From the NCBI GenBank assembly GCA_965112735.1, contig OZ218952.1, forward strand, positions 434,001-498,000: 64,000 nt of DNA, in the 5' to 3' direction. The position numbers and the translations under genes were made by a program. The notes beneath the pieces were generated by a model. That model was not told the origin of the DNA and made no database searches. It was given only the letters and a program-made list of their open reading frames with translations. The DNA is from Phaeosaccion multiseriatum (lineage: Eukaryota; Protista; Ochrophyta, other classes). Of this stretch, positions 1 through 64,000 are shown piece after piece; positions within the stretch are counted from its first letter, which is position 1, and the number at the start of each line of letters is the position of its first letter.

Positions 1-139
1 AAAGGAAACCCTCCTTCCTCAAAGACACGTCTCATATGTATGTCTTTCTTCAGTCGCCTTGTTTTTTTGCCCCTTTCCCCTGGACACTGACACATGAATG
101 CACTGCCCTGCGTTGCCCGGCACTGCTCTGAATGTACAG

Positions 140-3100
140 ATCCGCGAACTGAAGGCCTTGCGTGACTCGCTGCACGAGGAGCTACGCGAGTGTCGAGAGA
201 GTGCCCGTTCGGACTTTGACGGGAAGCTCAGCCAGGAAGTGGCGAGGATCAGCAACCAGAGCAACAAGGAACTGGTGAGAGATGCATAGCATGTTGTATA
301 GTATATATATATATATGTGTGTGTGTGTATTATGTGTTTGTGTGTATATGGAGGGAGGAGAGAGAAGGTGGGATGAGTAGTGTGATGAGGACGAACCAAA
401 TGGAAACACTATGCTCTCTGTTTGCTGAAGAGGAGGAGGAGGAGGAGAGAAAGTTCCGTTTTTGTTTTTTTTTGCTTCGACGAGCCCGATTCACACTCCC
501 TCAAAGTCTCTCTCGTCTGCCTCCCGCACCTCTCCCCCCCGGCCTCTTGCCTCTCTCTCTCACTGGATGCCTCTCTCTCTCACTGCATGGCTCTCTCTCT
601 CTCACTGCATGCCTCTCTCTCTCTCTCTCTGGATGCACACACAGGCCGAGATCCGCGTGAGCAGCAGAGAGGTGTACGAGAGAGAGAACAGGGTGCTGCG
701 AGAGGGTCGCCAGGAGGCACTGGCAGAGACGCAGAGGTTGAGGGAGCAGCTCGCCAGCCTCTCCTCTTCGCATGAGGACCTTATTATGCGAGTCGCTAAG
801 GTAAAATGGGTGTTCGATTTTGGTGTTGGATATGTTCCATATTGTTGGTTTGGTCGATTTCGTCCTTCTTCCTGTTCGATTTTCGATATTTGTTGACCTG
901 CCCTCCTCTCGCATGAGAGTGGCTAAGGTAGGGTGGGGTAGGGTAGGGTGGGGTGGGGTGGGGTGAGGCGGGGTGGGGTGGGGCAGTGGCTCGGAAGTGC
1001 GTGGTGCATCTCTTGCTTATCGGTCCGGGCTCACTCGACAGCCACTCGCCTCACCCGGCTGTCTATCTATCTGTCTGCCTTTCTGCTTGTCTTTCTGTCT
1101 GCCTGTCTGTCTTCGTACATACCTTGTCTTGTTTTACCCACCCACCTACCCTACCCACCCACCCACCCACCCACCTACCCTAACCTACCCACCCCACCCA
1201 CCCACCTACCCTAACCTACCCTACCCACCCACCCACCTACCCTACCTACCCACCTACCCACCTACCCTACCCACCTACCCACCTACTCTACCCACCTACC
1301 CACCCACCTACCCTACCCTACCCACCCCACCCCACAACAGACGGAGGCTGCTCACGAGTCCGCGATGGGTGAGGTGCGATCAGAACTTCGCGTCAAGACC
1401 TTTGAACTGAGCCAGTTGGGGGTGTCGTTGGAGACGAGCAGCAGCAGCATGAGGAAGACAAAGCTTGAGGCAGACATGCTCAGGGAACAAGTCGAGGTGA
1501 GTTGATCACGCACTCACACACACACTTTCTTTGGCCGTCTGCCTTCGGCTGCACCCCCCCCCCCGCCGCGCATGGCTGTTGCTTGCATGCCTGCTAGCTT
1601 TCTTTGCTTGCTGGCTTCGCCTCCTTGCTTGCTTGCTTGCTTGCTTGTTGGCTTGCTGACTCCTTGCTTTGCTCACTTGCGTCCTTTACTTCCCCCGTTA
1701 CTTTCCTTTGCCTTCTTTTCCCTTTCCTTCTCTTCCCTTCGTGCTTCCTTTCCTCTCTTCGCTTCCTCCTTTGTTCCTTCCCTTCCCTTCCCTTCTCTTC
1801 TCTTCTCTTCGCTTCGCCACCTCCCCTCCAGGCCCACCGTGTGGAGTTCCTCAAGCTTCAAGCCGCCTCGGACAGGCAGCTTAGCGAGTTGCAAATCACA
1901 CTCGAGCACGAGAGAGCAAAGGTCAAGACCTTTGAGGAGCTCGAGTTGGAGCTGGACAGCGCTGTGGTCAGGGCAGGCCAGCACCTGGGGGAGGAGGGGG
2001 GAGGAGGAGCAGGAGAAGGAGGAGGAGGTGGTGGTGGCGGTGGTGGTGGTGGTGGAGGTCCAGTCGGACTGGGAATGGCAATGGATGTAGTGCCGACGTC
2101 TTCGCATCGGAGGGTGCGGCAGGCCATCTGCCTCGCGCATAAGCTCCTGCAGAAGGAGGGGGAGCTCGAGGACTGCAGCAAGAGACTCAAGGCTCAGCTC
2201 CAGCGGTGTGTATGTGTGCATGTGTGTGTGTGTGCGTGTGTGCGTGTGTGTAGGTGCGTCTGAGTCTGCTCACTCCCAACTAAGTCACACGACTTGATGA
2301 CTTACTTGTGTCCAGCCCCTGATGGCGCTACTCTCCTCTCTCTCTCTGCTCTGATAGGAACTCTGAACTGGAGAAGCGTGCCGCACACGTGGAACGTCAG
2401 CTCGGAAACGCAAAGCAGCCCACCAAGTACATGGTACGATAAGGGAGGGAAGGGACGTGTCCCATTGAGAGGGTAGGGTAGGGTAGGGTAGGGGAGGGAG
2501 GGAGGGAAGGAGGGAGGGAAGGAGAGAGTGGGAAAGGGGGAGGAAGGGATGGAGAGGGATGGGGGGTGTGAGAGAGAGGGGGGGGGGAGAGGGATGAGAG
2601 AGGGTGGCGGAGGGAGGGACAGAAGAGGGAGAGGGATGGGGAGAGGGGGGAGAAGGGAGGAACAGAGGGAGATGGTGCGCCAATCGAGATGTGCCTGGCC
2701 ACCCATACGCCTGCACATAGACCTACCTGCCCATGTGTCTGCCCTTCCCGTATAACCAACTCCCCCCTCCGGTCACAGGTGGACACAATTCGAGACCGAG
2801 AAGGCGAGATTGAAGCGCTCAAGGCCCAGCGAGAGAGGCTGCAGAGTAAACTCGCGCAACAGCAGCAAGCCAAAAGGTGAGACCCGCTCCCGCACCCCTT
2901 TCTCCATAGCCCAATAGTCCCCGTGTTGGTGCTTCGCCTCGTCGCCTACGAAGCCCGTTCCACATCATGCCTCTCCCTCCCTTAGGCGATTCCTATATTA
3001 TGCCAATACTCTTCCCCTCCCCCTCCCTCCCTTAGGCGATTCCTATATTACGTCAATACTCTTCCCCTCCCCCTCCCCCTCCCTCTCCGTCCTATCGAAA

Positions 3101-3184
3101 CGAGGCGATACCCACTCAGGCAGCGCGCCCCCTCTCTTTCCGTGCTGTTCCCCCTCCATGTGCCGTCCCCTCCCTCCCTCCTCC

Positions 3185-3234
<50 letters not shown>

Positions 3235-4041
3235 TCCTCCTCCAAACAGAGAGGCAGTGGCGGAGAGGGAGGAGATGCAGCACGAGTTGGCGACGATGAT
3301 GAGCAGCAGAGACGACTTACGCCGCCTCAGAGACACGCTCCGAGTCATGCAGGAGAGAGAGAGGGCCGACAACGCATCAGCAGCAGCAGGGGGTGGTAGT
3401 GGTGGTGGAGCAGCAGCGGCGGCTGCGGCAGCGGCGGCAGCGATTGCGCAAGCTGCAGCAGGACTCGCGGGCGGGGGGGGGCAGGGGTTTCCCTTCCCTC
3501 ATGTTTCGACAGGAGCTGCGCCGATGGTGGGTTGAAATGGTTGAAATGCTTTAATGCTTTGAAATACTTGCAAGCAATAGCTAGGGGGCCTTTCTTTCTC
3601 CTTGTTCTTTCTCTCTGTCACTTGTGTGCCTTGTCTCCTTGCCTAAAAACAGTCTCCCCCTCTCTCACGCTCTTCCTCTCACTGTCTGCTCTCTTGCCCC
3701 TCTCGTCTACTTGTCTCTGCCCTCTGCCCCTCCCTCATGTCTGACTGCCTTCTGCCTCTCTTTCTCTCTCATCGCCCTCTTCCATCTCTCACCGTTCTCC
3801 TCCCCTCCCCTCCCCTCCCTCCTCGTTCCCCGTATTTGTTCTCCTCTCCTTCCCCCTCCCTCCCTCCCTCCCTCTCCCTCTTCTCCTCCCTCTGCCGCAC
3901 GTGGCTTCTGCTTGACAGGGATTCATGTCGGGCACGGACTCGACGTTACATGCCCAGATGTTGACGCACAGAGGGAGGCAGGGAGGAGCAGTCACGGCAG
4001 GAGGGGAGGGCGCGCCTAAGTGGTACAGAGCGGCTGCATAG
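140..4041 (+). CDS. PIBF1: Progesterone-induced-blocking factor 1 / CEP90 homologue (coiled-coil centriolar protein), 5' end outside window
   Basis: GT-AG exons at about 140-274, 645-800, 1341-1496, 1832-2205, 2358-2433, 2779-2876, 3250-3526 and 3919-4041 join in frame. The motifs REVYERENRVLRE, LRVKTFE, FEELELELD, VPTSSHRRVRQAICLAHKLLQ and KQPTKYMVDTIRDR match PIBF1 as recalled (REMYERENRNLRE, VPTTAKRRLKQSVHLA, QQPYRYL). The last exon (ending PKWYRAAA*) is less certain; an alternative stop lies at 3535. Confidence 0.85.
2973..3072. repeat. ~49-bp tandem duplication in a PIBF1 intron
   Basis: ctccctcccttaggcgattcctatatta(t/c)g(c/t)caatactcttcccctcccc occurs twice in tandem. Confidence 0.85.
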
Positions 4042-4052
4042 CATAGCCGGGG

Positions 4053-4106
<54 letters not shown>

Positions 4107-4266
4107 CAGCGCAGCAGTAGAGAAGCCAGGGAACGCGGGCGGAGCAAGGGGGAGCAGAGCAGCGCAGCGCACCAGGGGAGCAGGGCAGCGGATCGAAGCT
4201 GCCGAAACAACTTGGTTTTCTAAGTGGCGTGCAGCGTTTTGGAGATTGCGTAGAGAAAGAGAGAGC

Positions 4267-4316
<50 letters not shown>

Positions 4317-5292
4317 AGGAGAGAGACTACTGAGAGGCAGAGGCTGACGGGCACCACCCGTCGCTTGTTGCATGTACGCACATCGTGCGCTCTCTTGTAA
4401 TATATATATATATTATATATATATATATATATTATTAAAAAAAAAGTAATATATATATATATAAAAATAAAAAATGAGAAAAGGGATAAAAACTAAATAT
4501 CTAGTTGTAAGAAAAAGGGGGACTGATACAATGTAGTTTTCCCGAGGACCGGGAATCCCGAACGTAGGTAGAGCACGTGCGAAATTAGTCTGTCTCCAGC
4601 TGAACAGGATCGGCAAGCCCAATACATGAAAGGGCTGGACAACAGCATCGTGTAAGAGAGGTACCCCAGAGGTAGCAGGTAGCATGTGGAAAATTTTGGT
4701 TTTGGAGAGCACTTGCGGGGGCGATGGCAAAAGTCGGGTTGTGGACAGCACGCACGGCACACACACACACAAGCGAGGGTATGGCAGTAGCAATGATTGT
4801 ATTGTCAGCAGCAGGGGAGCCGTCACTGACATTATAATGGTAGTTTCGTTTCAATAGAAGAGAGAAGAAGAAAACGGGGAAAGGTTCCCCCCCCCTTTCT
4901 TCTTTGGAGTTAAGATCTTAATTATTAGAAAAAAATAATAAATACTTCGTAGTATTAAAACACACACTATTTTCTATTTTTCTCCTAACCTGCAAACGTA
5001 GAGAAACGCTTTGACGTGTTTGCTTTCGTCTCCCTCCTCCTGTGCCCTGCTTGTTGGGCAGGGCAGGGGAGGACAGGACAGGACAGGCAGGACAGGCACC
5101 CAGCCAAGACACCGGACAGGCATTCACAATTCACAAATGGCGGCTGGACCTACAACGCATACCGACGTATCTACACATAAACCTCACCCAATCGAATCAT
5201 CGTCATCATCATCATCCTCACCCAATTGAATCATCATCATCATCATCATCATCGTCATCATCATCATCCTCACCCAATCGAATCATCATCAC

Positions 5293-5328
<36 letters not shown>

Positions 5329-5349
5329 ATCCCCCCTCTAAAAGCACTC

Positions 5350-12939
<7,590 letters not shown>

Positions 12940-13228
12940 TGTGAGGGAGTCGAAGGCCTTCCCCGTCGTAGCGCCACGGTGCTCTCTTCCTTTGCTGCTG
13001 CTCCCTAACTCGCCTTATTACTCGTTGTGCTTGGCTTGCGTCCTTCCCCTCGGTCGAATTTCCCGCGGTTAACGCGAGGCGCGGATTTCCGAACTGTCAT
13101 GAGCGGATGGCACCCACCCCCCCCATCCCCATACCTTAAATCATCTTCCGCGTTGGGGTAGGACGTAGCCTCAACCCAGCTCTTCTTTCTCTTGTCTTTC
13201 TTGAGTAGGAGAGAACTCGCTTTGCGCG

Positions 13229-14464
13229 ATGCGTCTCTCTCTCCTCCTTCTATTGTCATCCACCTCTCATGTTCATGGGTTTGTCTCGCAGCCTTGCCTC
13301 GTCGGCCTACGGCCCAGCGGTGACAGGAAAGTCGCCCTCTGGGCTGGGGGCTTTGGGCCGGCAGCAGGTGCGATGTCGTTGGAGGGATTGGTTGGCTGTG
13401 GCTTCGCTCACCCCACTTTCATTTCCTTCTTGTGTCGTGCTTTGTCTGCAGGAGGCGGCGGGAAGAAGGTGCCCAAAGAAGGCAAGAAGCAAGGCAGCAA
13501 AGCTACTCGCAAGAGGAAATCGCCGTCCTGGGCAGATGTGGGTGATTTCGAACAGCCACAGGGGGGGACAGCATCAGCAGCAGCATCAGCAGCAGTGGCC
13601 AAAACCGCTGGCTCCGTGAAGAGCTTACTCGACAATGATGCCATGGAAAGACAAGCGAGGGGGGCAGAAGAAGGCGCTGCTGGAGACGCGTCCTCAGTAG
13701 AAAAGCAGGTCATTGAGTCACGTGCTGGTAAACTCTTGTTTAGGTTTCATGCTTTACCCTTTCTCATGCTTCGCCCCTTTCTTTTGGCAGAGGGTTGAGT
13801 GCAGAGAATGAGTGTGCGTAGAAGTCGATACGGAGATACGCAGTCAGCTCCCTCAGTCGCGAACTCACAAAGAGCTTCACGCTCCCTTCTCCACCCGCCC
13901 CCACCGCAGTTCCCTCCGCGCACGCCAGCGGTCCTCCGGCCAATGTCTTCTGCCCCTGCCTCACTCCAGTCCGCCGTGGCCGCTCGACTGCCCAGCGTGG
14001 ACCTGTCCTACGCCGGTATGCACTGGGCTAACGCCGACCCTCCCGTGCTTGTTGTCAAAGACTTCTTCACGCCAGAGGAGTGCGATAGATACGTGGCCAT
14101 GACCACCGCTTCCTCTAAAGACGGCGGTGATGGTGGTGATGATAGTGGCAGCGAGCAGGTTGAGTCCAAGACCTTCTCCGCCTTCACTTCGGGCCACAGA
14201 AAAAGCTCCACCTGGTTCATGCAGTACAAGAAGGTGAGCAAGATACGATAGGACAGCCAGTGAGTCACTAGTCAAGGACTCACTTGCACACTCAGTCACT
14301 CACTCATTGGCTCACGTACGCTTTCACTCACTCACTTACGCACTCACTTACGCACTCACTCGTTCGCTCACTCGATCACTCGCTCACTGACTCAATCTCC
14401 CTCCTACACAGGTCCCCGAGCTTCTCAGCAAAGTCCAGCGACTCGTGGGTAAGTGTCTGATCTA

Positions 14465-14497
<33 letters not shown>

Positions 14498-15527
14498 ATT
14501 CTTACTTACTTCCTCACTTACTTCTACACAGAGATCCTTATTTACCGCACACACACAGCCCCCTTCTTACTCCCCCCCCCTTCCTGCTGCTGTGTGGCCT
14601 CGCTTGTGGCTCTTACGTGTGCGTGATTGTGTGTGTGTGTCGGTCTGTGTGCATGTGTGCATGTGTGCATGTGTGTTTGCATGTGTGCGTGAACAACCCA
14701 AAGGCCTAAGCATCGACCACTTCGAGGAGCCCCAGTTAGTGCGATATCGTACGGGAGACAGATTTATGTGGCACGAAGACGCTCTGCCTACCTCCCAGCT
14801 GAGGGGGGACGGATCGGACGGCGGGCAGAGGCTTGCGACAGTTCTCGTCTATCTCAATGATGTGGAGACCGGGGGGGCGACGGCTTTCCAGGTGAGAGGA
14901 GGGAATGGCAGTGGATGGGGGGAGGAGAGAGGATGGTAGTGGATGAGGAGAGAATGGGGAGAGGAGAGGAGAGGAGAGGGGAGGAGAAGAGAAAGTGGCA
15001 GTGTGTGGGTGGGGGGATAGGAGGGGAGGAGGACGAGGAGAAGAGAGCCAATGTGTTGGGTCGATCGATCGATGGATGGATAGCCTCTCCCGACGAGATT
15101 TGACGCCACCCTCCACCAACCCACCAATCCCCCCACCGACCCACCCTAAACCTCCCACCCTTACCTTCCCGCCCCACCCAACCACCCAACCTCGGATCCA
15201 CACACCACACCCCGCCACTACTACACCACCACCACAGGAGCTCGGGATGTCCGTGCAGCCGGAGAAGGGAAAGGCGCTTCTCTTCTTCCCCGCTCTGCAG
15301 ACAGGCGCCAACGATGCACGCACCATACACGCAGGTAAGGAAAGGGGAGGGGAGGCAAGGGAAAAGGCATGACGTCATGATGACATGTACTGACTGACAG
15401 GGGGAGGGCCTGGGACGCTGGTCTGGTCGCCGTGGGGTGGGGTAGGGTGGGTAGGGTGGGGTGGGGTGGGCTCAACCGCGAGTGGCCTCACTTTCTTTCT
15501 GTCAAGTCCGGATGCGGGGTGTGAGTG

Positions 15528-15570
<43 letters not shown>

Positions 15571-15820
15571 CTGTGGAAGAGAAGAGCGCTGTGTTGCACG
15601 GCTTCTCTCGTCACTTCATTTTGGAGTGAGCTGCTTACCTCTTCCCGTCCTGTCTGTCTGTGTGTCTGTCTGTGTGTCTGTCTGTCTGTCTGTCTGTCTG
15701 TGTGTCTGTCTGTCTGTCTGTCTGTGTGTCTGTCTGTCTGTCTGTCCATGTGTCTCTCTTGTCTCTCTGTGTGTCTCCTTCGTCTTCTGGTCGGCAATGA
15801 TGATGATGTCTTGATGCTAT

Positions 15821-15879
<59 letters not shown>

Positions 15880-16048
15880 TGGATGACTATCCTCAGGCGA
15901 GTTCGCGATGGACACAAAGTACATTGCGCAGATTTGGGTGCACGAGTCGGCCTACCCCGCCGCCATTCCTGCCGGCAACAGACAAGCCGACGCGCTGCAG
16001 CTCGTGGAGGCGTACCGGGCAGAGCACGAGGAGGGGCAGCAGCAGTAG
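13229..16048 (+). CDS. Prolyl 4-hydroxylase-like 2OG-Fe(II) oxygenase, probably plastid-targeted
   Basis: Presequence MRLSLLLLLSSTSHVHG^FV. Spliced motifs DPPVLVVKDFFTPEECD, RKSSTWF, EEPQLVRYRTGDRFMWHEDAL (HxD), GQRLATVLVYLNDVETGGATAF, TIHAG and KYIAQIWVH. Stop TAG at 16046-16048. Confidence 0.88.
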
Positions 16049-16856
16049 CAGCAGTTGGTGATACAGGAGTAGTGGTAGCGGCAGCAGTAGCAACAGGTGT
16101 TACGGCGGGGACGTGCCCACTGCCACCCACTGACTTACTGTTAGTAGGTGTGTGTGTGGTGTCAGATTAGTCACCTCCGGGGAAGTGCCCGTGCAAGTAC
16201 GTAAGTAAGTTACGTACCAACTTCCACCGGGTACAGCGGAGCACGATACGGAAGCGCAGGAGCTAGGAAAGAGGTGCTTAGGGAGCCCCTCAAACAGCAC
16301 AACGACAGCACATCGACAGCACAGCGACAGCACAGCGACTTGGATCGATGGCACGTGATGGATGGGTGGGTAGATGGCCCTGGATGGAGGGGAGCCGCTG
16401 GCGTGTCACTTCTATTACTCCACACCCATCGCCCCACCACGCACACGGGTTGAGGGGGGGGGGGGGGGCAGAGTGAGCACAGCGCGGAGAGAAAACATAC
16501 ACACAGCACAGCACACAGCACAGCAGTTGGTTGATAACGGTACAGAAGTTGGTGATACAGCACCGTTTGGAGTCTCTCTCTCTCTCTTTGAAGGCTGCTG
16601 CTGGGATGTGGGGAATACGAGAGACTCAAATTCCCTTGCAGAGGACTGGACTGACTGACTGACGAGTGTTTGGCTGATTCACTGACTCATTCAGTGATTG
16701 ACTCATTGACTGACTGATATCGAGCGACGACCTCCCTCCCGTCTTGCTCTCTCTTGCTCTTGCCGACGGTGGACACGGAAGAGAGAGTTGCGGTGGCGCC
16801 GAGAGGGCAGCGATGAGCACCACCACCACCACCACCACCACCACCACCACCACCAC

Positions 16857-16894
<38 letters not shown>

Positions 16895-17493
16895 GCAGCA
16901 GCAAGAGTAACAGCAGCGCGCGCAGGCACATATGACTGCGTGTGGGCAGTGGGCAGGTGTTGTCAGTCATTTTTTGCATCACCCATAGCTTATTACAAGT
17001 ATTGACTTTCAAAACATGCACAAAGACTCAGTGCGTCACCACCTTGTGGAAAAGGAATATGTTATTTATATGCCGTTGACTCGTCTTGGCAAGCAATCTC
17101 TCCGTCTCCTACCGCGTCTGCACGCAAAGTGAACAAATAGTTAAAAGGCGTTAAAAAAGCACACCTGACCAAGAAGAAATAGAGGGGGTCGAACGGAGTC
17201 AACCCTCCTTCCTTCCTTCCTTCCTTCCTTCCTTCCCTCCGTCCGTCCTTCTCACTGCTGCTCCCTCACTCCCGCCACTCTCCCATCTCTTCCCCTCCCT
17301 TTGCGCGGGTCACGAACGATAACCTACTGCTCTCCTCTTTCTCTCCTCTCCTCTCCACCCCCCCCCCGCCCCCCCGCCCCACCCCCCCCACCATTACTTT
17401 TTATTCACAAAAAACAAACACCGCAGCGCGTAAGAAAACGCGCGTTGCGTCCCCACCCCACCATCCCGAGGTGATTGAATTGATGCGTATCCC

Positions 17494-17557
17494 TTCAACA
17501 GATTCTGCTCCGTTTCAACAGATTCTGCTCCGCTCCGTTTCAACTGATTCTGCTCCG
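17494..17557. repeat. Short tandem repeat TTCAAC(A/T)GATTCTGCTCCG x3
   Basis: Three near-identical ~20-bp copies in intergenic DNA. Confidence 0.8.
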
Positions 17558-18382
17558 AGTGATAGAAATCAATCAACTACTCACAATTTGCGTTCCGTAC
17601 TGCTGGGCAGATCCGTATGTCTGTCAAACTGCCGTCGTGGTGTCGGTTCGCTGTACCATGTTTGTTCTCTAACTGTGCTGCCTAATGCTGCTCAACTAAC
17701 TACTGTCAGCCCCCCCCCCCCCCCCACCCACCCACTCCGCCCCTCGCCTCTCCCCACCTGCTAATACCACACGTCACACTTCGCACCCTTGCAGAGGCTT
17801 GAGGATGGCGAAACGCCCTCTCCCCCACCCACCCAATCCCCCTTCTCTCTATACACATCATTCCGCCTGCTGTGGGCGTCCGAGTGCTCCCTTTCGAGTT
17901 GCTCTCACTCTCTCACTCTCACTCTCTCGCCCCACGCCTTGAGTACACACCCATCCTGTCCCCTCCTGTCCTGATACCTCGTACCCCGTGTCCTGACTGA
18001 CACCCTATCCTTGTGCTGACAAACCCTCCCCCTCTGCCAACAGAAATCAAAAACCCTCTTTCCATGCATGCATGCACGCACGCACGCACGCACGCACGTA
18101 CACAAGTCGAGCATCGCTGTCGTCCCTCAGGGATTCGTATGGTCACTCAGCGACCTTCACTCGAGGGCGCCTCTCTTCTCCACCATCCCCTCTCGTCGGA
18201 CCAAAGCTCAAAAGCCTCTCTCCCATCACAGCCGCTTGAAAGAGAAGAGGAGCACCTGAGTTCCGACCAGACCTCCTCCTCGTCCTCGTCCTCCTCCTCC
18301 TCCTCCTCGGTCTCCTCCTTCCATTCTCCTCCTCCGTCTCCTCCCATCTTCTTCTTCTTCCTCCTCCTCCTCCTCCTCCTCC

Positions 18383-21300
18383 TCATATAACTCCAACGAG
18401 GTGTGCTACACCCTTGCCGAAAAGCACATCGAGCAAGAGGGACCCCACCGCAATCCCGCTGAGCAACTGATTGCGAGACTCGGCCTTGTTGAGACCGGAG
18501 CCCAAGTCATCACTCTCCAAGTCCACATTGTTTTGTGTGCATGCCTCGCTGATGCTGATGCTGGGCTCCCCGAGCGCCTCGACACAGAGGTCGGCGAGAT
18601 CGTCGAGAAAGGTGGGATCAGTGTTGAGGGCAGGGACTCGTCTCCATGCGCTGTGTAGAGGAGGGGAGAGGGTATAGGGGCGGCAGCAGTTGATGATGCA
18701 TCAGCAGCAGGGGGCAGGGGGGGGGGTAGAGGGTTGTTGTCAGTTCCAGTGCCACAGGAGCTCAAAGGCAAAACAAAGGGGGGCAATGCCGCAAGTCTGG
18801 AGGAGGTCAAACGCAAAAGAAATGACAACAGACTTTCGGTCCTATCATTAAGCACTTGCCAGCCTCCTCTCCTCACTCCCCCTTCCCCTCCTCCTCCCTC
18901 TCTCTCTCTCCCTTCCACCCCCCCTCCCTCTCTCTCTCCCTCCTCCTCCTCCTCCTCCTCCTCCTCCTCCTCCTCCTCCTCCTCCTGTGTCTGTCTGTCT
19001 GTCTATCTATCCGCCCTCGCCCTCGCACTCACACACTCGCACTTGTGCACTACTCACATGATGCCATTCTCCTCCGCAAGCTCCTTGTATTCCATGTCGA
19101 TCTCCTCAAGCGTTTCAATGTGCTCGCTCACAAACGAAATGGGCACCACCACAAGGTTCTTCACCCCCTTCTCTCCGAGGTCCACAATGACATCCTCTGT
19201 GTACGGCTTGATCCACTCGATGGGCCCCACCCTACTCTGGTAGCTGAGATGTGTCGTCACCTCGGAGCCATGCACTGCCTCGTACTCCTTGCGCACCATC
19301 TCGACACAGTCCTCAATCTGCTTCTGATAAGGGTCTCCTACGTCAATGTAGCTCTGGGGCACCCCGTGAGCGCTAAACAGGACGTGCAGCCCCTCCTTTC
19401 TCTGCTCGGCGCTGTACGAGTCAAGTTCCTTGCTTATGAGGGCGGATACAGCTCGCACGTAGCCCGGTCTGTTGTACCAGGCGGGGATGACTGTGTGTCG
19501 CACATTCTGTGGTCCCCATTGGCCAGCCTGTGCAGTGAGTGACAAAGGAAGCAGGAGGGTGAGGGTAGGGGGGGGGGGGGGGGAGGGAAGGAAAGGGGGG
19601 GGATGGGGAGGGGAGGGAAGGGGAGTGGAAGGGAGGGGGGGGGGGAGGCATGGCAGTGGATGGGATGGGATGGGATGCGAAGGGAAGGGAAGAGAGAAGG
19701 GAAGGGACATCAGTACACAAACCACAAGAAGGGGGTGATGACGACATCAAGCGGTGGACTTCATATTCTCAGACATTATCCATCGTATTCCTTCCAGTGT
19801 GAAAGAAGAAATGAAGAAAAAAGAAAGGAAGGAAGGAAGGAAGAAAGGGTCTGTAGGAGCGGAGGTGGTGCTCAGAGGGATAACTGGCAAAAATTGAGTA
19901 TCGCCCATTCAGTATTTTACTGTCAAGAGACGTCAAGTCATGATTCATCACCGCACACCTCCAGGAAGAACAACAACAAACCCTTCCTTCCTTCCTTCCT
20001 TACGCCATCATCACATTAAAACACACACTTTCTATGCACAGATGATACACAAGTCTTCTTCACACAATACAGTTTCCAGTTTCAAGTTTCTTGTGACCTT
20101 CTTATCAACTCCCAGCAATGACCAATACCGAAGCTTCCAAAAGCAAAGCACGCCGAGACCCTTACGATACACCGTCGACACACACGTCAACACAGAGGCT
20201 CCTTGTTCCGAACCCCAACCCCCCCCAAACACACATACATACGTATTTCGTAGATTGATTCCTAGAAGTCAATGAAGAGCCCCCACCCTTCCCCTCCCCC
20301 CTGGCGGTTCAGAGCGTCAAAACTGCCCCATGCATGTATGCATGAATGACACGCAGCTCAAGCTATGCTTCTATAGCATGCCCTTACACCTCGCACACCC
20401 CTCACACACACCTCACACACACACACCCTCACTCACTCATCCACGCACGCACTCACATCTTTGAGGAAGATCTCCCTGAGCAGTCTCAAGCTTGAGCCGC
20501 TGGTGGAGATGCTGAACTGAGGGTAGAGAGGAAGCACCACGAGCGTGTTGATGTCGTCCTTCTTCATCTCGCTAAGCGCCTGCTCCGTGAAGGGGTGCCA
20601 GTACCGCATGGCCACGTACGCCTTGGCGCCCGTCAGGCCTGTTTTTGTTTGTGTGTGTGTTTATTGTTGTTGATCCGATCCAATCCGATCGATGCGACGG
20701 CGGCGGCGAGGGGTGAGGCGAGAGGGGCAGGGGGGGTGGGTGGGGTGAGGGACGGTAAAGAAGAGAGAGGGAGAAGGGAGAGGGAGAGCGAAGACTCACG
20801 CACGCGCACACACGCATACATGCAGTAAACGACCGTGTAACGCACAAAAGTATGAGAGGCTGGTTGCGATTGAGGGGTTTTTAAAGGCTTGGGTTGCGAC
20901 AAGAGAGCAAGCAGATGCAGAAAGCGCCTCCTCCCTCTCTCTTCCCTTCCCTTGCCTCGCCTTCTCCTCCTTCCCTCCCTCACTCACTCACTCACTCACT
21001 CACCCACTCCCTCCCTCATTCACTCACTAACGCACTCACGCACTCACCTTTCTCACGTAGCCTGTCCTCCAACCCCTTCCCCTGTGCCCTGGTGTACCTC
21101 ACGATAGGGCTGCCGCCTCCGATGGACTCGTACGCCGCCCTACTCTTCGGGGCCCGTCGGGAGCTTAAGAAGCGAGCAAGGGGGGCTTGGATCACACTCA
21201 AGATGGGCGGCAGGCGGATGATGTCCTGGGGAGAGAAGAGACCGCGGAAGAACCGACCGAATGAAAGGGGGGGGGTGGGAGGACCGTATGCGCATCACAG

Positions 21301-22253
21301 CGAGCAAGGAAGGGGGAAGGGAAGGGCAGGAGAAAGGAGAATACGAATAAGAATGGTTGGAAAGGACAAGGGGGTGTGTGTGCTCCATGACTACTACTAC
21401 TCTACTATCACTACGATTCCTACCACTGTGTACTATTCCTACGATTACTTCTCTTTTCTATACCACCCAACTACCTTTTCTACACCACCACCACCACCAC
21501 CACCACCACCACCACCACTACCACCACCTACTGCTACTACCCCGTGGCCTTCTCTCGGGCGAACGCCCCTACTCACCGGGTCAGCGAAGAGATTGTAGAG
21601 GAACCCCTCTACGTCCTCCGCCGTCTCCGGCCCTCCCAAGTTGAGCAGCAACACGCCCACTTTGATCTCCTGCTGGGCGCTGCTTCTGGTGCCTGACGCA
21701 GAAGAGGAGGACATTGCCTCACTCGCGTCCGTTAGGGACACGCCCTCGACCACGGGGGCGAGCGCAGACTTGAGAGAGGTGGAGGTCTCGCCGCCGCTGC
21801 CGCTGTTGCTTCTGGCGCTGCTGCTGCTGCTGCTGCTGCTACTACGACTACTGCTGCTGCTGATGTCCAGTACTCTTGCCCGAGTGAGCGGCCAAGGAGT
21901 CCCTACCGGTGACCGAGGAGGCGCCGATCCGGATGCCGTCGACGAGGAGTGGGGAGGCAGAACTGAGAGTGACGAAGGTGGGTGGTGGCGGTGGTGGTGG
22001 TGGTGGTGGTGGTGGTGGTGAAACGCAGGACCACGGCTGCTGCGGCAGCTGCTGTTGGGGGTGGTGGTGGAGGGGTTGCATGAGCTACCCCCGCTATCAT
22101 CTATAAAGGCCCTTCCTGCTCCGGATGAGGGGGCGGTGGAAAGGGTGAACGCGCTCACTCCTGCTGAGCAAAGGAGAGTCTGTAGAGGGGGAGGAGTTCA
22201 GGCAGCAACGGGTCGAGTCAGAGGTAGAAGAGGCACAGCACCATCATCTTCAT
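18383..22253 (-). CDS. hemH: Plastid protoporphyrin ferrochelatase with C-terminal CAB-like helix
   Basis: [93 protein letters not shown] and WRRVPALN across ~6 exons. A GVSA^FTL plastid cleavage-like motif lies near 22150. The start codon is uncertain. Confidence 0.95.
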
Positions 22254-23277
22254 GGGTGTCTTAAAGGCGCATTGCAGTGCAGTGGGCGGAGACGGCTTGT
22301 GCAGAAAGCCTCGCGAACATTGTGTCAAGAAAAGGTCTCAGGGGCACCAGCTTGAGAGTTCCGTACACGCTTTCCCGCGCCCACTCCGCGCTACTTCAAT
22401 CCCTTCCCGTCTGGCTGGCCGACAGCACGCCTCTTTTTTCATCCCTTCTTCATTCCCCCTCACCCCACCGTCTGACTCAATTACCGTACCTGCGCCACAC
22501 CCAGGGCGAGGGCTAGCGTTAATGTGCACAAGACCGAGGCTCCGCGGCGGGACTCCAGTCCCCTGCTCTCTCTAGCCTGCCTCCTTCCTCCCTGCCTCCC
22601 TGCTGCGTGCTGTGGTCCATGTTGATGTTGGTGCTGCTGGTGTTGCAGCAGCTGTCGCCCAACCTCCCTGCCCCGCCCATTCTGTTCGTGACTATTTAAT
22701 GGCCGTGAAAGCGAGACGGATGCCGCCCAGCCTACCACAGCCCGCCCCCCAGCTGCTCTACGACAACCGCGAGTCGGCATCCTCTAACTGCCCCCCACAG
22801 GGACGGCCCAGGCGAGTGGGGCTGGCAGGATACAAGCGTGCACTCTTTTCTTCTTTTTTCAACCACAGGATTTCCCTTCCAGCCCCCGCTCCCTCGTACA
22901 GCGAGATACCTGCGGTGCGCCCACAGCGAGGAGCTCAGCTGCGTTTTCTCTCTTTTCTTCCTCTTCCCAGCACTCTCGGAATGAACAAACGATCGGTGCG
23001 TGGAGTAGGCAGACGGCTGTACTAACGGGATGCGAAAGTGCAACTTCCAAAGCCAAGCAAGCCAAGAGAGAGAGTCCTCACAAAGCCTTGAAATCGTTTG
23101 ATAGCAGCTTCGCGGAGGGGACGACGGCAGCTACGCGCGTCGCAGAGAGCAGCAGCTCTCTCGCGTGGGCGAAGAAGGAAGATTTCGGTTTTGGGTGGCG
23201 TGGGCATCGTCAGGCAAAAAAAAATTTGCCCCCCCCTCTCTTCTTCTCTCTCTCTCTCTCCCTCGAACAAAAAAAAG

Positions 23278-24149
23278 ATGAACGCGTTGGCTCGGACAGG
23301 GTGCCCGCTGTGTCGGATGAGCCGGCTAAGGAGTATTCGGGCAGCAGCGGCGGAAGGCGCTCCTGCCGAGGGAGGCCTGTTTTCAATAGTGTCGTCGTCC
23401 GCCCCACCAGGCTCAGCAGCCCATGTTCGGGGAGGAGAAAGAAGGGCCGGGGGCGTGGTGGTAGCAGGCAAGAGGGGGCTCAGCTCTTTGCAGGAGGGGG
23501 GCAAGTACGACACTCTTCTGCCCCGCCCCACCAGCGAGGCCACCACGGCGGGGTACAAGTACGGCATCGACCCCGACATGCTCCGCGAGGTACATCCCGC
23601 CGTGCGTAAGGTGTTGACGCTCAACAACGCCAGCAACACGCACAGGATGCAGGCGGAGAAGGCTGCGAGGATTCAGGAGCATCAGAGGAGAGAAGCGGAC
23701 ACGGGCTCTCCTGCGGCGCAAAGTGAGTCTTTGATTTGTTGTTGGTAGTGTGGAGAAGGCAAAATGGATTGCGCTTGTTTTCAGCTCAGCATGGAACCGG
23801 GATTGCACACAGCCTTTGCTTTTCCCCCGTTCGCTCACCACGCCCTTGTCCCCCCCCTCTCTCTCTCTCCCTCTCTTTTATCTCTCTCTCTCTCTCTCTC
23901 TCTCTCTTGGCCTCCCCACCTATACCCCTCTTGGTTGGTCCTCTGTCCTCTCCCGCAGTTGCGGCCATGACCGTCCGCCTGGAGAACCTGGGGCAGCATT
24001 GCAAGCAGTTCCGCAAGGACAAGCACTCCATGCGGGGCATGACCCTGCTCGTGGCCAGGCGGAGGCGCATGATGCAGTACCTCAAGAGGACAGACTTTGA
24101 CAGCTACCGGAAGTGCGTGCAGGAGCTCAACCTATCTCCAGTACGATAG
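23278..24149 (+). CDS. rps15: Organellar (likely mitochondrial) ribosomal protein uS15
   Basis: Two exons (intron ~23723-23958). DTGSPAAQ|VAAMTVRL..L..H....RKDKHSMRGM..LV.RRRRMMQYL is the S15 signature. The N-terminal extension is Arg-rich. Confidence 0.92.
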
Positions 24150-25424
24150 GTTAGTTTAGAAGTTGGTAGATTAGTTTAGGCAGCCCGCCTGACAGCATTC
24201 CTCCTGAAGAGTGATGTCGCTTGCAATGTTGCAATGTTTGTCTGTCCAAAGGCAAGGCCAGTCAAGTACTTCATAGTAGAACGAACACGAAGAGAGGGCC
24301 GTATGAGCGCACACCTCGCTTAACCCCCCCCTCGCAACGGACATGCCCACATGAAATGGATCCTCTCTCTCTCGCTCTCCACCGTAAATCGAATTGCTCG
24401 GGTGTTGTGAGGGAGGGTAGCTCGCACTTTCTGCCCGACTCTTCTTCCGGGTGGTGGAGTGCTCGAAATCAGCCCTTATGGACGCGTTTATAAGTATACG
24501 GACATCTCTTTATCAACATGGTAATACTCTCTGTGCTGTGTTTTCCGTCGCGTGCTGCTACTGTACCCGTATCAGCCTTTACTATTCCTTTTCCCATCGC
24601 CCCTTTCCCACGGGCCGCCTCTCCTCCTCCCCTTCCCCTCCGTGGACTTCAAGATCGCACTGCGGCGGCTCTTCTCTCTCCTCCACTCTCGCCCTCAGCG
24701 CATGAGCGGGCGCGTGCGCGAGTGACCACCCGCAGCAGGTGGTAGTTTGTGACGCTGGGGGTGAGACAAATCGTCGAGAAGCAAGATGGTAGAGCCATGA
24801 AGACGAAGGGCTATGCGTTTCCGGGCTTGCATCGACCTGCATGAGGGGACAGTGAAGCAAATCGTAGGCTCCATACTGTACTCTCCACATCACGCACGCA
24901 CACACGCACGCACACACACACACACACGCACACACACCACAACCCCCTAACCCACGGCATCGCTATAGAGAGTTAGCTCCCTCTCGTTGGTGTGTCATAG
25001 TCTATGCAGCCGCTTCATCCAGACCTGCGTCGTCTTGTTTACATAGAACGAGTCCTATTTACAGCTGGGGGCTGGGGGCTCCTCCCTCACCAGTGTGGCT
25101 CTCTCTCTCTCCTTCGAGTGAATCGTAACGACAGATACATCATATGGCTACATACATAGTCAGATCACGCCCTCCAGCAGGCGCGTTGACACACCACACC
25201 GAGGGCGTCACACTCGATGCCCAACGCATCCGCCGAAGGATGCCCACCTCCCTCCCTCCCGAGCTCATCATGGTGTCTACTCCCGCTCCATAGACTTTAT
25301 CGGGCCTCCGGTAGGAGCTGCAGAAACATCAGCTTCACCATCAGGGCTCTCCTCACACTCCGAGACAGAAAGACAGGAAACTCCATCATCAAACTCACTC
25401 CCCTTCAGAGAAGAGTGTGCATAC

Positions 25425-25459
<35 letters not shown>

Positions 25460-25507
25460 CACCCCCAGCCGAGACAGAATGGGAAGTCAAACACCGGCCG
25501 GTTCCGT

Positions 25508-27289
25508 CTACTTCCCACCCGCGATTCGCATCACCACCCTCCCCGGGTTGAGCTCATCTTCCCATACTTCGACGCCCGGCCGCTCCTGCAAGTAGGCCAG
25601 CACCACGGGCCTGAGAACGCTGACGCCGTCCTCGCTGCCTCGGCCCCGGCCTGTGATGACTTGGATCTCACCCTCCACCTTCTCCACTGAGAGCACATGA
25701 CGAAGCGCTGCCTTGCTCGTTCCCCTGTTAAAGTCGTGCAAGTCCATCCCCTGCCCAGGCACCAGCCAGTGTTTCAGGACCCCTTGCGAAATAGCCCCTG
25801 CGTACAGCTCGGCAGCAGCCTTCTCGTCGCCACCTTCCTGCAAAACGTCAATCGTAACGCAGTAGATCCACTTGTCAGGGGTGATTCCTTCCTCCTTCAT
25901 CTCATTGAAGAGCTTCAGGGCCTCCGTATGGTGGTTGTCGTTGCCACACGCTGTAATTGCTGCACTGTAGCTGATAATTTCTGGCTTCAGTCCTACCGCC
26001 TTCATCTCATCGAAGAGCTTCAGGGCCTCCACATGGTTACCGTCATTGCCACACGCTGTTATTGCTGCACTGTAGCTGATAACATTTGGCTTGAGTCCTA
26101 CCGCCTTCATCTCATTGAAGAGCTTCAGGGCCTCCACATGGTTGTTGTCGTTGCCACACGCTGTAATTGCTGCACTGTAGCTGATAACATTTGGCTTGAG
26201 TCCTACCGCCTTCATCTCATTGAATAGCTTCAGGGCCTCCACATGGTTGTTGTCTTTGCCACACGCTGTAATTGCTGCACTGTAGCTGATAACATTCGGC
26301 TTGAGTCCTACCGCCTTCATCTCATTGAAGAGCTTCAGGGCTTCCACATGGTTGTCGTTGCCACACGCTGTAATTGCTGCACTGTAGCTGATAACATTCG
26401 GCTTGAGTCCTACCGCCTTCATCTCCTGGAGTAGCTTCAGGGCCTCCACGTGGTTGTTGTCGTTGCCACACGCTGTAATTGCTGCACTGTAGCTGATAAT
26501 ATTCGGCTTGAGTCCTACCGCCTTCATCTCATTGAATAGCTTCAGGGCCTCCACATGGTTGTTGTCGTTGCCACACGCTGTAATTGCTGCACTGTAGCTG
26601 ATCACATCCGGCTTGAGTCCTACCGCTTTCATCTCCTTGAATAGCTTCAGGGCCTCGACGTGGTTGTTGTCGTTGCCACACGCAGTAATCATGGTATTGA
26701 AGCTGATAACATTCGGCTTGAGTCCAACCGCCTTCATCTCGTTGAATATCCTCAGGGCCTCCACGTGGTTGTTGTCGTTGGCACATGCAGTAATTGCTGC
26801 ACTGTAGCTGATCACATCTGGCTTGAGTCCCGCCGCCTTAATCTCCCTGAGCAGTCGCAAGGCCTCCACGTGGTTCTTGCCGTTCGCACACGCGGTAATG
26901 ACTGCAGTGTAGCAGCGCTCATTCGGTTCAATGCCTTCCTTCTTCATCTCTTCCAGAAGTTTCAAAGCGCCCTTCCACCGCCCGCACTTACCAATCGCGG
27001 AAATCGCAGCGCTCAAACAGTACAGATCGGGCTGCAGCCCCCCTCGCCGTGCGCGTTCTAGAGTAGGTGCAACTCTCTTCCAGTCCCTGCTTGCACCGAG
27101 AGCTTGGATCTCTCTCATGAGCTGCATCTGCCTCGCCTTGTCACTCCCCCCTCTCCCATGAGAGTAGCAGGACCATTGTGGAAGGGAGAGAGAGGCGGTG
27201 CTTCCTGATGGTCTTGCCTTCATGCTAATGCAGGAGGATTCGCAGGTCCTGACCACCCCCCTCAACGACATCACTCGCATCATCAGCAT
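25508..27289 (-). CDS. Intronless P-class PPR protein (~12 repeats) with C-terminal SMR (small MutS-related) domain
   Basis: 593-aa ORF with 35-aa repeats VISYSAAITACGNDNNHVEALKLFNEMKAVGLKPN. The C-terminus carries MDLHDF...QVITGRGRGS...LRPVVLAYL...NPGRV (SMR). The N-terminus resembles a transit peptide. Confidence 0.95.
   Translation of the reverse strand: MLMMRVMSLRGVVRTCESSCISMKARPSGSTASLSLPQWSCYSHGRGGSDKARQMQLMREIQALGASRDWKRVAPTLERARRGGLQPDLYCLSAAISAIGKCGRWKGALKLLEEMKKEGIEPNERCYTAVITACANGKNHVEALRLLREIKAAGLKPDVISYSAAITACANDNNHVEALRIFNEMKAVGLKPNVISFNTMITACGNDNNHVEALKLFKEMKAVGLKPDVISYSAAITACGNDNNHVEALKLFNEMKAVGLKPNIISYSAAITACGNDNNHVEALKLLQEMKAVGLKPNVISYSAAITACGNDNHVEALKLFNEMKAVGLKPNVISYSAAITACGKDNNHVEALKLFNEMKAVGLKPNVISYSAAITACGNDNNHVEALKLFNEMKAVGLKPNVISYSAAITACGNDGNHVEALKLFDEMKAVGLKPEIISYSAAITACGNDNHHTEALKLFNEMKEEGITPDKWIYCVTIDVLQEGGDEKAAAELYAGAISQGVLKHWLVPGQGMDLHDFNRGTSKAALRHVLSVEKVEGEIQVITGRGRGSEDGVSVLRPVVLAYLQERPGVEVWEDELNPGRVVMRIAGGK
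25874..26815 (-). repeat. 105-bp coding tandem repeat, 9 near-identical units (PPR repeats 3-11)
   Basis: DNA blocks such as gctgtaattgctgcactgtagctgat and ggcttgagtcctaccgccttcatctc recur every 105 bp; one unit is 102 bp. Confidence 0.95.
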
Positions 27290-27427
27290 CGCTCAGGGAG
27301 TGAAAGGAATCGGAAAGAAAGGGAGGGAAAAGGAAAAGAGGAAAAGAGGATGGCAGCAGATGGGGAAATCATGCGCTTACTCCCGATCCTTCACCTTTCC
27401 CCGCGGCCCCGTGTTGACGGATAGTGT

Positions 27428-28623
27428 ATGACACAGCAGAAGCAGCCTATGCATTGCTCTGCTGCATCCTCTATCGCTGCTGTGAATCCGTGGCGCAGCT
27501 GGAAGAGGGGAACCCCTCTTTCCTTTTTGCTGCTCCTGGGTACGAGCAGCTTGGGAGCGAGGAGGGCAGCAGCGTTCCGAGTCACTGGAGGCTGCTTGCG
27601 CGTGAGTGGTAAAAGTAGCGGAAGCAGCCGAAGGAGTGTGGCCTGGAGTGGTCGCAACAGTCTCTCGCAAATGGGAAGACACGCCAAGCGGCCCAGGAAG
27701 GGTTTGGCCACGGCTGGAGAGGATGTGCCTCGCCGGAAGCCGCTGCTATCTTCTGATACGTACGAGACGCTTCGGACCCTCGTGGTGAGACTGCGGTGAT
27801 AGCCGAGTTTGGAAATGGATGAGAGGGGCTCCTTACGGGGGCCAGTATAGTCTTGCTTGCGATGATATTCAACGCCCCCCCTCCTCCTCCCCCCGCTCTT
27901 CACGCCACCTCCCTCGCGTTCCCAGGTACCGAGTACCCCTCCCATAGCTCCGGGAGGAGGAGAAGTATCAGCACAAGAACTAGCGCCAGCAGCAGCTGGT
28001 GATGCTGGCTCTGCTGTCCAAGCACCTGGATACCCCATGCCCGTGTACAAGTTCGTGCACTACTCCTGCTCTGACCTCTTCCCCACCATCAACTCCGCCC
28101 GAAAGGCCGTCAATCGAGGTCTTGTACTCGTGGACGGGTACTTTAGCAAGAACGATCTCCACGTCGAAGTGGGGCAAACCATTGTGGTCAGTGTCAAGTG
28201 TCAGTCCATATGTCACGTGCCAAGTGTGTATAGGGTCAAATGTCCTGTGTGAGTATGAGGGCTTGATTCACGTACTCACCACACACCACGCCCCACCCTT
28301 CCTCACAAGGCCGAGCTGGGCCGTGCTGCCCGCTCCGTGTTGATGGCACCTTCTTTGCTTGTCGTCCTACCGCTCACCAAGAAAGTCTCGAGCCTGCCCT
28401 CCCACCCTTTCTCCTATCTGCCCCTCCCACCCCCCGCCCTCCTGGCCTCCTACCCTCTCTTCTCTGCCTCTTTCAACCCCCTCCCCTCCCCTCCCCTCCC
28501 CTCCTCCGATGGACACATGTTTCCTGACATGTCCAACCCCCCCACTTCCCCTGACCCTGACCCTAACCCTGACCCTGACCCTGACCCTATGCCTCTCACA
28601 CCCGTACGTGGCCCTATTGCATG

Positions 28624-28659
<36 letters not shown>

Positions 28660-31577
28660 TACACATACATACACACATATACACAGATCCGGCGGCGGTC
28701 GAAGCCGAACGCCGTGCTACCCCCGCCCCACAACCTTCCCTACACCCTCGAGGTGCTGGCGGAGGACGATGACTTCGCCTGTGTAGTCAAGCCTGCAGGG
28801 GTACTTGTGCACGGAGGGAAGCTCAGCGAGGTAAAAGAAAGAAAGAGGGAGAGAGAGACACAGACAGAGAGAAAGAGGGGGGAGTGTGTTTAGTTTCTTG
28901 AAAACCGAGAGGAGCTTGTTGACCCGTTCGCCCGCCCACCTGCCCCTCTCATTTTGGCTGCGTGTGGTGTGCAGGTTCTGAGCAAGGAAGAGGCGAACAA
29001 GTATCAATTCACCTCTGCCGCCGTCGCATCTGTCACCAGCAGCACTCCTCCGGCAGACGAAGACGAGGAGAAGGAGGAGGACGGGGGGGAGGAAAGGAGG
29101 CAAGAAGAGCGGGAAGGCGGAGGCGGAGGTGGAGAGAAGGGCGAGAAGCCCAAACTCAAGCAACCAGCTCTCGACCCCAACCGTTCGAATCCCATCAACG
29201 CTCTTCTCTACCCTAAGATTTCGAGTGTGCTGCTGCACTTTCTCTCCCCCTCCAAGTCGAGGGAAGACCCTCTGAAGACTCCCGCGCCTGTCCACAGACT
29301 GGACGCACCCACCGGGGGGGTGTTGCTGTGTGCCAAGACGAGAGGAGCGCAGAGGGCCTTCTCGGATGCATTTGAGCAACGGTTGGTGCAGAAGCGGTAC
29401 CGAGCTCTGGTGCATGGAGGGGGAATGCCCCCCACAGGTACGATTATTGTATTGTAGACAACCAACTCGCAAACGTATGGAAAGAACTGACTAAGTATCC
29501 CTTGACGACTAAGCTTTCCCTCCCCCGCCGCTCGTCCGCTCATTGGCTTGTTGCTGCACTATCTGCTTGTAGGCACGATATCGGTGCCATTGAGCGGCAA
29601 GGAGGCCCTCACGCACTTTCAGACGCTGAGCACCACACAATCCCCCACAGCCGGAGGAAAGCTTACTCTCGGTGAGTCACTCCATCAGTCCGTCACTGAG
29701 TCAATCAGTCAATCAGTCAATCAGTCACTCAGTCACTCAGTCCGTCTATCAATCAGTCAGTCGGTCAGTCAGTCAATCAATAGTCAATCAATCATCAGTT
29801 ATTCAGACATTGAAGGGTTGACGTTACCACCTCTAAGGGATGGCGAAGCACGGCGAAGCACCCAGCCTTTGGATCGAAGGGTTGGGTCGAGGAGTGGGTA
29901 GGAGGGTTCCATCCAGTCTGTGCAGAGGGCAGTATTCGGTACTTGAACCCGATGATCTCTCAGTCAGTGATGTGATGTGACTGAAGGCTAACCCCCTCTT
30001 CCGCCTGCCTGCTACTCGCTGTGCCTTCTCCTCTCGCTGGCGTGCTACCGCCCCCCCTCGACGTCTTGCTTTGTTCGGCCCGACCTTTGCCACAACGGTT
30101 TATTGTTTCCTACGCCCCAGTGGAGCTATATCCCAAGACCGGTGAGCAGGATATATCGCTTTTATCCTCACCACTCCACTTCACTCCTCTTCACTGCTTT
30201 ACTCTGTTCTCGGAGTGCAATACCACAACCGAACCCTAACCCACTCACTCATTCACACGCTCAGCTACTCACCCACCCACTCACTCACCCACTCACTCAG
30301 TCGCTCACTCACCCACTCACTCACCCACCCACTGCCAACACGCAGGGAGAACGCACCAGCTACGAAAGCATCTATCCGCCATCGGGCACCCTATTGTTGG
30401 CGACGACAAGTACATGCTCGCACCGGAGGAGCAACAGCAGCAGGAGGAGCCAATGCAGCTTGTGAGGGGGGAGGGGCTCTTCCTGTGGGCGGTGGGCATT
30501 AAACTTGCCCACCCCAAGGAGGGGGAGCCTGCCATTGACGTGAGCACGCAGGAACCAGACGCGTGGAAGCGCTGGATTGACGCAGAGCAGCTGCTGCACG
30601 ACCAGCAGGAGGAGAAGAAGAAGGAGGTGAGGGTGGGGGTGAGGGTGAGAATGAGGGGTGAGGGTGAGGGTGAGGGTGAGGATGAGACTGGGAGTGTTAA
30701 GAGGTCGTGAGTTGTGAGTGCGGCCTGCCTTGTCGGCTCAGCTAAGCTAACCGGGGCTACGATGGTGTGCGTGCGTCTGTGTTGTTGCCCCCTCGTGTAG
30801 GTGAGCGCCGAGGGGGCGGGGGATGCTCAGGCTCCGACGACGGGGGCTGCCCTGTTTAAGGATAACAAGCCACCGAAGATCGATGGGCTTCACACAGTGG
30901 AGAAGGATGGTGAGTGAGTGAGAGAGAGAGAGAGAGAGAGAGTGAGTGAGAGGGTATTGAATGAGAAAATGAATGAATGAGTGAGATTGAGAGAGAGGGG
31001 TGAGTTATGTGAGTGAGTGATTGAGTGAGAGAGTAACGAGTGAGAGAATGAATGAGTGAGATTGAGTGAGAGGGTGAACATGTGGGTTAGTGAGTGAGTG
31101 AGTGAGAGAGAGAGAGTAAGTGAGTGAGAGAATGAGTGAGTGAGAGAATGAGTGAATGAGTGAGAGTGAGTGAGAGTGAATAAGAGGGTGAATAAGTGAG
31201 TGAGTGAGTGAAAGAATGAGCGATGTGAGTCCTTTGCGAAGGAGTGCTTGCTCCCTTGCACCCACCCACCCGAGGCGGATCGTTTCCGCTTACATTTCTC
31301 ACACTCCGTACGTCCATGCACCCTCCTCTCGCGTGCCCTCCCCTTTCTCCCTTCCTCCTCTCCCCGTCCTCCTGCCCTCCTCCTGTCTTGTGCTCCCTTC
31401 TGCGGCTCATCGTGCCCCCCTCTCTCTCTCTTCACAGGCTTTCAATACTACCAATACAACTGGGATGATGCTGCGGCGGCTCAGCAGCAGCAGCAGCAGC
31501 AGGAGGAGGAGGAGGAGGCCGGGGGAGCTCCCTCGTCGGAGAGAGACAGCGCGGCGCCCCTCGAATCGACGTCTTGA
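27428..31577 (+). CDS. RluA/RluC/RluD-family pseudouridine synthase with S4-like domain
   Basis: SARKAVNRGLVLVDG (S4-like), VVKPAGVLVH, catalytic VHRLDAPTGG, QKRYRALV and PKT|GRTHQLRKHLSAIGHPIVGDDKY. The 5' and 3' exons are uncertain. Confidence 0.9.
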
Positions 31578-32547
31578 GCCATTCGCTACGAGTAGTCATC
31601 CACACGCTTGTATTCTGCTGAACACAAACCGTACACCCATTACTGGCCTTCGAAAGTCGGAAGTGACTATTTAAAATTGATGTTGGAGAGAAGAGACAAA
31701 GCGGCAGAGTGCTGATCATAGTTTCATTTTACTTACAGCTACAGCCCCAAGTAGTATTTTGTTTTCTCATCCTTTGTTCTCCCTTCCTTCTCTTTCCTTC
31801 TTTTTTGTACAGATCGAGATAGATCCTCACCAACAGAGCACCGTATCCTCTCCCAACAAGGCCTGTGATGCACAACCACACATACAGTAGAGCTCCCCGA
31901 CAAACAACACTAACAAAAGTAGGGCTTCTCCCGGTGGGTGGAAGGGAGAAAGGGGGAAGGCAGATAAGCGGGCAGGCGAGGCGGGTAGCAACCCCCCCCT
32001 CAGCTGTGCATCAACTTGCCTCCCCCTTTCTCGCAATCGCCCTGCCTCTCCCCACATTACCTTGATCACTCTCAGGGGCCCTTCGCGACACAGACGAAAG
32101 TGCCAATTCCTTTTCGCCCACTCACCATAACACGCGCAAAATTATGCCCGTAAAGTGACCAATTCACTTTACGGGCACCTTCACCACCGCCATAACATTC
32201 AACAGCCTCCTTGTACCAGCCTCCTTCTCCCCCCTCTCCTTCTCCCTCTCTTGTGTGTTTCTGTGTATGTGTGTCTCTATCTCTCGCGCTCTGCCCGGAG
32301 GAAGCCCCCCCCCCGGCCATCGCTGGCGATTTGACACACCCCTCCTCACTCACTGCCATCCCTCTTCCCTCTCTTTGAACAACGCGTATGTACATTCATC
32401 CCCAATCTTGTCACCACTGATTCCTGCTCCCCTCCCCTTCTTCTCTCTTGCTCTTCCCCAAAACAAGAGATGAAGAGAAAGAGAGGGCAGCAAGGACGGA
32501 CAGACGCGAGTGGCCTCTGTCTGTCAGCGCACTGACCCCCCTCCTAT

Positions 32548-34127
32548 TCACCAGCGCTGCTTCCTCCCCTTGGACCCCATCGGCAGCCCCCCGGCCCCTT
32601 CGTCCCCCAAAACAGGCTCTCCAACGCTGGAGTGCAACATCTTTCGAGCCGCCGTGTTGCCCAGTCCCCCAATGCCAAAGGCCGCGCCAATGCGCACGAA
32701 GCGCAGCGCCACAGCAGCGGGGTAGGTGGGTCCTATCCTCTTGAAACGGCTGGAGAGCGTAACGCCCGAGCCCTGGCGGTTGTACATGTCCAAACCCAGC
32801 AGGTGCATGGGCGTGAAGAGGAACTGTCCAAAGCCGGGGGTGAGCAGCTGAGCCATGGTGTCTGCGGACTTGGCATCCACCCTGCTCCTGGTCTGGATCT
32901 GCTTGCTCACAGAGTCGGGCAGTGTGAAGCTGGAAGCCATGGTGGCGCAGTCTCGCAGCGTAAAGAGCGTGTAGCTCATCAGAGGCACGCTCGCCGTGGC
33001 GCCCCCTGTCAAGCCGAACATCTTGGCAATGGCCAGGTCCTTTGCGATGCCCGCGGGTAGGTTGACCACAGTGGTGCCCACAAACTTGGGCAGCAAGCTA
33101 CTGCAGCCTCTGCTCTCGCACATCGAGGTCACTACATTGGCCGCGAGGTAGGTGGCGCTGTACAGGCCCCAGGTCCAGAGGAACTCGGGCCGGGCCAGGA
33201 AGGACGCGGGGCTGAAGACGAGGTCCCGGGCTGCCTGGCGCAGACACGTGCCCATGCCCATGGCGCCGCTTGCACTGGCGATGATGCTTCGGTCCACCAC
33301 AGTCACAAAGGGAGCGACTGCGAAGGCCGCCGCACCGGCAGCCAGTGTGTCTGCCCCAAGCTGCTTTACCCACCGTGGGATCATCCTCAGGGGGTGGAAG
33401 CCCTCGTGCGGGTGTCTACTCCTTCCACTACTGGAGGCCCAAAGTTCGTCCTGCTGTTGCTGTTGCTGCTGCTGCTGCTGCTGCTGCTCTTGTTGTTGCT
33501 GCGCTGCTTCCTCCCCCTCGCGCGGGATCCTAACCGGGCTGTGGTGCGGGATGCCCTCCCACAGGTCACTAAGGGCCTGCCCGACCGAGCTGAGAGACAG
33601 AAGGGAGAAGTACAAGCAAGCAGAGAAGTCCTGGTTAGAATACTTTTTCAAGGCAGACTGCCACGAAGGCGAGACACAAGAGGCGGAAGATGCCATGAAT
33701 ATAACCCATCCTTGCCCTCGCCCCCTGCCCTGCCTCCCCGCCCTTCACCGCCCTCCACCGGGCATCCTTCCAAAGAACGAAAAGACTCAAAAAACGCGGG
33801 AGATTAACAGACCATTGTGAATAGCAGCCCATCTCTGCCCTTGCCCCCCCCCCCCGCCTCTCCGCCCCCTCACCTGACGTCATCCTGCTGCCTCTGCCTT
33901 CTCGTGCCCGCCGGCGAGCCTCTTCGAGCCTGGCGAGGCAGCTGGACGGGAACAGTCTCAGAGTGCGGCCGAATGGAAATTTCGGCCTTGGCCTGGATCA
34001 GCAGCATGGGCAGCGCGCACATGGCAGCCGCTAGCACAATGCCCACCCCTCTCCTCCTCTTGCTGCCTCCGCTGCGCCCCCCTCCCATGCATCGTCTCCG
34101 CCCGCCGCTGTCACCCGTGCTGGACAT
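32548..34127 (-). CDS. Mitochondrial-carrier-like multi-pass membrane protein of unknown function
   Basis: APFVTVVDRSII, YTLFTLRDCATMASSFTLP, AQLLTPGFGQFLFTPMHLLGLDMYNR and RIGAAFGIGGLGN resemble a conserved uncharacterised fungal/protist family with degenerate Px[DE]xx[KR] helices (from recall). First exon ~34127-33874 is inferred. Confidence 0.65.
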
Positions 34128-34727
34128 CTTACTCTCCCGCCTTCAAAACGAAAAGCAGTTTCCAAGTCCCTATTGCGTCCGAAGATAGCTGCTTCAGCTG
34201 CACACAGAGACTCCTTTCTACTAGTGATGATGCCGCTATTGTTTGCACTACCATGTATACTGAAACCTTTTGCTCCTGTTCTCTATGACGGACCTTGTTT
34301 TGCTAACTGCTGAGGAGAGCCGAACGGGACGAGAGGATAAACCCGGGGGGCCTTTTTTGACTCACTACAACTGGAACGGAAACTGAAAGCCCTCGCTTAA
34401 AATCGTTCCGCTTCCTATTTTTTTACCAACGGCCTTCCAGTTGTGCTGGACTTTAATTCAGGATCCCCGCGAGAAGCTTGGAGTTGCAGCACCTCCGCCA
34501 CACAAGAGAACTTGCAGCTTAACGGGTGAGTTATATCACTGAGGCCTTCTCGGTGGCAGCACCACGCTCTCTCGGCCCCCGTCAAGTCTGTGCGGTGATA
34601 AGCTTCAGAGGCAACGCTTGCTAAAACCCTTGCTGGACTCCTTGCTGGACTAGAGCAGGAGAACAAGGAAGGGCGGAGCAGCAGCAGCTTAGGAGGAGGA
34701 GGACGAGGAGGAGAGGGCGGCGGCAGC

Positions 34728-37305
34728 ATGGCGGACAACGGGGAGATAGCCGGGGCCAGCGATAGCGCGAATAATACGCTGAGCAGGGGAGTGAGCTTTC
34801 GCTCGCCGCTGACCTCTCCGTTGGGAGAGGGGGAGGGAGGGGAGGCGGTTGGGGCCGGGGGAACGAGCGCAAATAGCCCCATGACAGAGAGCATAGTGTC
34901 GCCATTAGGGCGAGGAGCGAGATCAGGGTCAGGCGGTGAGACGTACTCGCGGGGGCAGCTCGCGACGCCAAATGTAGTTACAGCGGAGACACCGACCCCC
35001 CTCGGCCGGAAGGACGCGCCCATCGACACAAACTTTACGCCGCCCATTGTTGGTATGTTTGTGGACACCCCGGGAGGGAAGGTGGGCACAGAGTCCGGGC
35101 TAAAGTCGTCCGAGGTGGCAAAGATGATTCATGAGGAGCGCATGGTCAAGGCAATGTACAAGGGCTCCACCATGAGTCAGATTGAGAACCGCAGCAATGC
35201 CAAGGAGGTGGTGCCGCTGGGGGCGGAGAAGGACATGGGGGTGGAAATGTACGAGGACGTGCGGCACACGAGGAAGATGAACTACTACATTCAGGGCGCG
35301 GTGCTGCTGCTCGTCTTTACGGCGCAGGGCCTGTTCATTTGGGGGCAGATTGAGCTCATTCAGGAGGATGGGCTGTGGCTGCGCTGGCTCAACGTGGCGT
35401 GGGTGCCTGTGTACATCTTCTTTATGCTCTTCGCCGTGCAGTTCGCCATCAACCAGGTCATTTGCTCGCTGGGACCCATCGCCCACATGCAGACCAACTC
35501 GCAGTTCTTCAGCGCCATTGCCCCCCCCCGGCCGCTCCACTACCCCAAGATGACCATCCAAATGCCCGTGTACAAGGAGGGTCTGGAAGGCACCATCATT
35601 CCCACACTCCAGTCACTCGAGGTGGCCATTACCCACTACCGCAAGGCGGGGGGGGAGTGCAGAATCTTCATCAACGACGACGGCCTGCAGCTCATTAGCG
35701 AGGAGGACAGGAAAGCACGGATTGCTACCTACGAGGAGCACAAAATTGGATACGTTGCCCGCCCCGACCCCTCGGTGAGGGCTCGAGCGGGTCTGTTCAA
35801 GAAGGCCTCCAACATGAACTACGCGCTGAACATTAGCATCGAGGTGCAGGAAAAGATGGAGGAGGGCCTCAAGCTGCAGGCTGCACAAGCTGCGGTAAGT
35901 CAATAATGGATTGCAAGCTCCATGTTTTGTGTGCGTATGGTTGCTGAAGGTGTCCTCTCGTTGTCTGCGTCTTTAGTTAGGCCCATGGGCTCCAGGAAAG
36001 GGGCTGTTTCTCCTCCTCCTTCCTCCTCTTGCTCACACTCATCCTCCCTCCCTCCCTCCTTCCCTCCCTCCCCTTAATGAACCTAAACAGGTGCGCGAAA
36101 AGTGGAACAACGAGTTCCTCATCGGCGGAGACACCAACATGGGAGAGATCATCCTTCTCATCGACTCAGACACTCGCGTGCCGTATGACTGCCTCACCAA
36201 GGTCGTGGGGGAGTTTGAGCTCACCAAGGACTTGGGCTTCTTGCAGTGCCGTACCACCCCTCTTCGCGACCAAGACAACTACTGGGAGGACATGATTGCG
36301 CACTTCACAGAGTCCATCTACGATGTAGGTATCTCGCTGGCAGTGTCGGCGGGCGACCCTGCCCCTCTTGTCGGGCACAATGCCTTCTTGCGATGGGAGT
36401 GCGTCAAGCAGGCCAGTTGGGTGGATAAGAAGGACGGGGAGCGGAAATTTTGGAGCGAGTCACACGTCAGCGAGGATTTCGACATGTCGCTACGACTGCA
36501 GACGCTGGGCTACATTGGCCGCTACTGCACCTACACCGGCTCGGGTTTCCAGGAGGGGGTGTCTCTCACCGCTGCGGACGAGGTGATTCGGCTTCGCAAG
36601 TACGCTTTCGGCGCTTGCGAGATGGTGCTGAATCGCTTCAAGGACTGGCCGTGCAAGGGGCCGCTCACCCGCATGTACATCGACTACCTGACCTCCCCAA
36701 GCGTCCCTTGGCCTGCCAAGTTTGCCATGTCCGGCTACTTGGGCACCTACTTGGCTATGGCCTACGCCATCATCGGGGTCAGCGCCTACGTAGTGATGCG
36801 AATGTTCGTCCCCGCCATGCAGCAAAAGATGACCAACACCTTCGACATTTACATGACCACGCTGGTGCTGTTCGGAGCCATCGGCTGCTTGGGCTCCGGT
36901 ACCATTCGCTACCGCATGGGCTACTCCTCCTGCAGGAGCATCTTTGGCGCGTGGTGGATGGAGATTCGAAACGCCCCCGTCGTGACAATTTTCTTCGCCT
37001 CCACGCTGTGGCACCTCACCACGTCGTGCTGGAACTACTTTTGGGACATCCCTATGGTGTGGGGTGCCACCATCAAGGAGGTGGAGAACACCACCTTCCT
37101 GCACGAGTTCAAGACCACCTTCCTGCGGTACAGAACCATGTTTTTCGTCATGATTGCCTATGGCGCCTTGTTTTGCTTCGGCATGTGGTACAAGGACATG
37201 CCGTGGGAGGACATTCGCCTCACCTTCCCGGTCATGAACTACATCATCTTCCACATCTTTGGGCCCTTCCTGCTCAACCCAACACTCATGCGCGGGCACT
37301 ACTAA
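34728..37305 (+). CDS. Integral-membrane processive-type glycosyltransferase family 2, paralogue A
   Basis: Exons 34728-35894 and 36091-37305. Motifs IQMPVYKEGL, INDDG, FKKASNMNY, LIDSDTRVP, VGHNAFLRW, VSEDFD and DEVIRLRKYAFG. Two N-terminal and several C-terminal TM helices. Confidence 0.92.
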
Positions 37306-37790
37306 AGTGTCGGTTTCCGCGCGTGGGGGTTGGTTGGGTTTCCTTCCTTCCTTCCTTCCTTCCTTCCTCTCTTGCGTTTCTTCGTATCCAAGTTTGGGTT
37401 CAACTATTGCGGGTGGGGTGTGTAGCTGCAGACTTTGCTTGCGCTCTTCCCTAGACTTGCCAACATACATCACACCATAGCAGTGTAGAGCTTGGCGTTG
37501 TTTTTGATGATGTAGATTATAGTTAAAACTATGTTTAACGACTGATTAGTGACTGACTTCAAATGAAGGAAGCACTCATCCGTATGTACATTTACGGAAA
37601 AATGAATCAAAAGCAAGCTCTCTATCTCTGACTCGGCATAGCAGCCCTGCTTGCGGAGCTGGACAACTACAATAACACTGCACTGCACTCCTCCCTCCTT
37701 TCTTCCTGCCTACCTACTTACCTATACCTACGTAACTACCCAACTCTCTAAGCCCTTTACTGTGTACAACGAAGAAAAAGGGCGGGCGCC

Positions 37791-37831
<41 letters not shown>

Positions 37832-37892
37832 CGATGATGATGACGACTGGGAAAACAAATAGAAAGAGAGCAAAAGCAAACCAGTCGACTGA

Positions 37893-39235
37893 CTAGTAGT
37901 GCCCGCGCATGAGCGTTGGGTTGAGGAGGAAGGGCCCAAAGATGTGGAAGAGCACGTAGTTGAAGACGGGGAAGGTGAGGCGAATGTCCTCCCACGGCAT
38001 GTGATACCACCACATGAGGAAGCAGAAGACGATGGCGTAGCCGATCATGATGAAAAACATGTTCTTGTAGCGCTGGCACGTTGTCGTGAACTCGAACCAA
38101 AAGTTTGTAATCTCCAACTCCTTGACCGTCGCGCCCCACACCATAGGGATGTCCCAAAAGTAGTTCCAGCACGCCGTGGTGAGGTGCCACAGGGTGGAGG
38201 CGAAGAAGGTGGTGACGGCAGGGCCGTACTTGAACTCATCCCACACAGCGCCGAAGATGCTCTTGCTGTCCGTCTGGCCCATGCGGTAGCGAATAGTGCC
38301 GGAGCTGATGCACCCAATGCCTCCGAAGAGAAGCAGTGTAGTCATGTAAATGTCAAAGGTATTGGTGACGCTCTCCTGCAGCTCCGGTGACCAGATACGC
38401 ACTGCAACGTAGGCGCTGACGCCGATGATGGCGTAGGCCATGGCGACGTAGGTGCCCAAGTAGCCGGACATTTGCAGCTTGGCGGGCCAAGGCACGCCAG
38501 GGGAGGTGATGTAGCGAATGTACATGCCGGTGAGCGGCCCCTTGCACGGCCAGTCCTTGAAGCGATTCAGCACCATCTCGCAAGCGCCGAAAGCGTACTT
38601 GCGAAGCCGAATGAGCTCATCCGCCGCGGTCAGAGACACCCCCTCCTGGAAACCCGCGCCGGTGTAGGTGCAGTAGCGGCCAATGTAGCCCAGCGTCTGC
38701 AGTCGTAGTGACATATCAAAATCCTCGCTCACGTGGTCCTCGCTCCAGAATTTTTGCTCTCCGTCCTGCTTGTCCTTCCAGCTGGCCTGCTGCACCGCCT
38801 CCCATCGCAAAAAGGCATTGTGCCCGACAAGAGGAGCAGGGTCGCCCGCCGACACGGCCAGGCAAATACCAATATCATAAATGGCCTCTGTGAAGTGGGC
38901 AATCATGTTCTCCCAGTAGTTGTAATCCTCACGAAGCGGGGTGGTACGGCACTGCAGGAAGCCGAGCTGAGGGGTGAGTTCAAACTCCCCGACAATGTTC
39001 GTGAGACAGTCCACAGGCACGCGTGTGTCCGAGTCGATGAGGAGGATGATCTCTCCCATGAGTACATCTCCCCCCATGAGGAATTCGTTGTTGTATTGGT
39101 CGTAGGCCTGATCGAGCCATCGATGATGATGGCACGGAGGGGAAAGGGGCAGGGGCAAGGTGGGTGGGCGAGGGCAGGCAAAGTGGCACAGCAGCAGCAG
39201 CAGCAGCAGCAGGAGGAGGAAAAGGGAGAGGAGGA

Positions 39236-39266
<31 letters not shown>

Positions 39267-40842
39267 TGGGGGGAGAACACGGTCGGGCGAGTGTGAGACT
39301 CTTGCCGAGGCGGTATTTGAAATGGGATGTGTCCTGCAGCCCCGAAGGGCGCCCGTCGATGTGGTGGAAAGGTGCAGAAGAGACAAGTCAGCAGCGCCTG
39401 CCTCACTAGTCAACGAATGCCTTGTCTCAGGGTGGGCATTTCGAGAGCACTTTCGTCCCTTCCCAGCACCCTGCAGACAGGACGGGTCGTCGTCTCTCGT
39501 CGTCATTCAGGCCTCTGTCAATGCTCATCTCTACATCTGAAGTACTTCAACCATCCGGCCCCCACCCCTATCCTCCCCTCCCACCCCAACACACCCATGC
39601 GCACACACAGACCCACATACGCAGCACACACACACACACACACACACATCCACACACACACACCTTCTGTTCGGCTTGCTCCAGGGTAAGTCCGTCGAGC
39701 TCAATGGCGTGCTGAATGAGAACACTGATGCAGAGCGAGTAGTTCATGTTGCTGGCCTTCTTGAACAGTCCCTTCCTCGGACGGACATCCTCAGGGGGTC
39801 GGGCAATGTACCCAATATCGTGTTCTTTGTAGGTGGCAATGCGGGCCGCCCTGTCCTCCTCGCTAATGAGCTGCAGGCCGTCGTCGTTGATGAAGATTTT
39901 GCACTCCCCCCCGGCCTTGCGGTAGTGGCGGATAGCCGCTTCGAGAGAGTGGAGGGTGGGAATGATGGTGCCTTCCAGACCCTCCTTGTACACGGGCATT
40001 TGGATAGTCATCTTTGGGTAGACGAGCGGCCGGGGGGGGGCAATGGCGCTGAAGAACTGGGAGTTAGTCTGCATGTGCGCGATGGGTCCAAAGGCGCAGA
40101 TGACCTGGTTGATGCCGTACTGCACGGCGAAGAGCATGAAGAAGATACCCACCGGCACCCACACCACATTGATCATCCGTAGCCAATAGCCGTCCGCCTG
40201 TGTGATACTAACTTGCTTCCAAATAAAGAGGGCCTGCGCCGTCAGAATGAGAGCCACGGTCAAGGTCTGCGTGTAGTAGCTGAGGTAGCGGTTCACGCGC
40301 TCCTCCTGGTAGGGCTCCATGCCCATCTCGGACTCCGCCCCCAGAGGGTGCACCTCCTTCGCCTTGACCATCTCTGAAATGTCATGTATCGTGGCGCCCC
40401 TGTGCACGGCCCTTTTGAAGCGCTCAGCGTGGAGCAGCTTGGCCACCTGCGCCGAGGTGTATCCCGAGCTATCCTTGGACGCGTCCACAGGCTCGTGGCT
40501 GTAGATGGCGTCATGGCTCGGGGCGTTCATGGGGGCCAGCACGTCAAACCCTGCAGCAGTGTTATTGGCGCCAGGGGTCTCCAACACGTCTCGGTGGTAT
40601 GCTTCCGCGGGAGTGGCCACCACTAGTGGCGTCGTATCACCCTGCACTTCCTTCTTGCTCTTCTTGCTCTTCTTCTTCTTGCCGGGACTCTCCTTTCCAG
40701 CCTTCTGCTTCTTCTTGGGCACCGACACCGAGACCATGGACACGTCCACCACGTCGCCATTGCTGTCTTGGGGAGAGGTCAGAGGAGAGCGGAAGCTCAC
40801 GGTGCGATTGGTGCGGAACCCGTTTCTCGTAGGAGTCGCCAT
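37893..40842 (-). CDS. Integral-membrane processive-type glycosyltransferase family 2, paralogue B
   Basis: Exons 40842-39664 and 39107-37893. Same motifs and same intron position as paralogue A, and an identical C-terminus FHIFGPFLLNPTLMRGHY*. Confidence 0.92.
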
Positions 40843-41695
40843 GGCTTACGAGGGAGGCCACACCCGCACTTCAGCGCCCGCCTTCAAAGCTTCTCCTCTC
40901 CCTAACGCCCTTTTTCCGCCCCTCCTCTTCCGGAAAACAGGTCCTGCACCTCTGGCGCTGCTCCTACCGCCTCTGTGCGGGTGTGGATTGCAAGAGGGCG
41001 CAGAGAGACAGGGATGGCCCGTGAGATTCGTCACGAGTGAATTTCTGTCGTCTCCAAATCACTGTACAAGAAAATACTCGTCAGACCCGTACAAAATCAA
41101 AGAGAAGCAGCGCGGAGTCGCTGACGCTGGTCAGACTGGTCCTAACCTTCCCATCTGCGCCACTCACCCGAAGACGGCTGGCCCGAGGACTACTCGAGCG
41201 CCCTGCGCCAGGGGGGGCAGCGTCGGGGCGGGGGGCGACAAACGTCACACCAACGGAAACGAGAATTTCTCGGCTTTTCGCAGCGCCCCAACTCTCCAGC
41301 CAACGCAGGTAGCTGAACCAAATCCCTCCTCCAGAGCACAAGCCGGCTGGGTCCTCTCGGTTCTCCCTGTGTTGCTGCTCAGCCCCGACTCTGCAACGGG
41401 TTTGGACTTCGATATCTACGTTCCACCCACCCTCTTTCGGAAATTTTGAAAGCGCAAACCGTTCCCGGGGTGGACGCGTCAGTGTTAGTGAATTTGTCGT
41501 GAAGTTGGATTGTGGGCAAACAGCCGGGAGTTGAAGGAGTGGAGAGGTGAGACAGAAGTTAGTAAGGTGGGGGGGTTAGGGTGGGGGGGGTGAGGTAGGA
41601 GGGTTGGGGTGGGGTGGTTGGGTGTGTGGTGCCTTCCCCAGCTGCGCGCATCTCTAACTGAATGTTCTCCCTTTTTGACACAGCCGCGATCCATC

Positions 41696-43424
41696 ATGAG
41701 TCGGACCAGGCGAGATGACTTCGCGCACAAGGGCGTGTCTCTGCTGGTGCGCAACCTCAGCTACCGCACCGGAGCTGAGGATGTGAAGGACGTCTTCAAG
41801 CGATATGGAGACATCCGAGACGTGTATATTCCAAAGGACTACCACTCAGGGTAAGTCCAAGCAGCCGGAGGGAGGTTGACAATGTCGGATCAAAGGCGGC
41901 GGGAGGAAGGATTTGGCGAGTGGCCGACGAGGAGTGATTGCAGTGTCTGTCCCCGCCCGTTATCCTTCATGAGGGCCTTTATGCGTCCACGCCGTATCCT
42001 GTGTGTCCTGTGGTGTTTGACACGCCAGTGCTGAGCAAGAGGGATGAAGAAGGGCGGAGTCGATCTTTGAGAAGGAGGAGAAGAGTGGAAAGATGGATGC
42101 TCCCACAAGGCCCATCCTTCCGGTATCCAAGAATTGCGGGGATGTTCTCTACTCTAAGAAGCCCCTTCCCCCTTGACGATCAGCAGCGGGGAGTGGAATG
42201 CAAGACCGTGAAGGTAGAAGAGGGTGAATCGAGAAGAAGAGGACAAGAACATGAGTGCTTGCACAATGGCTCGCCTCGCCGCTGGATTTCCGATCGTATG
42301 AAGACTAGAGCCGCGGGGCAAGTCAAGTGAAGACAGACAAGAAGCCGCACGGGGCAAGTCATTGAAGACGAGAGACCAGGAGACACGGGGCAAGTCCATT
42401 CCAGCCCGTTCAGCCCTCCATCTCAAGGCACCACTCAAGGTTTCCGTGGTCAGATGTTCTGTCAGCTCTAACCTCTACTCCTCTGACCGCTGCCTCTACC
42501 CTGTTCTCGCCCCTTTCCGAAATGTTTAATGCCTGCCCTCTCCTCTGACGCTCCCTCCTCCCCCTTCCGCGCTCATTTCTCCTCTGTGCCTCTTCTGCGC
42601 GCTCATCTCCCTCATCAGGGAACCCAAGGGTTTCTGCTTCATTGAGGTGAGCAGACGCGACGGCATCTCTCCCCTTGGCCTCTAGCGCTTAAACTCAAGT
42701 CTGGATTATTCCTTCCTTCCCTTCCTCTGGCATTATTGTTTGGCGTTTCCCGTATGGCACTCTTCGAACCGTCAGGAGGCTGGGCCTCTGTGTAGATGAG
42801 TATCCTCTGACTCTCTCTGCTCTCTTTCCCCCCCCCACCCCCTGCTGCCCTCCCTCCCTACCATCTACCCCACCCCATCACCCCACTGCTGCAATTGGTT
42901 CTCCCATGCCATCTGGCGACCGTTCACCCCCTTATCTTCGTGCAGTTTTACGACGCTCGCGATGCCCGAGAGGCCCAGGAGGAATTGGATCGCTACCTCC
43001 TCGATGGGCGACAAATCACTGTCGTGTTCGCCCAGGAGAAGCGAAAGGACCCCAACACCATGAGAGAAATTGAGGGAGGAGGTGACCGCTATGGGGGAGG
43101 AGGAAGAGACCGAGATCGCTACGGAGGAGGAGGAGGAGGGAGGAGTCGATATGGGGGGGGAGGAGGAGGTGAGAAAAATGGAAAGAAGCTGCTTCCCAAG
43201 GAGACGTGGAAGTCGTGGACGAAGGGGGTGGGAAAGGGGTTGGGAGGAAGAACGTTGAGGATGGAAGCCCCAAGTGCTTCAGTATCGTGGTGGCACGCGA
43301 CGCTCTGGACCTCTGCTCTCTTCTCCTCCCCTCCCCTCCCCTTGTGTGTGAACGTCAATTGGTCCTTTGCGCTGCCTTCCCCTGCTCCTTCCTCCGGGTT
43401 GGGCCCACTCCTCTCACCGCTATC

Positions 43425-43462
<38 letters not shown>

Positions 43463-44229
43463 GTCCCCTCTCTCTCGATTCCTCTCACCTGCAAACTGGG
43501 CAGGCTATGGCCGAGGCCGAAGCCCAAGCTACAACAGCCGCCGCCGAGACAGCCGCAGTCGAAGCAGAGGCAGGGACCGCGACAGGGACAGGGACCGCAG
43601 TCGCAGTGGAGGTGAGTGGGGGGCTTTCACTGAGATGGACTCGCTCACTAGCTCACTGCCTAACTGTCAACCTAATGCATCTTCCTTTCCCTTCCCCGGA
43701 GCTTTGCTTTTTGCTGTCAATTGTGGGTATGTATCCGTCTATATCCCCACCACACCTGAACCGTGTCTAGTGCTCACAGTCACATCCTTTGGATGCATGT
43801 CGGGTCAGCGTGGTAGCTGTCTGTCGGGTATCGTTTTCATAGTCGATCCGGGGGGTGTAGTAGTATGTCTAACTGAAACCTGAAACACTTTCCACCTTCA
43901 TTGGCTACTTCATCCTTGCCGAACCATAGGACGTGGACGGCATCGAAGCCCCAGTCGCAGCCCAAGTAGGGGAAAGGGCAGGGGAGGCCGGAGCTACAGC
44001 AGGAGCAGAAGCAGGAGCAAGGACAGGAAATACGACCGGAGCAGGAGCAGGAGCAGAAGCGACAGCAAGGGTAGGCGCAGGGACGATGATGACGCCGACG
44101 GAGACTCTCCCCGCAAGGACAGGGAGGAGGACGAGGAGGCGACCAACGGCAACGGCAAGGAGGAGGAGAATGGACGCGATGGCAGAAAGGAAGGGGGGGA
44201 GGACGAGGGAGAGGGCAAGGAGACCGTAG
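41696..44229 (+). CDS. SR splicing factor, SC35-like (SCL/SRSF10-type): single RRM + RS domain
   Basis: Exons ~41696-41851, 42619-42646, 42946-43168, 43504-43611 and 43931-44229 give SLLVRNL...YGDIRDVYIPKDYHSG|EPKGFCFIE|FYDARDA...ITVVFAQEKRK.P..MR, followed by RS repeats. Confidence 0.92.
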
Positions 44230-45012
44230 GAGCAGATGACGACGAGTCGTAGATGGCAGCAGATTCGATTGCGTGCAGACATGCAGAGATGCGTGTGTGA
44301 GCAGCGAGCGGACGGAGCACGCAACCGATGCCATTGCTCAAAGTGCGGTGTCGCGGCAGCCAGTGAAGTCGGACGGATGCAAAGAACGGGGAATGAGGGA
44401 AGAAAGGAAGTGAAGTACATGTAAGTGTTTGTCTTTGTTTTAGGCTGCTTTGGCCCTCGTCCGGATGGGGGGATGAGGGGCCGGTGTTGTGTGCATGGGC
44501 ATGTGCACATGGCGAAGGTGAGGGAGGGGGAGGGTGCCGAAGGCCGAACATGGAGCCGGATGATGTGCGGACACTGAGGAGCCGCAGCGGGGTGGTTGGG
44601 GGAAGGAAGAAGGGGGGTGATGGTGGTGGTGGTGTGTGTGTGTGTGTGTAGATGGGTAACACACGCTTACATACCGTCTCACAACCGAAGTTACGAGCTC
44701 GTCCTTCTATTGATTGTGGCGAGAACACTCATTTAGTTGACATTCAGTAATGAAAACCAATAATACCCTCCACTTCCTATCACAAAACACTAAATCTCTC
44801 TTCGTGCCATACCTTTCTACAACAAAACACCGCCCCAAGGCAGAGCAGGTCATTAAGGCCCGTCGGAAACCTCTCTCGCGACAAACGACACTAAAACGCC
44901 TGAATTGACTCCTTTCTTCCTTGGTAGCGTGCTCTCTCGTGGGAAAGATACAAAAAAAAAAAATCCCCGTACAGTACCAAGACGTCCCCTTCCTGCCGCT
45001 TCAGCCCCTCAT

Positions 45013-46344
45013 TTAGCGGCCCAGTGGGCAGCTCAAGCTGAGTACCTCTCTGCTATGCTTTCGCTTCTCCCTGTCCCTTCGCTCTGCCTCGACGCGAGCC
45101 ATTGTCTCGTGCTTCTTCTCCCGCTCCTCAATACCCAGCGCCAGAAACTTGCCCAGAAACTCCTCTCCGTCAATAACGCCATTGCCATCCCGATCAAAGG
45201 CCTTGTACAGCGCACAAAAGGCGGCGTCGTCGAGCACGACGGCAAAGGATAAGCGCAACTGATCACGAAAATCTGCAGGGCACAAGCTGCAGTGGAAAGA
45301 CCCCCGCACAGCCGTGCTCTCATGGGCGCAGCGGCCATTGAGCAGCTTGAGGGACTCTGCACGGATGGCAGACAGGCCCCGCTCCAGGTCCGTGCTGTCG
45401 CAGGGGGTGGCGAGAATCATGTCATTAATCGCTTCGACCTCCTGGCGAACCTTCTCCCCCTTTTCGTCTCTGCTCCGCCGCTGCCGCTCCCTGGCCGCGG
45501 CGTTCGCCTGTGCGTCTCTGTCTCGCTCTTCTCTCCCGAGCAACAGCAGCTGGTTCAGGAACAGGCGCCCGCTCACGTGCTCGCCGCCTTTGCGACACTC
45601 AAAGTGATCGACCACACTCTCTGTTTCCGCCTGCGTGAGGATGACACCGAAGAAGGACAGAAGCAGGTGTCGCAGCTGGCCAGAGGTGAGGCGCTTGTCG
45701 TAGAAGGCGTCGAAGGTGTGCGTGGTGGGGTCCATCACTTTGCTGTGCCGTGCCAGTTTGGCGAGCGCCGCGGCCCCCCCGTGCTGCTGCTGTGTCTGCC
45801 GCTGCTGTTGTTGTTGCTGCTGCTGCTGCAGCTGCAGCTTGCTATGGTCTCTGGAGATGCGGCTCGCGATGAGCGATCTCTGAACGTCGCGAAGGGCCGT
45901 AATGTCGTCGTAAGAGGAGTGGCACAGCTCCTCCAGTGTCCTGTTGGTCGTGTGCACGCTTGTGACGTTGTGGTGGGGGTCCGCGCTCCCCGGGGCGCCA
46001 TGCCCATACTCCCCCTCCTCCTGCCGCTGCCGCCGCTGTTGCTGCTCCTGCTGCCGATCCGCCAAGCGGCGCTTCTTGCTTGCGAACGTCGACTTGCTGC
46101 CCGCGGTGGAGCTCCGTGCCCAATGGAGTTGGGGAAGCAGTTTCTTTATCTGCGGGTCCGGCTGGTCACGCTTGTGGCTGGCCCGGCGGCTGTGCGCACC
46201 ACTGCTGGCACCGTAGGTCACGACTGCCGCCGCTTTGCTGAGCATTGGGAAGTGCCGGATTGCCTTGAAAGTATCGAGTCGGTCGTACGCGCCCTCTTCC
46301 CCGGATTCCTCGGGCCTAATTCCCCATTCCTCTCCATCGTTCAT
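45013..46344 (-). CDS. EF-hand domain protein
   Basis: Single long ORF with a canonical loop FDRDGNGVIDGEEF and a degenerate upstream pair (VVDHFECRKGGEHVSGRLF). The start was taken at the first ATG (MNDGEEW). Confidence 0.7.
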   Translation of the reverse strand: MNDGEEWGIRPEESGEEGAYDRLDTFKAIRHFPMLSKAAAVVTYGASSGAHSRRASHKRDQPDPQIKKLLPQLHWARSSTAGSKSTFASKKRRLADRQQEQQQRRQRQEEGEYGHGAPGSADPHHNVTSVHTTNRTLEELCHSSYDDITALRDVQRSLIASRISRDHSKLQLQQQQQQQQQRQTQQQHGGAAALAKLARHSKVMDPTTHTFDAFYDKRLTSGQLRHLLLSFFGVILTQAETESVVDHFECRKGGEHVSGRLFLNQLLLLGREERDRDAQANAAARERQRRSRDEKGEKVRQEVEAINDMILATPCDSTDLERGLSAIRAESLKLLNGRCAHESTAVRGSFHCSLCPADFRDQLRLSFAVVLDDAAFCALYKAFDRDGNGVIDGEEFLGKFLALGIEEREKKHETMARVEAERRDREKRKHSREVLSLSCPLGR

Positions 46345-46775
46345 TCCTCTTGCTCTCCTCGCTTCGCCGCCGCTAGTGCGGTAGTGCTCACTCGGGAGAT
46401 GTGGAAGGAGCTGCCACAAGCCCCCCAGTAGACAACCTTGTCTTGTACGCCCAACAAACAACAAAGGAATGCTTTTGGATGACGAGCCAAATTCCCCTTC
46501 GTGAGGTTTGCCTAAAGGAGCCTATCAGCAGCTTCACTTGCACAGAGAACTCTGCACGTGATAGGCTCACAGTCGAGCTGAGGACCCTCTTCCAAAGTCC
46601 TTGTGCTCGCTCGGTTTGTTCGTTTGTCTGTTCTGTAGGACTGCTTAGAGCCGGCTGGAAAAAAAAAAACCTCAAAAACCTCAAGTGACTAAACACCAAC
46701 CTGAAACTGAAACTGGTTCAGATGGCGACGAGACGGATGAAAAATGCTCGAAGAAGCGGTTAAAAAAAAAATACG

Positions 46776-49700
46776 ATGAATGGAGGCAGCAGTAGCGATG
46801 GCTTCCTTTGGAGAACCGGTAGCAGTATGACAAGTGAGAGGAGAAGGAGGAGGAGGAGGAGGAGGAGGAGGAGGGAATCTGTGCAAGCAGCCGCCTTGGT
46901 CTTCCTCCTCTCGCATCGCTATGCCCAAGCCCGATGCCCGAACTGGTGCTCCCAGCACGGCATCTGCACGGGACCAGGGGACGATGCCTTCTGTATATGC
47001 GAGATGGGCTACCAAGACGATGACTGCAAAAAACGTGAGAAGCCTGGACGCGAGAGGAGGAGGGAGGAGGGAGGAGGGGTTGGGGGAGAATCAGTGAACG
47101 GATGTACAACATCTTTTAAATTCCCCCACGCAACTGACTGCTGCTGCTTTGCTGCTCCTAGCGACGAGCGCTCTGTGCAATCTATTATGACCTCCTCCTC
47201 TTCCTCCTCCCTCGGCGTCCCGGTCTCTGCTCAGGCATGTGCCCCAAAGGCGACGATCCCTTGACGGTGGGGCAGAACGAACGGAGCATCATCCTCACCA
47301 CCGGCGCCAAGGGCGGCCTCCTCGACGGCACGCTCACCTTCACCTTCCACGGGGAGAGCGTGCAGCTCCCGGCCAACGGGAACGCTCTCCTGGGGGCGGG
47401 ATGCAGTCAGCGGATCACCTCCTTGCCCAACGTTGAGCTGGCCACCTGCAAGCAGACCGGGGCAGTGGACGAGCGCAACGGGGTGGAGCTGGAGATTACC
47501 TTCCACTCCTTCCCCACCACGCCTTGGGAGAACAACCTGTACTCCCACGACGGTAACCCGCCCCTGTCCAGCTTCTCGTGCGAGTTTCTGGAGGTGACAG
47601 GAAGTGCCATCCACCCTTCCTGCACGCTCACAGATGGCGAAACGTCCAATCTCAAGGAGTATACCGAGTGCTCCAAGCACGGTAACTGCAACCGCGCGAT
47701 GGGAACCTGTGATTGCAGCCTGGGCTTCCACGGAGCGGCGTGCGACGACACCGCTGACCGAGACGACGTGCACGTGAGCATCGCAGAGGGGCCCTTCTTC
47801 AGCGGTAGCATGGTCAAGCTACGAGCCAACAGAGGCGTGTCTGAGGAATACGACTTTATGAAAGCCATCGCAGGCACTAGTGAGCTCATGCGCCTCAGCG
47901 GGGAAGGTCACTTAAGCCTTCTGGGCAAGCTTTCGGTCAGCAGCGGGGGCCCCGGTGGTCGTGGTGGTTCTACTTCCACCACCACGATTGATGCTGCGGG
48001 AGTGGCAGTGGAGGGAGGGGCAGTTGCGGCAGAGGCTTTGGTGGTTAACACCACCGCAGAGGCGCTGCATCGGGTAGCGGGGGCGGCGGCGGCAGGACTG
48101 GACGTATCCGTTGAGCATTTGCTCGCTGGGGACACGCTGGTTAGACTGCAGAGCTCGGGGGCGAACGCAAAGGGCGGCTTGACTGTCTATGGAGACGGAA
48201 GCACGAGCATCGAAGGAGCAGGAGGCTTATTGCTCACCGAAGGGTCGCTCCGCGTCAGGGAAGGAGATGTTGAAGTGGGCGGTGGGGTGGCCATTGGGGG
48301 CAAACTTCAAATTGGTCCACAGGGGCTGTCAGTAGCCTCGTCATCATCAGTAGCATCCTTATCGTTGACCCAGGGTGGTGGCGGTATGACGACTGCGGGG
48401 GTGGGCGGCAAGAGCGAGGGCAGGGAGGACGCGACTATTCTCCCGGGCCGTCTTGAAGTGACGAGAGACGCCACACCTCAAGCCAAGGACGGGGGGGGCA
48501 GGGCGGGGGGGAGAGGAGGAGGAGGAGGAGGGGTGGTGGCGGAGGAGACGGCTGTGGCGTCTCTGGTAGTGGACAATGCTGAGCATTTTGAGGGGAGCGT
48601 GCTGCAGCTAAGCCTTAGGGGCCAAACGACGGTGGACTCCCCTGCACGCCTCGTCAGCGCCCTGTCCACAGAGGGCGCGGAGGTGTTTTCTGTAACCGCC
48701 AATGGGCAGACTGCGGTGGGGAGGGGCGGCCTGCGCGTGCAGGCCGGAGGGGTGCAAGTAGAGGCAGGGGGGCTGGAAGTGCACAGTGGGGGGCTGAGGG
48801 TGGAGGGCGGCATCGCGTTACAGAGCGGGGGCATGGTCTTTGCCAGCGAGGAGGGGCTGCGAGTGGACGAGGGAGGTGAGTGAGTGAGTGAGTGAGTGAG
48901 TGAGTGAGTGAGTGAGTGAGTGAGAGTGAGGAAAGCGTCAACTCTCTCCTGGAGTGAGAGGGAGGAAAAGGTCACTCCCTCCCTCCCTCACGCCTCACTC
49001 TCTCCCTCCCTCACTCCCTCCCTCCCTCCCTCACTCCTCATTCTCTCCCTCCCTCACTCCTCCCTTCCCTCCCTCCCTCCCTCCCTCCCTCGCTCCCCTT
49101 CCCCACACACAGGCCTCGTGACCAAGAGCACCGACTCCTCCCACCCCACTCTCTCTGCCGCTTCCTTGCACCCATCCTTCTGCGGTTCCGTCTTATCCCT
49201 CTCTGCCGAGGCACCTCCATCCCCCTCCTTCTCCTTTCTCGAGGCAGCAGGCAGTGGGGGAGAAGTGGTCTTTGAAATTGATGGCGAGGGAAGGGTCACT
49301 GCTCAAGGAGGGCTGTTCGCTGGTACGTGTGTGTGTGTGTGTGTGTGTATGTGTGCGTACGTGCGTACGTGCGTGTATATATATATACGTATGTGCATGT
49401 GTATGAGTGTATGTATGGAACAAACGTGAGTGACTCCATCTGCTCTCCCTCTCTCTCAGGACCTGGGGGGGTGCGGGTGGAGGGCTCCATCTCTGCCACA
49501 AGCGGTGCCTTGTCCTTCGGCAGGAGCGAGCTTCAGGCCGGAGAAGAAGACATGATCCTCCCCCTGCAACAGACCACCTTCGCATTCGTTAGGAGCGACG
49601 GGCGCAGAGGGTCAACCAACCGCATCGTCTTGGACGGCACAGTAAGTTTCAGGTTCAGCTTATTGGACCTTATCATCTCTCCCCCCCTCCCTCACCCACT

Positions 49701-52031
49701 CACTCCCTTCCTCCCTCACTCACTCCCTCCCTTCCTCCCCTCCTTCCTCCCTCCCACGCTCCCTCCCTCCCTCACCCACTCACCCACTCACCCACTCACC
49801 CACTCACCCACTCCCTCCCTCCCTACCCCCCTCCCTCCCTCTCTCACCCCCTTCTTCCCTCCCTCCCTCACCCTACCTTCTCCCTCCCTCCCTCACCCTA
49901 CCTTCTCCCTCCCTCCCTCCACCCCCCCAACAGCCCTCCGTGGGGCAGCTTCTCATCCTGCACAACTCCGACGACGATGCCACTTCCGGCCCCCACCTGC
50001 CCCCCATACCTCCCTCCTATAGCGTTGTAATGGTCTTTGATGGCGACGACTGGCAGAGCACCAACGTCCTTAGCGCGGATGTAACAGCTCTGGACGGAGT
50101 CACGCAGTTGCGGGCGGCCAAAGATCTGGATATTGGGAACTTTAGTCTACGGGCGGAGCACTTGCTGGCGGGTACGGCGTGGAGGGAGGGAGGGAGGGAG
50201 GGGAGGGAGTAGGATGTAAGGTTTTATCTTGCCCTGCTCACACCACTTGTCATTGCTTCTTGCTCTTGCCTCTGCTCCCTCCCTCCCTCCCTCTGTGAAG
50301 GCTCGAACCCCAGCGGACATGTCGCCGTTTACGGAGGAGGAGGCCTCCTTACCTCGCACTCGGGCCTGCTGTGGGATGGAAAGACATTGCAAGCTAGCAA
50401 CATCAAGGTTAGGCAAATCTAATCGAAGGAGAAGGAGATGAAACGGCATCGCAGGGTAGGAGAGGGAGGGAGGGGAGAGGGATGGCAGCACACTGTTGCT
50501 GTGAGAGGGAAAGTGAGGCAGGCAGACCCCCGTCGAGAGGGTGGGGGGGGGGGGGGGGGGGCTGGCCACGGTTGCTCCATGATGGGATGGTACGGCGGTG
50601 CAACCTTCCCTACCTTCCCCTCCTGCCCTGCTTACACACAAGCACGCACGTACCTATCCGCCCGTACCAAAGGCTAGCGAGGCAAACGTGGAGCAGCTGG
50701 AGACGCGGAAGCTCTCCGTGACAGGTGAGGCCGGGCTAGGTACCAGGTGTCAGTCAGTCAGTCAGTCAGTTAGTTAGGAAGGAAGGAACGAAGAAAGGAC
50801 GGAAGGAAGGAAGGAAGGAAGGAAGGAAGGAAGGAAGGAAGGAAGGAAGGAAGGAAGGAAGGAAGGAAGGAAGAAAGGAAGGAAGATAGAACGGAAGACA
50901 GAACGGAAGGAAGGGAGGTAGAAAGGAAGGACGGCTTAATCTTGTCGTGGGAGCGCAAAGGCGTGACGGTGTTGTGGGACGCTTCACCGTGGCACGTTAA
51001 AGCTCACCCTCGACCTCTTCGCGACCTCCATGGGAGCTCTCTGACTGACCGACTGGCTGACTGAGCGTGTTGATTGCTCTCCCTCCCCCCCCCCCTCTCT
51101 CTCCCCCCCTCGCACTCCTTCTCTCCCTCCTTTCTTCCCTCCTTCCCTCTCTCCCTCCCTCCCTTCCTCCCTCCCTCTCTCCCTCTCTCCCTCCCTCCCT
51201 CCCTCCCTCCCTCTCTCTCTCACTCCCTGCCTGCCCCCGACGCAACCCCAACAGGCCAGCTGGAGGTGAAGGGCGGGGCAGGCATCTCCAGCACAACAGG
51301 ACCTGTGCAAGGGCACGGCCCCTACCTCGACAGCACCTGCAGCAGCAAGCAGGCGCTCATAGGCGTGGAGGCCCTCGACTCACAGACGGCACTGGAGACA
51401 GTGTCTAGGCTGCAGGGGGTGGTGTTCCAGCCAACAGGAGGGAGCAGCAGCAGTCATATGGGCAGTAGGAAGAGAGTGGGGCTAGAACCAGCGGAGGTGG
51501 AGCTAGTGATGAAGGTGTGTGTGTATGTGTGTGTGCGTGTGTGAGTGGGTGTGTATGTGTGGGCGTGTGTGCGTGTGTGTGCGTGTGTGCGTGTGTGTGT
51601 ATGTGTGGGTGGGTGTGGGCGTGTGTGTGTGCGTGTGTAAGTGTATGTGTGTATAGGTGTGTGCGTGTGTGTGTGTGTGTGTGCGTGTGTGTGTGTGTGC
51701 GTGTGTGAGTGTATGTGTGTGTGTAGTATGATACACATGAATGTGTGCGCAGTCTCAGGGGGGGTGTGGGGCGGAGTGAGTGGGGTGAGTGAAGCGGGGC
51801 TACTGAGGAGTGAAACAAATACATACTGAACCTGGACAAGAGGCGGAGATGAGTCCATAGCGCACGCACATGGTGATGAAACAACCCTCCCCTCGCATCT
51901 TGCTCACTCTCTCTCTCTCTCCCCTTCCCTCTTCTGCTCTCTCCTTCCCTCTCCTCTCTCTCCATCTATCTGGCCTATCTCTCTCTCCCTCTCCCTCCCT
52001 CCCTCCCTCCCTCCATCCCTCCATCCCTCCC

Positions 52032-52080
<49 letters not shown>

Positions 52081-52336
52081 CCTGCTCTGCCTGTGCCCTC
52101 TACAGGAGCTAACAGTAGAGGCCAGATCGGGAGGCACGCATACTGTCGACTCCGCCCTTGTAGCGCTACTCATCGAGTCCAGCAAGGCGTTACAGAAAGC
52201 CTCTGAGGGGCTGCAGCAGCAAGTAAACGCCCTCGAAGCCAAGCTCGAAGGCGTGGAGAGGGAGCTGAGAGAGGTTAGGACACAGCAGGCCAAGAAGGCA
52301 GCTGATGGCACCGATGGCAGTGGCGAGGAGTTATGA
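46776..52336 (+). CDS. Secreted EGF-like / Gly-rich beta-repeat fibre protein with C-terminal peptidase-S74-like (intramolecular chaperone) domain and coiled coil
   Basis: About 9 exons (46776-47034, 47235-48876, 49112-49323, 49461-49640, 49934-50171, 50301-50408, ~50673-50745, 51255-51514, 52106-52336). EGF motifs [15 protein letters not shown]...DC, CPKGDDP and [27 protein letters not shown]-terminal [27 protein letters not shown]|[20 protein letters not shown] followed by heptads. Confidence 0.75.
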
Positions 52337-52826
52337 GGACCTCTTTTGTCTCTGGCCCCCAAAAGGCACAAGGCTCCATTTCTATCCTCCTTGCTAAGGC
52401 ACTCCTTCAGACAAAGCCTCTCGCAAACCCCTTGGAAGGAAGGAAGGAAGGAAGGAAGGAAGGAAGGAAGGTCTCGTTCGGCGTGAGCCGCCGCTGCCGG
52501 CTCGTAGAGCGCGTCTCTATACCTATATACATACATCATCGATATGTACATTTTTAAATTTACACCGTTCACATTTTGATTGCTTATCCTTTCTGCCCCT
52601 CCTCCTTAAATTAAGGTACGTAGGTACTTACAATATATTCTTCCTCGCCATTCCTCCCCATCCTCCTCCTCCTCCTCCTCCTTCCCCAAATGAAGCCGAG
52701 AACACATCTCTCACACCCTCACTTCCTTTCTTCCTCAGTTCCTCTCTCTTTTAGTCCCTCCGTTGCTCATATATATATATATATGGTCCTCAGTTGCTCA
52801 CTCTCTTTAGTCCCTCACACCTCACT

Positions 52827-55800
52827 TCAGCTGTTGTTCCACACCGAAGCTCCCTCCCTCAGTCGCTTTCGAAACACAACCCATTGCGTGTTGGGGCGGA
52901 CAGGGCGTGAGTAAAGAAGATCCAAGCTGCCGTACTCACTCCCAACCCCTCCCTTGTCGTCACCGCTGCTCCACACACTGCTGCTGCTGCTGCTGCTGCT
53001 GCAGTTGCTTGTCGCCAAAAGCACTTGCTCAACGTCCTCCCATCCTCGGCAAACGCCTCTGACAGCCGCTACCGTGGCCTCATTGGGAGAGAGACCGCTG
53101 TCCTTCATCTTCTTGAGTAGCTCCAGCGCCAGTGTCATCTGATGCGACAGACCACAGGCGGCGATGGCGTGGCTGTAGCTCGTCGTATCGGGCATCACCA
53201 CACCCCCTTGGGCACTGTCGCTGCTGAGGGAGGAGGCACTTGGTCCTGCAGCAGCCTCCCAAAGGGAGCCAAAGCGGGCAAGAACCCTTTTGACCCCCTC
53301 CTCCTTCTCCTCCTCCTGCGCTGCCCACCCGCTCTCTTCCCCTTCATTCACATGGGGACGTTGATGCTGCTGCTGCTGCTGCTGCTGCTGATCCTCCCCG
53401 TTCATCATCGCCAAGATTCGCTTGGCCAGCGCATAGTCCCCCTGTACCCCACATACCGAGAGAGCAAGGTTGTAGCACAGCAGGTTCGGCTTGACGCCCC
53501 CCCCTCCTCCTTCTCCTCCTCCTCCCACGCGCATGTCATGCAACAGCACGTTCAACACCGTCGAGAAGTCTCCCTCTCTGTAAGCCGCCGCCATGACAGT
53601 TTGGTACGTTCGGAGGTTGGGCGTGATGCCGCCCTGCTTCTCCATTCGATGCCAAAGGCGCAGAGCGGAGCATTGTCCTTCCGCTCCATCGCTGCTGCTG
53701 CTGCTGCTGCTGCTGCTACTGCAGGTTTCCAGCGCCTCGTTGATGAGTGAAATATCTGGAGTAAGCCCTTTCTCCTGTAACGAAACAACATGGCACCATG
53801 TGCAAGAGACTTGAGCGAGTGACAAGGGGCTGTCCACAGCAGAAAACAAACAAACACAGTATCAGTCTCCATCACCATATGCTTCTCACATGCATTGTAG
53901 CGAGCAGGTCCGTGACATCATCCCACTTTTTGGCCTTGACGCAAGACGCCAGGCCCCCGCGGAAGCTACCCATTGAGAGTTGGGGGGGGGGGGGGGTGGC
54001 CCAAGGAGATGAAGGAGGGGATGGGGGGGAGTGAGGCGTTGCGTGCGGAGGGAGGGGGCAACCAGTTTGATAGGTTGAGAAAGTGGGGGGGGGGGGGGGG
54101 GTCTCTAGGTTGAGAAAAGTGTGGCAAAGGAACATAGAAAACAATAAACATGGTCTCCCAGCGTGTAGACCGACTGGAGCTCAAATCCGTTGTACCACCA
54201 ACTAACCTAACTAACAAATGACATACTCACAAAGCAAAGCCCCCCTTCCTCACCTGCGAGTGCTCAACTCGAGGCCCAAGTCCTCCATGCGGCGCAACAA
54301 GACCAGTGCCTCCTCACAGCGACTCGCTTCTTGCCCGCAGAGCGCCAGGCAGTCGTTGTACATCCCGCTGCGCGTCATCAGAACGCCCAAAGCATCAGTA
54401 TCATTGCCGCTCTGCATCTGCTGTACCACCAACTGCTGCTGTTGCTCATCCACCAAGGCCTCCACTTCCTCGAGTATCTCGAGGGCCTGAGGAAAGTCCC
54501 CTGTACGTCGGCAAGCGCACATTGCTGCCTCGTACGCCACCATGTCGAGGCGGAACCCCTTTTCCCTCCTTGCTGTGCTGAACAAGGCCAGCACTTGCTC
54601 GTCGAGCTGCCTCTCCTGCTGCCTACCCTTCGCCAACGTCGTCACTGCTGCTGCTGCTGCTGCTGCTGAAGAAGAGGAAGAACCTTTTTCTTCTCCTCCT
54701 CCTGAAGGGGGCCTGGCTCCTCCCTCCTGCAACCGCTGCACTCTGCGGCAACACTGCAGAGCCGCGTTGAAGCCCTGTGCCGTCAGGGTCGAGGTCAGTC
54801 CCCTCTCCTGCACCTCCTCCACGAGTAAGAGAACGGTCAGAGTCAGGTCCATCACCCTGCTGCAATTCTCGTCCTGCTGTATCACCAACTGCTCCGGCTG
54901 CTGCTGCTGCCCCTTCACCCTCAGCTGCGGCCCGAGCGCCTCTATGGCAGCATTGAGGGCCGCGGAGGACGGCTCGAAGCCCTTCTGCCTCATTATCCTC
55001 ATCATTTCCAGACACTCTCCGGCGATGGTCGCCTCCTGACTACTTCCCGCTCTGCTCCTCCAGCTAAAGGACGAAGCGCTGAGGCTGCTGCTGCGACTCA
55101 GCGCTTCTTCGGTCTCGCACTTTACCGCACTGCACAGAATGCAAACAACCGCGTTGAAAGTTGCTTCGTCAAAAGAGCTGAGCCACTCATGCCTCTCGCT
55201 CTCGCTCTCCCTCTGTCCCTCCTGCCCACCCAACAGCGTCTCCTTCCTCCTTCCACGTGTCTGCAGCTCTCTGAGCAACCTCAGTCCTTCTTCTCGGTAT
55301 CCCCTGCGCGGGGCCCTTCCCACTTCCTCCTGCTTCTCGTCCTTCTGCTCAGAATCGGACACCGACTCCATCCCTGCTGTGGCTCCTGCTCCTGCTCCTG
55401 TTGCTCCCGTTGCCTCTGCTTCTGCTACTTGCTTTGCTGTAATGGCCGCACATGCCCGAAGGCCCGCACGAAGGCTCTCTTCATCGCGATGCATCTACAT
55501 TGGAAAAAGAAGTAGAGGAGGAGGATTACACACAAGGAGGCACCGAGAGTTGCTAAAAGAAAACTACAACATTCCTTCCTCCCTCCCTTTCCCCCCGCCC
55601 CTCTCCTCCCCCCCTCCCCTTCCCTCTTTCCTCCTTTCTTCCCCTTCCTTCCCTTCTTTCTTCCTCCCTTCCTTCTCTCCTTCCTCTCTTGCGTACCTGT
55701 CTCCCAACCATCTCCTCCAAGAGACGAAGTGCCTCCTCATGCGCTTCCAGCAGCCCACAGCAGCGCACAGCCACATTCCACGACAGCGCCGCTGCTGCAG

Positions 55801-56770
55801 CGGGCTGAGCCCCCCTCTCCTCCCTCTCCCCCCGCTGGCCATACACCTCCTTCTCCTCCTCCTCTCGCTGCTGTTCCTGGAACAGCTCCAATGCTTGCCT
55901 CGGTTCCCCCGCCGCAGATAAGCTCTCCATGGCCACATTCAAAGCCGCGGTTGCTTCAGAGTCTGAGATGCACACACGACTGCTGCTGCTGCTCCTCCTC
56001 TTCTTCTCCTGGACTTCCTTGTACAAACGTAGGACAGTGTTTACATTGTCTCCTCCTCCCCTGCGGCGGCAAGCGTCCATGGCAAAGACATAGCTGCTTC
56101 CCGTCGCGAGTGACTTAGCACCGCCATCATCATCAACATTACCCTCACCCTCGCCGCTTCCCTCCGCCACAGCCGCTGCAAGAAGCGCACGAATGGTGCC
56201 CACCATCGTCGTCGGAGGGACTTCCTCATCCGCCGTCGCCAACCCTCCTTCTTCTTCTCCTTCTCCTCCTCCTGTTACTCCGAGCAACTCGTCCTTGCGC
56301 TGAAGCAGGCTGTCTCCCCTCTTTAGACAGCACAGCACCCAATACGCCACCTCCGCCTCCCCGCCCGCCGCACACACCTGCAGGAGAGCGTTGTAGGTTC
56401 TGACGGTGAGAAAAGGAGTGGCGCCTCCGCCTCCGGAGGAGCTTCCGGGGGAGGAGGGCATTGCAACACCCTCCCTTGCTGAGGAGGGAATTGCACCACC
56501 ACCACCACTGTCCTCATTCGACTCAGCCCGAGCAGCCTCAATTTCAGTTTCAGTCTCAGCCTCCGTAAGAGGAGCAAGAGGAGCGGTGCCCGTGCCGAAT
56601 CGTTCAAAGTCATGCACAAGGAGAAGGGCCTTCTCGAGCGCGTCTGTCTTGCCCAAGGCACGAATCACAGTCACCAAAAGGTGCTCTGTCACCGCCACCA
56701 CCCCTTCTTGGGGAAACAATATCATCATCTCCTCCTCCCCATCCTCCGTTTCGGCATTCTGTATCACCAA

Positions 56771-56807
<37 letters not shown>

Positions 56808-58777
56808 TGATGTCGCTGCTGTCGCTGCACGGCCATCATCTCGAAAAGGACATCCACTGCGGCATCTGCCTTGCCTGCCTGCTCACAGCCCACTAGTAAA
56901 GTCGCAAACGTATCCTGCAGAAGACGAGCACCACCTTCGCCACTACTGTATCCGTCGCCGTCGCCAACGCTAGTAGGATGATGATCATCCCCCGAGCCAT
57001 CTGCGCCCGCCCCCACCGCCTCCCCCCAGCAATCCTCCTCTTCCTGCCACCTCGTCTTGTCCTCCTTAAGACTATCCCACAGTCCCAGCGCTGCCTCCAC
57101 CTCTCCTGCCAAGGCATAGGCTTGGATAGCAGCGTGATACGACCTCAGCTGCTGCGTCCTTAGCAGCAGTGCCAGTTGCCTCCTCCTCCTGCTCCCTCCC
57201 CCCTCCCCCCTACCCTTACCATACCCCTTCTGTAGTTCCTCCTGCTGCTGCGCATGCCCTGCCTGTAGCCTCACAAAGTAGCCCTCTGCCTCTCCCTCGC
57301 CGCCCTCGCCGAGGAGCGAGCACTCCCCAAGTCGTGCACATGCCTCTAGGGCCACCAGAAGGCTCTCCTCACCCGGCTCAAGTCCTAGGGCCTTCATTTG
57401 ACGCACCAATCGCAAAGCCTCCACACTGTCACCGCCTCGCCCGCACGCCTCGACCACAGGGTCGAAACAGAGCCGTGCCACAAGATCCGGATGCGGAAAG
57501 TCGTCTCCTTGCTGCTGCGCATCATCCTGCTGGTCCTTATGCTGCCATCTCCCTGTAGCGAGCCTGTGGGTCGGGGTTGGGTACGTACCTGCACTTTCAT
57601 CCCCATCGTTCCCCCCCTCGTTGTAACCGGTGTAACCGTCGTCTCGCTGAAGAAGGGCCATGAGGATCTCTTCCAGGTCCTGGGCAAGCCTGCCCAACAG
57701 CAGCACCGCCTTCTTGCGCTCACCAAGCCGCAAAAGACTCGCTATACCCGCCCCATAGACCCGCACATCTGGTGAGATGGTCGTCTGGAAGCCCTGCTTC
57801 CTCAGCTCGTCCTCCTCCTTCTGCTCCTCGTGAAAGTGCTCCGACAATAACTCGAGCACCGCAACATCGTCACCCACGGAAGCAGCCTCAAGAATCATGG
57901 TTCCGTAGCTACCCCTTGTGGCACGGAGCCCCTTCTTTTTGAGCTCTGACAAGAGCTCGAGCGCCCAAGAGAGATGTCCAAGCGCACAGCTTGACTTGAT
58001 GGCAATGTTGATGCTGGTCTCACAAAGCATCAGACCATCACCATCACCACCACCACCACCGCCGCCGCCGCCGCCGCCACCGACCCCTCCTTCGACACCG
58101 TCACCGCCGCCGCCGCCGCCGCCGCTGCTGCTGCTGGCGCCTCCAAGGCCAAAGAGAATGGCTGCGATGTCGTTGTTCTGCTGTCGCCGCGGCTGCTGCT
58201 CTCGGCGCCGCTCACTCACCTCAACTAAAAAGTTGAGAATTGAGAGGACAACGTCGTGTTGCCCCGCGGAAGAACAGAGCTCCATCACACGGCAAACACT
58301 GTCCTGCGACAAGTGACCGAGCCTGCCTGTCTCCCATATTTCGAGCCCGAGCTGCGCTCCGGAGAGCACCATAGGATTAAGGGTGGTGAGAAGGCAACCA
58401 TATACCCAACAGCAGCAACACATGGAGAGGAGCTGAGAAGGCAAAAGATGGCGTATTGCATTAGGAGACAACAACAAAACGCCCTTACGTAATGACCCAC
58501 CCAGCCCCAGCATCATATCGACAGAGACTGAGCATGACCTTGCAGCCATCCATCGGCAATGTGGCGCTACCCCTCCCTCCCCCCCTCCCCACTCCACTCC
58601 CCCGATTTAGCATCAGACCCCCCACATCCACCCACCTGACCCCCCAAATCCACCCACCTGGAGTGCAACTTGCTGAGAGTCTTCCACCGCAAAGCAAGCG
58701 TCCATCACAGCGGCCATTGCTCTCGCTATTCTCGCCGGCATGGTATTGCTGTTGCCGCCCTGTATCACCAACGGCTG

Positions 58778-58825
<48 letters not shown>

Positions 58826-59161
58826 TATCACCAACTGCTGCTCATTGAGCCTCTCCAGCAGCAGGAGTGCGGTGGTCCGACCGTCTGGGTCCTGTGGGCA
58901 TTTGTAGACAGCTTCGAGTAGCATGGACATGAAGTCCTCACTCCATGGTTCCACTCCTCCTTCTCTCCGGCCGCGTCGGTGCCACCTCCGCGCATCCTCC
59001 TCCATCTCTCTCAACACCCTCCTCATGTCCTCATGCTTTCCGGCTATGGCAAGCGCTAGAATGGTGTAACCGTAGCTCTTCTCGTTGGGCATCAGAGGGC
59101 ATTCGAAGGGATTCCCACTGAAGAAGGATACAACAGCAGCAACAACAACAATAATAATAAG

Positions 59162-59217
<56 letters not shown>

Positions 59218-61894
59218 GAAGGAGAAGAAGGCGCAGACCAATTGGGGGTGCGGCGAAGTGGCGTTGTTAGGACTGAATAAATGTTTTGATCGCAAGGCGC
59301 GGACGACGCGACAATGCTGGCGACCGACAAATTAGGCATGTGATACCCAAGGTCAAGAGCCCAGGGTCAAGAGGGGCAAGAGAGCGCAACAAACAGCGCA
59401 CAACACGCAACAGCACAGCAGGCAGGAGCATCATTACCCCCCTTAGAGTGCCATCCCTTTGTACTTTGTACGTACCCTTCGCGCATTTGCTTGAGGTAGC
59501 TGAGGGCAATGAGGGAGCTGTCGGAGTGGACAGTCGTGGCTTTGAGGGCAAAGTTGTACGATTCCAAGTTCCTCGGTATGCCCTTTTCGCAGGGGGGTTG
59601 TTTGTGGGTGGGGGACCAAATGGACAGGAAGAGGATAAAAAAAAAATCAAAGCAGAGTGGCGGCGGAAGAGTATCACCTTGCCCAGTCCTCGCACATGCA
59701 CACACACACACGCACACACATACACACACAAACGCACACACACACACACACACATACACATACCGCCTCTTCCATTTGGTGGAACACCGGGCCAATCCTG
59801 GTGGATGCTCCGGAGGCGGCCAAGACTTGCAACGCTGCGTTGTAGCAATTCACATCCGGCTCAAACCCCTCCGCCACCATCTCGTCCAGAAGCCTGAGCG
59901 TGCGTGTGTGCGTGTGCGTATGTGTGTGTATGTGTGTATGTATGTATGTATGTATGTATGTATGTATGTATGTATGTATGTATGTATGTATATATGTATG
60001 TATGTATGAATGTATGTGTGCATGTATGCATGTATGTATGTATGTATGTATGTATGTGCGTGTATGTATGTATGTATGTATGTATGTATATATGTGTGTG
60101 CGCGTGTGTGTGTGTGAGATTGAGTGTGTCAAGTGGGGTTGCGCGAGGCCAGTGCAGGTTAGTTGGCGAGTGAGCGAGTGAGCAAATGGGTGCAAAAGGG
60201 AGTGCGTCAGTGAGTGGGTGAGGGAGTTGGTGAGTAAGCGAGTGCGTGGGTGGGTAAGTGCGTGAGTTCGTACATAATGGAGTGAGTGCCGTCAGTGTGA
60301 AGATAAGATGGCAAGTGAGCGAGGGAGTGAAAGAATGAATAGGCGCCAGAGTGAGTAAGTGATGTAACAAGCAATTCATAAGCAAAATAAAGTAAGTGCA
60401 TGACACACACACACACACACACACACACCTGACGGGGGCGATAGCACTCAGGGGTCCCGGCGCGGCCACTCTCGCAGCTCTGGCCCTCGAGGCGGGGCTC
60501 AATGTAATATCTTCCGCGTCCCTCGCCGCCTTGGCTGCTCTCGCCAGCCTCTCTCCACTGCAGACGCAAGCCATCCGGTAGGCGGCTTGATCAGGGTGGT
60601 ATGACTCTTCTCTCATGCTCTGAAAGGTGTGCACGACCTCGTTAGCGTTGACAGCGTTGCCCCCCCCTCCCTCCCTGCCCTCGAACAAGGCCGCGAGGAC
60701 CGAAACGAAGGACCGCTCGCTGGGCCGCAGGCCTTGTTCACGCATTTGCTGGAGCAGGTAGTAGGCCTGTGAGGTGAGGTGAGGTGAGGTGTGAGGTAAG
60801 GTGAGGTACACAAGAAGAAACACGCTACAGCAAACCCGATAATATAATACCACAAGCCAGAAACCAGCAAGCACCGAAAGTAAGGAAGGAAGGAAGGTGA
60901 GGCATAGATCGGACCGCCAAGCCATATAAAGCCGAGGGAGGGAAGAAAGAAGAGGAAACAAGATGTTCTCTCCCCCTCCAAACACGTGGACGCATCAAGG
61001 CACCCAACGCACCCACCCACGCACCTCGACAGGCCTGTCTCCTTCCGAGCAAGCATCGATGAGTACGCTATAGATGATAAAGTCCGGATAGTGCCCCTTC
61101 TCCCTCATCTCCCGAAGAAGAAAGAGGATTGCGTCCACCTCTCCGCTCTCGGCCCCTTCATGGATTGCCGCACCATAGTCTTGAAGGCCTGCAGAAGAGA
61201 CGCCTTCCTCGGCCATCGGCCCTGACAGCGACGAGGAGACGGAAGAGACGGAGGAGGGAGGGGAGGGCGACGACACCTCTGCTTGGGCATAGCGCAGCAG
61301 GTAGAGGGGCACCACCCGCTCTTGCCTCCCCTGCTGCTGCTGCGACTCCACAGTCTCGCTGTCCACCGGCTTTGTCGTGCCCTTTTCTTCTGCTCCATTA
61401 AGCTGTTGGCGGCCCTCCTCTTGCTTTTCGTCTCCTCCCTCTCCCGCTGTTCCGGATGGTCCAGCCTCCTGCCACCTCTGCCGAACGTCCGCTGTGGCTC
61501 GCGTGTTGCCGTAACCTCTGTGGTCGTCATCGTCGTCGGATGAGCCAACGTGCAGCAGCACCGTCGAGGCAGCCCCGGCGGTTCTTCTTGGACCGCCCCT
61601 CCTGCTGCTCATCGTCGAGACCGCTATCGACCCAAGTGCTGCCCCTTTTCCTCTCCACAGGTCGCCGCTTCCTCCTCCTCCTCCTCCTCCTTGCAGCGTC
61701 GGGGACGCGCTCAACTTGTGCACATTCGCCCGCTGAAGGGCAATGGAGCCGTCCCTGATGTGATGGCAACGGGCAATGGAGCCCCCCGATAGGCTTGAGA
61801 AGGTGGAGGGCAGCAGCCCAGCCTCCAGCCCCTGTCCGCAGGGGGCATAGGGCTGAAATGCCGCCAACGATGACATCAAATTGGGAATCAACAT
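52827..61894 (-). CDS. Very large (~2,300 aa est.) degenerate PPR protein, probably organelle-targeted
   Basis: About 9 exons carrying PPR motifs, e.g. PDFIIYSVLIDAC, PSERSFVSVLAAL, PDVNCYNAAL, PNEKSYGYTI, PDVRVYGAGI, TVRTYNALLQVC, PNLRTYQTVM and PDTTSYSHAIAAC, interrupted by low-complexity inserts. The start is uncertain. Confidence 0.8.
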
Positions 61895-62284
61895 TTTCTT
61901 GCAGTGCGGTTTTCCTTCCGAGCAGAAATGGATATGAATAGCAGAAAGTATAGCGCTATAATCTTGCTGCACTCCTGCCTGTGCCGCTGCTTTCCTGGAG
62001 GCAAGCGCGTCCGGGAAAAGGCCTTGAGAAAGGAAGATTTGGATTCGAGTTCTTCGAGAGGGAACCGGGCAGATCTTCAGCAGCAGGAGCGGCCGCCACC
62101 GCCACAGCTCGTGCTGCTGGAAAGTCACAGGCAGAATAGCCTCCCGGCCTTTTATTCACTCCTTAGGCGGCTGGGTGTGGGGATATGAGAAGGAGGAGGA
62201 CATAACACCCCCCCCCCCCCCCTTTACTTTATTGGATGGCACTTCGCGGCACTGCCCTCTGCCCTGTCCGATCCCTGTCCCCTG

Positions 62285-62568
62285 TCGGCTCCCCGCAGGG
62301 GCGGCTTCTCGGGCTCCTGGCTTCTGGGCCATAGCCCCCTCCAGGCTTCGGGCTTCTGGCCGCAGGCCAGCGCGGACTTCTGCGCCGCAGGCCAGCGGTC
62401 TGGGCTTCAGGCTTCTCAGGGGGGCTCAGGGGGGGGGGGTGAGGAGAGATTATGCAGGCTTCTGGCCGCAGGCCAGCCCCGGGCTTGTTGCTTTCGGCCG
62501 CAGGCCGCCTCAGGCTTCTGCTTATTGGGGGGGCAGAGAAGCCCTGGCTGCGGGATGCGGGGAGCCGA
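62285..62568. mobile_element. Putative MITE / non-autonomous DNA transposon (~284 bp)
   Basis: Perfect 13-bp terminal inverted repeats TCGGCTCCCCGCA (62285-62297) and TGCGGGGAGCCGA (62556-62568). Internal repeats GCCGCAGGCC x4 and GGCTTC(T). Flanks tcccctg/tgccctg match 6/7 (possible TSD). Confidence 0.5.
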
Positions 62569-62818
62569 TGCCCTGGGCTTCTCTTCCCTTGCACAGCAGA
62601 GCTGTGCTTCATGAGACGTGAACAAAATTGAATAAAGTTACTAACTACTTGATCGCTTTGCTATCCTGTCCTTCCCCAAAATCACAGGTCCTTCGGTTTG
62701 CACAACCTTGTTGTACCCTCTGTAGGCACGCTCTCCTCCCCCCCCCCCTCCTGACCCGTTCCATCGAGCGCCTCGCGCCTCAATGAGCCTAGCTACGTTA
62801 TGCCCCGTTGACACTTGG

Positions 62819-64000
62819 CTAGCCCTGCTGTCCCTCCGCCATGGCGGCCATACGTTTCAACAAACCGGGCAGAGCCTCGTTGACGGGTTGGAGGGTGGGA
62901 CCGTGGTCGACGGCCAGGTTGCTGCCCTGCGGCCATTTGCTGCCATCGGAGTCGGAGTGAAGGATCAACACGCCCTCGGCGAAGTCTACCCCCGTCCCGA
63001 CCTGAGTCCATTGAATGTTGGAAGCATACGAGCGAGGCCCACCGCACGCCGTGGAGAGCAAAAGACAAGGAGGGAGGGGGGGCGTGTCAGACAGAGGGAG
63101 AGTGAGGGCGCGAGGGGGAGGGAGAAGAGAGAAGAGAAGGCTAGACTGGTAAGATACCAAAAAGAGGCAGGAATCCAACACGGCCGGTGCGCTCGCCACA
63201 GTGCTATTCTTCCTCTCCTTCTCACCTTGCCCGAGGGATTCAACGCACCCGCAAGGCCTTCCAACGGGGCTCCCATCCCCTCCGCCGCCCGCTCGCCCAT
63301 TTCCGACTGGAAGGCGTACGGATTCAACGTGTAGGCTGCAAGGCAAAGCAAGGCAGGGCAAGAGGTAGAGCGAAGTGAACAAGGCGGTGTAGGGGGAGGT
63401 GAAGGGGCATGCTCCGAAGACGGGGGCCGTGCCAGTTCCACGCTCTGTCCAGTAACTCACCTCGGACGCCCTTGGGAGCCACCTCTGCTGCGTAACACCT
63501 CATGAAACCATCCACAGCGGCCTGAAGGTGATGGCCGAGCAATGGAAGCAAGAAAGACGTGAGAAACAGATACGCTAAAACTACTTCGTCGCCGCCCCTC
63601 CTTCCTCCCCCCCCTATTCCTACGGCGGCTGCTGCTACTGTGATATCACACCTTGCTTGCAGCGTAGATCGACATGCCGGCCATCGGCGCGACCGCGGCG
63701 ATGGAGGAGGTGACGATGAACATCCCCTTGGTCTTCTCCAGGTGGGGCGTGGCCAGGAGAGCGGTCTGCATGACTGCCTTGACGTTGATACCGAATAGTT
63801 TGTCGTACTCTCCTGCCAGCTTTGCCGCATCATACGTCTCCAGTGGAGCTAATGCTTCCACCCCTGCGTTGGCAAGGACAATGTCGATGGATGGTCCCGC
63901 TGCCTCGAACAAGCTCGTGAGGTGTGTATCATTGGTCACGTCGCCCTGTACGAAAACGGCAGCGCCGCCCGCGCCTTCGATCTCTGAGACCACGGCCTTT
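62819..64000 (-). CDS. Short-chain dehydrogenase/reductase (classical SDR), 5' end outside window
   Basis: QGDVT, VLANAGV, TSS and catalytic YAASK, then |AAVDGFMRCYAAEVAPKGVR and two further exons ending MAEGQQG*. Confidence 0.9.

What the first reader, a model, noticed from the sequence alone, without database searches (positions are those of the whole stretch)
46776..52336. Eukaryotic 'tailspike-like' fibre: mastigoneme-type EGF head + beta-repeat shaft + S74 autochaperone
Seen in the sequence: a signal-like N-terminus, EGF modules with CPKGDDP and ECS..G.C.R..G.C.C, and a long Gly/Val-rich region with 7-residue periodicity ([29 protein letters not shown]). The region also has recurring hairpin motifs ([43 protein letters not shown]), then an S74-like domain and a coiled coil. 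Established knowledge: CPxGDDP-type EGF modules characterise stramenopile tubular mastigoneme (Ocm1/SIG) proteins. S74 domains chaperone the trimerisation of phage tailspikes/fibres and MYRF, then self-cleave. Inference: an intron-containing, domesticated phage-style trimeric beta-helix fibre fused to a flagellar-hair module, a candidate for the terminal or lateral filaments of mastigonemes or an adhesive fibre.
Basis: partly seen in the sequence, partly recalled or inferred. Interest (0 to 1): 0.8.

Follow-up and report, generated by a model that had tools for sequence, protein, structure and literature searches.

The report
Mastigoneme-headed fibre, degenerate phage clamp
A nine-exon gene of a stramenopile alga encodes a secreted fibre protein that joins part of a flagellar-hair (mastigoneme) building block to a phage-tailspike-like tail end. 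It is a short member of a widespread but unstudied stramenopile family, and in this copy the self-cutting site of the phage-type trimerising domain has decayed.

Summary
Window 46776-52336 (+) carries one coherent 9-exon gene of 1013-1014 aa. All 8 introns are GT..AG and there is no internal stop. The protein has a signal-like N-terminus, EGF, a CPKGDDP domain, a second EGF, repeated beta modules with a 7-residue Gly/Val tract, and a phage-tailspike-type beta-sandwich. It ends in an S74/ICA-derived domain with a coiled coil.

The head is homologous to OCM/Mas-type tubular mastigoneme proteins (PDB 9UFE), but it lacks their first two EGFs. Among the 150 best head relatives, 47 end in a Pfam-confirmed Peptidase_S74 domain. 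All named relatives are stramenopiles: oomycetes, Tribonema, a pelagophyte, a chrysophyte and Parmales.

The window's own S74 domain is recognised only by a family profile (54 bits), not by Pfam on its exon pieces. Ser, Asp and Lys of SDxRxK are invariant in 47/47 relatives. Here the stretch reads STCSSKQAL, and the IAQ and Tyr positions around the cutting site are also replaced. Self-cleavage is therefore doubtful in this copy.

No RNA evidence exists. Trimer formation and any role in mastigonemes are inferred, not shown. I found no paper describing the family.

The scan found this family twice before, on other DNA of this genome (s1-352600, s1-354568).

The parts
46776..47034 (+). Exon 1 (aa 1-86): start codon, 12-Arg tract (46839-46874), signal-like hydrophobic stretch with AQA site (46887-46931), EGF module 1 (46935-47033)
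   Evidence: Weak Pfam EGF hits. Relatives P0001/P0002 have signal peptide then the same [14 protein letters not shown].
47235..48875 (+). Exon 2 (aa 87-633): CPKGDDP motif (47240-47260) and its alpha/beta domain (47237-47659); EGF module 2 (47660-47746); neck module (47792-47950); partial module (48179-48250); second full module (48587-48751); GGxxVxx heptad tract (48722-48871)
   Evidence: Pfam EGF_2 E 5e-5. Relatives: 646 with E<=1e-3. AF2 pLDDT >90 for residues 1-170 of the exon product. Module recurrences. Periodicity.
49251..49322 (+). Exon 3 (aa 634-657; the acceptor could also be 49248, adding one Ala): partial module with the [11 protein letters not shown] hairpin
   Evidence: The L001 orthologue aligns across this joint.
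49460..49641 (+). Exon 4 (aa 658-718): start of the conserved mid-domain
49934..50171 (+). Exon 5 (aa 719-797): core of the mid-domain ([11 protein letters not shown]...VFDGDDW), a phage-tailspike-type beta-sandwich, and the start of the lead-in
   Evidence: The mid-domain is conserved in >30 relatives. The AF2 model of the orthologous segment matches the C-terminal sandwich of tailspike depolymerase 24QJ: Z 8.3, rmsd 2.1 A over 78 residues; Foldseek prob 1.00. Weak Pfam Phage_depo_C hit on P0001.
50301..50407 (+). Exon 6 (aa 798-833): lead-in strands ([13 protein letters not shown]...)
   Evidence: The exon 5/6 joint is confirmed by the continuous ORF of P0001. Covered by the family S74 profile alignment.
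50673..50724 (+). Exon 7 (aa 834-850): lead-in
   Evidence: Phase-consistent GT..AG. Lies inside the continuous profile alignment aa 816-997.
51255..51514 (+). Exon 8 (aa 851-937): N-terminal half of the S74/ICA-derived domain. The degenerate cleavage motif STCSSKQAL is at 51332-51358; [12 protein letters not shown] (in place of G-F-I-A-Q-E-V-E..LP) is at 51479-51514
   Evidence: The sequence is identical in four genomic runs. No Pfam hit on this exon alone.
52106..52336 (+). Exon 9 (aa 938-1013 plus stop): C-terminal half of the S74/ICA-derived domain and its coiled coil (52175-52294)
   Evidence: Profile alignment is continuous across the exon 8/9 joint. The same coiled coil is present in relatives and in solved ICA domains.

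Best explanation
Shown:
- The locus is one 9-exon cellular gene for a ~1013-aa modular protein. It belongs to a stramenopile family with this plan: signal peptide, OCM/Mas-type EGF head, neck and beta modules, a phage-tailspike-type beta-sandwich, a beta lead-in, and an S74/ICA domain with coiled coil.
- This copy is the minimal version. The mid-domain is followed almost directly by the S74 domain, whereas long relatives insert up to about 1,700 aa of extra shaft there.

Inferred:
- As in phage fibres and MYRF, the C-terminal ICA domain and its triple coiled coil bring three chains together. They nucleate folding of the beta lead-in from the C-terminal end, giving a secreted trimeric fibre with three mastigoneme-type heads at the other end.
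- In the 47 relatives the intact Ser-Lys site should then cut the chaperone off.
- In this copy the cleavage motif and the residues around the cutting hole are replaced. The domain most likely stays attached as a permanent trimerising clamp.
- The location of the fibre is unknown. The head suggests docking onto, or co-assembly with, mastigoneme subunits.
For: Gene model:
- Eight GT..AG introns, all in phase, with no stop.
- Joints are supported by the continuous ORF of orthologue P0001 (exons 1-6) and by an unbroken family-profile alignment over exons 6-9.

Family:
- 646 relatives of the exon-2 product.
- 47 of the best 150, and 42 of the 59 that are >=800 aa, carry a C-terminal S74 domain.
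- PF13884 passes its cut-off in 9/9 relatives tested and in the L003 ORF.
- Further oomycete members carry EGF plus PF13884.

Head:
- Profile A1's six best PDB hits are the six chains of the tubular mastigoneme entry 9UFE.
- P0121 matches OCM5 at E 3e-43.
- The window head matches P0121 at E 1e-41.

S74 end:
- Profile A2, which includes the window's exon 8, hits solved ICA domains 6F45 (1.6e-17), MYRF 7DC3 (1.5e-16), 8JOV, 3GUD and 8HQZ.
- The mid-domain matches the tailspike depolymerase sandwich.

Degeneration:
- S, D and K are invariant in 47/47 relatives, while the window reads SSKQAL at those positions.
- In MyRF, S587A or K592A abolish cleavage and Y615A+Y617A blocks it (PMC8326128).
- The window has F and P at the Tyr positions and E-P-A for I-A-Q.
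- The same paper says the C-terminal triple coiled coil is the main driver of trimerisation.
Against: - There is no RNA or protein evidence for this gene.
- Pfam itself does not see S74 in the window's exon products. The spliced protein could not be run through Pfam or folded.
- An alternative register (S-T-C-S-S-K) keeps a Ser and a Lys five residues apart and fits the downstream hydrophobic pattern equally well. Cleavage competence therefore cannot be excluded.
- No trimer was modelled. The monomer model of the shaft is mostly below pLDDT 60, which fits oligomer-dependent folding but proves nothing.
- The long Arg tract before the signal-like stretch is unusual.
Confidence: 0.6

Rival explanations
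1. The S74 domain of this copy is still an active self-cleaving chaperone. It would use Ser877 and Lys882 (register S-T-C-S-S-K), and the mature fibre would lose the C-terminal ~137 aa as in phage fibres.
For: - The Ser-x4-Lys spacing is preserved in that register.
- The K-x-x-hydrophobic-x-x-hydrophobic pattern after it also fits (my reading).
- In MyRF the Arg of the motif is not essential: R590A still cleaves, though aberrantly.
Against: - Both HMMER and MAFFT put the two-residue insertion before the Ser and align Leu to the dyad Lys.
- Asp is invariant in 47/47 relatives but absent here.
- The Tyr pair and the I-A-Q positions near the cutting hole are also replaced.
Confidence: 0.25
2. A decaying paralogue: the gene is no longer functional (an unprocessed young pseudogene), and loss of the S74 motif is part of that decay.
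For: - Conserved catalytic and neighbouring residues are lost only in this copy.
- There is an odd poly-Arg N-terminus from a GGA/AGG microsatellite.
- No expression data exist.
- The genome has at least two other paralogues, one of them noted with an intact S74.
Against: - A 3,042-nt ORF is kept open across nine exons with eight canonical, in-phase introns.
- All Cys of the EGFs and the hydrophobic core pattern of the S74 domain are kept, scoring 54 bits against the family profile.
Confidence: 0.12
3. An endogenous viral fibre gene, from a polinton-like virus or giant virus, rather than a cellular gene.
For: Large modular fibre proteins ending in Peptidase_S74 are common in polinton-like viruses integrated in protist genomes (PMC12220804).
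Against: - The gene has eight spliceosomal introns full of the same microsatellites as the rest of the window.
- GC content matches the flanks.
- Of the ORFs scanned, those with a Pfam match are PPR genes and none matched a viral family; only a few ORFs were scanned.
- The N-terminal two thirds is a stramenopile cellular module.
- That paper reports S74 fibres in PLVs of most groups except ochrophytes.
Confidence: 0.03
4. Two separate genes: a 5' EGF/shaft gene and a 3' S74 gene.
For: - There is no RNA evidence linking the parts.
- The introns in the 3' half are long (265-591 nt).
Against: - 47 relatives carry both parts in one protein, several from curated genome annotations.
- All joints are in phase, and the family profile aligns without a break over exons 6-9.
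Confidence: 0.04

Closest known systems
Phage tailspike and tail-fibre proteins with a C-terminal intramolecular chaperone (Peptidase_S74/ICA): endosialidase endoNF, GA-1 neck appendage (3GUD), long tail fibre distal subunit (6F45), T5 L-shaped fibre (8HQZ)
   Same: - C-terminal ICA domain with coiled coil. The family profile hits 6F45 at 1.6e-17 and 3GUD at 8e-5.
- A beta lead-in sits directly upstream.
- A tailspike-type beta-sandwich domain is present.
   Different: - Cellular, intron-containing eukaryotic gene.
- The N-terminus is an EGF/mastigoneme-type head instead of a virion-binding domain.
- In this copy the SDxRxK site is degenerate.
MYRF (myelin regulatory factor) ICA domain, PDB 7DC3
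   Same: A eukaryotic cellular protein that uses a phage-derived ICA domain and a C-terminal triple coiled coil to trimerise. The family profile hits it at 1.5e-16.
   Different: MYRF is an ER membrane transcription factor whose cleavage releases a DNA-binding trimer. This protein is a secreted, Cys-rich extracellular fibre with no DNA-binding or transmembrane part.
Tubular mastigoneme proteins OCM/SIG/PnMas (PDB 9UFE chains; PnMas1-3 of Phytophthora)
   Same: - Signal peptide.
- The same special EGF type (ECSNRG-C-D..TG-C-C..G-F/Y-G..C).
- The C-P-x-G motif after an EGF, then an alpha/beta domain, another EGF and a neck module.
- Stramenopile-restricted.
   Different: - The window protein lacks the first ~100 aa (two EGFs) of the 3-4-EGF proteins.
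- It adds about 700 aa ending in an S74-derived domain.
- No 9UFE chain is hit by the S74 profile.
TLP-12 glycofibril candidates of alveolates (CryoSeek preprint 10.1101/2025.09.30.679562)
   Same: A eukaryotic extracellular fibril built of three chains, whose candidate proteins end in an ICA domain proposed to drive triple beta-helix folding.
   Different: TLP-12 candidates are dodecapeptide-repeat glycoproteins of alveolates. They have no EGF/mastigoneme head.
Fibre proteins of polinton-like viruses
   Same: Long modular proteins with a C-terminal Peptidase_S74 domain inside protist genomes.
   Different: Those lie in viral elements and carry laminin-G, collagen or adenovirus-fibre modules. 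This is an intron-rich host gene with a host-type head.

Membership tests
Peptidase_S74 / intramolecular chaperone autocleavage (ICA) domain | Significant match to the family profile (Pfam PF13884) | tested here: inconclusive
   Pfam gives no hit on the window's exon-8 or exon-9 products, even at E<=1. The spliced protein could not be submitted. A profile of 36 PF13884-type domains from head relatives matches aa 816-997 at 54.2 bits, E 7.7e-19. Those relatives pass PF13884, and profile A2 hits solved ICA domains.
Peptidase_S74 / intramolecular chaperone autocleavage (ICA) domain | Ser-Lys catalytic dyad in the motif S-D-x-R-x-K (Ser and Lys five residues apart) | tested here: inconclusive
   S, D and K are invariant in 47/47 relatives. 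The window reads S-S-K-Q-A-L at the aligned positions: Ser kept, Asp to Ser, Arg to Gln, Lys to Leu. The alternative register S-T-C-S-S-K keeps Ser and Lys but not Asp or Arg. MyRF S587A and K592A do not cleave.
Peptidase_S74 / intramolecular chaperone autocleavage (ICA) domain | Conserved residues around the cutting hole (Tyr pair; G-x-I-A-Q-E-V strand) | tested here: not met
   The window has V-V-F-Q-P for V-x-Y-x-Y/W and G-L-E-P-A-E-V for G-F-I-A-Q-E-V. For the role of these residues in MyRF.
Peptidase_S74 / intramolecular chaperone autocleavage (ICA) domain | C-terminal helix forming a triple coiled coil; trimerisation; autocleavage | not testable with these tools
   A heptad-like helical tail (aa 961-1000) aligns with the coiled coil of relatives and of 6F45/7DC3. 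Oligomeric state and cleavage need experiment or multimer modelling.
OCM/SIG/PnMas tubular mastigoneme proteins | Signal peptide plus the family's EGF type and the C-P-x-G domain-EGF-neck arrangement | tested here: met
   The six best PDB hits of profile A1 are the six 9UFE chains, E 1e-10 to 1e-14. Window head aa 53-296 aligns with P0121 108-387 at E 1e-41. P0121 matches OCM5 at E 3e-43.
OCM/SIG/PnMas tubular mastigoneme proteins | [quoted passage not shown] | tested here: not met
   Only two EGF modules are present. The alignment starts at about residue 108 of the 425-aa P0121 and residue 110 of the 441-aa P0066. The closest S74-bearing relatives (P0010, P0011) share this short head.
OCM/SIG/PnMas tubular mastigoneme proteins | Located in mastigonemes of the anterior flagellum | not testable with these tools
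   There are no proteomic or localisation data for this protein. A 1032-aa entry, the length of the P. nicotianae member P0189, is absent from the P. parasitica zoospore membrane proteome table. This is a weak negative.
Unnamed stramenopile family 'EGF head + shaft + S74' | Head, neck module, conserved mid-domain and C-terminal S74-type domain in one chain, in that order | tested here: met
   The same order is seen in L001/L002 and L003.
Polinton-like-virus fibre genes | Lies within a viral element (capsid, ATPase, integrase neighbours; no spliceosomal introns) | tested here: not met
   The gene has eight introns. Among the few ORFs scanned, those with a Pfam match are PPR genes and none matched a viral family. 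The flanks were not searched exhaustively.

The most novel reading that the evidence does not exclude
The S74-capped, mastigoneme-headed proteins are the long-unidentified thin filaments (terminal and/or lateral) of stramenopile tubular mastigonemes. Three heads would plug into the OCM/Mas lattice of the tube, and the phage-style trimeric fibre would project from it. On that reading this short copy, with a chaperone that can no longer cut itself off, would be a specialised variant such as a short lateral filament, a cap or a base adaptor. Such a variant would keep its coiled-coil clamp.
Probability: 0.2. Interest if true: 0.8.

Novelty: new variant of a known kind. Interest (0 to 1): 0.55.

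Why it matters
- S74/ICA-chaperoned trimeric fibres are known from phages, from viruses of protists and from one animal transcription factor. Here the same device ends a cellular, secreted protein whose other end is a piece of the flagellar-hair subunit.
- The family is present across oomycetes (including plant and animal pathogens) and ochrophyte algae. It is annotated only as 'hypothetical' or 'EGF-like domain-containing', and I found no paper on it.
- It gives named candidates for the parts of tubular mastigonemes that I could not find identified in the papers searched: the fine filaments.
- The degenerate copy offers a natural test. It can show whether the chaperone domain still works as a trimerising clamp once self-cleavage is lost.

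Tried and rejected
- RNA support: the one sequencing-run search found only four runs of one sample. Laid on 5,701 letters, they are genomic contigs that contain intron 1 and break at microsatellites. All 'joints' have about 20-letter sides in repeats, so they are not splice evidence.
- Word search with the L003 shaft+S74 ORF found nothing.
- The protein atlas gave only an EGF cluster without taxa.
- A findings search by sequence was blank.
- Foldseek of the exon-2 model against PDB gave no strong match, TM about 0.14. 9UFE seems absent from the structure libraries, so the head could not be superposed on the solved mastigoneme.
- The PnMas1 antigen peptide from PMC12223298 was not found in any fetched relative, so I could not show that P0169/P0121 is the PnMas1 orthologue.
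- I searched the P. parasitica membrane-proteome supplement for S74/endosialidase terms and for a 1032-aa entry. Neither was found.
- Rejected: the idea that the whole shaft is phage-derived, because its modules recur in S74-less Mas-like proteins.
All named relatives of this gene are stramenopiles.

Full report
**1. Gene model**

Three-frame translation of 46600-52700 (+) shows coding-like stretches separated by microsatellite-rich gaps. Joining them at GT..AG sites gives nine exons:

| Exon | Window coordinates |
|---|---|
| 1 | 46776-47034 |
| 2 | 47235-48875 |
| 3 | 49251 (or 49248)-49322 |
| 4 | 49460-49641 |
| 5 | 49934-50171 |
| 6 | 50301-50407 |
| 7 | 50673-50724 |
| 8 | 51255-51514 |
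| 9 | 52106-52336 |

All phases agree, and the product is 1013 or 1014 aa with no internal stop. The introns are 129-591 nt.

There is no transcript evidence. The four public runs that hold the stretch come from one sample. They are genomic contigs: one piece runs 46882-48486 straight through intron 1, and all 'joints' are ~20-letter repeat artefacts.

The model therefore rests on phase consistency and on homology across the joints.
- The metagenomic orthologue P0001 (L001/L002) is one uninterrupted ORF covering the window's exons 1-6.
- A family profile aligns without a break over exons 6-9.

**2. Architecture**

- Aa 1-53: a start Met, a 12-Arg tract, then AAALVFLL and an AQA site directly before the first Cys. 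The closest relatives have an ordinary signal peptide in that place.
- Aa 54-86: EGF module 1.
- Aa 88-228: the CPKGDDP motif and an alpha/beta domain.
- Aa 229-257: EGF module 2. Pfam EGF_2 scores 24.0 bits against a cut-off of 22.1.
- AF2 with a 48-row alignment gives pLDDT >90 for this head.
- After the head comes a conserved ~53-aa 'neck' module (aa 273-325). It recurs fully at 538-592 and partially at 402-425 and 635-661.
- Aa 583-632: clean GGxxVxx heptads. Lag-7 autocorrelation is 0.34 for Gly.
- The same modules and GG repeats occur in an S74-less, 636-aa Phytophthora ramorum protein, P0169. This part is therefore of the host (mastigoneme-protein) type, not phage type.

**3. Mid-domain**

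Aa 655-830 is conserved in more than 30 relatives. It sits at a nearly constant 450-820 residues from the N-terminus in most of them, whatever their total length (590-2,700 aa). Long relatives put their extra shaft between this domain and the S74 domain. The window protein has almost none of that shaft and is the minimal version.

I folded the orthologous segment, P0001:605-790, with 28 relatives. Its core has pLDDT 82-95. Two weak signals agree that it is a tailspike-type sandwich:
- It matches the C-terminal beta-sandwich of an Acinetobacter-phage tailspike depolymerase (24QJ): Z 8.3, rmsd 2.1 A over 78 residues, Foldseek probability 1.00 at E 2.5e-3. It also matches other tailspike parts.
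- Pfam gave a weak Phage_depo_C hit on the same stretch of P0001, E 0.051.

**4. The S74 end**

Pfam finds no Peptidase_S74 on the window's exon-8 or exon-9 products.

Relatives show what the domain is:
- In L001/L002 the downstream exons score PF13884 at 31-33 bits.
- In the intron-poor L003 the ORF that continues P0002 scores 52.6 bits over the whole model.
- Of the 150 best relatives of the window's exon-2 product, 47 have a C-terminal S74 domain, including 42 of the 59 that are >=800 aa.
- Nine of nine relatives tested pass PF13884.

A profile of 36 of these domains matches the spliced window protein at aa 816-997 with 54.2 bits, E 7.7e-19. A profile that includes the window's exon 8 hits solved ICA domains: 6F45 at 1.6e-17, MYRF 7DC3 at 1.5e-16, plus 8JOV, 3GUD and 8HQZ. 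The 'coiled coil' is the C-terminal helix of that domain rather than a separate unit.

**5. The domain is degenerate here**

In 47/47 relatives the Ser, Asp and Lys of S-D-x-R-x-K are invariant, and Arg is kept in 43. The window reads [10 protein letters not shown] at 51332-51358. HMMER and MAFFT both place 'TC' as an insertion and align S-S-K-Q-A-L to the motif. On that alignment:
- Ser is kept.
- Asp becomes Ser.
- Arg becomes Gln.
- Lys becomes Leu.

G-F-I-A-Q-E-V-E..L-P is [10 protein letters not shown] here, and V-x-Y-x-Y/W is V-V-F-Q-P.

The MyRF structure paper reports the following (PMC8326128):
- S587A and K592A do not cleave at all.
- Y615A+Y617A blocks cleavage.
- I637A, Q639A and R590A disturb cleavage.
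- The C-terminal triple coiled coil is the main driver of trimerisation.

On the preferred alignment this copy lacks the dyad Lys and four neighbouring determinants. An alternative register (S-T-C-S-S-K) would keep Ser and Lys five apart and fits the downstream pattern as well, so I cannot exclude activity. I put non-cleavage at about 65%.

The hydrophobic core pattern and the coiled coil are kept. A role as a trimerising clamp remains plausible.

**6. The head and mastigonemes**

- The six best PDB sequence hits of the head profile are the six chains of 9UFE (named 'Tubular mastigoneme protein', OCM3, OCM5, OCM6), at E 1e-10 to 1e-14. The next hits are generic EGF proteins at 6e-7. The aligned parts are the EGF modules.
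- The 425-aa P. ramorum protein P0121 matches OCM5 at E 3e-43 over residues 10-197.
- The window head (aa 53-296) matches P0121 residues 108-387 at E 1e-41.

The head is therefore of the OCM/Mas type, but it lacks the first two EGFs. The closest S74-bearing relatives have the same short head.

[quoted passage not shown] I could not prove that P0121/P0169 are their orthologues.

No 9UFE chain is hit by the S74 profile. If these fibres belong to mastigonemes, they are not among the chains deposited for the tube.

**7. Distribution and taxon**

Named relatives are Tribonema minus (41% identity), Pelagophyceae sp. CCMP2097, Epipyxis, Parmales, Aphanomyces, Saprolegnia, Phytophthora, Pythium and Globisporangium. 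All are stramenopiles.

The nearest S74 domains outside the family are bacterial 'tail fiber domain-containing' proteins (about 1e-14) and cyanophage or vibriophage tail fibres (about 1e-6).

Most earlier notes on this genome call it a stramenopile alga, and one calls it a green alga. This gene's relatives fit the former.

**8. Rivals**

- A viral fibre gene is unlikely: eight introns, host-like composition, PPR genes in the flanks and a cellular head.
- Two genes is unlikely, because 47 relatives have both parts in one chain.
- A young pseudogene cannot be excluded without expression data, but a 3-kb ORF kept open over nine exons argues against it.

**9. Literature and novelty**

I found no paper linking mastigoneme-type proteins to S74/ICA domains.

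The nearest precedents are MYRF, PLV fibres (PMC12220804), and the TLP-12 glycofibril whose alveolate candidates end in an ICA domain (preprint 10.1101/2025.09.30.679562).

The scan had already noted two paralogues of this family on other pieces of the same genome (s1-352600, s1-354568). This locus adds a third, minimal member with a decayed cleavage site.

**Verdict**

I class it as a new variant of a known kind, with interest 0.55.

Noticed in passing
window 47237-47659 (aa 88-228): The CPKGDDP domain of the head (AF2 pLDDT >90) superposes on residues 361-524 of a Mycobacteriophage Bxb1 tail-tip protein (9D93_Ma): Z 11.6, rmsd 2.2 A over 105 residues. The next hits are other phage structural proteins at Z 8.0, 7.3 and 6.5. 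Foldseek ranks the same entry first only weakly. This could mean that the core domain of mastigoneme-type subunits shares a fold with phage decoration or tail domains.
   Followed up: partly
window introns 48876-49250, 49323-49459, 49642-49933, 50725-51254, 51515-52105: The introns are largely microsatellites: (GTGA)n right at the exon-2 donor, (TG)n, and (CCCT/CTCC)n. Short-read contigs of the source sample break at each of them. The (GTGA)n tract offers a ladder of alternative donors 4 nt apart.
   Followed up: no
window 46839-46874: A 12-codon Arg tract (AGG/GGA repeat) lies between the first ATG and the signal-like stretch. A second in-frame ATG at codon 18 still precedes it. Relatives have no such tract.
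   Followed up: no
L001 699-3086 versus window exons 1-6: The closest relative carries the head, shaft and mid-domain in one uninterrupted ORF, where the window gene has five introns. Its S74 part is split by introns at other places. Intron positions in this family are therefore not conserved.
   Followed up: partly
L003 8001-11542: P0002 (head, 397 aa) and the next ORF (783 aa: shaft, mid-domain, intact S74) overlap by 4 nt in different frames. This is probably one gene split by a frameshift or a very short intron in an intron-poor, very GC-rich relative.
   Followed up: no
relatives P0079, P0102, P0126, P0123 (2,235-2,701 aa): In long family members the extra length lies between the conserved mid-domain (about residues 580-820 in those where the mid-domain was located, e.g. 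P0079 and P0065) and the S74 domain. The N-terminal ~800 aa looks like a constant base, and the distal shaft is the variable part.
   Followed up: partly
window 52827-53849 (-), 54250-55494 (-), 55553-58597 (-): Three ORFs downstream on the minus strand carry PPR matches: strong in the first and third, below Pfam's cut-off in the second. The upstream minus-strand ORF 45013-46464 is Gln-rich and has no Pfam match.
   Followed up: no
PDB entry 9UFE: A solved 'tubular mastigoneme' entry with six protein species (OCM3, OCM5, OCM6 and three others) is in the sequence copy of the PDB. I found no paper for it in the library, and it does not appear in the structure-search libraries.
   Followed up: partly
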